The translations under genes were made by a program, and so were the position numbers. A DNA stretch of 63,996 bases, filler included, from Bacteriovoracaceae bacterium (GTDB lineage Bacteria; Bdellovibrionota; Bacteriovoracia; Bacteriovoracales; Bacteriovoracaceae), in the NCBI GenBank assembly GCA_018649885.1. It is 7 parts of 7 records of this genome, joined end to end, with 100 filler letters (N's around TTAATTAATTAA, not from the genome) between each part and the next. Parts side by side here need not be neighbours in the genome. Positions count along the whole stretch, not along the records: positions 17,407 to 30,727 come from JABIHA010000088.1; 6 more parts are not named here. One strand, 5' to 3'. Shown here piece by piece: positions 1 to 63,996 of this stretch. A model generated the notes under the pieces. The model ran no database searches. It was given only the letters and a program-made list of their open reading frames with translations, and was not told the DNA's origin. The number at the start of each line of letters is the position of its first letter. The first letter of the stretch is position 1.

Positions 1-106
1 CACAAATGGCGACTTTCTTTCCAAGTCCTCCCGACCATCGGGCGCAGCGAACCCCACCTGATCCTCCACCTATAACAAATAAATCGTAATCGTAATCGTA
101 ACTCAT
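1..106 (-). CDS. gor: Glutathione-disulfide reductase, 5' end (runs off window)
   Basis: Manual translation from ATG at 106: [35 protein letters not shown], the FAD-binding GxGxGG start typical of Gor. ATGA overlap with the stop of the upstream methyltransferase. Not in the ORF track. Confidence 0.85.
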
Positions 107-900
107 GATAATTCCTTTTCAAAAACTCGAAATAATATAGGGGAGAATTGACCAACCCCCAAGGGAAGTGCTTCATCAAAAAAATGATTGAGCATAGAAT
201 ATTTATTCTTAGTGGTAGAATTTCTTGTTATGGGATGAAAAACTCTACTCAGAAAAAAATGTGTTGAAAGTGAGTCTTTTGGTAATTCGCCGTAAACTTC
301 ATTAAGGCCTATTCCCTTAAGTTTGCCAGTGATTCCCTCAGAGAGATATTTATTGTGCTTTGAAGGGAAAATTTCAGATAATCCATTTTGGGCGCGCGCA
401 ATATTTAGATTGTGAAGGGGCATCTTGAAAGACTCTATCATCAGGTAGTGGCCCCCAGGGGCGAGGCAGTGTGCGATATTTTTAATGGCCTGGTTTTGCT
501 GTTTTGTAGAGAGAAGGTTAATGAGAGATCTTTCAGTAATCACCATATCAAATTTTTCAGAGAAGTCTGAAGCCTTTCTCATATCCCCATGAATAAAATT
601 GATACCCGGTAATTTCCTTTGCTGGCAGAGCTTAAAAAGATCGGGAGAGTATTCAAGGCCTGTAAGCTCCATTTCTGGGAAAAATTCAGCTAACACACTC
701 AAAAGGTATCCATTTCCGCAGCCTACATCTAGAAGTCTTGGAAATCTTCCATACTTATGGGTGAAGTTATAGAGTTGGGCCAAGACAAACTCTATTTCAA
801 GCTCCCTAATAAAGGGATCTTGCATGCTAGAGGTTGGGAGAAGACCAAAGTTTTTGGCCACTTTCTCGTAGTGTTTTTGGACGTATTGTTCATTTGCCAT
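103..900 (-). CDS. Class I SAM-dependent methyltransferase
   Basis: LLDVGCGNG motif I, GLEYS, GDMR, FDMVIT and LAPGG motifs. Confidence 0.9.
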
Positions 901-1027
901 GAACTATCTTAGTCCTGAATTTTGATTTTAAAAAGCATGGACCTCGCAGCATTTGTCACTTTCTGTAAGAAAGTTTTCTCTTGCAAAATTTATTATCTGG
1001 CATTAGTGTGAAGGTGAAGAGGTAGCC

Positions 1028-1120
1028 GTGAGAAATTTGAATACCGACATTCTCATAAGTGAAAGAATTAGCAATTGCGCTTTTGCCTCTATGCCCGTGG
1101 GATTTAAATACCTGGGATAG
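1028..1120 (+). CDS. Putative 30-aa leader peptide (uORF) upstream of the ABC exporter
   Basis: GAGG RBS, then GTG...TAG encoding (M)RNLNTDILISERISNCAFASMPVGFKYLG*; the stop codon lies at the base of hairpin 1120-1153. Confidence 0.5.
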   Translation: MRNLNTDILISERISNCAFASMPVGFKYLG

Positions 1121-1196
1121 TCTGACCTACTCACTAGGACTTCTAGGCCAGACCAAAACCAAAATCCAGTCCTCATTCATTTTTTACAATTTATAC

Positions 1197-1301
1197 TATA
1201 CTGATTCCAGTTTGGATTTCAAGTGAGTGGATGACGAGGAAGGCGTGTAGCACACTCCGACGAGGAATCCGCCGCTTGAAATCCAAACTGGGATCAGTAT
1301 A
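1197..1301. repeat. 105-bp palindromic element (MITE/RPE-like)
   Basis: 27-bp arms TATACTGATTCCAGTTTGGATTTCAAG / CTTGAAATCCAAACTGGGATCAGTATA (one G-U pair); pairing extends inward; TATA at both ends. Confidence 0.8.
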
Positions 1302-1317
1302 ATTCCAGGGAATAACT

Positions 1318-2304
1318 ATGAGTTACGCAGTCGCTGTTAGCAATATGACTAAAGATTTTGTCTTAAAGGAGCCGGCCAAGGGTTTTGTAGGCAATTTAAA
1401 ATCACTGATAAGTCCAAAGTTTAATACTTTTAGGGCCGTAGACAATATTAGCTTTAAGATCGAAAGAGGGGAGAGGCTTGCCTTTATTGGCCCAAACGGG
1501 GCCGGGAAATCTACATCTATAAAAATGATGAGTGGTATCTTGCATCCTACTTCTGGTGATATCTCAGTACTGGGTTTGACTCCCGGGAAGGATAGAACTC
1601 AGCTCGGTTACAAAATTGGAACTGTTTTTGGGCAAAGAAGTCAGCTTTGGTATCACCTTCCCGCAGGCGACACTTTTGATTTACTTGCTAGGGTCTATGA
1701 TCTTAACCCCAAGGCTTACAGAGAGAAAAAAAATGAACTAGTAAAACTCTTTGAAATAAAACATTTACTAGATCAGCCGGTGAGAAAGCTCTCTCTTGGT
1801 CAAAGAATGCGTTGTGAGGTGGTGGCTTCGCTTTTACATGGCCCTGAAATTGTCTTTTTAGATGAGCCGACAATTGGTCTTGATGTGACTGCAAAATCTA
1901 TTATCAGAGATTTAATCAAAGAGAGAAGTCAGCGCTTTGGTACAACTGTATTTTTGACCTCACATGACACAGGAGATATGGAAAGAGTTTGCGATAGAGT
2001 GATTGTGATTAATCACGGACGAGTTTTATTTGATGACACTATTGAGAAACTTCGCGCTCGCTATATTAAGAAAAAAAGAGTCACCCTGATGACAGCTGAA
2101 GAGGATCTTCATTTTGAGGCGAGGGGAGTGAATTGGCTTGAGAAAAAACCACATAAATTCATCCTCGATGTAGAGGTAGATAAAACGCCAATTGATGAAG
2201 TCATTGCGACTGCACTTAAACATGCAAGGATACGCGACTTAACGGTAGAAGATCCCCAAATGGAAGATGTGATTAAGTTTATTTACCGAGCGGATAAGGA
2301 GTGA
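1318..2304 (+). CDS. ABC-2 exporter ATP-binding protein
   Basis: GPNGAGKS Walker A, LSLGQ signature, VFLDEPT Walker B, TSH switch. Confidence 0.95.
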   Translation: MSYAVAVSNMTKDFVLKEPAKGFVGNLKSLISPKFNTFRAVDNISFKIERGERLAFIGPNGAGKSTSIKMMSGILHPTSGDISVLGLTPGKDRTQLGYKIGTVFGQRSQLWYHLPAGDTFDLLARVYDLNPKAYREKKNELVKLFEIKHLLDQPVRKLSLGQRMRCEVVASLLHGPEIVFLDEPTIGLDVTAKSIIRDLIKERSQRFGTTVFLTSHDTGDMERVCDRVIVINHGRVLFDDTIEKLRARYIKKKRVTLMTAEEDLHFEARGVNWLEKKPHKFILDVEVDKTPIDEVIATALKHARIRDLTVEDPQMEDVIKFIYRADKE

Positions 2305-2307
2305 GAG

Positions 2308-3081
2308 ATGGGAAAATATTTGAGTTTTTCAATTATTGCCATCAAACATGGCTATAAAAATAAAGGCGAGACAATCGCTAGATTTGCCTTTTACGGCATA
2401 ATTCTGCTTGTTTTCTCTTCACTATGGAATGCGGTAGGAAGTGAGAAAATTGGTCTAAAGCCGAGAGACATGATTTGGTATTTGGCCATGACAGAGTGGA
2501 TTGTACTATCTTATCCCCTCATTCATACAGCGATTCAAGAAGATATTCGCACAGGTAATGTTGCCTACTTATTAACAAGACCAATCCCCTATATTTGGGT
2601 GAAGTTTTTTGAGGGGATGGGAACACTACTTTTAAGAATGCTAATTTTGGCCTTTGCAGGATTTGGTTTTGCTTACTTTATTACAGGAGGTTTGCCTACA
2701 AATCCACTTGGTCTACTACTTTATTTTCCTGTAGGGATTTTTGCATCGATGGTAGTGACTCTCTATCAATCTATAATTGGCCTTTTTAGTTTTTGGCTTC
2801 AAGATGCGACTCCTATTTATTGGATCTTTTCAAAGTGTAACTTTATTTTAGGTGGAATGATGTTACCCCTTGATATTTACCCTGAGTGGCTTCAAAAGAT
2901 TGCAATGTTGACACCTTTTTCTAGCTTTCTTTATTTACCTGTTAAGGCCTGTTTAGAGCTAGATGCCTCTTTACTATTAGAGGCATTGATAAAACTTACT
3001 GTATGGGCAGTGATTGGTTTAATCGCTATGCAGTTAATATACCTTCGGGGTGTAAAAAAACTCAACGTGAATGGTGGATGA
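2308..3081 (+). CDS. ABC-2 family permease (DUF990-type)
   Basis: About 6 TM segments; DIRTGNVAYLLTRP and LGGMMLPLDIYP motifs; operonic with the ATPase. Confidence 0.85.
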   Translation: MGKYLSFSIIAIKHGYKNKGETIARFAFYGIILLVFSSLWNAVGSEKIGLKPRDMIWYLAMTEWIVLSYPLIHTAIQEDIRTGNVAYLLTRPIPYIWVKFFEGMGTLLLRMLILAFAGFGFAYFITGGLPTNPLGLLLYFPVGIFASMVVTLYQSIIGLFSFWLQDATPIYWIFSKCNFILGGMMLPLDIYPEWLQKIAMLTPFSSFLYLPVKACLELDASLLLEALIKLTVWAVIGLIAMQLIYLRGVKKLNVNGG

Positions 3082-3082
3082 A

Positions 3083-3880
3083 ATGAATTTAAAAAATAAT
3101 TACGAGTTTTTTACTCATTTACTTAAGATAAATTTAAAATCATTAACAAGTTTAAGAGGGGCCTTCCTTTTGCAAGCAACGTTTATGATTATTAATAATC
3201 TCGTTTTCTTTACCATGTGGTGGGTATTTTTTAAGAAATTCAAGAGTATTAAGGGTTGGGAGATCACCGATCTATGTGCACTTTATGGAGTCGTCGCTTT
3301 TGTTTTTGGTGTCTCAGTTATCTTTTTTGGCGGAGTGAGGAGTTTGGCCAAAATGATAGATGGTGGGGACTTGGATGTTTATTTGACCCAACCAAAAAAT
3401 ACTCTTTTCTATGCTTCAAGTTCCCAGTCTCATGCATCGGGATGGGGAGATGTGGTTAGTGGAATCATCTTACTTTGGTTTTCAGGTTATTTAACATTTG
3501 GAAGTTTACCACTTATGCTCACTGTTCTTTTTTGTAGCTTTGTTGTTTTTGTATGCATCGGAATCTTATTCAACTCACTTGCTTTTTGGATGGGGCCAAT
3601 GGATAGCTTGGCACGTCAGTTCTATGATTTTGTGGTGACTTTTAGTATCTACCCGCAAGTAATATTTTCTCAATTCCTTAAAATGATACTTTTTACTGTC
3701 ATTCCAGGTGGCTTTATAGGGCATTTGCCAGTGTCACTATTGAGAGAATTTTCTTGGTCCAACTTGGGGTTTTTAGTAGTTGGCTCAGCCGGATTTTTTA
3801 TTTTAAGCGTAGTGGTATTTAATAGAGGACTCAAGAAATATGAGTCCGGAAATCGCTTTATAGGAGTTGGTACTAATTAA
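3083..3880 (+). CDS. ABC-2 family permease (DUF990-type), second subunit
   Basis: Multiple TM segments; GDLDVYLTQP motif; C-terminal GLKKYESG; likely start ATG 3083. Confidence 0.85.
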   Translation: MNLKNNYEFFTHLLKINLKSLTSLRGAFLLQATFMIINNLVFFTMWWVFFKKFKSIKGWEITDLCALYGVVAFVFGVSVIFFGGVRSLAKMIDGGDLDVYLTQPKNTLFYASSSQSHASGWGDVVSGIILLWFSGYLTFGSLPLMLTVLFCSFVVFVCIGILFNSLAFWMGPMDSLARQFYDFVVTFSIYPQVIFSQFLKMILFTVIPGGFIGHLPVSLLREFSWSNLGFLVVGSAGFFILSVVVFNRGLKKYESGNRFIGVGTN

Positions 3881-4947
3881 AAATAAAGTTGTATTTGGGC
3901 CTTTACAATATTGTTGTGAATTCGAGATAGTCCTCTTTTAGGATCGGCAATAGTCGTTTTTGCGGTATACTCTGTAGTGAATTTTAGATTTTGTCCCTCA
4001 AGAAAGTAATTGGAGACAAGGCCCCACTCGTGGGTGTCATTATTATCACCATCGAGCTTAATTTCAGCAAACTTAAAAGCTAGCTCCCACAGTCTTGGAA
4101 CAACCATTTTGCCAACTTGGATATTGTGGCCAATGCCATCTAGTGTAGCGACACCATCACCATACTCGTGGTCTCTTATGTAGATGGCGCCATTGTATGA
4201 CCAGCCCATCAACTTAAAGCTAGAGCTGGCTCCATATGAGTTTATATATTTTTTTGAATAAATTGATTTTTGTCTATGGGCGTGTAGTCCAAAATTGAGC
4301 CTGATATCTGTATTATCATCGCGGTCTGATTCCTCCCATTTAAATGGACCTAGGGGTGCCCAAAATATTGAAACTACATTTTGAAAGTGGGTTCCCACTG
4401 ATTTATAGCTTCCAATATGGTAAGTGAGTCCCTCTAGTATGAAATTACCCCATAGGCTGACACCTAATTCATTTGAATGAGTGAACTCATTTTCTACAAT
4501 ACTTCGATCTGTAAATTGGTACTTTTTACTTGAGATCATCCTTTGCATTCCAAAAGGAACTTTTTGTTTGCCCAAACGAAATTGAAGCCAACTAAGGGGA
4601 GCAAAGTTTAAATTGTACTCTTCAAGGCTATTACTGCTTACATCATATTCTAACTTGTAGGTGTATAGAGGTCTTGCAAAGAACCCATCAAAGTAAAATA
4701 CGGCCCTGCGAAAGTTATAATATTTATCAGAGGTTTCACTCGCCCCCGTAACGACTTTTTCATTATAGTAGTAAAATTGTAAGTAGGTGTGTGGGTGAAA
4801 AGAGAAGTCATCAGTTTCAAGGTAGAGCTTAGTTTTAAGCTTGTGCTCTACTAAGGACATCCGATCTTCAAGTGTTTGACCAGCAAAAGTTGCATTGGCA
4901 AATATTAATAGACTTAGAGATACCATTAGATTTTTCATCATTTTCAC
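3877..4947 (-). CDS. Outer-membrane porin (OprO/OprP phosphate-selective type)
   Basis: Signal peptide; FRRA..F.G and GKQKVPFG..R..SS....FTDRS motifs; C-terminal QLYF beta-signal. Confidence 0.75.
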   Translation of the reverse strand: MKMMKNLMVSLSLLIFANATFAGQTLEDRMSLVEHKLKTKLYLETDDFSFHPHTYLQFYYYNEKVVTGASETSDKYYNFRRAVFYFDGFFARPLYTYKLEYDVSSNSLEEYNLNFAPLSWLQFRLGKQKVPFGMQRMISSKKYQFTDRSIVENEFTHSNELGVSLWGNFILEGLTYHIGSYKSVGTHFQNVVSIFWAPLGPFKWEESDRDDNTDIRLNFGLHAHRQKSIYSKKYINSYGASSSFKLMGWSYNGAIYIRDHEYGDGVATLDGIGHNIQVGKMVVPRLWELAFKFAEIKLDGDNNDTHEWGLVSNYFLEGQNLKFTTEYTAKTTIADPKRGLSRIHNNIVKAQIQLYF

Positions 4948-5029
4948 CTAACAATGACTGGGCCTAGGGACCAGTCGAGTAATTATTTATGAGTTAGGTT
5001 ACCCGGTGTTGCACAGAAAGATAAGTGAA

Positions 5030-7252
5030 TTATCTAGGTACGGGCTTATTTAAGTAGCAATCTGGATTGGGTTCTTCTGGATATTCGACGAATTTTTCCA
5101 AAATAGTGACAAGGTTGAAGCGATTGCAGTGAACTTTTGATTTCTTGTAAAAAAGATTAAAAGTTCCATGGAAAACAACTAAATCAATTATATCCTTAGT
5201 CGTTTTAGGAACTTTTCCTTTGATAAGAATGTAGTAGAAAACTGTCCTAGCTAGAAAAGATGTTGCCGGTGTGAGTCCACCCCTTTCAACAATCACTGGC
5301 TTGAAGTGTTCAATGGCCACTTCCAATTCTGAAAATTCAAGATCGCCATCTTGGTTGGTATCAAATCTTAAAAATGTCTCTTCAATACTCATCATGGCAC
5401 CCGTGAGAAGTCCAACATCTCTTTGTGATATAAGTACTTCATTTTTATCATTGTAATCATATGGACACTGTCTCCCAAAGCGACTGAGCGCTCTGGTAAA
5501 ATCAAAGCTATCTTCTTCGTTTAAGTTATTTACAAAACTGCTAAACTTAGGAAGATATTTATCTAACCCTTTATAGTAATTAAAAAAGTTTTCATAAAAG
5601 TATTTGGTAGAGAATCTTTCTTTTTCTTCATCAACAAAGCACTCTTTATCATCCTTGCATGATTTATAGAAATCATCCCAGTATTCAAGTGCCGCATCTA
5701 AACCTGAAAGTTGCATGTTAATCCAAGATACTAACTCTGGAACTTCAAATTTTTTGTTTCCATTTGATATTGTTCTAAAGAAGTTAATCATCATAGATTG
5801 TGTTTCAGTGAATAGAGTTATGGGATTTCTCCATGTACCAAGTTCTATGAAAACTTCATCATACTTTATCACAATATCTAGAAGTTCATCTTCGGTTAGG
5901 CTATCTTCTTCAGCTCCATAGGCCTTAATCGCAATCTTAAGAAGGTATTCATAGATTCCAATTTCAGCAATGCCAGTGAGGCTTCGCTCATATTCTCTGC
6001 CAATATAAACGAGACTACTATCTCCTTTCATGAATCTGTATTTATCAAGAATTCTTTTGAAATCGATATTATATTGATTGTCACTTGAATTTACGACTGT
6101 AGCATCAACTAACTTTGAGCTATCTATTTTATCTCTACTTAAAAGGTAAGTTTCATTTAGAAACCACATTCTATTGAAGTATTCGAGCATACTGAAAATA
6201 TCTTCAGCATAGTTTAGAATCTTATCAATATTATCGTAACTAAAATACTCGTCTCCTCCAATAATCGATGATTCTTTGGCCTCGTAGAGGGAGTCTTCAA
6301 ATGGAGTTAAATCAAAGAGGTATTTTTCAAAATGTTTTGATACATAAATAAGATCTTGAATGGAGAAATATTTTTCATTTTTTCCATCCTTATGAAAGAG
6401 AAATTCTCTGACATCTCCAGTTGCTCGTTTTAAAAATTGTAGGTATTGCTCTTTGTTCGAAAAATTTGCTTTTGAACCAATCACAAGGTCGTAGGCAAGC
6501 ATAATTCCTGTGACTGAGTTATCAAAGAGCATTAAAAACTCATCATAGGTGAGAATATTTTCTTTTCCGCCTACAAGCATTGGTTTGATAAAGAGCATTT
6601 GCTTAATATCTTCAATTAAGTCTTCTGAATAATCATTAAGAAAGACATTGAGTATTTCCTCTATGGGGTAGCTTGGACGACCTTGATCGTATTTCAAATA
6701 AACTAGTTTGATCTGCTGAATTAGCTCTGTAATACTTTTTTCTAACTTATCTCGATTATCATAAAACGTGACTTCATCTATTTTTCCCTCTACTTCAATA
6801 AGCTCAAAAGCACTTGCAATATCTCTAACTTCTCTATTGATGATAATAAGTAGATCAAATAGTGGGTCAAGGCGATCAATGGCTATCATTCCTCTCTTGT
6901 CATTGAATATATAATAATTGACTTCAAATAGAGTTTTAATACCTTGAACAACCTTATCGTTGCCATTCATAAAGGTAAGAAGAAATTGAATTAACTCATC
7001 TACTTGAATGAAGCCTGCATATTTTCGTTGGTCAACTTGTGCATAGGTTTTCAGCTGATTGCTTATGCATAGAAGATCAGCTTGTAAATCTTCTTCCATA
7101 AAGTTTGCCAATTTCTCCGAATCAACCTCACAGGTAATAGCGCCATCGATATTGGCCTCCATAACAGATGCATCGGGAGGTGGATCATTGAATTCACAAT
7201 TGGATAGAAATAGACACAATGTCATCAATGCAAAAAACTTTACCTTACCCAT
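5030..7252 (-). CDS. Large acidic exported protein/lipoprotein with an EF-hand-like motif
   Basis: Lipobox-like LSNC; DTNQDGDLEFSE EF-hand loop near the C-terminus; 740 aa. Confidence 0.7.
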   Translation of the reverse strand: MGKVKFFALMTLCLFLSNCEFNDPPPDASVMEANIDGAITCEVDSEKLANFMEEDLQADLLCISNQLKTYAQVDQRKYAGFIQVDELIQFLLTFMNGNDKVVQGIKTLFEVNYYIFNDKRGMIAIDRLDPLFDLLIIINREVRDIASAFELIEVEGKIDEVTFYDNRDKLEKSITELIQQIKLVYLKYDQGRPSYPIEEILNVFLNDYSEDLIEDIKQMLFIKPMLVGGKENILTYDEFLMLFDNSVTGIMLAYDLVIGSKANFSNKEQYLQFLKRATGDVREFLFHKDGKNEKYFSIQDLIYVSKHFEKYLFDLTPFEDSLYEAKESSIIGGDEYFSYDNIDKILNYAEDIFSMLEYFNRMWFLNETYLLSRDKIDSSKLVDATVVNSSDNQYNIDFKRILDKYRFMKGDSSLVYIGREYERSLTGIAEIGIYEYLLKIAIKAYGAEEDSLTEDELLDIVIKYDEVFIELGTWRNPITLFTETQSMMINFFRTISNGNKKFEVPELVSWINMQLSGLDAALEYWDDFYKSCKDDKECFVDEEKERFSTKYFYENFFNYYKGLDKYLPKFSSFVNNLNEEDSFDFTRALSRFGRQCPYDYNDKNEVLISQRDVGLLTGAMMSIEETFLRFDTNQDGDLEFSELEVAIEHFKPVIVERGGLTPATSFLARTVFYYILIKGKVPKTTKDIIDLVVFHGTFNLFYKKSKVHCNRFNLVTILEKFVEYPEEPNPDCYLNKPVPR

Positions 7253-7297
7253 CCTTGGCCTTCTTTAATTTTAAAAAAAAATTAATCAGTTAAGTTC

Positions 7298-7324
7298 TTT
7301 TCGGTGCAACTTGAAAAGTATTTA
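7298..7324 (-). promoter_or_regulatory. sigma28 (FliA)-like promoter
   Basis: TAAA-N15-ACCGAAAA on the minus strand about 45 nt upstream of the 740-aa gene (consensus TAAA-N15-GCCGATAA). Confidence 0.5.
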
Positions 7325-7353
7325 GAAAACAAGGTATTAGCGAATTTTCTCTT

Positions 7354-7848
7354 CTATAAGATCATTCTTAAGCTAGTCTTCATGTTGGATAATGTTGCCT
7401 GGATTAGTAGGTTAACGGCCAGATCTCTTTTCACTTCTACGTTATCAATATAAAGGTAGAGGGTTCTCATCCAAACCTTCTTAAGTCCTTGGGCAGCTAC
7501 TTTCGCCTCTATTTCAGTACACTGAGTCCACTTGATAAAGACTCTGGTGAGGAACTCTATGAACTCGCCATTAATCCAATCTTCGAAGATTCGCATACGC
7601 GAGTCGAGGTCTTTGCCGAGACCGATTTCAGTAAAAAATGTTTGATGGCATTCAATATGCTCAAATATTATTTCAGCAATATCGGGCATCGCCTTATCAA
7701 GGCCTGTGACTTTAAAAGTTTTGAAGTAAGTGCGAATTTTAGTGATTAACTGACTGTTAAAGTCTTCTATCCATCTTTGCTCTAGCTCGGGGCTTAGACC
7801 TTTCGTACCAAGAAATTCTGACAGCATTTGCCCACATTTTACATTCAT
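7354..7848 (-). CDS. Hypothetical protein
   Basis: 164-aa ORF with an AAGG RBS; helical character, no motif recognised. Confidence 0.6.
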   Translation of the reverse strand: MNVKCGQMLSEFLGTKGLSPELEQRWIEDFNSQLITKIRTYFKTFKVTGLDKAMPDIAEIIFEHIECHQTFFTEIGLGKDLDSRMRIFEDWINGEFIEFLTRVFIKWTQCTEIEAKVAAQGLKKVWMRTLYLYIDNVEVKRDLAVNLLIQATLSNMKTSLRMIL

Positions 7849-8031
7849 AATTCACCAACCTTCAAGTAGTTCCAAGGGGATAATAGTCCTAATTTTGCTA
7901 CCAAATGGCCTTATTGAACTATTTGCTTACTAGCATAGTGACAAAGCGTTTCAGCTCTTATGAAAATTCATTATCTTCTTGAGAAACGGGTAAATAGTGC
8001 CGAATAAAGCTATGTAAGAAAGGGTAGGAGA

Positions 8032-8343
8032 TTGAAAATACTACAACAGGTCTTGTTTTTACTTAGTTTTTTTATGGTCGTTTCCATATTAAACCTTGGG
8101 GATAAAAAGAAGGATAAGTGGGTAAAATCGGGTTCGCATCGGCTGCCATCCTCTGTATATCAGGGAGAAGGGCCAGTGCCAGCTAAATATATTTCAGGTC
8201 TCAATATTACCCATCCACGATCAGCAAAGAGACGACTTTCAGACCAAAGATCCCCAGCACAAATGGACTCTGAAGAACTGCAAAAATGGTCCAAATTAGA
8301 GGGCCCGCTTCTAAGAATGCCAGGCCTTATTCGAAGAAATTAA
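8032..8343 (+). CDS. Hypothetical membrane-anchored protein
   Basis: AGGAG RBS + TTG start; N-terminal hydrophobic helix. Confidence 0.55.
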   Translation: MKILQQVLFLLSFFMVVSILNLGDKKKDKWVKSGSHRLPSSVYQGEGPVPAKYISGLNITHPRSAKRRLSDQRSPAQMDSEELQKWSKLEGPLLRMPGLIRRN

Positions 8344-8468
8344 GAGTTCCACCAAATGTTAAGCTCCACTACCGTTTTGGCACTATCATTGCATTTTAGA
8401 TAAGCGGTGGATTTTCTAGTGGTTAAATGGATTCTAACCCAATGATTATTTGTAGAACAGGACGCTCT

Positions 8469-9077
8469 ATGAACAAAATTAAAGGCAATGTGGCCCTCAT
8501 ATTTGCCTGTCTTATCTTTTCTCATAGTGTTTTTGCTAAAACTCTCTATTACTCTTTTGACAAGCTATCTAAAGATCGTCTTCCAAAAAAGATGAAGGTT
8601 CTAGGTGCTAAGTTTACTTCAGGTCTTGAAGGTGAGGGCGCCATTGAATTCGACGGAGAAGTTCAGCTTGTTTACCTGGGGCCCCTTCATATTAAGAAGA
8701 GTTTTAAGGTTGAATTTTCTTTTAAAGCAAAGAAAATTCGGGCCTCAGGCTATCTGGTTGATTCACCCTCCCAGTTTTCTATTTGGCTTGATGATAGAGA
8801 GTTAAAATTTGCGGTTTATGATTTGAAAAATGGACCAAGTGTTGTCAGCTTGAAAGGAGTTACCCCCTATAAACAAAGAGTCAATGTGGTGGCCTCTTAC
8901 AATCATCAAAAGCAGCAGGTTTGTATTGGTGAAAAGGGTGAAGATGCCATTTGCATTAGCGCACTCATTAAGCACAGAGTTTCTGGCAGCCCACTATACT
9001 TAGGACAAAGTCCTAGAGGGAGCCACTATCAAAGCCAATTTATAGGAATTCTAGATGAGCTTAGAGTATGGCACTAA
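8469..9077 (+). CDS. Secreted LamG-like (ConA/jellyroll) domain protein
   Basis: Signal peptide; YYSFD, GAIEFDG, LYLG...FIGILDELRVW motifs typical of LamG_3. Confidence 0.75.
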   Translation: MNKIKGNVALIFACLIFSHSVFAKTLYYSFDKLSKDRLPKKMKVLGAKFTSGLEGEGAIEFDGEVQLVYLGPLHIKKSFKVEFSFKAKKIRASGYLVDSPSQFSIWLDDRELKFAVYDLKNGPSVVSLKGVTPYKQRVNVVASYNHQKQQVCIGEKGEDAICISALIKHRVSGSPLYLGQSPRGSHYQSQFIGILDELRVWH

Positions 9078-9865
9078 AGAAACGACAATAATTTCTTAAT
9101 ATGTCCTGGAATAACGTCAAAATTAGGCATAGTTAAATAAATATACCCACCAACCTTCTTCCGAAGTTTTGTCTTTAGCACTTTTGAGTTTTCATGGACA
9201 AAAAATTCGGGCAGAGCTGCGATTCCTACCCCTGACTCAACCATCTTAATCATGGATGTGATCGAGTTCATTTTATAGATGTGCTGTCCTTTGGCCCTTG
9301 AAAGCTCAAAGAGAAAATCATCTTGGTTATATGTCACCCAGTTATAATCACCAAGCTTCTTGGGATTAATACTCTCTTTACTAACAATCACAATCTCTTC
9401 TGGAATGATTTTTCTCGAACTAAGGTATCCGCTTTGGATATTTTGAGTGGTAAAAATTAAATCTAGCTCTGAGCGATTTAGCTTTTCGATGAGTCCATTT
9501 TCTCCCCCGACAGTCACTTCAAAGGGAAAGTCATTTTTCTTAGAATATTTAATAAGTCTTTTTAAAAGCCAGTTTTCTCCAAACCCTTGAAGGGAGCCAA
9601 TTTTTAGAGGACCAAAATTTTGATCACTAAATTCTTGGTTTAAAAACTGGAATAATGGCATGGCCCTTTCAAAAAGAGAGGAGCCGTCAGGGGTTAGCAT
9701 CACCTTTTGAGGGGATCTTATAAGTACTTGTTTTCCCAATGAGTTTTCCAAGTATTTTATTTGCCGACTGATCGCCGCTTGGGTGAGGCCTAGAGTCTTG
9801 GCCGCTTTGGTGAAACTTAATTCTTTGGCGACCACCATAAAAGTGTCTAAGTATTTGATTTCCAT
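9074..9865 (-). CDS. LysR family transcriptional regulator
   Basis: LSFTKAAKTLGLTQAAISRQIKYLENSLG HTH; C-terminal MVESGVGIAALP; likely start MEIKYL. Confidence 0.95.
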   Translation of the reverse strand: MEIKYLDTFMVVAKELSFTKAAKTLGLTQAAISRQIKYLENSLGKQVLIRSPQKVMLTPDGSSLFERAMPLFQFLNQEFSDQNFGPLKIGSLQGFGENWLLKRLIKYSKKNDFPFEVTVGGENGLIEKLNRSELDLIFTTQNIQSGYLSSRKIIPEEIVIVSKESINPKKLGDYNWVTYNQDDFLFELSRAKGQHIYKMNSITSMIKMVESGVGIAALPEFFVHENSKVLKTKLRKKVGGYIYLTMPNFDVIPGHIKKLLSFL

Positions 9866-9989
9866 AAAACTCATGATACTTAAATAGAGTCTTGAAGTCA
9901 AAAAAGATTCATTTCTATTATGAAGGTCTGCGAAGTATCTTGGTCGGGAAATAGGCTGAACAACTTATTAGTCTTAATAGGAGTAGACC

Positions 9990-11345
9990 ATGAAGTTAAG
10001 ATACATACTACCAATTTTTTTACTATGGGCAGGGCAATCACTTGCTGTAAGCTTAAAAGACTATAGTCCTTATGAGTATAAAGTTCTTTTTACTAATCCA
10101 GAATGTGCTGAGTACGAGTATCCTCATCCTGTGACTGCTAATAATGGAGATCTTCTCTATAAAAAGCCAAAGAATACGTATTGCACATATAACGATTCTT
10201 ATGAGTCAGGAAAAAGAGCATCAAGTCCTCAGTACCAATTAGTAAAGTGGATTGATGATCCGAAGACTACAGAAATCTTTATGGCCTACCTTTCATTTTC
10301 AAGTAGTGCAGTTCAAAAGGCCCTTTGTCGTGCAATTGAGAATCGAAATATAAAAATGACAGTTGTTCTCGATAGAGGCGGCGAAAATAGAAAAAGATCA
10401 GATGCTGCAGCTGCTGGAAAAAAATCAAAGTCTCAACTTCTTCTAGCTTGCGCAAGCGGTGTAAGTCACAAACCTAAAATTTTACTAAAAGGTTTTGAAG
10501 GCGGAATTGGATACGCTCACAACAAGCTATTTGTAGTGAACCCAAGAGACCCTAAGGTGATGAAGTTAGCTTTTAGTAGTGGAAATATGTCTTCAGGTGT
10601 TGTTCTTCATCATGAAAATTGGCATTTTATTACTACCTCAAAAAAATCTTTCTTTGCTCAAAGCCATGTTTGTTTAATGGATTCTGTTAAAACAGCAAAA
10701 ACTAAATGGGAATACAAAGAAATGATTGCTGATTGCAAAGCTGATATCAAAACTCCAGCTGAAGATGATATTGAAGTCTTCTTTGTTCCTGGCGAAGGCG
10801 AAGCTGCCATAAAAAGAATTCAAGAGGCCGTTTACTGGTCTAAAACAGTAGATTTTGCTGCTCACCGTTTATTTCTAGGCGAATTAATTGATGCTCTTAA
10901 AAAGGGAATGAGCTATGGACTTAAAGTACGAGGAGTAGTTGATGATGATATTTACTGGGCCGGTCTTGGCGAAGTAGTTGGTCCAAATATGACGTCAGAG
11001 TATTACCGTGTGAAAGGCCTTGTGGATAAAGGTGCAGATGTAAAATACATGGAAACCAATCACAGTCTCCATCTCTTACACCACAACAAGTTTTTAATTT
11101 TCGATAATGCTAGAAAAAGTAGCAAGAAACCAGCTCTCTACAACAAGCCAGCTGTATTTGCAGGAGCAGGTAACTTTACTAGCTCTGCATTTAAAATGAG
11201 TGCTTCAAAAACTAATTATGAGAATTATTACTACATAACAATTCCAGAAGTCGTTTCGGCCTTTCAAAAACAATATGAAAGACTCCATAGGCAACTTGCC
11301 ACATCATATGATCGACTTCCCACTGAAAATGTAGAAGCTCATTAA
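9990..11345 (+). CDS. Secreted phospholipase D-superfamily protein
   Basis: Signal peptide; two HxK motifs, HNKLFVVN...SSGNMS and HNKFLIFD...GAGNFT. Confidence 0.85.
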   Translation: MKLRYILPIFLLWAGQSLAVSLKDYSPYEYKVLFTNPECAEYEYPHPVTANNGDLLYKKPKNTYCTYNDSYESGKRASSPQYQLVKWIDDPKTTEIFMAYLSFSSSAVQKALCRAIENRNIKMTVVLDRGGENRKRSDAAAAGKKSKSQLLLACASGVSHKPKILLKGFEGGIGYAHNKLFVVNPRDPKVMKLAFSSGNMSSGVVLHHENWHFITTSKKSFFAQSHVCLMDSVKTAKTKWEYKEMIADCKADIKTPAEDDIEVFFVPGEGEAAIKRIQEAVYWSKTVDFAAHRLFLGELIDALKKGMSYGLKVRGVVDDDIYWAGLGEVVGPNMTSEYYRVKGLVDKGADVKYMETNHSLHLLHHNKFLIFDNARKSSKKPALYNKPAVFAGAGNFTSSAFKMSASKTNYENYYYITIPEVVSAFQKQYERLHRQLATSYDRLPTENVEAH

Positions 11346-11376
11346 TAGAGAAAACTACACGGACATATCATGCTAC

Positions 11377-11408
11377 AAGGCGTTGGTTTAACCAGCGCCT
11401 TTTTTTTT
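11377..11408 (+). terminator. Rho-independent terminator
   Basis: AAGGCGTTGG-TTTAA-CCAGCGCCTT followed by a T-run. Confidence 0.85.
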
Positions 11409-11463
11409 GCCCTGATCACCTCCTGGAGTCTATAATGAATTATTTGTGAATTAAGGAGTAATC

Positions 11464-11991
11464 ATGGAATTAGAAAGTAAGAAGGTAATCGATCGGCCCT
11501 TAGATGAGGTATATAACCTAGTTAAGAACGAGTTTTCAAAACTGGCCCCTTATCTTCCCAATGTTAATAAAGTGGAAGTCATGTCCACTGAAGATTTGGG
11601 AGAGGGAAGAACTAAAATTATAAATCATTGGTACGCAAAGGCCGAATTACCAAAGATGATGCAAAAGTTTATTAAGCCAGAAATTTTCAGTTGGAAAGAC
11701 ATTGCTAACTGGAATGATAGCGATCACCTTGTGGAATATGAGCTAGAATCATTTTTAGCAAACGATCTCTTTGACGCCGTTGGTGTGAATTATTTTGCCA
11801 GCGCAGGTGAGGGAAAAACAGAACTTCGAATCACTTGTGGAATAAAAATATACCCAGAAAAAGTTCCGGGAGTTCCCAGACTTTTAGCGGGAAAAGTAAG
11901 ACCGATGGTTGAAGGTCTTATCGAAAAAATTATTGGACCTAACCTTGCTAGCCTAGGGGACGCATTAGATAAATACTATTCTGAACATTAA
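11464..11991 (+). CDS. SRPBCC/START-like lipid-binding protein
   Basis: VIDRPLDEVY start, PYLPNV motif, long C-terminal helix. Confidence 0.7.
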   Translation: MELESKKVIDRPLDEVYNLVKNEFSKLAPYLPNVNKVEVMSTEDLGEGRTKIINHWYAKAELPKMMQKFIKPEIFSWKDIANWNDSDHLVEYELESFLANDLFDAVGVNYFASAGEGKTELRITCGIKIYPEKVPGVPRLLAGKVRPMVEGLIEKIIGPNLASLGDALDKYYSEH

Positions 11992-11997
11992 TATGAA

Positions 11998-12017
11998 AGG
12001 GAGCTGAAAAGCTCCCT
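11998..12017. terminator. Hairpin terminator between convergent genes
   Basis: AGGGAGCT-GAAA-AGCTCCCT. Confidence 0.7.
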
Positions 12018-12068
12018 CGTTTGTAAAAACTAAAATCCAATCTTACTTACAGCAATTTTCATTGAAAA

Positions 12069-12356
12069 CTAGTAATTAATACAGTCGAACCTGCCTAGAA
12101 TGGAAATACCGAAACCTGACCGACTAGGCGCATACGATAGCCAAATTTTAGGAGGGGCAATTAGCACAGTCTTTTGATTGCTATTTTCACAAATTTGAAT
12201 GGCCTTGCTCCAAATATTTTTATTGGCCAAAATCATTGCAGAGGTCTCTGCATTTAATTGTATATTATCTATAGAGATATTATCGACAACATCAAACCCC
12301 CAGGCAGCGGAACTGATGGTGCTTAAAAATAGACTACAAACTAATATTTTTTTCAT
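12069..12356 (-). CDS. Small secreted hypothetical protein
   Basis: MKKILVCSLFLSTISSAAWG signal peptide; GGAG RBS; divergent from an HTH regulator. Confidence 0.65.
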   Translation of the reverse strand: MKKILVCSLFLSTISSAAWGFDVVDNISIDNIQLNAETSAMILANKNIWSKAIQICENSNQKTVLIAPPKIWLSYAPSRSGFGISILGRFDCINY

Positions 12357-12409
12357 AATTCTTTCTCCATTCTATTGCCCAACCAAAATGATTAGTGCTA
12401 ACTATTTAA

Positions 12410-13201
12410 TTGAAATATGAGCTACTTTCAATATTAATTTCAAAAAGCTTAAAAAATGAGCCAAAAATGGGACAAATAGATCAAATGACAAAAGAATCTT
12501 CAACTTATCAAGAAATGACGCATACTTTGAGAAGCATACTTCGTCAGAAAAGTATTAAGCTGTCTGATATTGCAAATGAGCTAAATATTTCAGTAGCGAC
12601 AGTAAAGAGAATCTTTTCTCAAAAAGATGGTCCTCTAGGAAAGATTGAAGCCATATGTAAAATGATTGATATTTCATTTCGGGACTTGGTTGAACTCTCT
12701 ACAAAACAATTAAAAAAGTGTGACAGGCTAACTAAAAGACAAGAAAAATTCCTCATTCAAAATGATCTTTTAACCACCATTTTCATGGACCTATTTGTTA
12801 GAAAAATGACCTTAGAGAATATTTCAGATAAATATCAAATAAGCCGTAATAAGTTATTATCTCACATATATAAATTAGAGAAGGAAAAACTAATTGAGGT
12901 TCATCCTAATGATGAAATTAAATTTAATATAGAAGAACCTCTGGCATTTAGCGCTGAAACTGCTAAAACTTTGGCAATGAAGTTAATCATGAAGCTAAAT
13001 AAGATTTTAAAAGAAGACATTCATAGTGGTTCGATTGCTGGACGAGAAGTTTTAATTCATCCATCTTCATTAGAAGAATTTAAAAAAACAATTCTCACTG
13101 CACTTGAAAAATTAGATTTTTCTTCTCAAAGGGATTATAAAATTTATGATCGAGACTCACTTATTGAAGTGTATTTATCACTAATGACTATTTCAAACTA
13201 A
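12410..13201 (+). CDS. XRE-type HTH transcriptional regulator
   Basis: LSDIANELNISVATVKRIFS HTH plus a second winged-helix-like segment; true start may be 12467 or 12485. Confidence 0.8.
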   Translation: MKYELLSILISKSLKNEPKMGQIDQMTKESSTYQEMTHTLRSILRQKSIKLSDIANELNISVATVKRIFSQKDGPLGKIEAICKMIDISFRDLVELSTKQLKKCDRLTKRQEKFLIQNDLLTTIFMDLFVRKMTLENISDKYQISRNKLLSHIYKLEKEKLIEVHPNDEIKFNIEEPLAFSAETAKTLAMKLIMKLNKILKEDIHSGSIAGREVLIHPSSLEEFKKTILTALEKLDFSSQRDYKIYDRDSLIEVYLSLMTISN

Positions 13202-13216
13202 TTTTTCACCATGGCT

Positions 13217-16189
13217 TTATTTATTTCTTTGATGCATCCAAGGTGAAAAACCATTATCTTTAGTTTGTGATGGAGTTCTTCCGTCTCCAATTTGCTCTTC
13301 AGCAAAAGATCCAAGTTTTTTTCTCTTAAGTAGTTTTGGGTAACCAGATCTTACATATCTTTTGTGTACAATATCGAAAATTGTATCTTGTTGTTTTCTT
13401 TTATATTCTTCATCGTTAGTACGAGAAAGCATCACTCTTACTTCAGAGGGTGACATTCCAGTTAAATTACTATTTGACGAGTCATCTCCGCCTTCACTTT
13501 CTGAGCCAGAGGCAATCCCTCTTCCTTTTCTTGAGCCCATAATGCTTCGTCTACGTCGCCTTCTCGATCTGCCATTGCTACCGCCGCTTCCTTTACCAGA
13601 GCCGCCAGCTTTAATAACTCCGTCCTGATCGCCTTTGGTTCCGTCTCCTTCGCCGCTGCCATCGCCACTACTACCATCTTCAGAAGTGCTATCTTCTGCT
13701 AGAAGGTTTTCTCCTTCAAACATTGAGGTGGTTTTACCGCTAGTGCTGCTACCTGATTCAGAAGAGCGTTTTGACTTTTTTAATATGGCCGAAAGAGCGC
13801 TATCAACAGTTCTCACTTGTGAGGCACTTTGGACCGAGTATGCACTACCATGAGCCTTTTCTTGAGCCGCTTGTGCACTTTTTAGTGCCGATTTTCTAAT
13901 AGCATTTTTACTGGAAAGAGACGCCACTTTGGCGCTAATAGCATCAAGTCCACTAAGAGAAGATCCTGATGATCCGGAAGTTCCAGTGATGCTCTTTGTT
14001 CCTAAGCTAAAGTTGAAATCGCTATCAACATTTTTTCTATTGGCGCCGCAATCTGTACTTGATGGAGGACAATTATCATCTACAGATCCAGATCCATAAA
14101 GAGTCTCGCCGTCTTGATTGTCATATTTAGTGGCTCCTGAGGCCCCTCTATAATCTGTTCCACCGTCGTCATCCATTTGCCTTAGTTTGTCTACAAGACA
14201 AGCAATGGACTTTGTTCGAGCGTCGACAGAAGAGACATAAAAGGCTTCTAATTCTTTAACTATTGGTAATATTCCACCTTGCTCTTTTCCTTTTTTCCAT
14301 TCAACAACTTCACTTCGACCCATAACTTCAAATTCATTTCGATCATTCCAATCAAAGAAGTCGCCAAAACTTTGAACTAAGGAGCTTCTATTGTCTGCCC
14401 AAGTTTGAACATCACCGCCTGTAGAGTCTTCAATCCAAGCAGAGGTTTTTTCTTTATGGCTATAAAGTCCACCCCAACCAATCATATCGAGCCAAATTGC
14501 ATCTCTTAACTTGCCTAGGCTTCCCTTATACTCTGCTAGGTAGTTGTCCTTATCGCAGCCTGGCAGTGCTCCATTAGCACATTTTTCAAGCTGTCCTTTT
14601 ATATCTTTTCTCACAATGCTTCTAAAGTTTCTGATATGACGAGCATTATAAATATAATTGAGACCTTTTTTGGGCCATCTCTTCTTACCATTTTTCTTTC
14701 TAAGCTTATTGATCGCACCGCCGGTTAGTTTAAAAACGGGATCCACAAGCCAGTTGTGTGACCCACTAAATAGGCCAGTGCCTTTACCTGTATTGGTATG
14801 AACCTTCCACAATTCGGCCACACAATTTCTTTTATCGGTAGTAATTAAGTGATATTTGTTTTCTTTTTTATTTCCGCTTGAATCTTTTTCTTTCTTTCCT
14901 CGGCAGGGCTGTGGTCTATAGTCATTTTTATCGAAGTCCATTCCTCCCAAGGTATCATACATATCCATCCAGTCTTCTAAGTCTTTGACTGAGCTTCCAT
15001 AGGAGTCTGCAAGGCCTGATTCATATGTTTGGATAGCAGTATAAAAATCGAGAAGAGATTGCCAGTAATTGTGTCCAGCTTCACCACCATCACCTTTATC
15101 TTCATTTAACTCATCTGAAGCAGACCCAGCAATAAACCGGCCGCGATCAAGATTTAGTTTCTCAGCAAGTCTATCTCTTTCTACAATAAAATCATCGAGC
15201 CCCGTTTGGCGAGTTGACTTTAGCTTTGAAGAGATTTCTGCGAGTCCCTTAACCTTTCGGTGCTTCTTTTTGTTCATTTTTTGGCTAGACCATTTTATTA
15301 ATTGGCCTTTGATCCTTCTATCACTACCTTTGTTTTTTCCAGAGCCTTTATACGATTTATTGGAATAAAATGGGAAATAATCGTAACTATTTCTATAGAC
15401 TTTAGACTTCTCAGAAACTTTATTTCCATCACCGTGGTTAATCCAAAGCTCTTCTGAACTATCGTCGCTATCACTAAATAGATACATAAAAGAAACAACT
15501 TTCATGTCATATTTTTGTAGGTAGTCGTCCATAAATTCTTGTTGTTCAGGGGTGTATTCAAACTCACATGTTTCCTTGTCAAATTTACCCTCTTGATCAG
15601 AAGATAGTCTAGATACACTTCTTTCACGGTCACAAGTCTTATCGGTTTTATTATAAATAGTTCCTGGACAGCAGGTATTGGTGGTTAGGGCCACAGCTCC
15701 CGCTGGAACACAACTGCCACAAAATCCTATATCAGTACATTGTTTTTGATTGTAGTCTGGATCAAATTTACAACTCGCCGACAGGCAAACGTCATTGTGA
15801 ATACACTCTTCTCCGCCTTTTAGTTTTTCAGTCAGTGTGTACTCATTGTCGTTAACAGTGACGGTATAGCTTTCAACTGTGAGATTTTGTGTGGCCTGTG
15901 CACAGTCAAAATTTTTCTCACAACTTTTGTAACCTTCTTCCAAGCTACAAGTGATAGCACCGTGGGAAGAATAGTCTGTAGAGCTTGTCTCTTCCGAGGA
16001 AGCATCAGCATCTACTGCTTGTTCTGCCTCTAATTCCGAGCTAGAGGCAGCGACTTCAGCTGAATCTTCAATTCCTGGAATTGGGACTGATAAGCTACTT
16101 TCTGCAATGGCAACGGAGGTAAATATCCCCGATAGAGATATAGTGAGATAGAGATTAATGAATCTTAAAAAAATGTCTTTTAGTATCAT
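13217..16189 (-). CDS. Large secreted protein with a Cys-rich N-region and a Ser/Gly low-complexity C-region
   Basis: Signal peptide from ATG 16189 (GGAG RBS); clustered Cys; S/G-rich tail; RSRRRRRRS; ends DTIFDIVHKRYVRSGYPKLL. Confidence 0.8.
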   Translation of the reverse strand: MILKDIFLRFINLYLTISLSGIFTSVAIAESSLSVPIPGIEDSAEVAASSSELEAEQAVDADASSEETSSTDYSSHGAITCSLEEGYKSCEKNFDCAQATQNLTVESYTVTVNDNEYTLTEKLKGGEECIHNDVCLSASCKFDPDYNQKQCTDIGFCGSCVPAGAVALTTNTCCPGTIYNKTDKTCDRERSVSRLSSDQEGKFDKETCEFEYTPEQQEFMDDYLQKYDMKVVSFMYLFSDSDDSSEELWINHGDGNKVSEKSKVYRNSYDYFPFYSNKSYKGSGKNKGSDRRIKGQLIKWSSQKMNKKKHRKVKGLAEISSKLKSTRQTGLDDFIVERDRLAEKLNLDRGRFIAGSASDELNEDKGDGGEAGHNYWQSLLDFYTAIQTYESGLADSYGSSVKDLEDWMDMYDTLGGMDFDKNDYRPQPCRGKKEKDSSGNKKENKYHLITTDKRNCVAELWKVHTNTGKGTGLFSGSHNWLVDPVFKLTGGAINKLRKKNGKKRWPKKGLNYIYNARHIRNFRSIVRKDIKGQLEKCANGALPGCDKDNYLAEYKGSLGKLRDAIWLDMIGWGGLYSHKEKTSAWIEDSTGGDVQTWADNRSSLVQSFGDFFDWNDRNEFEVMGRSEVVEWKKGKEQGGILPIVKELEAFYVSSVDARTKSIACLVDKLRQMDDDGGTDYRGASGATKYDNQDGETLYGSGSVDDNCPPSSTDCGANRKNVDSDFNFSLGTKSITGTSGSSGSSLSGLDAISAKVASLSSKNAIRKSALKSAQAAQEKAHGSAYSVQSASQVRTVDSALSAILKKSKRSSESGSSTSGKTTSMFEGENLLAEDSTSEDGSSGDGSGEGDGTKGDQDGVIKAGGSGKGSGGSNGRSRRRRRRSIMGSRKGRGIASGSESEGGDDSSNSNLTGMSPSEVRVMLSRTNDEEYKRKQQDTIFDIVHKRYVRSGYPKLLKRKKLGSFAEEQIGDGRTPSQTKDNGFSPWMHQRNK

Positions 16190-16223
16190 CACGGCTCCGA
16201 AAGACCTGCATTCACTCAACAAC

Positions 16224-16250
16224 TTTTCGGGATACGTACAGGAAAGTTGA
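16224..16250 (-). promoter_or_regulatory. sigma28 (FliA)-like promoter
   Basis: TCAA-N15-CCCGAAAA about 35 nt upstream of ATG 16189. Confidence 0.45.
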
Positions 16251-16432
16251 GTGTTTTAATCTCCTTATCTGTCTATTTTAACCGATTCTAATAGGGTGGG
16301 AGAGTAAGTTGGGCCTCTATAGTGGGATAAGCATTTAAAATTAAAAGTCTTTTTAGTATAATGAACTCACTATTTGGCACTGAGTATGAGTCGTTTTACT
16401 GCCAATAAAAGTTGTCGAAATTTGGAGGAATA

Positions 16433-16849
16433 ATGGAAGGCCCAATATTTAAGTACCAGTTTAAGGTGTTAGAGCAGCACCTAGACAGTTTCGGCCATGT
16501 CAATAACGCTACTTATCTTGAGCTCTATGAGCAGGCCAGATGGGAGTTTATTACAGAAGGCGGTTATGGCCTTAAGGAGGTCCTGGAGCTGAAAAAAGGT
16601 CCAGTGATTCTCGATATCAATCTGAGATTTTCTAAAGAATTATTATTGAGAGAAAATATAAATATTGAAAGTACAGTAAAAGGTGAGAGAGGGAAAAAGA
16701 TCTTTGAGATTCACCAGAAGATGCTTAAAGGTAGTGGCGATGTTGCATCGAAAATAGTACTTAGATTTGGATTTATGGATCTCGATAATAGGTCACTTAT
16801 TTTACCCACCGAAAAGTGGCTAAAGGCCATTGGTCACAATTTTGCGTGA
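16433..16849 (+). CDS. Acyl-CoA thioesterase (4HBT/YbgC hot-dog fold)
   Basis: LDSFGHVNNATYLELYEQAR motif; GGAGG RBS before ATG 16433. Confidence 0.9.
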   Translation: MEGPIFKYQFKVLEQHLDSFGHVNNATYLELYEQARWEFITEGGYGLKEVLELKKGPVILDINLRFSKELLLRENINIESTVKGERGKKIFEIHQKMLKGSGDVASKIVLRFGFMDLDNRSLILPTEKWLKAIGHNFA

Positions 16850-17052
16850 CCGTGAATAAGTCTATGAATTCGAGGTAGATCTTCTTTGAAACTATTGGTG
16901 GCAAGATTTTCTTTACCTAGTTTTGAAAAAATAGTTTTTTCTGTATCAGCAATAATTTTCTCAATACGGGAATTGGGAAGGTGTTCATACTTGGCCTGAA
17001 AATAAGCCGCTACCACTACAAAGAAAAATACTGAGATTCTAGTTTTTTTATT
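16834..17052 (-). CDS. Small hypothetical membrane protein
   Basis: MNKKTRISVFFFVVVAAYF: basic N-terminus plus a TM helix; start uncertain. Confidence 0.4.
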   Translation of the reverse strand, partial: NKKTRISVFFFVVVAAYFQAKYEHLPNSRIEKIIADTEKTIFSKLGKENLATNSFKEDLPRIHRLIHGHAKL

Positions 17053-17306
17053 CATACTCAATATAAAGCAATAAGAAGGCCAAGCGATCAATCTAATATA
17101 AGGTATTTACCAGGCAGTCTACTGTCAATGTGTTGAAAACTTTGAAACAATTTGACAGTTTAGTCGTAACTACTCAATAAAAAGAGGCTAGATTTCTAAC
17201 TAAGCAATTTCAATCAGGTTTTGTAGAGCTGGGATTTTGAATTTTTTATTTAATCTGTCTTGCAGGTAATCCCAAAATTCAATGTTTAACTTTCGGCAGG
17301 TATGGA

Positions 17307-17406
17307 NNNNNNNNNNNNNNNNNNNNNNNNNNNNNNNNNNNNNNNNNNNNTTAATTAATTAANNNNNNNNNNNNNNNNNNNNNNNNNNNNNNNNNNNNNN
17401 NNNNNN
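17307..17406. other. Artificial contig linker
   Basis: N44-TTAATTAATTAA-N44 (stops in all six frames). Confidence 0.98.
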
Positions 17407-17550
17407 AGTAGAATTCATAAAGCTTCCTTGTTTGTTTTTATTTTGCAATTTTAATGTAACAAGAAAGTTAAATACGGCCACGACACGTGGCCGTATGTCT
17501 TTAGAATCATGAAACTATTTTGTTAAAGCAGTAGCATTCGTATCACGCAC
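17407..17550 (-). repeat. Copy A of a dispersed element (REP-like end, hairpin, RBS and ATG of a gene lost in the gap)
   Basis: Homologous to 61906-62049; hairpin ATACGGCCACG-ACA-CGTGGCCGTAT at 17472-17496; minus-strand AAGGAAG..ATG AAT TCT ACT running into the gap. Confidence 0.7.
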
Positions 17551-17571
17551 TTTCGTACACTTTCGTACAAG

Positions 17572-18981
17572 CTAGAGAGTGATAAACCTCGAAAATTCTC
17601 TGTCCTGTACAAGAAGGAGAATGCTCCCCTTTCGCTTAGATTTTTTGACCGCTTTTTCAAACTCTGCAACAGAGTTCACTTTTCTTTTATTGACTTCCTT
17701 GATTAAAAGACCCGGCTTAATTCCCGCCATGGCGGCGACCGAGGAGAGGTCAATACTTGTAACAATAACACCACCGCTTTTTGGTGGGAATCCAAATTGT
17801 TCTCTCATCAAAGGAGTAAGATTACCCACAGAGAAACCAAAGTCACTCTCTTGAGTTTCTTGAGACCTTTTAGAAGATGTCTTTTTTGTAGGGAGAGTTC
17901 CAATTTTGACCCTAAGTTTTTTCTGCCTTCCATTTCTTACAACTACAACTGTCTTTTCCTTGCCAGGAGGTGTTAGGGCCACCATATTTCTAAAGGAAGG
18001 AACTTCTTTGACTTCTCTACCATTGAACTTCACAATCACATCTCCAATTTTGAATCCTGCCCTCTGTGCTTGAGTGTCCTCTTCCACGTCCGAGACGAGA
18101 ATTCCTTTAAGGTCTTTGATGTCAAACTGTTCGGCCAATTCCTTAGTTAGGCTTTGAATGGCGACACCTAAGTACCCCCTAGTGACCTTCCCTTCTTTGA
18201 TCAGCTGTTCTTTGATTTTTTTAACCATGTTGATGGGGGTGGCAAAACCTATCCCCATATATCCGCCTGAACGACTAAAGATTGCTGTATTCATGCCAAC
18301 GACCTCTCCATCAAGATTAATCAGTGGTCCCCCAGAGTTACCAGGATTGATGGCGGCATCTGTTTGTATAAAATTCTCGTAGTTTGCAATCCCCAGAGAG
18401 CTTCTCCCTATGGCGGAGACCACCCCCGCAGTCAAAGAGTGAGACAGGCCAAAAGGGTTTCCTAAAGCGACTACCCATTCTCCGACATTTAGCTTGTCAG
18501 AATCCCCAAGTGGGAGGATGGGTAAGTTCTTGGCCTTGATTTTGATGACCGCTATATCCGAGTGCTCATCAGTTCCCACAACTTTGGCCGTGAGTTCGCG
18601 TCCATCTAGCAACTTAACTGTTACTTTGTCTGCATCATCAACGAGATGGTTGTTAGTCAATATGTGCCCATCACTTGAAACAATAAAGCCGCTCCCTTGA
18701 ACCACAACCTTGCGACTTCTCTTTTTGGGTGTCTGCCCTTTGGGCATTCTATTTTTAAAAAAGTGATTGAATAGCTCTTCACCAAAAGGAAAAAAGAAAT
18801 GCAACTTCCCACTCATCAGTTGAGTTTTCTCTGTTTTTATGAAAACCACTGTTGGTGATGATTTTTTTGCTATATTTGAGAAAGCTTTGCTCATGTCTCT
18901 CAAGTGAGCGCTGCTTTCATCTGTGGCAAAAGAGCAACTACTTGAGAAAAAGACTATCAATGTAGTGAATAAAATTTTCAT
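17572..18981 (-). CDS. degP: DegP/DegQ (HtrA/Do) periplasmic serine endoprotease
   Basis: Signal peptide; GSGFIV, TNNH, DIAVIK and QTDAAINPGNSGGPL motifs; two PDZ domains. Confidence 0.95.
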   Translation of the reverse strand: MKILFTTLIVFFSSSCSFATDESSAHLRDMSKAFSNIAKKSSPTVVFIKTEKTQLMSGKLHFFFPFGEELFNHFFKNRMPKGQTPKKRSRKVVVQGSGFIVSSDGHILTNNHLVDDADKVTVKLLDGRELTAKVVGTDEHSDIAVIKIKAKNLPILPLGDSDKLNVGEWVVALGNPFGLSHSLTAGVVSAIGRSSLGIANYENFIQTDAAINPGNSGGPLINLDGEVVGMNTAIFSRSGGYMGIGFATPINMVKKIKEQLIKEGKVTRGYLGVAIQSLTKELAEQFDIKDLKGILVSDVEEDTQAQRAGFKIGDVIVKFNGREVKEVPSFRNMVALTPPGKEKTVVVVRNGRQKKLRVKIGTLPTKKTSSKRSQETQESDFGFSVGNLTPLMREQFGFPPKSGGVIVTSIDLSSVAAMAGIKPGLLIKEVNKRKVNSVAEFEKAVKKSKRKGSILLLVQDREFSRFITL

Positions 18982-19131
18982 AAAAACACCAATATATAAG
19001 TGTAACTTGCAGGTGATTTAATTCACTTTGTTCTATTTATCAAGTGTTTTTGCCGGACACGAATATGATATTTGATTAAGATATCTTTCTTGATCTATCC
19101 AGGTCATTATTCTGACGATTATCAATATTTT

Positions 19132-20301
19132 TTAAAGTGATAGATCGACTTTTTCCCAAGCAAGGCCCTCATCCTCTCTCCCAAAGTGGCCATAGTTTGT
19201 TGTGCGCCCAAAGATGGGCCTATTTAATTCGAGTTTTTCGATAATAGCTGCTGGTCTAAAGTCAAACTTCGATTTTAAAATTCGAGTAATCTCACGGTCA
19301 CTTACTTTTCCGGTACCAAAAGTTTCTACCATCATAGCTACCGATTGGCCCTTGCCAATACAATATGCAACTTGAATTTCCAATTTATCGGCAAAACCAG
19401 AAGCCACTAAATTTTTGGCTGCATATCTTGCCATATATGCTCCTGAACGATCAACTTTGGTTGCATCCTTACCTGAAAAACAACCTCCTCCATGACGTGC
19501 CATTCCTCCATAAGTGTCGACAATAATTTTTCTACCAGTGACTCCAGTATCACCAAGCGGGCCTCCAATAACAAAACGATCAGTGGGGTTAATATGAATA
19601 ATTGTCTTATCATCTAACAAATTTTTTGGAATGGAGTGGCAAATCACCCTGTCTTTGATTTCATGGCGGAGCTTATCAATCTCTATATCAGGATTGTGTT
19701 GGGCCGAAACGATGATGGTATTCACTCGGACTGGTTTTCCTTTATGGTATTCGAGGGTAACCTGTGATTTACCATCGGGGCGTAGAAAAGGGAGCTCTTT
19801 TGACTTGCGAACTTCTGTTAAGCGCCTCGTTAATGAGTGGGCCAATTTAATTGGAAGGGGCATGTATTCCGGGGTTTCAGATACGGCAAAGCCAATCACC
19901 ATGCCTTGGTCGCCAGCGCCGAGTTCATGCCCGCTCTTTTCGATCCCGAGAGCTATATCAGCACTTTGTTCCTTAATAGAATTGATAATTTTACAATTGT
20001 GAGTAAATCCATACTCACTTTCGATATATCCTAAATCCTTTATAATATGGCGAGCGATACCTACAGGATCAATACTGGCCTTCGCCGAGATTTCTCCCGC
20101 CAAATGGAGAAGGTCAGCGGTAACCAGGCATTCACCCGCAACATGGCCTTTTGGGTCTTGTTCCAAGATCGCATCTAAAATGCCATCGGCAACTCGATCA
20201 CAAATTTTGTCGGGGTGGCCTTCCGTCACACTCTCAGAAGTAAAAAAGAACTTAGAACAGGATTTAAATGAATTAGGGCCCACAACTTTCTCCCTTTCCA
20301 A
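19132..20301 (-). CDS. metK: S-adenosylmethionine synthase
   Basis: FTSESVTEGHPDK, GAGDQG, RPDGKSQV, GRKIIVDTYGG, GGGCFSGKD and YGHFGR motifs. Confidence 0.97.
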   Translation of the reverse strand: MEREKVVGPNSFKSCSKFFFTSESVTEGHPDKICDRVADGILDAILEQDPKGHVAGECLVTADLLHLAGEISAKASIDPVGIARHIIKDLGYIESEYGFTHNCKIINSIKEQSADIALGIEKSGHELGAGDQGMVIGFAVSETPEYMPLPIKLAHSLTRRLTEVRKSKELPFLRPDGKSQVTLEYHKGKPVRVNTIIVSAQHNPDIEIDKLRHEIKDRVICHSIPKNLLDDKTIIHINPTDRFVIGGPLGDTGVTGRKIIVDTYGGMARHGGGCFSGKDATKVDRSGAYMARYAAKNLVASGFADKLEIQVAYCIGKGQSVAMMVETFGTGKVSDREITRILKSKFDFRPAAIIEKLELNRPIFGRTTNYGHFGREDEGLAWEKVDLSL

Positions 20302-20369
20302 TTTTATTAAGTTATAAAAATGTTATAAGTCATATACAAACTCTTGAATCAAAGTGAAACTCAATTATT

Positions 20370-21113
20370 ATGAAGGAAGCACTTTTAACATTGGGGTTGT
20401 TTTTTATTTTAGTGAGTGCCGTGGGCAAAACGGATCGCTTTCGAGATGAGCGCAGTGCTTTGCTAAAAATAATTAATTCACAATTTGCTGAATCCTCTGG
20501 CACAACTAGCATACTAAGAATGAGTCCCTCTGTGGAAAAGTCCATGCGTGATACTCCTCGTAGTCAATTTATTCCGCAATACTTAAGGCGTTATAGTTAC
20601 GCCAACCGCCCATTGTCAATTGGCCATGGGCAGACTATTTCCCAACCTTTCATCGTTGCATTGATGACTGAAGTTATTAGACCTAAAAAGAGTCACGTGG
20701 TCTTAGAAGTCGGTACTGGTTCTGGGTATCAAGCAGCAGTACTCTCTCCACTGGTAAAGGAAGTTCATAGTATTGAAATCATTCCTCAGCTGGCGAAAAA
20801 GTCTAAGATATTACTTAAAGGTTTGGGTTACAAAAATATCTTTAGCTATACTGGAGATGGGTATTATGGCCTTTCCAAGCATAGACAAAGCAATCGGAAA
20901 ATACCTGATCTATTTGACTCGATTATTGTGACAGCAGCATCTTCACACATACCACCAAGTCTCATCAAACAACTTAAAATTGGTGGCAAAATGATTATTC
21001 CTGTCGGTGGTACCTTTCAAGTTCAATATCTAATTTTGGTAGAAAAAAGTGCTACCGGCGTCAAAAGCAAAAACATTCTACCGGTACGATTTGTTCCTCT
21101 TACTAGGAACTAA
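20370..21113 (+). CDS. pcm: Protein-L-isoaspartate O-methyltransferase with an N-terminal signal/anchor
   Basis: IGHGQTISQPFIVA, VLEVGTGSGYQAA, FDSIIVTAA, QLKIGG..IIPVG and VRFVPL motifs; N-terminus MKEALLTLGLFFILVSAVG. Confidence 0.93.
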   Translation: MKEALLTLGLFFILVSAVGKTDRFRDERSALLKIINSQFAESSGTTSILRMSPSVEKSMRDTPRSQFIPQYLRRYSYANRPLSIGHGQTISQPFIVALMTEVIRPKKSHVVLEVGTGSGYQAAVLSPLVKEVHSIEIIPQLAKKSKILLKGLGYKNIFSYTGDGYYGLSKHRQSNRKIPDLFDSIIVTAASSHIPPSLIKQLKIGGKMIIPVGGTFQVQYLILVEKSATGVKSKNILPVRFVPLTRN

Positions 21114-21115
21114 TC

Positions 21116-23545
21116 GTGGTTATTCGCTTATTTCCCATATTTTTCATTTCTCTGACCTCTCTTCTATACCAAATTCTCTTGATGAAGCTAATGTCTCTGA
21201 TCCAGTGGTCCAATCTTGTGACCTTCGTGCTTGGTCTTGCCATGCTTGGATACTCGGCAGGCGGCGTTGCTCTTGCCATATTTAAAGATATGATTGAAAA
21301 GAGACTTAAGTTTTTTCGATTTCTTTTCAGCACCTTATTTTCTCTTTCGGCATTTTTTACATTTTATCTCTTGCAAAGAATTCCTCTCTCTCCGCAGGAG
21401 ATACTCTGGGATTATAAGCAATTACTTTATTTTTTTATTTTTTTTGTAGGACTTAGCATTCCTTTTGCGGCAGTGAGTGCCTTCTTAGGAAGTTACTACT
21501 TGGAGCAAAAGCTTAGGGGAGGGAGGATATACTTCTTTGATCTAGTTGGTGCCGCTAGTGGATCTCTTTTGGCGATAATAGTGATTAGTGCGTTGGGACC
21601 AAAGCAGGGACTTACGACAATTTCTTCTCTTGGCCTGTTAATCGCCTGCTATATATTATTTTGGGAGCTGAAAAAAAAATACTGGGCCCTATTTTTACTA
21701 CTGACTTTTCTCTGTGCAAATTTTCTGTGGCCGTCTAATAAATTTTCTTTTCATCTATCTCCACATAAGCAACTCAATGGAGTACTTAGAATACCAAAAA
21801 CAAATATATTAAAGGAATACGATGATCCTCTTAGTAGAAAAACTGTTGTTGAAAGTCCAGCTCTTCCTTTTCGATATGCTCCAGGGCTGAGTCTGGCATT
21901 TCAGGGAAGCATTCCCGAGCAGCTTGGATTATTTTTTGATGGAGATAGTTTTTTATCAATAAACTCACTTCAGGAAGAAGAAAAACTGTGGCCATATCAA
22001 AAATATCTTCTGGAACATCTCCCTTTTGTGCTCGAACGGCCTAGGAAAAGTGTGTTGATTCTAGGGCCAGGAGGGGGAAGTAATATTCATCAGGCCTTGG
22101 CGATGGGATCTGAAAAAGTTGATGTCGTTGGCAATGATCCCGCTCTATTTTCTTTATTGAAAGAATACCCTCAGTATACAGGAAAGTTTTTGATGCATCC
22201 TTCGGTAAATTCAATTATCGGCGATGCACGAAATTATCTTAAAGTTAGCGTGCAGAAATATGATCTGATACAGCTCTCCTTGTGGGAATCGCAAACTGCT
22301 CATTTGAGTGGGGCCTACACGACTCGTCCAAATTTTCTTTTGACGGTAGAAGGAATTGAGCAAGTGATGAGCCGGTTAACCGAAAGAGGAATTGTTTTTT
22401 TCTCTCGCTGGATTCATTGGCCGCCTAGAGATTCTATTCGTTTATTCAACATAGTTATAGAATCAATGACCAACAAGGGAGTGAAGTATCCAGGGAAGAA
22501 CCTGGCATTACTTAGAAGTATTCAAACTTCATTGTTGATGGTATCCAAGGTTCCATTTACCCCGAGTGAATTGCAAAGTATGAGATCCTTTGCGGGAAGC
22601 AAGTCATTTGATCTCGTGTATTTGCCGGATATAAAAAAAGAAGAGGTTAATAGGTATAATTCAAATCCTCAGGCATTGTCCTATGAAATCACCCAGGATA
22701 TGCTGGGTGAGAAAAAACTTATTAATAGGTATAGTTACAAACTTTCTCCGACAACTGACGATCGGCCATTTTTCAATCACTTTCTTAAATTGAAAACTTT
22801 TATCGATCTCTTCTTAACAAAAAATAAAATGGGGATACATCTTCTTGATTGGGATCATGCACTTCTTTGGTTAACCACAATAATGGCAGTCTTTGTTGGC
22901 CTGATTTTTATCCTAATTCCAACTTCTATCTATTATAGGAAGGAGCTGAGATATACTCCCCAAAAATCAGTCCTGGTAAAAAAGATCATTTATTTTTCTT
23001 GTTTAGGGCTTGCTTTCATGTTTATAGAGCTGTCTTTAATTCATAAATTCACTCTCTTTTTGGGACATCCAATTTACTCGGTATCGCTAGTATACAGCTC
23101 CTTTCTCTTTTTTGCTGGGCTTGGTAGCTTGCACTCAAATTTCTGGGTTAAGAAAATCGGAGGCAGCACTCAATTTGCACTAAGTTTAATTGTGGCCGCA
23201 ATTGTCTTAATAGGAATTGTCTTGTACTACATCTTTATTCCGCTCTTAAGCGGCTTTCTCCACCTTAAAATGTTGTTAAAATTTACTCTGTGTTTTTTGA
23301 ATTTGGCCCCACTGGCATATTTTATGGGAATGCCATTTCCTCTCGGAATGGACTTTTTAAGACAAAAATCTGTCTCATCTGTTCCCATGGTCTTGGCCGC
23401 CAATGGAAGTTTTTCAGTCATCGGCGCACTAGGAGGAGGACTTCTTGTGGTTTATATTGGCATTCCGGCGACACTCTTTACAGGTTTCGCTTTCTACCTT
23501 TTAACTCCACTTTGTCTAGCTTCTAAAAATACCAACCCACTTTAA
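21116..23545 (+). CDS. Fused MFS-like / spermidine-synthase-like SAM-binding membrane protein
   Basis: 7 TM, then a soluble class I MTase-like domain (VLILGPGGG, GDARNYL, YDLIQL, TDDRPFF), then 7 TM (MGMPFP.G, AANGSFSV). Confidence 0.85.
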   Translation: MVIRLFPIFFISLTSLLYQILLMKLMSLIQWSNLVTFVLGLAMLGYSAGGVALAIFKDMIEKRLKFFRFLFSTLFSLSAFFTFYLLQRIPLSPQEILWDYKQLLYFFIFFVGLSIPFAAVSAFLGSYYLEQKLRGGRIYFFDLVGAASGSLLAIIVISALGPKQGLTTISSLGLLIACYILFWELKKKYWALFLLLTFLCANFLWPSNKFSFHLSPHKQLNGVLRIPKTNILKEYDDPLSRKTVVESPALPFRYAPGLSLAFQGSIPEQLGLFFDGDSFLSINSLQEEEKLWPYQKYLLEHLPFVLERPRKSVLILGPGGGSNIHQALAMGSEKVDVVGNDPALFSLLKEYPQYTGKFLMHPSVNSIIGDARNYLKVSVQKYDLIQLSLWESQTAHLSGAYTTRPNFLLTVEGIEQVMSRLTERGIVFFSRWIHWPPRDSIRLFNIVIESMTNKGVKYPGKNLALLRSIQTSLLMVSKVPFTPSELQSMRSFAGSKSFDLVYLPDIKKEEVNRYNSNPQALSYEITQDMLGEKKLINRYSYKLSPTTDDRPFFNHFLKLKTFIDLFLTKNKMGIHLLDWDHALLWLTTIMAVFVGLIFILIPTSIYYRKELRYTPQKSVLVKKIIYFSCLGLAFMFIELSLIHKFTLFLGHPIYSVSLVYSSFLFFAGLGSLHSNFWVKKIGGSTQFALSLIVAAIVLIGIVLYYIFIPLLSGFLHLKMLLKFTLCFLNLAPLAYFMGMPFPLGMDFLRQKSVSSVPMVLAANGSFSVIGALGGGLLVVYIGIPATLFTGFAFYLLTPLCLASKNTNPL

Positions 23546-24669
23546 AATGGAATATTATTAAGCATTAAATGACTAACCATATAATTTGAAAGCTCCTCAA
23601 ATGAATGATGGTTATGGAATATATCTTGTTGTTTATCTGCTGGTGATTGATTTGCTGCTCCCTCGAAAATATCCATCAATTCTTCTTCTGATAAATCGGA
23701 GAATTGCTCTTCAATATACGGTAAAAGTTTTTTGATGAAATCTTTCATTTTTACCATTTTTCCATTTTCACTAACGATCATTTCAGCATCAGGCCCATAA
23801 TGTGAGGCCCTAAAAATATTTTCTTTGTTTATCCAAGATGGGAGGTTTAAAGGCCAAGTATCAATACCCTCAATTTCAATGGCCACATCTTTTTTTATTA
23901 TCAAATATATGCCTAGAAAAAAAGCTGTTAATTTTACGGCCTCTCTTATGGAAGTTGGTGAATCCATTATTCGGCATTCTAATGTTGAGATTTCAGGACG
24001 TGGTCTTAAATACCAATGAATATCTTTGTAGTTTTCAAAAGTGTGTGTTTTTTGGGCCAAAAGGTAAAAATTTCTAAATTGCTTCACACTTTTAAATCTC
24101 GGAGGTAGTCCATAACTACGATCCATACTTAAAAGCCTCGTTCTGAAAGATTGAAAACCTGTTCGTTTACCATGATAAAATGGTGAATTCGCGCTTAAGG
24201 CCAATAATAACGGAAGATAAGGTGTGATACCGTTGAGAAGGTATATACTGTCTTCCAATGATTTTACATTTACATGTATATGAAAAGAGAAAGTCGATAA
24301 AAGTTTCCCTATATAACAAGCTTTTTTTTCCATTTCCATGTAACGATGAAGGGGCGTAAATTCTATCAGCTGCTGGTCAAAAGGATGGGTGCCGCCACCA
24401 CTAAGATCAATCCCCAATGTTTTTGAAGAAGATCTCAGTTCCTCTAAACGTTTTTTTAAATTGTCTGATAATTGTGACAAATTATGGCAAATAGAAGAAT
24501 GAACTTCAATTGAACTTTGAAAGAATTCTGGCCGATACCACCCCGCATGGGGAAGGGTATCTAAAAGTTGCATTGATTTATTGACAAGACAACGATCATC
24601 AGAACTCAATAATTGCAACTCCCACTCCACCGCAAAAGATGGGAATATGTCAGTGTTATTAGTTTCCAT
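23542..24669 (-). CDS. Glutamate--cysteine ligase GCS2 / YbdK-type carboxylate-amine ligase
   Basis: AVEWELQL, GGGTHPF, FHIHV, LALSANSPF, W.LRPRP..STLECRIMD motifs. Confidence 0.9.
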   Translation of the reverse strand: METNNTDIFPSFAVEWELQLLSSDDRCLVNKSMQLLDTLPHAGWYRPEFFQSSIEVHSSICHNLSQLSDNLKKRLEELRSSSKTLGIDLSGGGTHPFDQQLIEFTPLHRYMEMEKKACYIGKLLSTFSFHIHVNVKSLEDSIYLLNGITPYLPLLLALSANSPFYHGKRTGFQSFRTRLLSMDRSYGLPPRFKSVKQFRNFYLLAQKTHTFENYKDIHWYLRPRPEISTLECRIMDSPTSIREAVKLTAFFLGIYLIIKKDVAIEIEGIDTWPLNLPSWINKENIFRASHYGPDAEMIVSENGKMVKMKDFIKKLLPYIEEQFSDLSEEELMDIFEGAANQSPADKQQDIFHNHHSFEELSNYMVSHLMLNNIPF

Positions 24670-24943
24670 AATTATGCCCCCTCCGTATTATAAAAACATT
24701 CATATAACATAAAATACAAAACTATCATCTGACTTGAATTAGATATAGACCTGTCCAGATTCATAAAAAATCATATTCAAAGGGCAAAGAAAAACTAGCA
24801 CTCCTACTGAATGAATATCATCCAGGATAAAAATTGAGAAAGATCATTTCAAATTACATCCAAAACATATAATTTCCATCATTATGAAAGCTAAAAACTA
24901 TTTACGACAAAAAAAAAGATACAATGAAAATTCTTACAAATAA

Positions 24944-25014
24944 TTTGTAACCTTTGTAACCTTTGTAACCTTTGTAACCTTTGTAACCTTTGTAACCTTT
25001 GTAACCTTTGTAAC
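24944..25014. repeat. Tandem repeat (TTTGTAACC) x 7.9
   Basis: Perfect 9-mer array. Confidence 0.97.
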
Positions 25015-25066
25015 AAAGAAAACACGCCGCTAAATATATTCAAAAGAATTCAGGAGAGGAATAGAA

Positions 25067-25238
25067 GGGGGCTACTTGCGGAAGGCCCAACTTAAACAGG
25101 TTGAGACTGTTTCTATAGATATCCATAGGTCAAACTTTCATTGGCGATCACTTGATATAAAGGAGGATTGCTGGCTTCGTTATCGTTTTTAATTTGGCAA
25201 AATAAATTTTAATCTAGTTTAGGCAAGTAGCCCTTTCT
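25067..25238. repeat. REPIN/MITE-like element 1 bounded by GGGCTACTTGC / GCAAGTAGCCC
   Basis: Terminal inverted repeats; the 3' ~115 bp is similar to 26261-26378. Confidence 0.65.
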
Positions 25239-25297
25239 GTAAGCAATTCAAATGAGCTCTATCCCTTTAAAAAAGGTCTTAAAGCAAAAATCATAAC

Positions 25298-25768
25298 CTA
25301 ATCAATGCTACACACGGTATCGCTGGGAAGTGTTCTTGTTAATCCCGAATAACTGGGTCTGCCGAAAGTAATTAATCTTTTATTTCCTTCACCTGCAGGA
25401 CCACTACCGGGGTTGGCATAGCGATTATTAGTGGTAATTACAAAAGTTTTATTGTGGATTTTTGCCTTCATGGCCACTTCTAGACAGTTTTTAATAAAAT
25501 TATCAACGGCCATACCACCACCAGAACCGACTTGCCAAAAATTTCTAAAAAGCCACTTGATTTCACCATGCTCAGAAGTCTTACCATAAATTTGTAGTTG
25601 CTTGTAAAACCTACCAGCAACGGGAATCATATTATGACTAGATATAGAAATGCTACCGAGACTGGTGAAAGTATATTGCTCTTGAACCTCTCTCAAAACC
25701 CAAGATTCAGAGGCAACTGCCTGGCAAAAGGGAATTGAAAGTGCTACTAAAGATATTAGAAATTTCAT
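25298..25768 (-). CDS. Secreted hypothetical protein
   Basis: GGAGG RBS + MKFLISLVALSIPFCQAVA signal peptide (start 25768). Confidence 0.75.
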   Translation of the reverse strand: MKFLISLVALSIPFCQAVASESWVLREVQEQYTFTSLGSISISSHNMIPVAGRFYKQLQIYGKTSEHGEIKWLFRNFWQVGSGGGMAVDNFIKNCLEVAMKAKIHNKTFVITTNNRYANPGSGPAGEGNKRLITFGRPSYSGLTRTLPSDTVCSID

Positions 25769-25995
25769 TATTTCCTCCATTTTCCAGGTAATCACTACCA
25801 CAAAAATGCAAATATCTTTAAATATTTGAAAAAGATCAAAAACCATAATGGAATCTTAACTTATGTTTCATTCGAGTAATCGTTATTATACATGTCTTAT
25901 CCATAACTACTGTGACATTTAAATGTTGCCAAATGATTTACAGAGAGATTTCTAGATATAATTATCTTGGTTTTTTGTTCTAAAATGAAGAAATA

Positions 25996-26384
25996 GCTAC
26001 TTGCTCAAAATCCAAAAACTTTGAAAAAAATCCAAGGATTGGAAATCAATTATTTGGCTGATAAACGATATCAAAAAAATATGATATCGTCTGTTGTATA
26101 CTGTAAAAATAGAGCGTGTATAAACTCAATACAGATCCTGGCAAGAATCGGGGCCCAACACCGAGCGAATGGATTCACCTGTATAATAACGATTTCACGA
26201 GTTTAAAAAGAAGGCCAGAATTCTCGTGCAGAAGGCTACAAAAGGCGATTTGAGTACGTCACTATAGAGATCCAGGCTAAACTTCAACGGTGGTCACTTG
26301 ATAAAGAGTAGGACTGCTAGCAGGCATTTCGTTTTTATTTATTTGGCAAAATAGTTTAAAACAAAGCAAGTAGCCCCCTATTCC
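25996..26384. repeat. REPIN/MITE-like element 2 bounded by GCTACTTGCT / AGCAAGTAGCCCCC
   Basis: Same terminal motif as element 1; internal hairpin ACGATATCA-N8-TGATATCGT at 26065-26090. Confidence 0.6.
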
Positions 26385-26436
26385 ATTTGGATAAAAACTC
26401 CTTCATCTTTACACGACCTGCAAAAAGTACGTACAT

Positions 26437-27264
26437 TCAATCCTTCAGCAAAAAACCTTTCAAACCTTGCCAGTAGGCTTCAAAGTTAGAGAGATTATTG
26501 TGCCCACCATTTTCTACTGTGATGAAGCTATCTTTTTCAGTTAGCTTTTCAGCGACCGTTTTTCCAATTTCATAGGGAATGATTTGGTCCGCAGTCCCGT
26601 GGACGATTAAAATGGGGGCCTTAATATCTTTAATGCGATCAATATTATTAAAGTGATAACGCAGGAAAAATTTGGGGACAATGGGATAGTGCACTGATAA
26701 TAAGCTTGATAGGGTATCAAAGGGTGTTTCCAGTACAACCTTGCTACACTTTCTTTGGGAAGCAAGGTGAGTGGCCATGGGGGTGCCTATGCTTCGCCCG
26801 TAGATGATCACATTTTCGGGGGCAAAAGTTTTGGCAACTATATCGTAAATTTTTAAGGCATCGGATAGAAGACTCTTTGGTGCCACTGAGCCGCCACTTT
26901 TACCATAGCCGCGATAATCGATGACAATAACGTGATACCCAAGTCTCGAAAGCTCTACTCCAACATTTCCCCAGCTATCCAAAGATCCTGCATTGCCATG
27001 AAAATACAAAATTACTTCATTTGACTCCTGTTTTGGAAAAAAGTGCAGGCCGTGTATCTTGACACCTTTGTCTACTTCCCACCAAGACTCCTTAAATTTT
27101 GCTGGAAAATGAAATTGGTGATCCTTGCTCAGCTTCTGTGGATAGAAAATTAACTTGTCCTGCAAGAAGTAAATTCCCGAAAATCCTGCAATTAAAACTA
27201 AGGCAATAATCTGTAGCATAACCATATTATGCCATTTAGTAGAATTTAAGGCAATAATCTGCAT
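26437..27264 (-). CDS. Alpha/beta hydrolase (ABHD13/BEM46-like)
   Basis: YFHGNAG, DYRGYG, GRSIG nucleophile, HGTADQII and GGHNNL motifs; N-terminal TM. Confidence 0.92.
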   Translation of the reverse strand: MQIIALNSTKWHNMVMLQIIALVLIAGFSGIYFLQDKLIFYPQKLSKDHQFHFPAKFKESWWEVDKGVKIHGLHFFPKQESNEVILYFHGNAGSLDSWGNVGVELSRLGYHVIVIDYRGYGKSGGSVAPKSLLSDALKIYDIVAKTFAPENVIIYGRSIGTPMATHLASQRKCSKVVLETPFDTLSSLLSVHYPIVPKFFLRYHFNNIDRIKDIKAPILIVHGTADQIIPYEIGKTVAEKLTEKDSFITVENGGHNNLSNFEAYWQGLKGFLLKD

Positions 27265-27583
27265 TTATAGTCTGCAGTTATAGTCCGTGAATACCATTTT
27301 TTTGTGGAATACTTTAACATTAGAAAAGGGAAGTTATAGCGCTAGCTTTTTCTTACCTAAAACAAATATCATTTTTTCTAACAGCTTTGATCAATTTTAT
27401 TCTGCGCAGAGAAAATATTGTTGGCGCCACTTCGTCTTTATTTTGATTTTTTTCTTCATTAAATCCCCACTTGTGATTGATGTCATTAATGTTTTAAGTA
27501 ATCGTTTTATAATCCAGCAAGAATAAGGGGTATGAGCTTGTTGAAATAACAGAGTTTATACACGGTAAAAATAGGAGATTTCT

Positions 27584-28036
27584 ATGAACAAATTATTTGG
27601 GGTTTTTCTAATTATGGTCTTTGTCTTCGCGTGTAGCTCAACAGTCAAAGAGGAAATTGAAGAGGAGAAGAAATCAGTTATGGGAGTTGATAATAGGGAG
27701 CAAATGATTAGTCGTACTCGCGATATTCTTGAAAAATCAGAAAATCTCACAAAAGAACAGCGTGAGAAATTTCTTGAGCTTCACTCTGAAATTATGAAGG
27801 ACGTGGCAGAGATAAACCAGGAGATTAGAAAATCAAAAGTTGTTCTATTTAAGGCAATCGTTGCAAAAGACTACAATCAAGATAAGGCTGAAGTCCTGAC
27901 TAAATCTATTAAAAAACTCTTCAGGAAAAAGCTAGAGCTTATGATCACAGGTATGGGTGAAGCAAAAGAGATTTTAGGAGTCTCCTCAGAAGAGGTGTTG
28001 GAATTTAGTATGCCCATTCATATAAATACTTTATAG
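27584..28036 (+). CDS. Helical lipoprotein (Spy/CpxP-like)
   Basis: Lipobox VFAC; NLTKEQREK resembles the LTxEQ motif; coiled-coil character. Confidence 0.6.
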   Translation: MNKLFGVFLIMVFVFACSSTVKEEIEEEKKSVMGVDNREQMISRTRDILEKSENLTKEQREKFLELHSEIMKDVAEINQEIRKSKVVLFKAIVAKDYNQDKAEVLTKSIKKLFRKKLELMITGMGEAKEILGVSSEEVLEFSMPIHINTL

Positions 28037-28595
28037 TCTTAGTTCGTAATATATCCATAAAATGCCAATGTTTTGTGCATTCTTTTTAATTGGTACACCT
28101 CTGAACTTACTGTAAATAAAATGTATTCAAAGCACCCCACTTCCCTACTCTCTAAGTTTAAATCGGCCCTAAATCACCCGCGAAAATCGACGTAACTTCC
28201 TTATACTCAATAACTCTCATTATATCGTACAAGCAGAATTGATAATAGGCTTCCGAGTAACGTTCTGTGGTTGTTTGTAGGCTGTGGCGTAGTTCAGCGA
28301 TTGTTTGAGGGTTGGTTATGATACTTGTCCTCCGGTTGTTTAAGCTATAGGGGCTCGATGTAAGTGCTTTCGAAAGAGTTCTGTGATTCTGAGTTTAAAG
28401 AAGTGGGGAGTTTTATTGCTTGATTCTCGGGGGACTGCAGTTCCACTGTGGGCTCCTCCCCCTCTGAGAGTACCTTTGAGCCCATTTCTCCCTTGTAATA
28501 TGAGAAGAAAAGAAGTTTTAGCAAGCTTACTTTTATATTGTCCCTACCCGTCTCAGTGCAGACTAAACGAGGACACTTTGAATTAAAGTTAAATA

Positions 28596-29381
28596 CTAAA
28601 TTAGAGGAAGTATCCTTTCAACAAACCAGCGGTAAGCAGCTTCAGGATTATAGTCTACATCACTTGGTAATAATGGTCTTATGTCATTTACAAATTTATC
28701 CTCTTTCATTTTTTCGGATAAGTTCTTTTCAATGTCAGATTTTGTTACCTTACTTTCAACTATATCTTCTAGCATTAAAAAATTATCTACAACCTTCGCC
28801 CAGTCGATAATCTCAATCTCTCTGGCCTGATATAAATCAAATAAATCTCTACCTTTTTCTCTCTGGTAAAGTGCTCGTATTTTTGTCCCAATCATCTCTT
28901 CAATACAGAACATTTTTATATTAGCTGACCCATTAAAGTATTCTGACTCAATGCTGTAGGGCATTTCAAATAGGTCTTCTTTGGGAAGTGTTTCTCTGCA
29001 ATTTATTTCTATTTTTATTTTTCTTTGGGTATTGACACAAGAATTATACCTAAAATATAAAGTTAGTGTTCTAAAGCTTGTATTTATTTTGATGGGTTTA
29101 CCCAGCATTGATTTTAACGCTTCTTTTACACTTGATATTATTTCTCCATTAGCTCCTTTTTCAAGTCGATTTAAATCTATATCTTCTGAGTATCTCAAAG
29201 CATTTGGAAAAATCAATTTGTGAAGCGCTGTTCCTCCGCGAAAAGCAAGTTTATCTTTTAGATTGGGATGATTAAAAATTTCAATTAAAGCTCGCGAAAT
29301 AATTAGATCTTGTTCGACCTGCTCATCTTGTGGCCAATTTGCAAATTTTCTCCAAGCAATTATAGTAGGTCTAGGTATCAT
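28596..29381 (-). CDS. abiEii: AbiEii/AbiGii nucleotidyltransferase toxin (type IV TA)
   Basis: QVEQDLIISRAL, LAFRGGTALHKL, RYSEDIDL, KIEIN, TKIRALYQREKGRDLFD motifs; TAATG coupling to abiEi. Confidence 0.92.
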   Translation of the reverse strand: MIPRPTIIAWRKFANWPQDEQVEQDLIISRALIEIFNHPNLKDKLAFRGGTALHKLIFPNALRYSEDIDLNRLEKGANGEIISSVKEALKSMLGKPIKINTSFRTLTLYFRYNSCVNTQRKIKIEINCRETLPKEDLFEMPYSIESEYFNGSANIKMFCIEEMIGTKIRALYQREKGRDLFDLYQAREIEIIDWAKVVDNFLMLEDIVESKVTKSDIEKNLSEKMKEDKFVNDIRPLLPSDVDYNPEAAYRWFVERILPLI

Positions 29382-30226
29382 TAGTCTGGCTCCACTTGAG
29401 TATTGATATAAAGCTTCCACTTCTCATCATACTTGAACTTACTTCTCTTTATTTTTTTATCATCTTTAATGGATGAAAGCATTGCTGGTGTATACTTTCT
29501 TTTCTCAAGGGGACTAAAAATATATTCTGCTTCCTTTTCGTATCCCAAGATTTTATCCAACATATAGCCTAATCTTTGCAAAGTCACATTTGGTATTTTC
29601 GGATCATGACACAGAGAAATCATTTTTCTACCATCCCATTTTTCGGCCAAGTCAGAAAGCACTGTTGCAACATTGTTAAAATAGCCGCATACCTGTGGGA
29701 ATCGAACCAAATCGATTGCTGTTAACTCTGGTGAGGAAATTAGATAATAACCTCCTACACTTGCAACTCTATCCACGCACTTTTCTGGGAAGGTAGTTCC
29801 CTTGGTTACAAATTCAATTCTTCCCCTTTTAAATGTAATAGAAGAGACCACTTTATCTGTTATCACTTGGTAGGCCATGCTTGCTTGGTGTGAAGCCCCC
29901 CAGTGCGCAGCTGCTGATAAAAGCCCTATGTAGTACTCCCTCCCAATAAACTTCATCATTGCATCTAAAAAATAAGAGGGATGTAGCTCACTTGATTCTG
30001 GGCCCAGTACAATGCCAAAACCTCTACGTAGCATCCTGATCCTTCCTTTTTTTGCAAGCCTTGATAAGGAGACAGAAATTGATTTTTCTTGGATTGTTAG
30101 ACCTGCTTGCCTAAGTTCGTCGACAGTAAAGTAATGCCTTCCCTGCGAGATGATCTCGTCAAGATAGTCACTAAGCCTAAGGGTATTTTTTATTTTTTTA
30201 GCCATATCAACATTTTTGTTAACCAT
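29381..30226 (-). CDS. abiEi: AbiEi antitoxin (type IV TA)
   Basis: N-terminal wHTH; YYIGLLSAAAHWGASHQ, SSPELTAIDL and QRLGYML motifs. Confidence 0.9.
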   Translation of the reverse strand: MVNKNVDMAKKIKNTLRLSDYLDEIISQGRHYFTVDELRQAGLTIQEKSISVSLSRLAKKGRIRMLRRGFGIVLGPESSELHPSYFLDAMMKFIGREYYIGLLSAAAHWGASHQASMAYQVITDKVVSSITFKRGRIEFVTKGTTFPEKCVDRVASVGGYYLISSPELTAIDLVRFPQVCGYFNNVATVLSDLAEKWDGRKMISLCHDPKIPNVTLQRLGYMLDKILGYEKEAEYIFSPLEKRKYTPAMLSSIKDDKKIKRSKFKYDEKWKLYINTQVEPD

Positions 30227-30587
30227 ATAATAAATATAATTTTAACTAAATTAACATATTAGTTTATTTAATTAAATAAGTAAAAAGAAGACATCTCTTT
30301 AAATTTAAATAGTTAACTATGATTTACTCGGCTTAAAGTTTCCTAATCTTTAAATTTCTTAGTTTGGAAATCTCCAAATGGTATCCTATCCTAAAATCAG
30401 TAAGTTAAAGACTTGGCTAGCGTATGTAACATACTGTTTTTACTTAACAGCAACCAAAAGTCAATCGTGCTACAGATAGCCTTTATAGAAAGGGCTACTT
30501 TCATATCTTTTCTAACCTAAAGTAGAAGAGCGTAAACAAGAGCAGCCCGATCAGTGAAATTAGGCCTGTTGAAGCAGGGCCAATCAG

Positions 30588-30727
30588 TGGTTTTAGCAGT
30601 CCAATAGTCACCCGGGTAAGTGCCATTTAACGGCCTAAAAGTCACCCACCTCACATTTTGATATGACACGAAGCTTAATAGCATCCCGTTGTATCGGAGG
30701 AGGAGTGATTAGTATGGATATGTATGA
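30588..30727 (+). mobile_element. Probable IS21-family left end with the start of istA, cut by the contig end
   Basis: Two direct subterminal repeats CAGTCCAATAGTCACCC / CGGCCTAAAAGTCACCC; GGAGGAGG RBS + GTG ISMDMY at 30705, similar to IstA N-termini. Confidence 0.55.
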
Positions 30728-30827
30728 NNNNNNNNNNNNNNNNNNNNNNNNNNNNNNNNNNNNNNNNNNNNTTAATTAATTAANNNNNNNNNNNNNNNNN
30801 NNNNNNNNNNNNNNNNNNNNNNNNNNN
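30728..30827. other. Artificial contig linker
   Basis: N44-TTAATTAATTAA-N44. Confidence 0.98.
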
Positions 30828-30828
30828 A

Positions 30829-31800
30829 GCAAAACTTCAAAATGTTTATATCACTGCCCGCGGAGGAAGATCTGGCAGAGCAGGCTACGGCGAAAGGGCC
30901 GGAAATGGATGCCGCTGCCAATACTACTCCTGGCGAGTGGCCTATAAGTGCGATAAAAACCGCGACGGCAAAAAAAATGAGACCTGCTACAACCGCTATC
31001 ACTGTACTAGTGGATCTAGAGGAAGAGACGGCTACACTGGCTCTCCTGGACGAAGTGGCAGCACTGGTGTGGTCACTATAATCAAATCAAGCACCGCCCT
31101 ACCAAGCGAAATGACTAGCTACTCAGCACAGGTTAAAAATATCGTGGGTCAGGATATTGAGCTTTCAAGACATCTGTGGAGCACCCACTCGGGCGCCAAT
31201 TCACTTCTTGCCCCTGGCTCCTACGTAACAGATAGTTACTACCGCTTTGATCAAACCATCAAAAAAAGTTTTATGGTGGATTGGAGCTCTAGAAGATCCC
31301 TTAGCGACTTCAGCCTAAGTGTCTACGCCAGCCTCGATAGTGCTAGGAACATTTCTTTGTCACTTCAAGGAGATGTGGTTTACAAGTTAGCTGAGCACAA
31401 TGATAGGGACCTCTACACTATAAAGATTGAAGAGATCTATAAAAAGAGTGAGCTTAGAAACTTCACAGTTGCCTCGCTCAGTGGACTCGGAACTAAAACA
31501 ACTCTCAGTATTGATGATCTCGCAGGCTATGGTGATCTAGGATCGCTCAAGGTAAATCTTGTTTTGAAAAAGAAGAAAGGCCTTAAAAAGAAGGATCTCT
31601 TTGAAGGAGTGGTTCCAGCTGACAAAATGAGCATCACAAAAAGTGGTCTTGTTATTGATGTGGGAGAGATTTCTTATAAGCCTGAAAAGTATTTTGATGA
31701 GGCAGGTGATAAGTACTATGTGGAAGTTGTGATCCGCAGGACTTGGGAGAGACAAACTGTAAAATATCAAAGTGGTGAATTAAAAATTTATCTTAAATAA
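30829..31800 (+). CDS. Collagen-like (Gly-X-Y) surface protein, 5'-partial
   Basis: Frame open from the contig start: GGRSGRAGYGERAGNGC...GSRGRDGYTGSPGRSGSTG, followed by beta-rich domains. Confidence 0.75.
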   Translation, partial: AKLQNVYITARGGRSGRAGYGERAGNGCRCQYYSWRVAYKCDKNRDGKKNETCYNRYHCTSGSRGRDGYTGSPGRSGSTGVVTIIKSSTALPSEMTSYSAQVKNIVGQDIELSRHLWSTHSGANSLLAPGSYVTDSYYRFDQTIKKSFMVDWSSRRSLSDFSLSVYASLDSARNISLSLQGDVVYKLAEHNDRDLYTIKIEEIYKKSELRNFTVASLSGLGTKTTLSIDDLAGYGDLGSLKVNLVLKKKKGLKKKDLFEGVVPADKMSITKSGLVIDVGEISYKPEKYFDEAGDKYYVEVVIRRTWERQTVKYQSGELKIYLK

Positions 31801-31807
31801 AAAAAAT

Positions 31808-31836
31808 GCCAGCTCTTCATTCAGAAAAGAGCTGGC
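31808..31836. terminator. Hairpin terminator
   Basis: GCCAGCTCTT-N9-AAGAGCTGGC immediately after the stop codon. Confidence 0.75.
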
Positions 31837-32047
31837 TTCTATCATTCATTTCTAGCATATTTACAATCAATTTTATTATCCACACCGTTAGTAAATCATC
31901 TCTCTATAACTTGATCAAATTTTCACGATATGGTCCAAGTCGTGGAAAAATTGGAGCTGTCAAAACTATTGACAGTGATGAAATTGTTTCATTATTGCCC
32001 AAACGCGTCCAAAAATTTTATAAAATGGACTGCACGAACATAAGGAG

Positions 32048-33526
32048 ATGTATTTGAAGATAAGTAGCCTATTCCCCCTTTTACTGCTTCTGACGGGTTG
32101 TTTTAACTCCTCGCTGATCGACCGAGCAGATAGGAAAAGGCATGACTATCATCATGAATTCAAGGCTGAGTTTGGTCTCAATTACTCTAAAATTGAAGGT
32201 GCACGAGATCCCTCAGAGGCAGAGTTATTAGTACTAGAAGAAGACTCTATCTTATTTGTAGGGCTCTATATTGCCAGAAAATTTTTGGAGCTTCCGGTGG
32301 AAAACCATTCTGAGATCAAAGATGTAGGATCAATTGGTATTTCTACAAAGGATAGTTGTCCACCTGAGAAACCATGTAAAAGAAGTAGAAAAATAATATT
32401 AGAAAAAATTAAAATAGCTAAGGCCGAAATTAAAAATGAAGATTTGACTTCATTTTTATTTTCACAATCTACAAATGAATGCCAAATCGTTGTGGAGGAA
32501 GATGTAAGTGAAATAGCTTCTTCTGATTCACCTTGTATATTCACAATGGGTCCTGCTAAGTACAAAACATTTCGCAAATATTTCCAGGGCATCTACTTTA
32601 ATAGTGCCAGACTTATTGGACATTACCCAAGAGTTGAAGCCTACGCAAAAAGACAAGAACAAGACGTCAGGGGATATCTTTATTTAAGCCAAATGGACCC
32701 TGCCGAAAGAGATCAACTCTTTGATCAGGCTTTTAGCGATATTGGAAAAATATTGCACAGAAAACGAAAACTTAAAACTCCAGCACCTGCTCCACATCCT
32801 CCGTGCACCAGAAGACAAAAAAGACGTGGCAAGTGCATTGAACCTCAAGTAGAGATCCCAGAAGAGCTGCCGCCTCTAGAATTAAACCTAACAGAAGCCG
32901 AAAGAGAAAAACTCTACAAGGCCTTGCAAGGAATGTGCTACAACGCCCATGCAATAAATTCAAAAAAATGTAAAATTGATAACATCAAAGTCATGTATGG
33001 GGGTTATCGAAGATTCTATAGAGATTTAGAAATGTATTCTGAATTTACCTATAAAGAATATTTCAACCCTAGAACAAGGCCCGATTGGGTTGATACCAGT
33101 TTAGCTGATGTGGGTATTATTAAAGTAAGAATTCAAACGATTGAAGATAGTGAAGTTTCTGATTTTGTTAAAGAGGCCATCGAGAGTTACTGGAAAACCG
33201 AAAACTATCAAACTATTATCGAATTTATAGATGACCCTGATGCACCAAGTGCAGTAGTCTCACTAATTCCAGACATCAACCCACACGCTAGCTACAAGGA
33301 CTCCACACTATTTCTCAATAGTGTAAGCTTCCAAACAGACCCATTCAATAAATTCATTATAGCTCATGAATTTGGACATCTTCTAGGGTTTCATGATTGT
33401 TATGTTGAGCTCTACGATACTAGTGCTGCCGAGTTTGTTTCTTATAGACTCGATCAAAATGATGTTATGTGTTCTAACTCTAAGGGTAGGGCTAATGATT
33501 CTCATTTTGAGTTTCTTTTAAAATAA
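32048..33526 (+). CDS. Zinc metalloprotease lipoprotein (metzincin-like), paralog 1
   Basis: Lipobox LTGC; AHEFGHLLGFHDCY; Met-turn NDVMCS. Confidence 0.8.
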   Translation: MYLKISSLFPLLLLLTGCFNSSLIDRADRKRHDYHHEFKAEFGLNYSKIEGARDPSEAELLVLEEDSILFVGLYIARKFLELPVENHSEIKDVGSIGISTKDSCPPEKPCKRSRKIILEKIKIAKAEIKNEDLTSFLFSQSTNECQIVVEEDVSEIASSDSPCIFTMGPAKYKTFRKYFQGIYFNSARLIGHYPRVEAYAKRQEQDVRGYLYLSQMDPAERDQLFDQAFSDIGKILHRKRKLKTPAPAPHPPCTRRQKRRGKCIEPQVEIPEELPPLELNLTEAEREKLYKALQGMCYNAHAINSKKCKIDNIKVMYGGYRRFYRDLEMYSEFTYKEYFNPRTRPDWVDTSLADVGIIKVRIQTIEDSEVSDFVKEAIESYWKTENYQTIIEFIDDPDAPSAVVSLIPDINPHASYKDSTLFLNSVSFQTDPFNKFIIAHEFGHLLGFHDCYVELYDTSAAEFVSYRLDQNDVMCSNSKGRANDSHFEFLLK

Positions 33527-33600
33527 ATAAAATTTAAATTTAAATTTACAGTTGTGCGTAAATCTTAGCAGAGCAAGAAGGCTGTAGTATTTCTTGTGTA

Positions 33601-34215
33601 GTGGTACATGCTATAGGCATTTGTCGCTCACGCCCCTGGAAATCTAAGTGGAGTATAGTGAGTTTTATAGAGGGGGCTTTTATAAAAATGAGAGATTTTT
33701 ATATGTAGGGGGTTTAATACTTCGTGGTACATGTTATGGAAAATTGTTGCTCACGCCCCTGGAAATTATTGTGGAGTATAGTGAGTTTTGTGGAAGGGGC
33801 TTATATCAAGACGAAGGTTTTTAGTTGTTAGTAGTCTTCTATTGATGTCTTGCTCTAGCTTGATTTAACTATTGTGGTAGTAAATGCTTTTATAAAAATG
33901 TGGTTTTGATTATCTGTAGGGGATTAATAGTTGGTGGTACATGTTAAGGCCAATTGTTGCTCTCGCCCCTGGAAATTTTTGTGGAGTATAGTCAGTTTTG
34001 TAGAGGGGGCTTATATCAAGGCGAAGGTTTTTAGATGTTAGTAGTCTTCTATTGATGTCTTGCTCTCGCTGGATTTACTTTCTGTGGTAGTAAATGCTTT
34101 TATAAAAATGTGATTGTTGTTGAATGTAGAGGATTAACACTTGGTGGTACATGTTATGATTATCCGTAGGGTTTTTTGTTTCTTGTGACCTTTAGTGAGT
34201 TTGGTGAAGAGGTTT
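33601..34215. repeat. Tandem array of long diverged repeats anchored by GTGGTACATG
   Basis: Units start at 33601, 33724, 33934 and 34144 (spacing 123, 210, 210); units 2 and 3 are about 85-90% identical by eye; unit 4 is degenerate. Confidence 0.9.
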
Positions 34216-34317
34216 CATGATTGCGAGTTGCTTTAAAGTGGTTGCTACATTAGTCTTTACGGTTTTCGCTTGAGATAAAACTTAATCTTTTTATTTAAAA
34301 AATGTGTTCAATTTGGT

Positions 34318-35207
34318 ATGTTACTTTCAATGAGGGAGGTAGCTTTGTCACTACGAAATTTATCAGATGAGAGACTAATTGCAAACACTAAGATCTGGAA
34401 TGAGAAAGAAGAATATTGTACTCGCCAGTTTTTGAGACATATTAATGAAGTCAACAGAAGAAGACTTTTTTGTGATAGTGGAACTGGGTCACTGTTTAAA
34501 TATATTCGTAAAAATTTTAATAAAAGTGATAGTGAGACCAGTAGAAGAATATTGGCGGCTAAAACATTAAGGCATGTTCCCATCGCTGACAAAGCGCTCG
34601 CCAACAAACAAGTAACACTTACAAACCTAGCAGAGCTTTCAAACTTAGTTAGTGGTATTAAAAGTAATAAAAAGAAAAATGAGATTCTTAAAAGCATTGT
34701 GGGTAAAACTCAAACCCAGACAAGAGAGCTTGTGGATGAGTTAAGTGGAAAGAAGCGGGCCACAAGACCCAGTCTCACTCAGATGGTAGTGTTCGAATTC
34801 ATCTCACTCTTGTGGGGCAAACAGCGAAGGACTATGAGTTCCTTAAAGAGCAGTTATCGAATAAAGGAATTTATCAGGCGGATGAAATCATCGGGTATGC
34901 CATTAGTAATGCTGCAGAGTCTATGAGAAAAAAGATTGTGGGTATAGGATCTAGAAAATCAAAAGTAATCAAAAAATCAAGGACCATCTCTGCGGCCATT
35001 AAAAAAGCGGTCATGACAAGATCAGGTAACAAGTGTGAAAATTGTAGTTCAAAATACAATCTTCACTTTGACCACATTGTCCCCTATAGCATTTCAGAAT
35101 CATCGGCGATTGGGAATGTGCGCCAGCTATGTTCAAATTGTAATACAAGAGCTGCCATAGTGATGCTTTCTCAGCAAAAGATGGATCTGTTTATAAATCA
35201 GAGTTAA
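34318..35207 (+). pseudogene. HNH endonuclease with a long helical N-terminal domain, split by a -1 frameshift (pseudogene, error or programmed shift)
   Basis: ORF 34318-34926 gives the N-domain (LSDERL..INEVNRRRLF..SLFKY..SETSRRI); the -1 frame, open from 34740, gives DGSVRIHLTL...SRTISAAIKKAV..R...KCENC...LHFDHIVP...NVRQLCSNCN. Confidence 0.8.
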
Positions 35208-35509
35208 GAATTGATAGGTTTCATTAAATTTTCTTTATGAATTCATGGTTGCAGTTGATAGATTGGGTGTTGTATCTGGCTTCTTGAGAGAGAAGTTCTT
35301 GGGTGCGCGCAGATGGGTTTTCTTCACTCAAGAAAATGTATTATTCATTGGGGTGAGACCTTGATCTTGATCATTGAATTTATATGAGTATTCAATCTTC
35401 AGTACACTTTCATACTATTAATTATCTGGAACAATCTTTAGCTTGGATATTATTTTTAATAAATGTATGATGCATCTTTGAGTTTGGAAAACAAAGAAAC
35501 GAGGCCTTT

Positions 35510-36256
35510 ATGAAATTTATGGAATACACAACCGAGTTAGTCGATGCTGTTAATGAGTGGGATGGCAAAGTTGAGGGACCCAGCGAAAAAAATAGAAAAG
35601 TTAATCGCCTCAGAGTCTATAAAAATAGCTTTGTTGAAAACTTCCTCGCAACATCACACGTATTAACTCCGGGATTAGTGTTTGGGCCGTTTATTTTATA
35701 CGGACTATACGAATCATTCCACGGTACAAGCGCTCAAATTATGACAAAGCTTGCGATCTTTGCTCTGGGTATCTTTGGATTCACTATCATTGAATATGTA
35801 ATTCATCGCTGGGGATTTCACTATAAGCCGGGGAAAGAATTTAATTCCAAGGTCATACTATTTCTTCTTCATGGCTATCATCATCAATTTCCCAACGATA
35901 AAACTAGACTTGTCGCCCCTCCATTGATGGCCTGGCCAATTGCTTTTGCCATTGGGCTCGGTTACTGGGCGATGTCAGGACCTGAATACTTTTGGACACT
36001 TTTTGGGGGAACTCTTGCGGGTTATCTCTTTTATGATTGGAGTCACTACTATACCCATCATGCCCGAAACCCTAAATTCTTCTATGGCAAGATGATCCGT
36101 AAGGCCCATATGATTCACCACTATAAGCTCTATCACCTCAATATGGGCATCTGTACCCCTTTGTGGGACCATGTTCTTGGCACCTCTGCCTGGACTGATG
36201 ACTTAGTAAAAGAGGCCATGGAAATGGCCCTAGAGCTGGAAAAAGTCCCCGAATAA
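35510..36256 (+). CDS. Fatty acid hydroxylase / sterol desaturase family (FA2H-like)
   Basis: His boxes EYVIHRWGFH, HGYHHQFP, YDWSHYYTHH, HMIHHY; PLWDHVLGT. Confidence 0.9.
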   Translation: MKFMEYTTELVDAVNEWDGKVEGPSEKNRKVNRLRVYKNSFVENFLATSHVLTPGLVFGPFILYGLYESFHGTSAQIMTKLAIFALGIFGFTIIEYVIHRWGFHYKPGKEFNSKVILFLLHGYHHQFPNDKTRLVAPPLMAWPIAFAIGLGYWAMSGPEYFWTLFGGTLAGYLFYDWSHYYTHHARNPKFFYGKMIRKAHMIHHYKLYHLNMGICTPLWDHVLGTSAWTDDLVKEAMEMALELEKVPE

Positions 36257-36428
36257 GTACAAACACGATCAATTAAAAACCTCCATTTCAGTGCCAAAAG
36301 GCTCCCAGATACCTAATTTCGAGGTGGTGCGCACGGCCCATTGTTTTACTACTTGCAGATTTGTCTTATTTTATTTTTAAATGAGGGTATGATTTTGTCG
36401 CCAATGACTAGAACAAAGGAGAGGTTCT

Positions 36429-37757
36429 ATGAAAGTTACAAATTTAATCCTACCAATCATCATTTTATTATCAACTTCATGTGGAAAGCTTTTGAAAGAA
36501 TCAGAAAGGGCCACACACGATGCTGAGAACTACGGTACTCACCTAAGCACTTCTTTTATGAATACAAAAGATGTGTCAGCTGATGACCTATATGAGCCAG
36601 AAGAATCGATGGTCTCTGAGGTTGGGGTATATGTTGGAAACCGTTACTATAAAATGCTTGAAGGAGATTCAAAGAGTTTTATCGAAACTATTACCAAAAA
36701 AGAAAAGCCTCAGGAAGACGAACGAACCTATGACAATCCAGGCTTTATAAGTCCCTTTCACACTAAGGCCTTAATAGAGGATTTCAAAAGTAAGTATGGA
36801 AAGCACTCTGAGTTGATCCAGTATCTATTTAGTAAAAGAAGTGAAGATCATACTTTTACAGTTCTTGATGATGCAGTAGATATTTCGTACTCACGGCGTG
36901 AAAAAGTCTTCTATATTAATAGCGATTTATTTTTAGAGCTCAATAAAGAAATTGAGCTGATCTATACAAGAAGCGGAAGATATCTTGGGCACATCCCCTA
37001 TTTGGCCTACTACAAAAAAAGGGCCGAGCTTGATCTTAGGGGCTATCTCCATTTTCAAAGCATGAGCTACGCAAAACTAGGTCGTCTATTTTACATGGCC
37101 ACTTATTATTCTCAGTGGATTGATGAAAATGATTATGAGCAAATGATCGTAGCATTCCAAAAAATGTGTATTAACTCAAATGGATTATATTCTAGTGAAT
37201 GTAGTAAAGAGAATATCGAAGGTGCTAGAAATTATTATTCACTTTACTACAAATGGCTGGAAGCTTCACGAGAAATTGAGAAAGAATTTTTAAAAATCCA
37301 CCACCCTCTTGAAGGACTCCAAGCTGAGCAGTTCTATGATAAAGAAGTCATTACAGTACTTGTAAAAAAACCAAGTGATGGTAAAATGGCCAGATTTCTT
37401 AAAGAATCTGTTGAGAAAGCATGGAACACTGATAAGTATGAGCTCAAAATTGAATGGAGCCATTCACATGATGCTAAAGTAAGCATCGAGTTTGTTGAGG
37501 AAGGCCCTCACCACGCGAACTTTAGGACCAGAGTTATTTCTATGAATAGAAAAACCTTTCAGTACGACGAGCTGACAGGGGTAATACTGGCCCACGAATT
37601 TGGGCACGTGCTTGGATTTAAAGACTGCTATCATGAATTTTGGGACAACGATGAAGACGGCTATGTTTTCTACAAAGTAGATGTAACCAATGTCATGTGC
37701 TCAAATGCAGGGGACGTTAAAGACTTTCACTTTGAACAGTTATTAAAAAATATGTAA
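36429..37757 (+). CDS. Zinc metalloprotease lipoprotein, paralog 2
   Basis: Lipobox STSC; AHEFGHVLGFKDCY; NVMCSN; shares R.LGH.P, D.RGYL and HFE.LLK with paralog 1. Confidence 0.82.
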   Translation: MKVTNLILPIIILLSTSCGKLLKESERATHDAENYGTHLSTSFMNTKDVSADDLYEPEESMVSEVGVYVGNRYYKMLEGDSKSFIETITKKEKPQEDERTYDNPGFISPFHTKALIEDFKSKYGKHSELIQYLFSKRSEDHTFTVLDDAVDISYSRREKVFYINSDLFLELNKEIELIYTRSGRYLGHIPYLAYYKKRAELDLRGYLHFQSMSYAKLGRLFYMATYYSQWIDENDYEQMIVAFQKMCINSNGLYSSECSKENIEGARNYYSLYYKWLEASREIEKEFLKIHHPLEGLQAEQFYDKEVITVLVKKPSDGKMARFLKESVEKAWNTDKYELKIEWSHSHDAKVSIEFVEEGPHHANFRTRVISMNRKTFQYDELTGVILAHEFGHVLGFKDCYHEFWDNDEDGYVFYKVDVTNVMCSNAGDVKDFHFEQLLKNM

Positions 37758-37844
37758 TTAATACAGACTACTACCGAATGTTCATGCATCGCGCAAACTC
37801 TCTGATATAGCTTCTGGATAGCTAATACAAACATTGGAGAGGTA

Positions 37845-38375
37845 ATGAAAAAGATTTTTGTTCTGCTCTTGGTGGCGGTAATCACCTATGCCTGCGGAAA
37901 AGACAACGCAGCCGTTGATCCAGCGACACAAGAAGGCACACAAGCTGGTAGTGTATCCCCTTTCAGCAACGACCCGGCACAAGGTCTTATTAACGGCGGC
38001 CAATTTATCATCGGCTCTAGTAGTGTCAGTAGTGTGCGAACCAGACAAGGTGAGCAAATGCTTGAGGTAAAACTCTACGATCACAGCATTACTGATCCTT
38101 GCAGTCCAAGGGCCAGGTCGGCCAGAAGAATCATTAAATTTAAAACCCACATGAAACCAACGACCTATCATCTCGGCGCAAATACGGGGAAGGGTATGAT
38201 TTATCGAGTTAGCTTTCTCAGCTACCCCAATGGATCTGTAGTCATTAAAAATACTGAAAAAGGTCGAATTAGAATTTCAACTGCAGATACAAGACTTGTT
38301 GTGGGAAGCATCTATGCACTGGGTGGTTCAAATTATACAGTTAATGGAAGATTTAACGCTCGTTTTTGCAGATAA
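37845..38375 (+). CDS. Hypothetical lipoprotein
   Basis: GAGG RBS; MKKIFVLLLVAVITYAC lipobox. Confidence 0.75.
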   Translation: MKKIFVLLLVAVITYACGKDNAAVDPATQEGTQAGSVSPFSNDPAQGLINGGQFIIGSSSVSSVRTRQGEQMLEVKLYDHSITDPCSPRARSARRIIKFKTHMKPTTYHLGANTGKGMIYRVSFLSYPNGSVVIKNTEKGRIRISTADTRLVVGSIYALGGSNYTVNGRFNARFCR

Positions 38376-38400
38376 AAAAAGGCCCGCATTTTAGCGGGCC
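38374..38400. terminator. Bidirectional terminator
   Basis: A7-GGCCCGC-ATTTTA-GCGGGCC between convergent genes. Confidence 0.8.
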
Positions 38401-38429
38401 CTAACTTTGTCGCACATGTCTGCACTATC

Positions 38430-38573
38430 TTAGTCATTAAAACCATTAGTAGGCAGTTTTAAATCACTTGTTTTAAATATTCCCTGCACTGACTTAACAG
38501 TCTTAGAGGCCGAAAAATAAAAACTTGTTAGTGAAATCGCAATAAGAGATGTCAAAATCTTTACTTGATCCAT
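38430..38573 (-). CDS. Unannotated 47-aa small protein
   Basis: AGGAGG RBS; MDQVKILTSLIAISLTSFYFSASKTVKSVQGIFKTSDLKLPTNGFND*; sigma54 box upstream and terminator downstream. Confidence 0.7.
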   Translation of the reverse strand: MDQVKILTSLIAISLTSFYFSASKTVKSVQGIFKTSDLKLPTNGFND

Positions 38574-38608
38574 GGGGCTTCCTCCTTAATAATTATGCAA
38601 AATTATAA

Positions 38609-38624
38609 AGCAATGTGGACGCCA
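38609..38624 (-). promoter_or_regulatory. sigma54 promoter
   Basis: TGGCGTCCACATTGCT = GG-N10-GC with TTGC. Confidence 0.65.
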
Positions 38625-38892
38625 CAATAAGTCTTTCGAACTATTGGATTTTACCCAAACAGTGGTCAAAACTTAGACGGCCATTCAAAAAGCCTGCAAA
38701 TTTTACATATTCCCGCACCCCTTAATAGTAACCCCTAATTCCTGTTGATGAAAGAAAGATTAAGAACACATGAACTGTCCTAGAAAAGCTGTGAATATCG
38801 AGCAAATATTTTACTATAATCAAGGACATATTGACGCAAAGCACAATTCATCTTAAGATCTAAATGCACTAATTTTTGGAGGTTTTTTCTAA

Positions 38893-40107
38893 GTGAAATT
38901 GACCTATTTCGCCATTGTAATTGCATTGTCCACGCAGCTTTATGCGGGTGGCTCGCTGTCGTTCGAAGATCATGTATATGAAGAGATGTCTTTGCAGCAA
39001 ATCGTAGGCCTCGGCATGGCCGTTGTTGATGAAAACCAAATATTGTACAGCAATACATTTGGCCTAGAAGATAAGGAAAGAGGAGTTATTGCAGATAGAA
39101 GCGACACTCTATTTAGACTCGGAACGATGACCCATATGGTGACGGCCACATTAGCACTTAAGGCCTATGAAGAAGGTCTAATCAGCTTAGATAAAAATAT
39201 CCAAGAATACTGGAGAGGTTATAAACTTCCCAAAAAATATTACCGTATAAGTTTAGAGCGTGAAAAAGAAACAGGTGAATTAATTGAATTCCATAGACTA
39301 GTCCCTTTGAATACAGGACATTCTATTTCAATGGCCCAACTATTAACTCATACTTCAGGTTTAAAGGGTCATCCACTTGATGAAGATGATTATACACCAG
39401 GCTTGGCCAATCTCCCTTTTTTCAACAGAGGGATGAAATGGGGTATAAGAAAGTGGTTAAAAGCTCCCCTCACTTCCCTTCCAGGTACAAAGGCCCACGT
39501 TACTAAAATCGGTTATAACTTGGCCGGCATAATTTTAGAAAAAGCAACAAATGCAAGATACATGGACCTAGTCAAAAAATGGATCAACATTCCTACTGGA
39601 ATCACTTCTTTTACTCCAGATACATACTGGAAAAGATATAAGAATCAAAGAAGAAGTGTTTGGTACACATTGAATAAAAAAAGCCAAATAATTGAGGCCA
39701 AAGATAGAGATTTAAGTTGGGCCTTGGCCAGTGAGGGTCTTTTGGGAACAATAAATGATATGGCCAAATTTTGTAAGGCACAGCTTCAATCAAGATACGT
39801 CTCAAAAGCACTTAGGAATAAGTATCAGTGGTCTCCTCAGAGACTTAATGATGATACTCCTAATATGAATAGTTTTGGCCAAATCTTAAACTTAGCTGAA
39901 AGTGGCGTAGATCCTGATATTTATGCTGGTAGTGACATGACAGGTGCCAAGAATATCCTGAAAATTGATCCCAACAAAAAGAGGTGCTACATCATCATGT
40001 CCAATACACAACACCATAAAGTTAGAACTACCAAGCTACTTGAGCTACTTGAAAGGGCCACTCCCATTAATGGCAAAAATAAGCTCAAATTCGTACCTAA
40101 CATTTAA
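38893..40107 (+). CDS. Beta-lactamase/AmpC-fold serine hydrolase homologue with a degenerate active site
   Basis: DTLFRLGTMTH (SxxK expected), ISMAQLLTHTSG, PGTKAHVTKIGY (YSN expected); signal peptide. Confidence 0.8.
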   Translation: MKLTYFAIVIALSTQLYAGGSLSFEDHVYEEMSLQQIVGLGMAVVDENQILYSNTFGLEDKERGVIADRSDTLFRLGTMTHMVTATLALKAYEEGLISLDKNIQEYWRGYKLPKKYYRISLEREKETGELIEFHRLVPLNTGHSISMAQLLTHTSGLKGHPLDEDDYTPGLANLPFFNRGMKWGIRKWLKAPLTSLPGTKAHVTKIGYNLAGIILEKATNARYMDLVKKWINIPTGITSFTPDTYWKRYKNQRRSVWYTLNKKSQIIEAKDRDLSWALASEGLLGTINDMAKFCKAQLQSRYVSKALRNKYQWSPQRLNDDTPNMNSFGQILNLAESGVDPDIYAGSDMTGAKNILKIDPNKKRCYIIMSNTQHHKVRTTKLLELLERATPINGKNKLKFVPNI

Positions 40108-40151
40108 AGCTTCCCCTAAAGACTGCGCTCCAATGATCCGAAATTCTCTGT

Positions 40152-40991
40152 ATGAGAAGACTATTTCTGTCTGCCATTGCAATGATTTTTATTTACTCAA
40201 ATGCTGAGGCGAAAGTGGACTATTCCCTTTGCCGTGCCTTTTTTAAAAACCACTTCAGCATTGCATTTGGAAACCGTGACTTTAAATTTATGAATAGCTC
40301 AGGCAAAATAAAGCCCAAAAATATGAAAAAAATGAATAGAACTACCTATTTTTCAGGTGACCGCGAGGTCTATACCTATAAAGCAGACCAGTGGAATCAC
40401 TTCGAATATATAAAGACCTCAGACAAGGTTTTCAGGTGGAAGTGGACAGTTAATCACGACAAACTGAAAGATAAAGAAACCCACCGAATTCTAACCTTCA
40501 AAATTAAAAATGGTAAGTGCGGTCCGGGAGAGCTAGTAGATGTAACAGAGCATCCCTATAAATCGCAATTTGTTCTCCACCATTCAGATATCATGTGTAG
40601 TGAAGTTAAGTCTTTCGTAGATCAAAAAGGTATAATGAAAAACAAACTTCTCGCCACTGATCACGAGATCAGAAAGATTTCAAAGCGCTATTACGATACT
40701 CCCCATTTATCCTTATTAAAAAACTTCCTAAGCTATAAAACTGTTTTTGACAGCCGCCAGAGAAACGATGCTGCCATTAAAGATATGCTGGTTGAAGTTC
40801 ACCACCTTTGCCAAGATAACGGCTACTATGGTCCAAGACCTGTCAGTAAAGCAGCTCTTGAAGCAGTTGAGTATTTTGATTTAATAAAAGATGATTGGCA
40901 TTCAGTTAATAGTCAGTACGATTATCGTCACGACCAAGAAAGTTGGATAGATGCTGGTAAGCGTTCTCCAGCGCCTCGCTCGCTTCCGTAA
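40152..40991 (+). CDS. Secreted hypothetical protein
   Basis: MRRLFLSAIAMIFIYSNAEA signal peptide. Confidence 0.7.
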   Translation: MRRLFLSAIAMIFIYSNAEAKVDYSLCRAFFKNHFSIAFGNRDFKFMNSSGKIKPKNMKKMNRTTYFSGDREVYTYKADQWNHFEYIKTSDKVFRWKWTVNHDKLKDKETHRILTFKIKNGKCGPGELVDVTEHPYKSQFVLHHSDIMCSEVKSFVDQKGIMKNKLLATDHEIRKISKRYYDTPHLSLLKNFLSYKTVFDSRQRNDAAIKDMLVEVHHLCQDNGYYGPRPVSKAALEAVEYFDLIKDDWHSVNSQYDYRHDQESWIDAGKRSPAPRSLP

Positions 40992-41187
40992 AATTATATA
41001 AGTTTCCTACGTGGTGGTAGATCTTTTTACTCTCTTTATTCACTATATCAATTTCAGCAGAAAAAGAATCTCCGTGAGAATTGACCACAATTCTTCCTAC
41101 GAAGTAAGGCTCTTTTTCAAGATTCACAAAGGCCTCAAATGGAAACTCTACAATGCGCAAGCTGCCCCCCTGGAAGGATTTTCCCAC
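40906..41187 (-). CDS. Hypothetical protein
   Basis: 93-aa protein-like ORF; overlaps the 3' end of the convergent gene by 86 nt. Confidence 0.5.
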   Translation of the reverse strand: MGKSFQGGSLRIVEFPFEAFVNLEKEPYFVGRIVVNSHGDSFSAEIDIVNKESKKIYHHVGNLYNFTEASEALENAYQHLSNFLGRDDNRTDY

Positions 41188-41263
41188 AACTGAAAACCAT
41201 CCTAACTGCCCTATAATGAAAATGCATTAGTTATCAGTAAAAACTACTTGAAGGAGTATCAAA

Positions 41264-41515
41264 ATGAGTGATTGGACCGCCCATGTACATGTAAAATGGA
41301 ATAAAGAAGCCCCTGTTTGGGAAAACTGGGATTGGTTGAAAGAGTGGCCAGAAGTAAAATCAGCATGGTCCACTATGGGAAATTGGGACATGACCCTCTG
41401 GGTTAATGTTGACTCCCCTGCAAAGCTTGAGGAATTCATCCACAAGAAGCTTAGATCAAAAGATTGGGTTTGTGATACAGAATCAACTTGGGGTAAGCGA
41501 GTCTGGGCCGCCTAA
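41264..41515 (+). CDS. Trp-rich stand-alone Lrp/AsnC ligand-binding (RAM)-like protein
   Basis: AAGGAG RBS; PEVKSAWSTMGNWDMTLWV..DS..KLEEFI...LR....V..TEST pattern of RAM domains; followed by a terminator. Confidence 0.65.
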   Translation: MSDWTAHVHVKWNKEAPVWENWDWLKEWPEVKSAWSTMGNWDMTLWVNVDSPAKLEEFIHKKLRSKDWVCDTESTWGKRVWAA

Positions 41516-41539
41516 AAATATTAAAATGAATACTTATAT

Positions 41540-41568
41540 AAGGGTGAGCTTAATCTCACCCTTTTTTT
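41540..41568 (+). terminator. Rho-independent terminator
   Basis: AAGGGTGAG-CTTAAT-CTCACCCTT followed by a T-run. Confidence 0.8.
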
Positions 41569-42580
41569 ATTCTCTTCCAAAAAGTAAGTCTAGAAATTCG
41601 CGAATTAAATTATTATTCTTTGAGACAAAACTTTCTTTTCTGGCATGAACACTGTGCTGATCTGGCACAAAAGAGACACCCCAGATGGGATTGACACTGC
41701 TGCTGGCAACTCCGTATCTAAGATCACCTAAATAAACTCTGCCGTCTCTGTTTCTAATAAAGGATAAGTAACCATCACTAAATTCTGAGTAGAATTTTAG
41801 ATCTTTGTACAATAGTCCTTCACCAAACTTTGAAAACTGGCCTTGATCATAGAGCTGAGTACTCCCACCAGAAATCACAGAGGGAAGACCAAATAGTGGC
41901 ACCTGAATTTGATCCACATAAATTTGATCATCTTGGATATAGACGGATCTAAAAGACCTAAGAGTAGCAAGCACATTAGTGAGACGTTTTTTAGAAGGCA
42001 TGTGCCCTCTTTTTAAAAGGACATAGTTTTGAAATTCACGGGCCCTATAATTTTGGAAACTACCAAAACCTAAGATATAAATTGTACTAAGAATAAATGC
42101 CGCTCTTACCACCTTTAGCTTGGCCAGCACGAGCGTCCCTAAAACCCCTCCAATTAGAGTTGTCGTGTAAATGGGGTCCACAATAGAAACTATATTAAGA
42201 GCATATCGTACACTCTTTAAAGGCCACAGAAGAAGGGTCCCATAGCTAGTGCAGGTATCTAGGGGAGCGTGGGTGATAATCCCTAGAAATGTAAACAAAA
42301 ATACTTTCCTAGCGGTTAGGAACCGCTTTAGTAATGGGACCAAACCAAGACTCAGCAGGAAGGCCCCAAAAGGGGTGAAAAATAGTGAGTGAGTAAAATG
42401 GCGGTGGTACTTAAGACCCAAGAGAGTATCCGACTTTGAGGTAATCAGTACATCTAGATCGGGAGCTAGACCGCCCACCAGTCCACATAGGGCCACCCAT
42501 TTTAGTGTTTGTTTTGATTCGCCTTTTGCTGCGCTCAAAGCAAGAGCTGCACCCAAGGCACCTTGTGTAATTGGATCCAT
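41567..42580 (-). CDS. Inner-membrane metal-dependent hydrolase (YdjM-like)
   Basis: MDPITQGALGA, APDLDV, HRHFTHSL, THAPLDTCTSYGT and DLRYG motifs. Confidence 0.88.
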   Translation of the reverse strand: MDPITQGALGAALALSAAKGESKQTLKWVALCGLVGGLAPDLDVLITSKSDTLLGLKYHRHFTHSLFFTPFGAFLLSLGLVPLLKRFLTARKVFLFTFLGIITHAPLDTCTSYGTLLLWPLKSVRYALNIVSIVDPIYTTTLIGGVLGTLVLAKLKVVRAAFILSTIYILGFGSFQNYRAREFQNYVLLKRGHMPSKKRLTNVLATLRSFRSVYIQDDQIYVDQIQVPLFGLPSVISGGSTQLYDQGQFSKFGEGLLYKDLKFYSEFSDGYLSFIRNRDGRVYLGDLRYGVASSSVNPIWGVSFVPDQHSVHARKESFVSKNNNLIREFLDLLFGRE

Positions 42581-42606
42581 AAATCTAAGGATACTTTAAA
42601 GAGGAA

Positions 42607-43488
42607 TTATTTGACAAATTCTGCTTTTCCGCCGCTTTCGTCATAGACTACAATCTTATTAAACTGAAACTTCACACCGTGTGCACTTCCGGCTAGTCCC
42701 TGGTTTTCTACAGACAAGGCCCATGATGGCGTATCGCCTGCTTCGCTTCCAAATTTATTGGCATTGAAGGCCAAAAGATTCTTTGTACTAGCTTCAAGAA
42801 CTACTAGCTCATCGCCAACTAACGCCAAGCCTTTAGGTTTGACTATTTGACTTTTTACACCAGATATTTCTTTTACAATATTTGGAATCTTTGAGGCCCT
42901 ATTATTGAACCTTGAATCTGCGTTAGTTGAAATGGCTCCGACCTTATCTCCACCAGCTATATAAATAAGCTCTCTCCCAATATCTAGTAGTATTGCATTG
43001 GCAGTATCAATGAAGCTTGAATTCATAATTCGCATGGGTGAGACATTTCCACTATTTTTTGAGCTGAATACTAAAATCTGCTTTTGACTACTGCTCACTT
43101 TATTTAAAACCGCGACCTGCTCATCATCACTTGATACAGAAATTGCTTCAATATCTACAAGTCTCGATTTATTTCCTGAGATAATATTATACTTCCACTC
43201 ACCCTTCTTAGTTTTTGGGTGTCTCCAGTGATATTTAATGAAAAGGATATTTTTCCATCCAAGAACAAGCATATCTTTGGATTTGGAGATAAAGGTGGTC
43301 TGCTCTTTCTTCTCTTTCAAAGCGCGGTTGAAACACATCACGTCGACTTTCGATCCTGGTCTGTAGTTCTCACCGTCAGTTACACACTTCGAGCTAGCAG
43401 GTGTTCTCTTAACACCCATATCACCTGCAAAGGAAAACCCTATGCTGATCAAAACGGTGAATGTCACTAAACTCAATTTATTCAACAT
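42607..43488 (-). CDS. Secreted beta-propeller-like protein
   Basis: Signal peptide; RTPAS; repeated ISG.KS.L..(P)..I blades. Confidence 0.65.
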   Translation of the reverse strand: MLNKLSLVTFTVLISIGFSFAGDMGVKRTPASSKCVTDGENYRPGSKVDVMCFNRALKEKKEQTTFISKSKDMLVLGWKNILFIKYHWRHPKTKKGEWKYNIISGNKSRLVDIEAISVSSDDEQVAVLNKVSSSQKQILVFSSKNSGNVSPMRIMNSSFIDTANAILLDIGRELIYIAGGDKVGAISTNADSRFNNRASKIPNIVKEISGVKSQIVKPKGLALVGDELVVLEASTKNLLAFNANKFGSEAGDTPSWALSVENQGLAGSAHGVKFQFNKIVVYDESGGKAEFVK

Positions 43489-43664
43489 TTCTTAACTCCA
43501 TTCCCTAGTATTATACTACGGAATAAAACCGAGAAAACTTAACGGTTACTAGATTTAGATACCCTCCTGAAATCATTATAAAAGTGGATATTCGCTTAAA
43601 AAAACTTTAGAAAATCAAATAAAATTTGTTTTGAATCGCCACTATTAATAGGCAGGTTTTACGT

Positions 43665-45124
43665 CTATGGGATGGTTGCGGTTAAGTTGAAGGTTTGAGT
43701 TCCCCCACTGGCACCAACTACAGTTATGGTTGCTGTATAAGGCCCTGAAACTGGAGAACTTGCGTTGCCTGTGGCTCCTAAGAAGGTGATATCTATAGAA
43801 CATGTACTTGTGGCGCCTAGGTCAGTGGTATCGCATGTATCAGCGCCTGCAGTCCAATAAGCAGCATCATCAGGGGTAAAGGTCACTGTAATAGCACCTG
43901 AAGTTGTATTTCCATTATTAACGACTACGAATGTATTGGTGACATCAATGCCAGTTGTGCCATAGGCTTCAGGATCACTGGTTCCATCGATATCAAAGTC
44001 TGCACCATTGACAGTAACAGCGTCTGTATCTGTATTCGTAGCAGTTGCACTATCTGCGATTTCCATAGTATCGCTGACAGCATTACCTGTGGCCCCTGCT
44101 GTCCAGTCAAAACAAGATTTGCCACCAGGACAAGCGCCACCCGTGTACATCCCCCCTACGCTACCGCCAGAGTTATTAGTTGTAATACTTGGAGTATAAG
44201 GACCAATCCCACCACTAATTTCATACATGGTAACTGTTAATGTGTTCACACTAACTTCTTTGTCATCAATAGTGAGAGGAGCATAAATCACAAGAGCTCC
44301 CGAGCATGCCATAGTCAGACCACCTGAAGTTGCCTTAAGGTAAATTGTCTCTGCTGTATCGTACTGAACACCTGCAAATGTAGCGGTTCCGTTGGTTCCA
44401 TTAGCAGCAAGTGGGTTAGATGAAGCTGACAAGGTACCACCAGCAACAGATCCACAACCACCAGCATCGTGAGCGGCCAGTGTAATAGAATCAGTGGCGG
44501 TTAAGGCGATGTTAGAGTACTGATCTTGAACCTCTACAATAGGCTGAGTACCAAAGTTTGTAGATGTTTGGTTTTCATTACTAGGTGCTGTCTTAAAGAC
44601 CAGCTTATTTGGAGCAGCAGCTGATATAACAACTCCAGTTGTACAGTCTGCAGTCAGACCACCGGTAGTTGCTTTAAAGTAAACTGTTTCAACTAATTGG
44701 TGAGCTAATGCTGTAAAGGTGGCCACTCCACTTGCAGCAGCTTTGGTGTTACCTGTACTGGTTCCACCTGAAGCGGAAGTACAGTTAGAAGCTGTATAGC
44801 CTGTCATGGTAATAGTATCTGTATCGGCCGTTCTTACATTGTCATAAGTATCGCGAATCTCAACAACAGGCTGTTGAGCAACTGCACTACCAGCTGTTCC
44901 TGTGCCTGAAGGCTCAGTAGTTATAATTAGCTTATTAGCGGCTGCTGGATCAATAGTATAAGCAGCTGAATCTGCATTTTGCGTGGTAAACCCTGCCACA
45001 GAAACATTGATATTGTGTCCACCTGCTAGGGTATCTTTGTAATAGAAAGTTTGAGTTGAACTTGTATCGGCAACAACAACTGTACCTGATCCAGTAGAAC
45101 AAGCATCACTATACATGGTCTCTG
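43665..45124 (-). CDS. Large surface adhesin with Ig-like repeats, 3' part
   Basis: Thr/Ala/Gly-rich; repeated AANKL.....QPVVE..D.Y.N units; C-terminal choice-of-anchor-like Ig domain; open to the contig edge. Confidence 0.8.
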
Positions 45125-45224
45125 NNNNNNNNNNNNNNNNNNNNNNNNNNNNNNNNNNNNNNNNNNNNTTAATTAATTAANNNNNNNNNNNNNNNNNNNN
45201 NNNNNNNNNNNNNNNNNNNNNNNN
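45125..45224. other. Artificial contig linker
   Basis: N44-TTAATTAATTAA-N44. Confidence 0.98.
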
Positions 45225-47587
45225 ATATCAATTTCAGGGGCATCCTTTTTTCTTCGTTCTTTTGATCGGGGTGAAAAATTTGTAAGAAGGTTATTAAAAC
45301 TATTATCGATCTTTAGTGTATTCTGATTGTTATCAGAACCAGTTATCTTAGCAGTTGCCAGGTTGTGTACTTTTAGATTGTGGTCGGCAAGGTTCTGATA
45401 GAGATAGGATACCGTATCGGCAAAAGCGCTGAAAATTAGTATTTTTCGATTTCCTGGATTTATAGGGGATTCTAATTTCTTCTTGATGAATCCTATTAAA
45501 TCTCTGAGCTTTGTGTCGTATTGCGGTTTAACTTTGGCCATTTCTTTAAAAATGGACTTAGCAATAAGAATATCTGCCTGTAAATCCTGTTTCCAACCAG
45601 TTGTGTTCATATCAGCAAGTTTTACTTTGACTTTGCCGCCTACACTCATTTCATCACTCAGCCAGTCATCACTTTCAGCATCTAAGTTAATATCATTAAG
45701 TTGAGTGGATTCGGCAAATTCCTCAGTGCCTGATTTTTCAAAAGTCTCAATTTTACCCACAGTATTTTCATTCAATTTTATAAATTTACTAAGAGTGAGT
45801 CTGAATGAATCAACAGAACTTTCCAACCGCTTAAGAAAGTTTACCCGCATAAGGGTTTGTAAGCTTTTTTCCCGATGTGACTGTTTAAAACTTACTTTTT
45901 CATTGATGCTGGTGTCGTACAACTCAGCATAAAAGCTTCGTTTATTTTCCAGAATATATTCAGTAGGCGAATAGATGGCCAGAATCAGTCTTGATAGATC
46001 TCCATAAAGTTCCGATACCTCCATAAAGTCTGGAAGATCCGTAATGCCAGCACGGTGTGTAATGGGTTTTAGACGATTAGGGAACCTACCAACTTTACTG
46101 ATGTCATAGTATTTTTCGATATGTTTTCTGCTTCTGGCAATGGTGACACTATCTAGTAGTTTAAAAAAATCAAAATTTGCATTTAGGTTGGCAAGCAACA
46201 CCTGACTGCTTCGTTCTTCTATAGGCAATTTAGTCCAGTCATTAAATATTTTCTGGGCATTAGTCAAAATATTTTCAACTGATTTTTCAGTACCGAGTTT
46301 TTCATCTGTCTTAGCGGTATCTCCCTCCCATGCTAATGCGATCTGATTTTTCAAGTCGGTAAATCTGTTATTGACAGGGGTTGCTGAAAGCATAAGGACT
46401 TTTGTTTTTACACCGGCCTTCATGACATCGTTTAGTAGCTTTTGGTAACGAGTCACTCTGTCTTTCCGTGGATCGTTGTTTCTGAAATTATGCGATTCAT
46501 CAATAACCACCAGGTCGTAATTCCCCCAGTTTATTCGTGATAAATCAATACCATTCGATTCACCTTTTTCTCTTGATAAGTCCGTATGAAACAAAATATC
46601 ATAATTTAATCGGTCTTTGACAAGTGGGTTGTCTTCATAGTTGTTTAAAAAAGTCTGCCAGTTATCTCCTAATTTTTTTGGACATAGTACAAGTACAGTA
46701 CGGTTTCTTTCCTGATAATATTTTATGACACCCAATGCTGTGAATGTTTTGCCAAGCCCGACACTATCAGCTAGTATACAACCATTATGACGCTCCAATT
46801 TATTGATAATCCCAAGGACAGCATCACGCTGAAAGTCATATAGTTTGTTCCAGATGATCGAATCTTTAAATCCTGTTTTTTCGTTCGCCAGTTCATCTTC
46901 TGAAATATCTTCAAGGAATACATCGAAGATATTGTAGAGAGTGAGATAATAAATAAATTCAGGAGAGTTTTCTTTGTACAGATCCGCAATGTAACCAATC
47001 ACTTCTTCAGTTACATTTATCAGTGTTTTCTCGTCATTCCAAATGTCTTTAAAATTCTCCAAATATTGACTTGTTGTAGGATAGTCATCAGTTTTTATGA
47101 TTTGATGTAATATTGAATTATCCTTCTTGTATCCAAAACCAGCACTACTGAATTCATTGATGCCCATGTAGACATAGTTGTTATCTTCGTTAACTAGTAA
47201 GATATGCGGTTGGATGTATTTATTACCAATATTTGTTTTGAATTCAACTTTCTTTTCAATCCATTTCTTGCACTCTTTAGCAATCGCTTTACCTTTTAGC
47301 TCGTTTTTCAGATTAATTTCAAACTCTGATCCGCTTATGGCTTTTTGCCTGAAATTGGCATGTATTTGAAACTGCTTTTGCTCTCTACTGTTTTTGTCCA
47401 ATTCTATAAAAGTCGGGTCGGTAAAGATAAAACTCAACTTATCAATCTTTTTCAACTCATTTTTAAGTGATTCAAAACCGTAGATAGAAAAAATCCCAGC
47501 CGCAACTTGAAGTTTACTTTTTAAGCCAATTGTCTTTTTGAAATCATCACCAACTTTGTCGGTCTTATTATTAAAGTTTTGAATCAT
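45225..47587 (-). CDS. SNF2-family helicase of restriction-modification-associated type, 3'-partial
   Basis: ILADSVGLGKT, VIDESHNFRN, LSATPVNN, KRLESS and KILIFSAFADT motifs; N-terminal FSIYGF..L domain. Confidence 0.9.
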
Positions 47588-48042
47588 CTTTCAATTTCCA
47601 TTTTATCTTCATAATATTTGAGACTAGCCAACGCAGAAGTTGGGCATTTGTGACGGAAAAGTTTCAATTGTTGTAATACTAATTAACCTAAGACTAATTT
47701 ATTTGGAAGAGCAAGGCGAGAATAATCTCAGATTTTCTCATATTAGGATTATAATGAATTATCATTTTTGACAAGAGTTCATTATATAAAAGGACTACCA
47801 TTGGACAGTTTTATTTAAAAAAATAATAATGGAATTATTGGGTTTAAGCATTTGGAGCTTTCCATCGTCTAACCATCTCACTGAACAAGTTTTGCAAAGT
47901 GGTAAACCTGAGAGTGTATCGACCTCATAGAACGTCCTTTCCGTTACCCTTTGTAACAATCTTCAGTTGTTCAAGGTGCTATTCTGCAGTGGCTTGAGGT
48001 GATTTAGTTGAAGATAGGAGTACTTTAAGTTGAGGATATATT

Positions 48043-48333
48043 ATGATGAAGCCATTTAAAATTCACCCACCTGAGAGCTTTCGGAAACTGCCTTGGCGAA
48101 ATGGTTTGGGCTCAACCGTTGAATTGTTGGTGGAGAAATCAACACAGCACGAAGAGTTTTCTTGGCGCTTAAGCATTGCATCTGTTGCTACTGGTGGCCC
48201 TTTTTCTGATTTCAGTGGCTATGATCGTACGTTGTTATTACTCGAAGGGGCTGGCATTACGCTTAATAATCCTAACGGACCCTGCATCATCCTTAATTCA
48301 TCGCTTGACTGCGCTCATTTTAAAGGTGAGGAT
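48043..48333 (+). CDS. HutD/Ves family protein, 3'-partial
   Basis: PWRNGLGSTVE, WRLSIASV, GPFSDFSGYDR, LLEG.G and FKGE motifs. Confidence 0.88.
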
Positions 48334-48433
48334 NNNNNNNNNNNNNNNNNNNNNNNNNNNNNNNNNNNNNNNNNNNNTTAATTAATTAANNNNNNNNNNN
48401 NNNNNNNNNNNNNNNNNNNNNNNNNNNNNNNNN
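48334..48433. other. Artificial contig linker
   Basis: N44-TTAATTAATTAA-N44. Confidence 0.98.
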
Positions 48434-48435
48434 CA

Positions 48436-48747
48436 CCTTTTGGAATTCCCTTTATTCCAGGTCTTTTTTCAAAATACACTGAAAAACTTGCATTTTACTC
48501 TATGATCGCTTTTAGTAGTTTTCCGATGCCAGCTAAGATGGATTTTTATTTTGAAAAACCCATTAAACTTACAGAAGAGGAAAAACATAAAAAGACTTTT
48601 GATCAGCAAGTAGACCTGCTCAATCAAAAAGTTTTGGATTCCTTACAATATAGACTGACAAGAGAATACTCAAGACCAAGAGTCCCTCTCTATGGAGAAG
48701 TCGAGGCCCGCGGACTTCTAAGAAAAATTCTTAAAATGGCCAGCTAG
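48436..48747 (+). CDS. C-terminal part of a probable acyltransferase (PlsC/DGAT-like)
   Basis: Frame open from the contig start: PFGIPFIP...FPMPAKMDFYFEKPI. Confidence 0.5.
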   Translation, partial: PFGIPFIPGLFSKYTEKLAFYSMIAFSSFPMPAKMDFYFEKPIKLTEEEKHKKTFDQQVDLLNQKVLDSLQYRLTREYSRPRVPLYGEVEARGLLRKILKMAS

Positions 48748-48798
48748 GGAATATGTGATAAAGCAATTGATTGTATCCATTCTGCTAATAGTTTAAAA

Positions 48799-49458
48799 TT
48801 GTTCATGGTTACAACTGCTATTAGTTCTGAAAAATATGCTTTTGGAAATTCTGAGAATATTTCAGATCGAGGTATTTTTATTGATCTAGACTCTCAAAAT
48901 GAAAAGGCGAGCATCTATATTCAAGAAAATTTTGATTTTTTAAATAGCTTGGATTTTCCGGCCTTTGTGATTCCAGGTTTTACTCCTAAAAAAACGAAAG
49001 CTCCCATAATTTTGCACCAAAAGGCAAAAAGAAGGCTGGCCTGGGGTTATAAGAGCTATCTTCAAAATGGTGGAGGCGTCTTTATTGTTTCAGGGGGAAA
49101 TGTTCACCCTAATTTAACACCCCATAATGAGGCGATGGAAATGAAGCGCTACCTTATGGAGCACTTCCAGGTCAGTGAAGAGATGATCATTATTGATCCC
49201 TACGCCAGGCACTCAACAACTAATATCAGAAATGTGGGACGCTTTATCTTATCCCATGGGCTCAACCGGGCCTTAATTGTCAGCTCTATTGATCAAAGCT
49301 TATATTTTTCTCTTCCTCATATTAGCAGTTTTAATTCCAGGTTGAGGCGCGAGCTAGGCCACCTTGTTGGGAGGCTAAGAGTTGGAGGGTACAATCGATC
49401 ACAATTCTTTCCTGATAACATCAACTTCACTGTTGGGAGTGACCCACTCGACCCCTAA
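48799..49458 (+). CDS. YdcF/DUF218 (ElyC/SanA-like) protein
   Basis: IVSGGNVHP, NEAMEMKRYL, IIIDPYARHSTTNIRN motifs. Confidence 0.8.
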   Translation: MFMVTTAISSEKYAFGNSENISDRGIFIDLDSQNEKASIYIQENFDFLNSLDFPAFVIPGFTPKKTKAPIILHQKAKRRLAWGYKSYLQNGGGVFIVSGGNVHPNLTPHNEAMEMKRYLMEHFQVSEEMIIIDPYARHSTTNIRNVGRFILSHGLNRALIVSSIDQSLYFSLPHISSFNSRLRRELGHLVGRLRVGGYNRSQFFPDNINFTVGSDPLDP

Positions 49459-49617
49459 AAAATCAAACACTTACGGGGATATTCCCTGCTTGTTTACTTT
49501 TTCCGAACAATGACTCTAATCCTGTACATTTTTCTAAACAATTGGAAGGGATCCGAATAAACGGTATTGTGCATAGCAAGGTAAAATGAGAAGGCAATTG
49601 CCTTCAGGGGAGAAATT

Positions 49618-50799
49618 ATGTTGGGTGCATCTTGGAAAATCACAAGTCTATTATTTATTTCAATTCTGATGACTCCAGGGTCTTCGCAAGCATTTAACTT
49701 AATGGGAAAGAAAAAGTGTGGGGGGATTGGTAAAAGATGGGCCGGAAAAAAACCAGTGGAAGTGAGGCTGCACTTACCGAGTTTAAAAAGCTATATTAAA
49801 TCTAAAGATTTTGCAGATCCAAAATCTGCACTTGCTCGCGCCAAAGGCGATATAAAAAGAGTTATAAAAGAAATTAATAGTATCTCTGAAATTGATTTAA
49901 CACTAGAGCTTGGACAAGATCTGAAGTTCCCAAAGTTATATAGGGGAAATGATGAGAAATACCATAGATCAATTAGAATTGGCTTTTATAATAGGTCCCA
50001 GATGAATGCCCGTAGCAAGAAAAAGCAAAATCCTGCTTGGGCCAATATGGATAAGAAATGCAGGTTTTCAGAAAACTTTGTCACCTATAATGGAAAGTTG
50101 AAGTGGGCCTTTGGCAATCCTAAACAAAATGGCCAAAAATACTGGGAAGTGGGAAGACAACTTGGAGAAAAACTATCTTTTCGAGCGGTACTTCTTCATG
50201 AGGTAACCCATGCCCTGGGTTTGTCCCATGCAAATAATGAATACGCTATTATGAACCATAGTCACAAACCATGGACCACAGGCAAAAGTGAAGCGAGCAT
50301 GGAATTTTTGCCAGATGATGTTGCAGGTCTTATTTCCCTGTATGGAAATAAGAGTAAAAAAACTGCAGATCTAACGGTCACAAATAGTTATTTCTTACCA
50401 AAATCTTCCAACCCCAAATACAAGGCGGGGAAACAAATACTTAACAAAGAAGTCCCTGCTAGCAGCGTTGGTGGAAATAGTATTGAACCTGAAATAACTA
50501 TTAATAATAAGGGAAGTAAAGCAATCAAAGCTGAACTTCAACTATGGTTTTCAAAAAATCAAATATTAGATCAAGATCGTGACTATCAGTCAGAGACCGT
50601 TTACCAGTATCAATTGAATCAGGAGAGTAAAAAACTGACAAATAGCTTTGAGGTTCCTTCGGGGATTCCATCAGGAAGCTACTTTGTTTTTGCTGTTTTA
50701 GTTCCTACTCAAGTGAAAGGCAAGAGTGGTCGCCCTCAGCGTGAAAAAAATGAATATAATAATGCGATCGCTCTCAGAGGAAAGATCCAGCTAAATTGA
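49618..50799 (+). CDS. Secreted matrixin-family metalloprotease with a C-terminal Ig/CARDB-like domain
   Basis: VLLHEVTHALGLSH, AIM Met-turn, DDVAGLISLYG; EKNEYNN. Confidence 0.85.
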   Translation: MLGASWKITSLLFISILMTPGSSQAFNLMGKKKCGGIGKRWAGKKPVEVRLHLPSLKSYIKSKDFADPKSALARAKGDIKRVIKEINSISEIDLTLELGQDLKFPKLYRGNDEKYHRSIRIGFYNRSQMNARSKKKQNPAWANMDKKCRFSENFVTYNGKLKWAFGNPKQNGQKYWEVGRQLGEKLSFRAVLLHEVTHALGLSHANNEYAIMNHSHKPWTTGKSEASMEFLPDDVAGLISLYGNKSKKTADLTVTNSYFLPKSSNPKYKAGKQILNKEVPASSVGGNSIEPEITINNKGSKAIKAELQLWFSKNQILDQDRDYQSETVYQYQLNQESKKLTNSFEVPSGIPSGSYFVFAVLVPTQVKGKSGRPQREKNEYNNAIALRGKIQLN

Positions 50800-50852
50800 T
50801 CTCAGTTTAAACTAGAGCTTTACCAATTGGATAGGCCATTAGATGATGGGAC

Positions 50853-51953
50853 ATGGAAAACTTCTCATCAATTGTACCCAAATTTGACTTCGACAATTTA
50901 CCTTACGTAGACTTTGCCTACGAAAATTATCCTAATGCTGTCTTTGACTTGGCATCTAGTAATGTCAAAGCTTATCCACTGAGCTCAATGAAGGTTAATC
51001 CTACTCACCTTGATATGCATTCAGCTAATTTGCACAAACTTCTTAATGCTCAACTGGCTTCAATTTACAATGTGGAAGAAAATCATGTGGCCGTAACAAT
51101 TGGTTGCACCCATGCCCTTTTTATTGTGGCCACGCTGTTTGATTCTATATATGCGGAGTCTCCTGGTTTTGAGCCAATCTGGCAGACACCCAAAGCATTA
51201 GGTACTAAAACTTCTTTTATTGAACGAGAGAATGTGGAGGGACGTTTAGTTTTTAATCTAGAAAAAATTAAGAAGTCTAATCTCGAGTCTAATTCTGCTC
51301 TTGTCATTACAAATCCCCATAACCCATCGGGGACTCTTTTGAGTGAGAGGGAATTATTTGAGCTCTCAAGTATTTTAAAAGAAAAAGGGGTATTCCTGGT
51401 TGTCGATGAAATTTATCTCGATTTTCACCGGCCTCTAGGTGAGGGAACAGCATATGGAAGTAATGACAATATTTTAATATTATCAGGCCTTACAAAAGTA
51501 TATGGGCTTGGATCTCTCAGGAGTGGATGGTTTGTGGGAGCACCTAAGATTATTGATAAAATAAATGCGGCGATACTCCAAACTGTTGGTTCTCACAGCT
51601 CTGTGGCCATGAGCTATATCTCTAGTGCTCTAGAGAAGCTTGATGAGCTCAAAGCTTATCAAGTACAAAGACTTAATGGTCGCATGGATTTTCTTGAACA
51701 GAAGCTGGAAAAGCTCTCAGATGCTTCTTTTTACAAGCCTGATGTTGGCATTGTCGGTCTATTAGACGTGAGAAACTTATTAAAGGGAAGGACTGATCTA
51801 GAAATGGTAGGTGAGTTACTCGATAGTACTAAAACAATTGTTGCCCCTGGATCCTTTTTTCGACTAGAGGGGCATTTCCGAGTCTCTATCGGAGGTGAAG
51901 AGCAAGGATTTAAAACTGGTATTGATCACCTCGTTAACTTTTTAAGTGGGTAA
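50853..51953 (+). CDS. PLP-dependent aminotransferase class I/II
   Basis: TNPHNPSG, VVDEIY, SGLTKVYGLGSLRSGW and PGSFF...FRVS motifs. Confidence 0.92.
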   Translation: MENFSSIVPKFDFDNLPYVDFAYENYPNAVFDLASSNVKAYPLSSMKVNPTHLDMHSANLHKLLNAQLASIYNVEENHVAVTIGCTHALFIVATLFDSIYAESPGFEPIWQTPKALGTKTSFIERENVEGRLVFNLEKIKKSNLESNSALVITNPHNPSGTLLSERELFELSSILKEKGVFLVVDEIYLDFHRPLGEGTAYGSNDNILILSGLTKVYGLGSLRSGWFVGAPKIIDKINAAILQTVGSHSSVAMSYISSALEKLDELKAYQVQRLNGRMDFLEQKLEKLSDASFYKPDVGIVGLLDVRNLLKGRTDLEMVGELLDSTKTIVAPGSFFRLEGHFRVSIGGEEQGFKTGIDHLVNFLSG

Positions 51954-51958
51954 TACAA

Positions 51959-52390
51959 TCACTTTCCCACTGAGTATGTTTCACATCCACTGCCAAATTT
52001 TACTTCGGCTTTTTGACCTGCGACGTTTCTTAGATTTAACTGGGAAGTAAGAGAAAATTTTTCAGATTTTGATTTCGTTAGATCTCTTTTTCCTGCGTTA
52101 TAGCCCACTACAAACCATTCTCCACAAACAGGAGAAATCCCTGCAATCTGGCCTTTGATTAGCTTTTTAGACTTAGTAAACTCAAGATCAAATGCGTCTT
52201 TCGACTCTTGGTTTATGACCATAGACCCATATTCGTCTATGTCCCGAGGAATGGTGATTTTAAAATCATGGCAATCCTCTAGCACATCAGCTGGTCCTGT
52301 CGTTTTAGCATCTACCAAGCAGCTGACACCCATGCCTGCAAAGGCATTGAAGCAAAAAAGTAGCATTAAAGTAATTTTGATTACGTTCAT
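51959..52390 (-). CDS. Secreted hypothetical protein
   Basis: MNVIKITLMLLFCFNAFA signal from ATG 52390; GGAGAG RBS. Confidence 0.7.
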   Translation of the reverse strand: MNVIKITLMLLFCFNAFAGMGVSCLVDAKTTGPADVLEDCHDFKITIPRDIDEYGSMVINQESKDAFDLEFTKSKKLIKGQIAGISPVCGEWFVVGYNAGKRDLTKSKSEKFSLTSQLNLRNVAGQKAEVKFGSGCETYSVGK

Positions 52391-52421
52391 ATCTCTCTCC
52401 ACTTTTGTATAGGTAGAAAAG

Positions 52422-52437
52422 TGCAATATAGTGGCCA
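52422..52437 (-). promoter_or_regulatory. sigma54 promoter
   Basis: TGGCCACTATATTGCA = GG-N10-GC, about 30 nt upstream of ATG 52390. Confidence 0.65.
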
Positions 52438-52777
52438 TTGTGGCAATCGAATATCAGTGACTTAGAAGCGCTATTTTGACTAAAACGAGGGAGTGATCAG
52501 ACAATAAGCATAGTAAACAACTGATATTTATAGACAGCTCAAGTAGATGGCTTCTGCACTACTTAAGTATTTGTAAACTCTACTAAGATGTTTGATAAGC
52601 CCATTTTAATTAGGTAGATAAGAGCTTATGCAAAATAGAGATACTAGCTTGGAGTAATTCCATGGTTTTTAAAGGGCCTTTAGGCCAAAAAAGAGGGCCT
52701 TTTTGAGGCCGTCGATAATTTCAGGGGGCATTTTAGTAAAGAGAGTGGGGGAGTTGTAGTGCTAGTTTTACTTTCAC

Positions 52778-53532
52778 CCAGACTTTCCCGCTGAAATTAG
52801 AGCCCCGGCCGGAACAGTTGCAGGTGTTTCAGGATTTCAAGTCAATATTGGCGCATCTGAAATCAACACCCCAGGAGATGAGCCAGACGTTCTTGTGGCC
52901 ATGAATCCTGCCGCTCTCAAGGCAAACCTTCATACAGTTAAAAAAGGTGGAACCCTTATTCTCAATATGGATGCTTTTACCAAAGGCAACTTGGATAAGG
53001 CCGGCTATGACGCCGATCCCTTTGAAGATGATCACTTAAATGATTTCCAACTAATCAAGGCCAATATCACCAGCCAAACTGAGGTTGCTCTTGAGGAAGT
53101 AGATCTAGATAAAAAGTCTAAGGCCAGATGTAAAAACTTCTACGCCCTCGGTCTTACCTACTTTATGTTTGGCCGTGACCTAGGTCCCACTCTCAATTGG
53201 ATTAGCGATAAATTTAAGGGAAAAGATAAGGTCATTGATGCCAACTCAAAAGCATTAAAAGCCGGATTTAATTACGGCGACACTATTGAAGCCAGCATAT
53301 CCACTTATTCGGTACCAGCTGCCAAAATCCAGCCGGGAACATATAGGCAAATCAATGGGAACACGGCCACAGCTTGGGGATTTATTCAGGCCGCTGAAGC
53401 TGCTGAGCTCAAGCTCTTTCTAGGCTCCTACCCTATCACTCCTGCAACAGATATTTTGCACGAACTCGCAAAACACAAAAATCTTGGAGTTAAGACATTT
53501 CAGGCCGAAGATGAGATAGCGGGAATTTGTTC
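52778..53532 (+). pseudogene. korA: 2-oxoacid:ferredoxin oxidoreductase alpha subunit lacking its N-terminus (also cut at the contig end)
   Basis: PDFPAEIRAPAGTVAGVSGFQ, DVLVAMNPAAL, CKNFYALG, GSYPITPATDILH and QAEDEIAGI motifs; in-frame TAG at 52763 and no RFAGDSGDG segment. Confidence 0.8.
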
Positions 53533-53632
53533 NNNNNNNNNNNNNNNNNNNNNNNNNNNNNNNNNNNNNNNNNNNNTTAATTAATTAANNNNNNNNNNNN
53601 NNNNNNNNNNNNNNNNNNNNNNNNNNNNNNNN
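53533..53632. other. Artificial contig linker
   Basis: N44-TTAATTAATTAA-N44. Confidence 0.98.
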
Positions 53633-54771
53633 ATGCCATTAAATTCTTTCATATTCATAGGATTCATACTGGCAGCTGGAGATGTCTCTGTTAGACCGTA
53701 GGCCTCAATAAGTGGCACTCCTGTTACTTCTTTCCACTTCTCAGCAACAACGCGCTGAACGGCCATTCCGCCACCAAGAGTGATACGAAGTGAGCTAAAA
53801 TCAAGCTTTGCAAAATCCTCATTATTTACAAGAACATTAAAAAGAGTATTCACACCAGTGATCGTTGTGAACTTCCATTTTGAAAGCTCTTTAACAAATC
53901 CTGGGATATCTCTTGGGTTGGTAATTAAAACATTCATGGCACCTAGACTTGAAAAGGCAAGGCAGTTAGCAGTTAAACTAAAAATATGATAAAGCGGAAG
54001 TGGAGTGATGATAATTTCCTCACCCTCTTTGATAGCATTTCCGATCCACCCTTTGGCCTGAGTTAAGTTGGCAACAATATTTCCGTGGCTTAGTATCGCC
54101 CCTTTGGATACGCCTGTTGTTCCACCAGTATATTGTAAAAATGCTGTGTCTTCTAAAGTCACTTCAGTTTTTACAAATTTTGATGGATCACCATTTTCAA
54201 CACAGTCTTTGAAGTTCATCGCTTTCGGAAGCTGAAAAGCTGGAACCATTTTTTTCACATTCTTAATAACAAAATTAACAATCAAATTTTTTGGAAATTT
54301 TAAGAGATCTCCAATTTGAGTGACCATTACGTGCTTAACCGAAGTCTCACTTAGTACTTTTTCTAAAATATTGGCCGAGTTAGCAAATATAACAATTGCC
54401 TCAGCACCAGAATCATTTAATTGGTGCTTAAGCTCCCTTTTAGTGTAGAGAGGGTTAACATTAACAGCAACCATCCCGGCCCTCAAGATACCAAATAGAG
54501 CAACTGGGTATTGTAAAATATTGGGCATCATCAAAGCGACTCTATCACCTTTTTTTAATCCCAATTCATTTTGAAGAAAACTTGCAAAGCATTTACTTTT
54601 TTTATCGAGGTCACCATAAGTCATGGTGGTGCCCATATTGTGAAATGAAGGACGATTTTTATACTTGATAAATACTTCCTCAAGCATTGATGCCAATGAG
54701 TCATAGGCAGCGGTATCGATTTCTTTTGGGATTCCCTCTTGGTACTCTTTGTACCACGCGTGATCAGTCAT
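53633..54771 (-). CDS. fadD: Long-chain-fatty-acid--CoA ligase, 3'-partial
   Basis: LQYTGGTTGVSKGA, PLPLYHIF and EAYGLTETSP motifs. Confidence 0.95.
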
Positions 54772-54913
54772 ATATTCCTCATGGGGTAATGGTTAAAAAA
54801 TTTTTCTTAGACTGTCACAAAATGAAGAAATTGACCACTTAGCGAGTGTCCCTTGGAGTTTTTACGCGTTGCACGAAAGAAGAAAAGTGTAAGGATTACA
54901 TATTTTTTTGCTT

Positions 54914-56299
54914 TTAAGAGGCCTTGTTTTCTTGATCCACAAGCTTTTTGAGCCCTTTATAAACCGTTTTGAAGGGTCCGACATTCCATAAATTTTCCGC
55001 TCGCAGTAGATATTCCGATAATCCGCAGCCTTCATTGTTTATAAAGTAATCAACAATATCGTGAGCAACAATAAATAAGGCCGACAGAGGTGCTACTCTT
55101 GAGGCCCCCAATTTCTTAGGAAAACCGCTAGCATCAGGCCTTTCATGGTGTTGAAAAATAATGAGCTCTGTCTCTGGAGGGGCCAAGTTAAAAGAGGATT
55201 TAACCAAATTCCCAGCATCCGCTGGATGGCCCAAGAATAATTTGCGATCCTCTTCGCTCCAGTTATCCCAAGTTTTTTCTAACTCTTTTACAGTCTGGAT
55301 GCGAGCAAGCTCTGGTTTGTGAAATAAGGTGATATCATGTAAAAGCGAGGCGTACACGAGTTTTTCTAGTGTTATATCCGAGCTCCACTCCAAAGATTTA
55401 GCAAGTCCACAGGTTGTTGAAGCAAGAAGTGAGATATGTCCTGAAATATAATTGTCTTTTCCCTGATCAAAGTTTAGTTTTCTAAAACTTTTGGTGAATT
55501 TAGGATGTTTCTTAACAGTGCTGACTGCTCTTTTTACTTTCTGTTCTATCAGCTCCTTAAAATCTTTTGTGATCAAAAGCTCATCTTCAACTCTAATAAT
55601 TTTTTGTTCAAATTTTTCTTGAGCACTGGACTCAGGGGAACGCACCACAAACTTGAATTTCTTATTTTGTAAAAAAAGTGGAAATTGCGAGTGAACTTGA
55701 TCGAGCACCCACTTAACTGTTTTTTGTTGAATGTAGAAAAATTCTAGACCTTTTTTTTGATATTTCTCAATATCTTGATCATCCAGTTGATCACCTTCTC
55801 GAAAAAGTTTTACAAATTTATCTTCTTTCAATTTTATATACAGATCATTTGAAAGCCCATCAAATATTTCTATACAATCGAGGGCCACAGGTGAATAGGT
55901 ATCCAGACTAAGGCTTACGTCCTCCACAAAGATTTTCGATACCACTTCTTGAAGACCTGCTATGGTATTAGTTTTTTCTATAAAGTGAAAAACTCGTCCA
56001 CGCATCTCTGGAGGAAGGCCTGGGAGAAGCTCTTTATCAGCAATAAAGCCAATAGGGATAACAAATGATTCGTCTTGAAAAATTTTAATAATATCATCTA
56101 GAATAAAATCTTCATGATGATAGAGATAGATCACCAAGTTGAACTGATCTTTTTTCTCTCTAAAAAGAGACAGTGCACTTTTCTCATCTTCCGGGCAATG
56201 CACATCAAAACCGTAGCCACTTTGCAACGCAAATTTGAGAATCTTTCGCATCTTTTCATCAAAAGAATAGAGCAGTACCTGAGTGTTATCTTCGGCCAA
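54914..56299 (-). CDS. HD-GYP-type phosphohydrolase with a degenerate N-terminal receiver-like domain
   Basis: SLLHDI; QHHERPDASGFP. Confidence 0.8.
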   Translation of the reverse strand: MAEDNTQVLLYSFDEKMRKILKFALQSGYGFDVHCPEDEKSALSLFREKKDQFNLVIYLYHHEDFILDDIIKIFQDESFVIPIGFIADKELLPGLPPEMRGRVFHFIEKTNTIAGLQEVVSKIFVEDVSLSLDTYSPVALDCIEIFDGLSNDLYIKLKEDKFVKLFREGDQLDDQDIEKYQKKGLEFFYIQQKTVKWVLDQVHSQFPLFLQNKKFKFVVRSPESSAQEKFEQKIIRVEDELLITKDFKELIEQKVKRAVSTVKKHPKFTKSFRKLNFDQGKDNYISGHISLLASTTCGLAKSLEWSSDITLEKLVYASLLHDITLFHKPELARIQTVKELEKTWDNWSEEDRKLFLGHPADAGNLVKSSFNLAPPETELIIFQHHERPDASGFPKKLGASRVAPLSALFIVAHDIVDYFINNEGCGLSEYLLRAENLWNVGPFKTVYKGLKKLVDQENKAS

Positions 56300-56413
56300 T
56301 TGGCCTCCTTGCTTCTTCTATTTACTCACAAAACAGCGCTCACCACAATTTGGGACTTTATATTGCCTATCAGATTTTGTATGATTTAATAAACGAGTCT
56401 TATGGAGTGGTAA

Positions 56414-56872
56414 TTGAAGCTCATTATTATGATATTTTTGTTTCCCATGGCCATTGCCTTTGGCCAAGATGACACAAGCGTAGGCTGCGGACTCGGGACT
56501 ATCTTGATAAAAAGGGACCGAACAATACTTTCGGCAGTCATTAAGATGAGCAGCAACTCACTTTTATCAAATCAGCTCTTTGGCATTAGCTCTGGAACTA
56601 GTGGGTGCAATAAACATAGACTGGTTCAAAAACAATTGAGAATCCATCAATTTATTGTTCGTAACTATGAAAACCTTCAAATTGAGTTCGCTACTGCAGA
56701 TGGAGAATTTGCACAGCAATTCGCCCAACTATTAGGCTGTAATGAAATACCAAGTGCTCTCAGTGCCATCCAAGGTGACTATAAGTTGATCTTTTATCCC
56801 AAGGCCCAAAACACCACAGAGTTTCTTACCAGAATAAAAAGACCACTTCACCATGGGGGCTGTGTAATATAG
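56414..56872 (+). CDS. DUF3015 family protein
   Basis: GCGLG, NQLFGISSGTSGC and A.ADGE....A.LLGC motifs. Confidence 0.85.
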   Translation: MKLIIMIFLFPMAIAFGQDDTSVGCGLGTILIKRDRTILSAVIKMSSNSLLSNQLFGISSGTSGCNKHRLVQKQLRIHQFIVRNYENLQIEFATADGEFAQQFAQLLGCNEIPSALSAIQGDYKLIFYPKAQNTTEFLTRIKRPLHHGGCVI

Positions 56873-56892
56873 CCTCACACTTTTTTGGACAG

Positions 56893-56976
56893 CTATACTG
56901 ATGCCATATGCCCGTACACACATGCCGCCAAGATCGCAATATTGAGAGCAAAAATCACTCTATCAAATACTTCCAT
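56893..56976 (-). CDS. Possible 27-aa hydrophobic small protein
   Basis: MEVFDRVIFALNIAILAACVYGHMASV*; weak RBS. Confidence 0.3.
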   Translation of the reverse strand: MEVFDRVIFALNIAILAACVYGHMASV

Positions 56977-57041
56977 GGTAATGACTTCGGTAGACTGTGA
57001 AATTTTATGATTTTTTCAGATTTTTTAACGAATTAGATCGG

Positions 57042-58835
57042 TTAATCTATCAGCTTTTTGAATTTTCTTGCTGCCGTGTTTTTATTCCAAATCTCCTTCG
57101 GCCCCAAGTCCTTGCTATTAGAGTTAGTTTTGATAATTAATGAGCCTGGTCTAAAAACTACCCTGCTACCAGATCGTTCTAAAATATTGAGGCCTTCAAA
57201 ATATTGATCCTCTAAAACATCACTGTCCTTCATAACCTTTAAATGAATATCCTTTAAAAAATGGGGGCAATGATTTTCTTTCATAGACGCTCCAGACTTA
57301 CCAAAACAATTAAAATAATAATTTTGATCCTCACGCACAGGCCCACTCCAAATATTTTGACGCTTTGGAATTTTCACTCGGTCCACAACCGCCAGCTCAA
57401 AGCGGTTACTAAAATTTCCATCCTTTGGCCCATAATACCAAGAAACAATGGCGTCCTTATAGGGGAAGAATTTTAAATCCACTCCTTCACTATTCCCGGC
57501 AAGCTCAGCAAAGCGAAGCTCTGGGCCCAATACAAGATGCTGATCATAATTATATCTTCCGCTTCTAGTCTTTTTAGATGTCACCCTTTTTTCGAATATA
57601 AAAAAGTCACCTTTAATAGTCGCCTGGGCCTGATCAAGCTCAGGCACGAAAACAACAGGGAATTTCTGATCTATGCCAGGACCAAAGCTTCTGACCCGCC
57701 CTACCCTTGATTCACTTTCCAATCTATTTTGGACAGTTTTTTCAAAAACAATTTCAGGCCTCACCCAGCCCAGTAAAATTTTGTTATAGGCGCTTAAATT
57801 TTGTGGCCCTAAAGGTGAATGAATAGACATAATATCCAAATACCCAATTCCATTTTCTCCATTGTGATACTGATCACTAAGGCCCAGGAAATGACCAAAC
57901 TCGTGGACATAAACAGAGATGGGATCAAAAATAGATTGCATGTTGTACTGATGAGCAAATAATGAGTTATGCACCTTTAGTGATGAGTATGAGGCCCTAT
58001 ACTCTCCTTTCACTAGTGGCCCACGACTTTGATAGTGAGGGTTGTCTCGTTTTAATCCAATCATAAACTGATGCGGCCAAATTCGATCATAACACTCTCT
58101 TTCCTCGTCACTCGTGGCCATATTTGATGAGGGGAAAAACCTCTGTGGATCAAATTTTTTCTGACAAAAGGCCTGAGAAGCTCCAGCGTGAACAAACATA
58201 ACTGCATCAATAAGGCCATCGGGCTCATTATAAATACCGTTTTGGTTGGCATCAGAAAAATCAAACTGATCAAGTCCCTTCCACCAATCTCCCTGCCCTA
58301 CTATTTCTTTCAATTTTAAAATCGATTCCATTGCAAGTTGGGTATGATGCTGATCTCTTTGTCCAATTTTTGGTGCATGCCCATAAAAGCCAGAGCTTTT
58401 ATCCATCGTGATAATTGGAGAAACAATTCCTTCTACATGTAATTTCCCCCTAGAGGCCTGGCCGAAGTAGTGGGAGATTGATCCTGGAGAATTGCCAAAT
58501 AATTTGTTTTGTAATTTATCACTAAAAGAACTTCTATCACCTTGGAGGTTAAACTTATCATCACTAAACTCAACCGGAATTACCAAGGCCTTTATTTTTC
58601 CACTTAAAATTTCAGGACGGTACTCGCTATGATTCAATCTTTGAAGTGACTTTAAATTTAGAGTAGGAATCTCTCTATCTTTAAGTAACCTAAATAATTT
58701 TTTAGCGGGGTATTTGCCATTAGAGAGCTTTACGAACTTCTTTTGAAGCTCACCTTGAGAATTAGCACTATTATGTTTGCCACAACTAGCAAACGCTAGC
58801 ATTCCAAAAAGTAATGGCACTAAATAGCGATTCAA
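57042..58835 (-). CDS. M6 (immune inhibitor A-like) metalloprotease lipoprotein
   Basis: Lipobox FASC; LVIPVEFSD, PDGLID...VHAG, IWPH, VHEFGHFLGLSDQY, DIMS and K..LGW motifs. Confidence 0.9.
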   Translation of the reverse strand: MNRYLVPLLFGMLAFASCGKHNSANSQGELQKKFVKLSNGKYPAKKLFRLLKDREIPTLNLKSLQRLNHSEYRPEILSGKIKALVIPVEFSDDKFNLQGDRSSFSDKLQNKLFGNSPGSISHYFGQASRGKLHVEGIVSPIITMDKSSGFYGHAPKIGQRDQHHTQLAMESILKLKEIVGQGDWWKGLDQFDFSDANQNGIYNEPDGLIDAVMFVHAGASQAFCQKKFDPQRFFPSSNMATSDEERECYDRIWPHQFMIGLKRDNPHYQSRGPLVKGEYRASYSSLKVHNSLFAHQYNMQSIFDPISVYVHEFGHFLGLSDQYHNGENGIGYLDIMSIHSPLGPQNLSAYNKILLGWVRPEIVFEKTVQNRLESESRVGRVRSFGPGIDQKFPVVFVPELDQAQATIKGDFFIFEKRVTSKKTRSGRYNYDQHLVLGPELRFAELAGNSEGVDLKFFPYKDAIVSWYYGPKDGNFSNRFELAVVDRVKIPKRQNIWSGPVREDQNYYFNCFGKSGASMKENHCPHFLKDIHLKVMKDSDVLEDQYFEGLNILERSGSRVVFRPGSLIIKTNSNSKDLGPKEIWNKNTAARKFKKLID

Positions 58836-58859
58836 ATTCCCTCCCCCTTAATAGTTTTA

Positions 58860-60368
58860 CTAAAGTCCCATCTGCCCCATCAATTTGTGGCAATCAGCAC
58901 TAGAGCCTTTAGGACATTTCTTTTTTACAAAATCTCCTAAGCTACTTACTAATTTTTTTCGTTTTTTATTATTGGCCCAATCACTTAATGATTTAGAGAC
59001 GCGCTCAAAGCGTTTCTTATTTCTGCCTGAAAAGAGATCTTTTTCCATAAATGCCTCAGAGAATACTTTTCTCGACACTTTAATTAATGTGCTGCCATCT
59101 TTAGGAGCTCTCTTTGCCAAGGCCATAATATACCCTGTCCCCCACTGAAACCTTGTAGCGGAACCTCTAGAAACTTCCCAGGCCTTCTTTTTCCAATTTA
59201 TTGATTTCTTCTCGTCACCGGCCTCTTTTTCTAACCAAGACAGGTAATTCATAAAGTAATAGGGAGACTTAGAAATCTTTAGTTCACGCTCGCCATAACT
59301 TCTGGCCAGACCAAACTGCTTAGTCTTCACTAGTAGCCAAAGAGCTGTGCTCATTATGGCCTGTCTGCCATAACTATCGTTAACCTCAGAACTCGCACTC
59401 TCAATAGACTTGTTTATTTTGGCCTTAAGGTTTTTCCCCAAGCTCTTTTTTGTTGAAAGCCAATATTCCAACTCAACAGAGATAGAAGAAAGTCTCTCAT
59501 CCCAACTATAAAGACTACTTCCAAGGACATCGTCCATGGCCTCAAGTAATTTTTGTTTTGATTTTTTTTGAGCACTTTTTGAGGCCTTTTTAAACAAGAA
59601 ATTTTGAATACTATACCCCTCAAATGACAACTTCTCGAGGCCTGCGTTGATCAACTTTTTATCCGATAGAATTTTAAAAAATTCTGATTGGTAATAACTC
59701 ATGGCCTGTCTGGTTAGTGGATTTTTTTCAAGGCCTGCAACTTTTGATAAATACATAAGTGTAAGGGCAGATTTCTCTTCAGAGTAATCCGCTGGAATCC
59801 TTTGAAGTAGTAACTTTAACTCTCCAGGCAGTTTTTCTTTTGATACCGTTTGTTCTTGATCTTGCTCCCATGAATAAAAGGCCAGTTGATTCCACTGGGA
59901 CTTAGAAAGTTTTCCCTTTTTGGCCAAGGCCAGGAGGTCTGTTATGGACTTTAAATTGGCCCTAGAAAGTCTAAGAACTGAAATATATTTTTCGAGAGCA
60001 AGGCCTGTAGGCATCCTCATGATCTCCTTACCCATAGGATTTAATATCAGCATGGTGGGGTAACCTGAGGCCTTTAGCTTTTCACCCCAGCTTTGTGCCC
60101 TTTTACTATCACCATCGAGATAGACACTAACAAAATTTTTCATCTCTTTTTGAAAAGAGGTCTTAGTAAAAATTGTTTTTTTAATTTGATTGCATGGTGG
60201 GCACCACACGGCTCCCCAATAAAGAAATAGAGGTTTATTTTGATTTTTGGCGACTTCAAAGGCCTTTTCAACAGTGCCTGAATACCAGTGATCTCCTAGA
60301 TCGGATCCTCTTGACCATGCACTAGAAAGTGAACAGGCCACTAACAAAAAAGGTAACAAAATTTTCAT
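58860..60368 (-). CDS. Exported thioredoxin-family protein with a helical C-terminal region
   Basis: Signal peptide; YWGAVWCPPCNQ; GYPT cis-Pro motif. Confidence 0.88.
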   Translation of the reverse strand: MKILLPFLLVACSLSSAWSRGSDLGDHWYSGTVEKAFEVAKNQNKPLFLYWGAVWCPPCNQIKKTIFTKTSFQKEMKNFVSVYLDGDSKRAQSWGEKLKASGYPTMLILNPMGKEIMRMPTGLALEKYISVLRLSRANLKSITDLLALAKKGKLSKSQWNQLAFYSWEQDQEQTVSKEKLPGELKLLLQRIPADYSEEKSALTLMYLSKVAGLEKNPLTRQAMSYYQSEFFKILSDKKLINAGLEKLSFEGYSIQNFLFKKASKSAQKKSKQKLLEAMDDVLGSSLYSWDERLSSISVELEYWLSTKKSLGKNLKAKINKSIESASSEVNDSYGRQAIMSTALWLLVKTKQFGLARSYGERELKISKSPYYFMNYLSWLEKEAGDEKKSINWKKKAWEVSRGSATRFQWGTGYIMALAKRAPKDGSTLIKVSRKVFSEAFMEKDLFSGRNKKRFERVSKSLSDWANNKKRKKLVSSLGDFVKKKCPKGSSADCHKLMGQMGL

Positions 60369-60669
60369 AATTTTCTCCGCTTAGTATTGATATAACAAAC
60401 CCAATAGATGATTTCATTAGAATCCAGGTCCAAAGTGCTTAAAGGGCACTCTTTGTAAGTAAATGTAAGACAATAGTCTTGAACCTAAAAATAGGTTTAT
60501 ATTTTCACTTTCTATTAACGACCCATTAAGTTTTTCCAAAGGCACGTGATTTTATATTGTTATGTACCTAGAGTCAGCCTTGTATACAGATGTCGTACAA
60601 TTTAAGTATTAAAATGACGTAAAAAATGAATTTGATGATATGCTGACACGCGACAAGAGGAGGTGTCAC

Positions 60670-60903
60670 ATGTCACAAAAAAACCATCATAAAACCCCTA
60701 TCATCACAAAAGTTAGAAATGTCTATTACAGTAATATATTCTTTGTGATGGGCCTAAACTTCTTATTAGTAGGTCTATTTCTTTTTCTCTTTGTAGCTGC
60801 TCAAAGCCTACCAAGTGGGAAAAATAAAATGAGGATGAAAACTCAGCATCTTCAAAAACTTAGTACAGCTGGAAATACAAACTCTTCGCCGATCCCAAAA
60901 TAA
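60670..60903 (+). CDS. Small single-TM hypothetical protein
   Basis: GAGGAGG RBS + ATG 60670; one TM helix. Confidence 0.6.
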   Translation: MSQKNHHKTPIITKVRNVYYSNIFFVMGLNFLLVGLFLFLFVAAQSLPSGKNKMRMKTQHLQKLSTAGNTNSSPIPK

Positions 60904-60916
60904 TTTTTTTGTAATG

Positions 60917-61300
60917 CTAAGAAGATGCGATTGAAAAACGAATATATTTTTGAAATTTTTCTAAATCCATTGGTTTATCGAGAAAGAAAACTTTATCAAA
61001 AGTACTAAGTAAATTTTCTACATCGGGAATAAAACCAGAAAACATAATAATTGGTAGCTCTTTATTGTAACCTTCTTTGGCCCTCAAGGCCTGGATCAGA
61101 TCAGCTCCATTAAAAAATGGCATTTTATAATCTACAACCATCATGGAATAGTTGTGGCCACTGAGTTTATGAAAGGCCTCTAGCCCATCTTCAGCAGTGT
61201 CAATAGTTGCATCTGGGTACCACATGAGAATGGTTTCTTTTAGTACTTCACATATCATCTTTTCATCATCAACAACTAAAAAACTTAATTTCTCACTCAT
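60917..61300 (-). CDS. Single-domain response regulator (CheY-like)
   Basis: LVVDDE, AEDGLEA, VDYKMP, IIMFSG and LDKP motifs. Confidence 0.92.
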   Translation of the reverse strand: MSEKLSFLVVDDEKMICEVLKETILMWYPDATIDTAEDGLEAFHKLSGHNYSMMVVDYKMPFFNGADLIQALRAKEGYNKELPIIMFSGFIPDVENLLSTFDKVFFLDKPMDLEKFQKYIRFSIASS

Positions 61301-61304
61301 AACC

Positions 61305-61685
61305 TTAAACCTCTCCGGGTGTATCACCCATTGCCTTAATAAATAGTGCCGTGGCCTTTGCGTATTTCAATATTTTTAATACATTGCCTTTAAATTTGAT
61401 TTGCCCTGTAGATATGGCCACAACAGGTTCAAGCTCCCCTAGTTTGATTCGATCAAAAACCTCAAAAGGACCTTCCATAATAAAATCTACTTCTTCTTTA
61501 TGCTCGCCCCAGACATCATCGCAATGGGGAAGGTTAATTCCCCAAGTACGCGTTTCATCTTGAGACATGTGGATGACAAATTGCATACTGCTATCAAACC
61601 CAGCAGCACTTTTTTGATAATCCTCGTGTTCTAAAAGTGAGCTTTGAAGTAAACATGCCCAATCATAAGAAAATAATTTGATCAT
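61305..61685 (-). CDS. SCP2 sterol/lipid-binding domain protein
   Basis: GELEPVVAISTGQIKFKGN motif. Confidence 0.8.
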   Translation of the reverse strand: MIKLFSYDWACLLQSSLLEHEDYQKSAAGFDSSMQFVIHMSQDETRTWGINLPHCDDVWGEHKEEVDFIMEGPFEVFDRIKLGELEPVVAISTGQIKFKGNVLKILKYAKATALFIKAMGDTPGEV

Positions 61686-61805
61686 CTAATCATCCTCTTC
61701 ATCGTATCCTTCGCCCTCAAGTTCAATAGACTCAGAATCATCATCAGTTTCCACTGTAATTTCCCCACTAAAAGAGCCACTTTCGTCGGGATCAAAATCA
61801 ATATC
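61686..61805 (-). CDS. C-terminal end of an acidic Ig-like (choice-of-anchor/ASH-type) protein
   Basis: Manual translation: DIDFDPDESGSFSGEITVETDDDSESIELEGEGYDEEDD*. Confidence 0.55.
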   Translation of the reverse strand, partial: DIDFDPDESGSFSGEITVETDDDSESIELEGEGYDEEDD

Positions 61806-61905
61806 NNNNNNNNNNNNNNNNNNNNNNNNNNNNNNNNNNNNNNNNNNNNTTAATTAATTAANNNNNNNNNNNNNNNNNNNNNNNNNNNNNNNNNNNNNNN
61901 NNNNN
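61806..61905. other. Artificial contig linker
   Basis: N44-TTAATTAATTAA-N44. Confidence 0.98.
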
Positions 61906-62049
61906 GAATTCATAATATTCCTTTTGGATGGATTTTTGTTTGGCGATAAAAATCATATCAAAAGAATTAACTACGGCCATTACGCATGGCCGTAGTTTTA
62001 TGAAATCATTCAACTATTTTCTTAAGTTAGCAGCATTCGTGCCAGGCAC
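61906..62049 (-). repeat. Copy B of the dispersed element seen at 17407
   Basis: Hairpin AACTACGGCCAT-TACGC-ATGGCCGTAGTT at 61969-61997; ends in palindromic GTGCCAGGCAC; minus-strand AAGGA..ATG AAT TC running into the gap. Confidence 0.7.
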
Positions 62050-62084
62050 AAGAAGCTACATCCAATGTACCTAGCACTTGTATC

Positions 62085-62528
62085 TTAAATTTTTACTTTG
62101 AATTTAAGGTTCATACTGAAATCACCATCGACAGTATATCCACTGCGTTGATATCTAAATTTTGTAACACCATCAGGCTTTAGTTCCTTGGATTTATTTT
62201 TAAATGTATATATTTTAGTAAGAGCGCCATCTTCTTCTTCAAAATATAAATTAGCGCTAATGTTGGCCTTTGAAACACCATCATTTTCTTCAGCAGTTAA
62301 AGACACGATGTAAATGTGTGAGGAAGGCTCATCATCTTTTAGTAGTCGGACTCTAAGATTGAAAGGAAGGTTAACATCCTTTAAATCTTTAGTTTCTGGA
62401 AATTGATGATCACCAAAAAGATATGGTTTTGATTTAATGTTAAGGTAAGTTACTTGTCCAATTTCACCTGCCCAGCTTCCCAGTGGCAGCATTAATAAGG
62501 TAAGTAATCCTAAAATTGCAATTTTCAT
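62085..62528 (-). CDS. Secreted hypothetical protein
   Basis: MKIAILGLLTLLMLPLGSWA signal peptide; AAGGA RBS. Confidence 0.7.
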   Translation of the reverse strand: MKIAILGLLTLLMLPLGSWAGEIGQVTYLNIKSKPYLFGDHQFPETKDLKDVNLPFNLRVRLLKDDEPSSHIYIVSLTAEENDGVSKANISANLYFEEEDGALTKIYTFKNKSKELKPDGVTKFRYQRSGYTVDGDFSMNLKFKVKI

Positions 62529-62929
62529 AATGGTATCCTTTTTTAAACAATCTTTTGTTCGCACTGTAGATAATTATTGTTCTGAAATATACATTAATGT
62601 GCATACCAAAAAATAATTACACTATTTACGCAAACACTTTACTGTCAATATCCCATGATGTTTCACCGCATTTGAAACACTACTGGCCAATATATAAATT
62701 AGAGGAGAATTACTTTACGATTTTGATAAGATTCAAAAGATTCTGTCTAGTTTTGGATATTTATGATGTTGAATTTTGTTGAGGGGTATAAAACACAAGA
62801 AGAGTCAGCAGCTTTAATTTAGATCCTGATATACAAAGAATAAAGAGATTAAACTGCCAGCTCACTTTTGAGATACTCTAAGGCCCTGAGGTGGGCCGAC
62901 ACTTTTCTTTTTAAATTCAGTTGTGACCA

Positions 62930-63544
62930 TTATTTTATTTGATTATCTAGGTATGATTGAAGCTTAGGACCGCATACAGATTCAAATCCATTATCCACAA
63001 GCCCAATGCAGCTATCAACGGCTTCGGCCTCAGCAATACTTTTGACTCCTGCGCACAAAAGCTCATGCCCATCATCAACGTCCCTAGTACATTTTGCAAC
63101 AGCACCTGCTTGATCGTCATTTTTGACTCCTGCACAAACGAGTTCTAGACCATCTGCCACTTCTCTCGTGCAGTTTGCAACTGCATCTGCCTCTGCAGAA
63201 TTATTCACTCCAACACAGACAAGCTCTATACCATCAGCCACTTTCCTCGTACAGTTTGCGACAGCTTTAGCTTCAGCAGGATTTTTAACTCCAGCGCATG
63301 CAAGTTGAGCGCTATCTGATACTTCCCTCGAGCAACTTATAACCGCGTCGGCTTCTGTATTATTTTTCACCCCTGCACATGCTAATTTAGCGCGAAGAGT
63401 GAGAGGCCTAGTACATTTTGCTATAGCTTCGGCTTGAGCACTATTTTTCACTCCCAAAACTTGGCCATAGGACAATGCTGATAAAAATAATGAAATAGTT
63501 AAACTAGAAATTTTCAGGGCCTTGCCCCAGTTTGAGATTTGCAT
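62930..63544 (-). CDS. Secreted Cys-rich protein with six 27-aa repeats
   Basis: (A)GVKNxAEAxAVAxCTRxVxDGxELxC x6 after a signal peptide. Confidence 0.8.
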   Translation of the reverse strand: MQISNWGKALKISSLTISLFLSALSYGQVLGVKNSAQAEAIAKCTRPLTLRAKLACAGVKNNTEADAVISCSREVSDSAQLACAGVKNPAEAKAVANCTRKVADGIELVCVGVNNSAEADAVANCTREVADGLELVCAGVKNDDQAGAVAKCTRDVDDGHELLCAGVKSIAEAEAVDSCIGLVDNGFESVCGPKLQSYLDNQIK

Positions 63545-63663
63545 AGAATTCCCCCAAGAAATTATCACAATCTATTAATTAGGGTCATACTACCAAGGCC
63601 AGCGCTTAAAACTCATTTTTCAAAATTTTTACACTAGGTGTATAAAAAGTTGACGACAAAAAT

Positions 63664-63996
63664 GTAACTGCCCAATAGCTTGTTTTTTAAAGGGATCTTA
63701 TAGTTTGGGCAAGAAAAGGAAGTTCTCCGCGGGCCGAAGTTCGGTCATCTAGGTATTTCCAAAAACTCACACCAAGCTTTCTGCAAGTTGAGATTATTGA
63801 TAACATCAAATCCCAGGCATCGATGCCTTGTCTTGATCTATTTTGAAGTGAGATCTTTCTTTTGATAACTCTCTCTCTGATGTCCAGCTCTGCTTGATTG
63901 TTGTGAAGTGGAAGCTGGGGATATTTCAAAAAAAGAAGGAGTTTATCTTTGTTCTTTGCAGTTCTTCTAAGCTGCTTATCAATGAGTTTTACCAAA
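63664..63996 (-). mobile_element. IS66-family element, right end with the transposase C-terminus
   Basis: LLFLKYPQLPLHNNQAELDIRERVIKRKIS...TCRKLGVSFWKYL (TnpC C-terminus, stop at 63687); GTAA-initiated terminus GTAACTGCCCAATAG at 63664. Confidence 0.85.

What the first reader, a model, noticed from the sequence alone, without database searches (positions are those of the whole stretch)
17572..23545. Candidate extracytoplasmic SAM-dependent repair system: MetK + exported PIMT + 14-TM SAM-binding protein + DegP
Seen on one contig: metK and pcm are head-to-head, 68 bp apart. Pcm starts with a signal-like MKEALLTLGLFFILVSAVG and is followed after 2 nt by an 809-aa 7TM-[GxGGG SAM domain]-7TM protein. 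Basic loops after TM2 (KDMIEKRLK), TM4 (KLRGGR), TM6 (LKKK) and TM8 (RKELR..KK) put that SAM domain on the periplasmic side by the positive-inside rule. degP lies directly downstream of metK. Known: PIMT repairs isoAsp using SAM, SAM is made in the cytoplasm, and DegP degrades damaged periplasmic proteins. Inference: a dedicated MetK feeds SAM through the MFS-like halves to periplasmic methyltransferases, coupling repair with degradation. I am not aware of this being described.
Basis: partly seen in the sequence, partly recalled or inferred. Interest (0 to 1): 0.75.

Follow-up and report, generated by a model that had tools for sequence, protein, structure and literature searches.

The report
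Exported protein-repair methyltransferase with SAM supplier
A protein-repair methyltransferase that carries an export signal is kept, in many bacteria, beside a transporter-like membrane protein whose cofactor-binding domain is predicted to face outward, so the pair likely repairs aged proteins outside the cytoplasm with methyl donor passed across the membrane; the extra SAM synthetase next to it is a local add-on and the protease appears to be a bystander.

Summary
What is conserved is a two-gene cassette: a signal-peptide PIMT (pcm) directly upstream of a 14-helix membrane protein. It recurs in 73 of 80 related loci and in 40 of 45 carriers from a class-wide genome sample. The membrane protein has an MFS fold with a spermidine-synthase-like Rossmann domain inserted on the outer face (fold search; charge bias in 342 of 342 homologues); it lacks the aminopropyltransferase acids. 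The PIMT keeps its catalytic residues, and 93 of 93 scorable cassette PIMTs have a signal-like N-terminus. metK is a second, xenologous copy, linked only in this small lineage (0 of 80 other loci); degP is not conserved (4 of 80, unlinked in the nearest relative). Best reading (0.55): periplasmic isoaspartate repair, with SAM delivered and SAH recovered by the MFS protein; transport, export and substrate are untested. Against: signal-bearing PIMTs also occur in genomes with no detectable partner. Ten literature searches showed no description. This scan noted the same gene pair before in another genome (e1-9762675).

The parts
20370..21113 (+). pcm: protein-L-isoaspartate O-methyltransferase (247 aa) with an N-terminal signal-like segment; core of the cassette
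   Evidence: PF01135 3.8e-49, TIGR00080 and PRK00312 over cut-off; model matches E. coli PIMT 3lbf, TM 0.93 by target, rmsd 1.7; T89, S91, D163, G164 invariant in 98 of 98
20370..20426 (+). predicted Sec signal peptide of Pcm (aa 1-19, cleavage after A-V-G inferred)
   Evidence: hydropathy 2.93 over 11 residues; 109 of 120 nearest homologues have such a segment; family pattern basic-before, acidic-after, small-x-small site; no SignalP available
21116..23545 (+). 809-aa, 14-TM MFS-fold protein with an inserted spermidine-synthase-like domain; core of the cassette
   Evidence: AF2 model pLDDT 91, 14 membrane helices; MFS matches Z 28.6 (NorA, 336 aligned, rmsd 3.5, model range 1-806)
21116..21673 (+). 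MFS N-half, TM1-6 (aa 1-186)
   Evidence: conserved E/Q19, R24, D142
21725..22849 (+). outward-facing SpeE-like beta plus Rossmann domain (aa 204-578) between TM7 and TM8
   Evidence: match to 1uir Z 22.5 over model 216-558, HMM E 9.5e-13; side from K+R bias 342 of 342; lacks aminopropyltransferase acids
22964..23515 (+). MFS C-half, TM9-14 (aa 617-800)
   Evidence: conserved E638, N763
19132..20283 (-). second metK (SAM synthetase, 383 aa from the GTG start), accessory in this lineage
   Evidence: TIGR01034 over cut-off; catalytic motifs intact, separate clade from housekeeping copies; same head-to-head layout in G035
17572..18981 (-). degP/htrA Do-family protease with signal peptide; neighbour, probably not part of the system
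   Evidence: TIGR02037 over cut-off; 4 of 80 loci; G035 orthologue on another contig
17472..17496 (-). terminator-like hairpin downstream of degP
   Evidence: 11-pair stem plus T run; consensus match only

Best explanation
The pcm gene and the 809-aa gene form a conserved two-gene cassette that likely carries isoaspartate repair into the periplasm: the PIMT is predicted to be exported by its signal peptide, and the MFS-fold protein, whose SAM-type domain is predicted to face outward, would pass SAM out and take SAH back. Shown: the genes, their conserved order, the signal-like N-termini, intact PIMT catalytic residues, the modelled MFS and SpeE-like folds, and the charge bias. Inferred: cleavage and export; SAM/SAH as the transported ligands (conserved acids E19, D142, E638 and N763 in membrane helices would suit a cationic ligand); the outer Rossmann domain acting as a SAM-holding or hand-over site; damaged envelope proteins as substrates. 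In this genome's lineage one ancestor added a second metK, which would raise SAM supply, while the outer domain lost its ribose-binding acid. DegP is a neighbour only.
For: pcm within 800 nt upstream, same strand, in 73 of 80 loci; 4 of the other 7 are cut by the contig end. In a 400-genome class sample, 40 of 45 published carriers of the membrane gene have pcm within 400 nt, a 41st has it frameshifted; 36 of 37 top-scoring PIMTs lie in carriers. Signal-like h-region in 93 of 93 scorable cassette PIMTs, net charge higher before than after it in 76 (lower in 3), small-x-small site then D/E in 88; related PIMTs without the neighbour mostly lack it, 9 of 39. One genome (G486) nested in the cassette clade has lost the membrane gene and the signal together, flanking genes in place. 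A different PIMT type lacking the clade's insertion carries a signal and lies tail-to-tail with a distant (25%) relative of the membrane protein in G050 and G058, one genus. MFS fold over residues 1-806 and K+R bias in 342 of 342 near and 18 of 18 distant homologues put the domain outside. Acidic residue at the SpeE GGG[D/E]G position in 5 of 349, at the general-base position in 12 of 349. Cassette MetKs form their own clade (SH-aLRT 99) and are extra copies in both genomes that could be checked. Precedent for MFS proteins feeding SAM to luminal methyltransferases: putative Golgi SAM transporters (10.1101/2021.07.06.451061, abstract read).
Against: Signal-bearing PIMTs occur without this partner: seven hand-picked Gammaproteobacteria loci, with no subfamily member in the 5 genomes searched and a fused MFS/SpdSyn over cut-off in 1 of those 5; six more in relatives of this genome, of which 5 were searched, 3 having an unlinked fused MFS/SpdSyn protein and 2 none. 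The membrane gene stands without pcm nearby in G808, G686, L015 and L063, and most 22-29% relatives have no pcm within 1.5 kb. The window's own signal is less canonical than the family's (net charge 0 before, +1 after). The outer domain keeps a full SAM-binding signature in most homologues, which fits an enzyme as well as a carrier. In G035 the membrane gene is frameshifted near residue 663. No transport, localisation or expression data.
Confidence: 0.55

Rival explanations
1. The outer SpeE-like domain is itself the main enzyme, a membrane-bound SAM-dependent transferase (methyl or aminocarboxypropyl) acting on an envelope substrate and fed by its own MFS body; the exported PIMT was recruited later because SAM is available there, or acts on the same specific substrate rather than on bulk damage.
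For: Glycine motif plus acid at 339 are kept in most homologues (204 of 352 have the full pattern E19, D142, motif I, acid 339, D391, E405); the wider family is very large (6,169 clusters at E <= 1e-30) and mostly has no pcm neighbour; weak sequence match to METTL13 (E 0.14).
Against: In this lineage the acid at 339 and E405 are lost in all four members while pcm and an extra metK are kept; no conserved third gene that could be a substrate among neighbours.
Confidence: 0.22
2. The membrane protein works inward only: the outer domain captures SAH, MTA or environmental SAM and the MFS imports it for salvage, relieving product inhibition of an exported PIMT that gets SAM by another route.
For: Signal-bearing PIMTs exist without the partner, so another SAM route must exist if they are active; adenosylhomocysteinase neighbours pcm or the cassette in L013 and G050; a periplasmic MTA/SAH nucleosidase is reported in Aeromonas (passage in PMC6302742).
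Against: Recruitment of an extra SAM synthetase beside the cassette in this lineage fits a SAM drain better than salvage.
Confidence: 0.1
3. Pcm is not released to the periplasm: the hydrophobic N-terminus is an uncleaved anchor or is skipped by a downstream start, the enzyme works on the cytoplasmic face, and the two genes are linked for another reason.
For: In-frame GTG codons at residues 15 and 18 of the window's pcm; no strong Shine-Dalgarno before the ATG; no SignalP or experiment was run.
Against: The segment is kept with unrelated sequences in 93 of 93 cassette PIMTs with basic residues before, acidic after and a peptidase-type site, the reverse of an N-out anchor; some lone PIMTs have lipobox-like cysteines.
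Confidence: 0.07
4. One reading: a four-gene module in which MetK, the transporter, Pcm and DegP jointly couple repair with degradation.
For: metK and degP are co-directional, 150 bp apart, with a terminator-like hairpin only after degP; degP lies within 8 kb in 4 of 80 loci.
Against: degP absent from 76 of 80 loci and metK from all 80; in G035, which shares metK-pcm-membrane gene, a MarC gene follows metK and the DegP orthologue is on another contig.
Confidence: 0.05

Closest known systems
Cytoplasmic protein-L-isoaspartate O-methyltransferase (Pcm/PIMT, EC 2.1.1.77; PDB 3lbf, 1jg1)
   Same: Fold (TM 0.93 by target), family HMMs over cut-off, isoAsp-binding Thr/Ser and SAM-binding Asp-Gly named in PMC11522691 section 11 are invariant.
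   Different: Signal-like N-terminus, a 9-10 residue insertion in the first helical region, and a fixed membrane-protein neighbour; an extra copy beside the housekeeping pcm.
MsrPQ periplasmic methionine-sulfoxide repair
   Same: Works like it in design: a repair enzyme outside the cytoplasm plus an inner-membrane partner that supplies what the periplasm lacks (MsrPQ role from the abstract start of PMC12503329; the membrane role of MsrQ is recalled).
   Different: No homology; the supply here would be a small molecule (SAM) through an MFS fold, not electrons; the damage would be isoAsp.
Plant Golgi SAM transporters GoSAMT1/2 (MFS)
   Same: MFS members proposed to move SAM across a membrane to methyltransferases on the far side (10.1101/2021.07.06.451061, abstract).
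   Different: Eukaryotic; substrates are polysaccharides; no fused Rossmann domain is mentioned in the abstract; homology to this protein was not tested.
Fused MFS/spermidine synthase (NCBIfam NF037959) and PRK03612 membrane SpeE
   Same: Membrane helices joined to a SpeE-like domain.
   Different: The window protein and two close homologues do not hit NF037959 and score about 50 against a PRK03612 cut-off of 472; the domain is inserted between two complete MFS halves.
Spermidine synthase / polyamine aminopropyltransferase SpeE (PDB 1uir)
   Same: Domain fold (Z 22.5, rmsd 2.9, 256 aligned).
   Different: Acid of the GGG[D/E]G motif and the general-base Asp are missing (roles of those residues recalled); membrane-bound and outward-facing.

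Membership tests
PIMT (Pcm) | Family HMM over curated cut-off | tested here: met
   TIGR00080 169.6 vs 159.05; PRK00312 192.6 vs 188
PIMT (Pcm) | PIMT fold | tested here: met
   Foldseek 3lbf E 3.8e-24, rmsd 1.7
PIMT (Pcm) | isoAsp-binding Thr and Ser; SAM-binding ExGxG, post-I Glu, Asp-Gly | tested here: met
   T89, S91, E113, G115, G117, E136, D163, G164 in 98 of 98; features from PMC11522691 section 11
PIMT (Pcm) | Methylates isoAsp in peptides with SAM | not testable with these tools
   needs an enzyme assay
PIMT (Pcm) | Cytoplasmic location of characterised bacterial members (recalled) | tested here: inconclusive
   sequence points to export but location was not measured
Major facilitator superfamily | Two six-helix halves in MFS fold | tested here: met
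   top VIA matches are MFS carriers, Z 28.6-25 over model 1-806
Major facilitator superfamily | Sequence-level internal repeat or MFS Pfam hit | tested here: inconclusive
   no MFS Pfam hit; halves align in register only weakly, E 0.019, probability 1%
Major facilitator superfamily | Transport of a solute | not testable with these tools
   needs a transport assay
Spermidine synthase (SpeE) | Family HMM over cut-off | tested here: not met
   TIGR00417 23.2 vs 249.55; PRK00811 28.6 vs 260
Spermidine synthase (SpeE) | Acid in GGG[D/E]G and general-base Asp (roles recalled) | tested here: not met
   5 of 349 and 12 of 349; window protein has G320 and S388
Fused MFS/spermidine synthase NF037959 | Score over 40 bits | tested here: not met
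   no hit at E <= 0.001 for the window protein or at E <= 0.01 for P0004 and P0362; a control protein from G004 scores 74.3
Class I SAM-dependent methyltransferase (outer domain) | Glycine motif plus acidic residue at the end of strand 2 | tested here: inconclusive
   met in the family (341 of 349), but the window protein has G339, with N340-D341 following
MetK | Family HMM and catalytic motifs | tested here: met
   TIGR01034 525.9 vs 309.4; GHPDK, GAGDQG, TGRK, FSGKD motifs present

The most novel reading that the evidence does not exclude
Bacteria export SAM on purpose. The MFS-plus-outer-Rossmann proteins (thousands of clusters, all sampled ones with the domain outside) are a general machine for SAM-dependent chemistry beyond the inner membrane, and this subfamily hands SAM to an exported PIMT, giving the envelope a methyl-dependent repair pathway; PIMTs have been paired with such proteins at least twice, and one lineage added its own SAM synthetase.
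Probability: 0.4. Interest if true: 0.88.

Novelty: new variant of a known kind. Interest (0 to 1): 0.72.

Why it matters
The periplasm is generally taken to lack SAM (own knowledge), so isoaspartate damage in envelope proteins is assumed to be cleared only by proteolysis. A widespread two-gene cassette (about one in nine genomes of the class sampled, and present in culturable Rhizobium, Mesorhizobium, Pseudomonas, Cupriavidus and Methylobacter) makes two open questions directly testable: can bacteria repair isoAsp outside the cytoplasm, and is there a bacterial SAM exporter? It would also give a first function to a large family now labelled 'spermidine synthase' or 'SAM-dependent methyltransferase'.

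Tried and rejected
Viral contigs: no relative. A third conserved gene: an apparent 48-locus family was shadow ORFs over the membrane gene; 133 of 139 immediate neighbours scanned with Pfam gave no recurring family beyond three NfeD and scattered pairs. A pcm-membrane protein fusion in L014 was an N-gap artefact. Profile-profile test of the internal repeat was not significant. Foldseek on the whole model returned only spermidine synthases; the MFS fold came from the wide VIA search. Promoter scan: no excess over shuffles. The ESM Atlas gave only unnamed or 'spermidine synthase family' clusters. Complex prediction of Pcm with the outer domain was not available, so binding is open; sequencing-run and cluster-member look-ups did not complete, so expression and the wider context of P0002/P0003 are open. 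The first large PIMT tree is a quick tree, the careful search did not finish; 47 or so cassette rows were dropped at random to size it. Literature: ten searches, seen as listings, showed no paper on an exported PIMT or this cassette; a recalled Biochem J paper on SpeE-MFS fusions (10.1042/BCJ20190561) is not held. Subscription papers and supplements were not seen and may bear on novelty.
Full report
Setting. The window is several contigs joined by N linkers; the finding lies on G000:C6 (window 17407-30727), and the same 13,255 bases occur in a metagenome contig. The ORFs are as described: a Do-family protease, MetK, PIMT, an 809-aa membrane protein, then a convergent YbdK-type ligase. The genome has a second metK (48% identical) and a second pcm without an N-terminal extension. 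metK probably starts at GTG 20283, so the divergent gap is about 86 bp.

What is conserved. The 809-aa protein has at least 1,204 homologues and a wider family of 6,169 clusters at E <= 1e-30. A genome scan returned the best 80 of 694 confirmed loci from 16 of 64 parts of the collection. pcm lies directly upstream on the same strand in 73 of 80; four of the other seven are cut by a contig end, one has pcm 5 kb away, two have none. metK was found in 0 of 80 and degP in 4 of 80. No third gene recurs. As a less biased test I searched 400 genomes drawn evenly from one class plus their centre genome, which I had chosen as a carrier. Leaving out four genomes marked unpublished, 45 carry the subfamily (two as contig-edge fragments); 40 have pcm within 400 nt, a 41st has it frameshifted, and 36 of the 37 best-scoring PIMTs lie in carriers. 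Named carriers span Alpha-, Beta- and Gammaproteobacteria and Thermodesulfobacteriota; 12 plasmid records hold near full-length copies.

The PIMT. It passes the family cut-offs, folds like E. coli PIMT and keeps the residues that PMC11522691 (section 11 read) names for isoAsp and SAM binding. Of the 120 nearest homologues 109 have a hydrophobic N-terminus. Among de-duplicated loci, 93 of 93 scorable cassette PIMTs have one; charge is higher before than after it in 76 and lower in 3, and 88 show a small-x-small site followed by an acid; only 9 of 39 related PIMTs without the neighbour have one. This is my own hydropathy rule, not SignalP. The window's own signal is weaker than most (net 0 before, +1 after). 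In the tree the signal-less relatives form one group of 26 (SH-aLRT 93, quick tree). G486 sits inside the cassette clade (100) yet lacks both the membrane gene and the signal, while its downstream genes match a sister locus: one case of joint loss. G050 and G058 (one genus) have a signal-bearing PIMT of the housekeeping type, without the clade's insertion, tail-to-tail with a 25% relative of the membrane protein: a probable second pairing, though the tree support there is weak (80).

The membrane protein. The AlphaFold model (pLDDT 91, pTM 0.91) has 14 membrane helices with residues 204-578 between helices 7 and 8. Its best structural matches are MFS carriers (NorA Z 28.6, rmsd 3.5, 336 aligned, model 1-806), and the inserted domain matches spermidine synthase 1uir (Z 22.5). 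MFS proteins have both termini inside (established knowledge), which puts a domain on the tip of an extra central hairpin outside. K+R counts agree: bias toward that topology in 342 of 342 near and 18 of 18 distant homologues (115 of 115). The domain is not an aminopropyltransferase by sequence: the acid of GGG[D/E]G occurs in 5 of 349 rows and the general-base Asp in 12 of 349 (rows include some duplicates; residue roles recalled). The family keeps a SAM-type signature (acid at 339 in 341 of 349), and membrane residues E19, R24, D142, E638 and N763 are conserved even in distant members. The protein is not a member of NF037959.

MetK and DegP. G035, in the same family, has the same head-to-head metK, pcm and membrane gene (60, 57 and 39% identical; the last frameshifted near residue 663) and a second metK elsewhere. 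Two more records appear linked by shared contig lengths (16,118 and 2,405 bases), which is inference. These four MetKs form a clade (99) apart from the housekeeping copies; further hits carry Chloroflexota labels. So the link is one acquisition, kept while MetK diverged to 60%. All four membrane proteins of this lineage that could be read have lost the acid at 339 and E405. DegP is not linked in G035.

Results against. Signal-bearing PIMTs exist without this partner: seven loci I picked for early profile starts, with no subfamily member in five genomes searched and NF037959 over cut-off in one; and six in relatives of this genome, four with lipobox-like cysteines, three of five searched having an unlinked fused MFS/SpdSyn and two none. 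The membrane gene lacks pcm in at least four genomes, and distant relatives usually do. The partner is therefore the usual, not the obligatory, companion.

Mechanism. An exported PIMT needs SAM and removal of SAH. Its constant neighbour is a carrier fold with an outward SAM-type domain, and one lineage added a SAM synthetase. The simplest account is SAM out and SAH in through the MFS body, with the outer domain holding or handing over the cofactor (0.55). The main rival is that the outer domain is itself a transferase (0.22); inward salvage (0.10), cytoplasmic Pcm (0.07) and the four-gene model (0.05) follow. No binding, transport, location or expression evidence was obtained.

Comparison and novelty. 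It works like MsrPQ in design (PMC12503329, listing and one passage seen) and like the putative Golgi SAM transporters in chemistry (10.1101/2021.07.06.451061, abstract seen); a periplasmic MTA/SAH nucleosidase is mentioned in PMC6302742 (passages seen). Ten searches, seen as listings, showed no description of exported PIMTs or this cassette; subscription journals and supplements were not covered. Verdict: a real, widespread, apparently undescribed cassette; new variant of PIMT repair, with a possibly new kind of cofactor export behind it; interest 0.72.

Noticed in passing
window 17307-17406, 30728-30827 and four further places: The window is a concatenation of contigs with 44-N, 12-base, 44-N linkers; neighbours across linkers are not real neighbours.
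   Followed up: yes
window 17162-17305, 17407-17553, 30587-30727: Repeats of about 140 bp at contig ends match the ends of many other contigs of the genome, probably the cause of the assembly breaks.
   Followed up: no
window 28596-30226 (-): AbiEi/AbiEii type IV toxin-antitoxin pair on the same contig.
   Followed up: partly
L208, L210, L211, L215, L216, L217: Housekeeping-type PIMTs with Sec or lipoprotein-like signals in relatives of this genome, with no MFS-SpeE gene nearby: exported PIMTs may be far more common than this cassette.
   Followed up: partly
L180, L191, L164: Signal-bearing PIMT placed after an endonuclease V-like gene and near an acyltransferase/AMP-ligase-like gene (labels read from sequence, recalled, no family scan) without the membrane partner.
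   Followed up: no
L054:6468-7133, L068:6493-7161: A signal-less PIMT of the sister clade sits in tandem just upstream of the signal-bearing one in two Methylomicrobium genomes.
   Followed up: partly
L013:2497-3759, L103:577-3035: SAM-cycle genes near the cassette in other lineages: adenosylhomocysteinase divergent from pcm in L013; metK and adenosylhomocysteinase about 5-7 kb from the pair in G050.
   Followed up: partly
window 13217-16222 (-): A 1001-aa signal-bearing, cysteine- and Ser/Gly-rich protein with no Pfam match, on the preceding contig.
   Followed up: no
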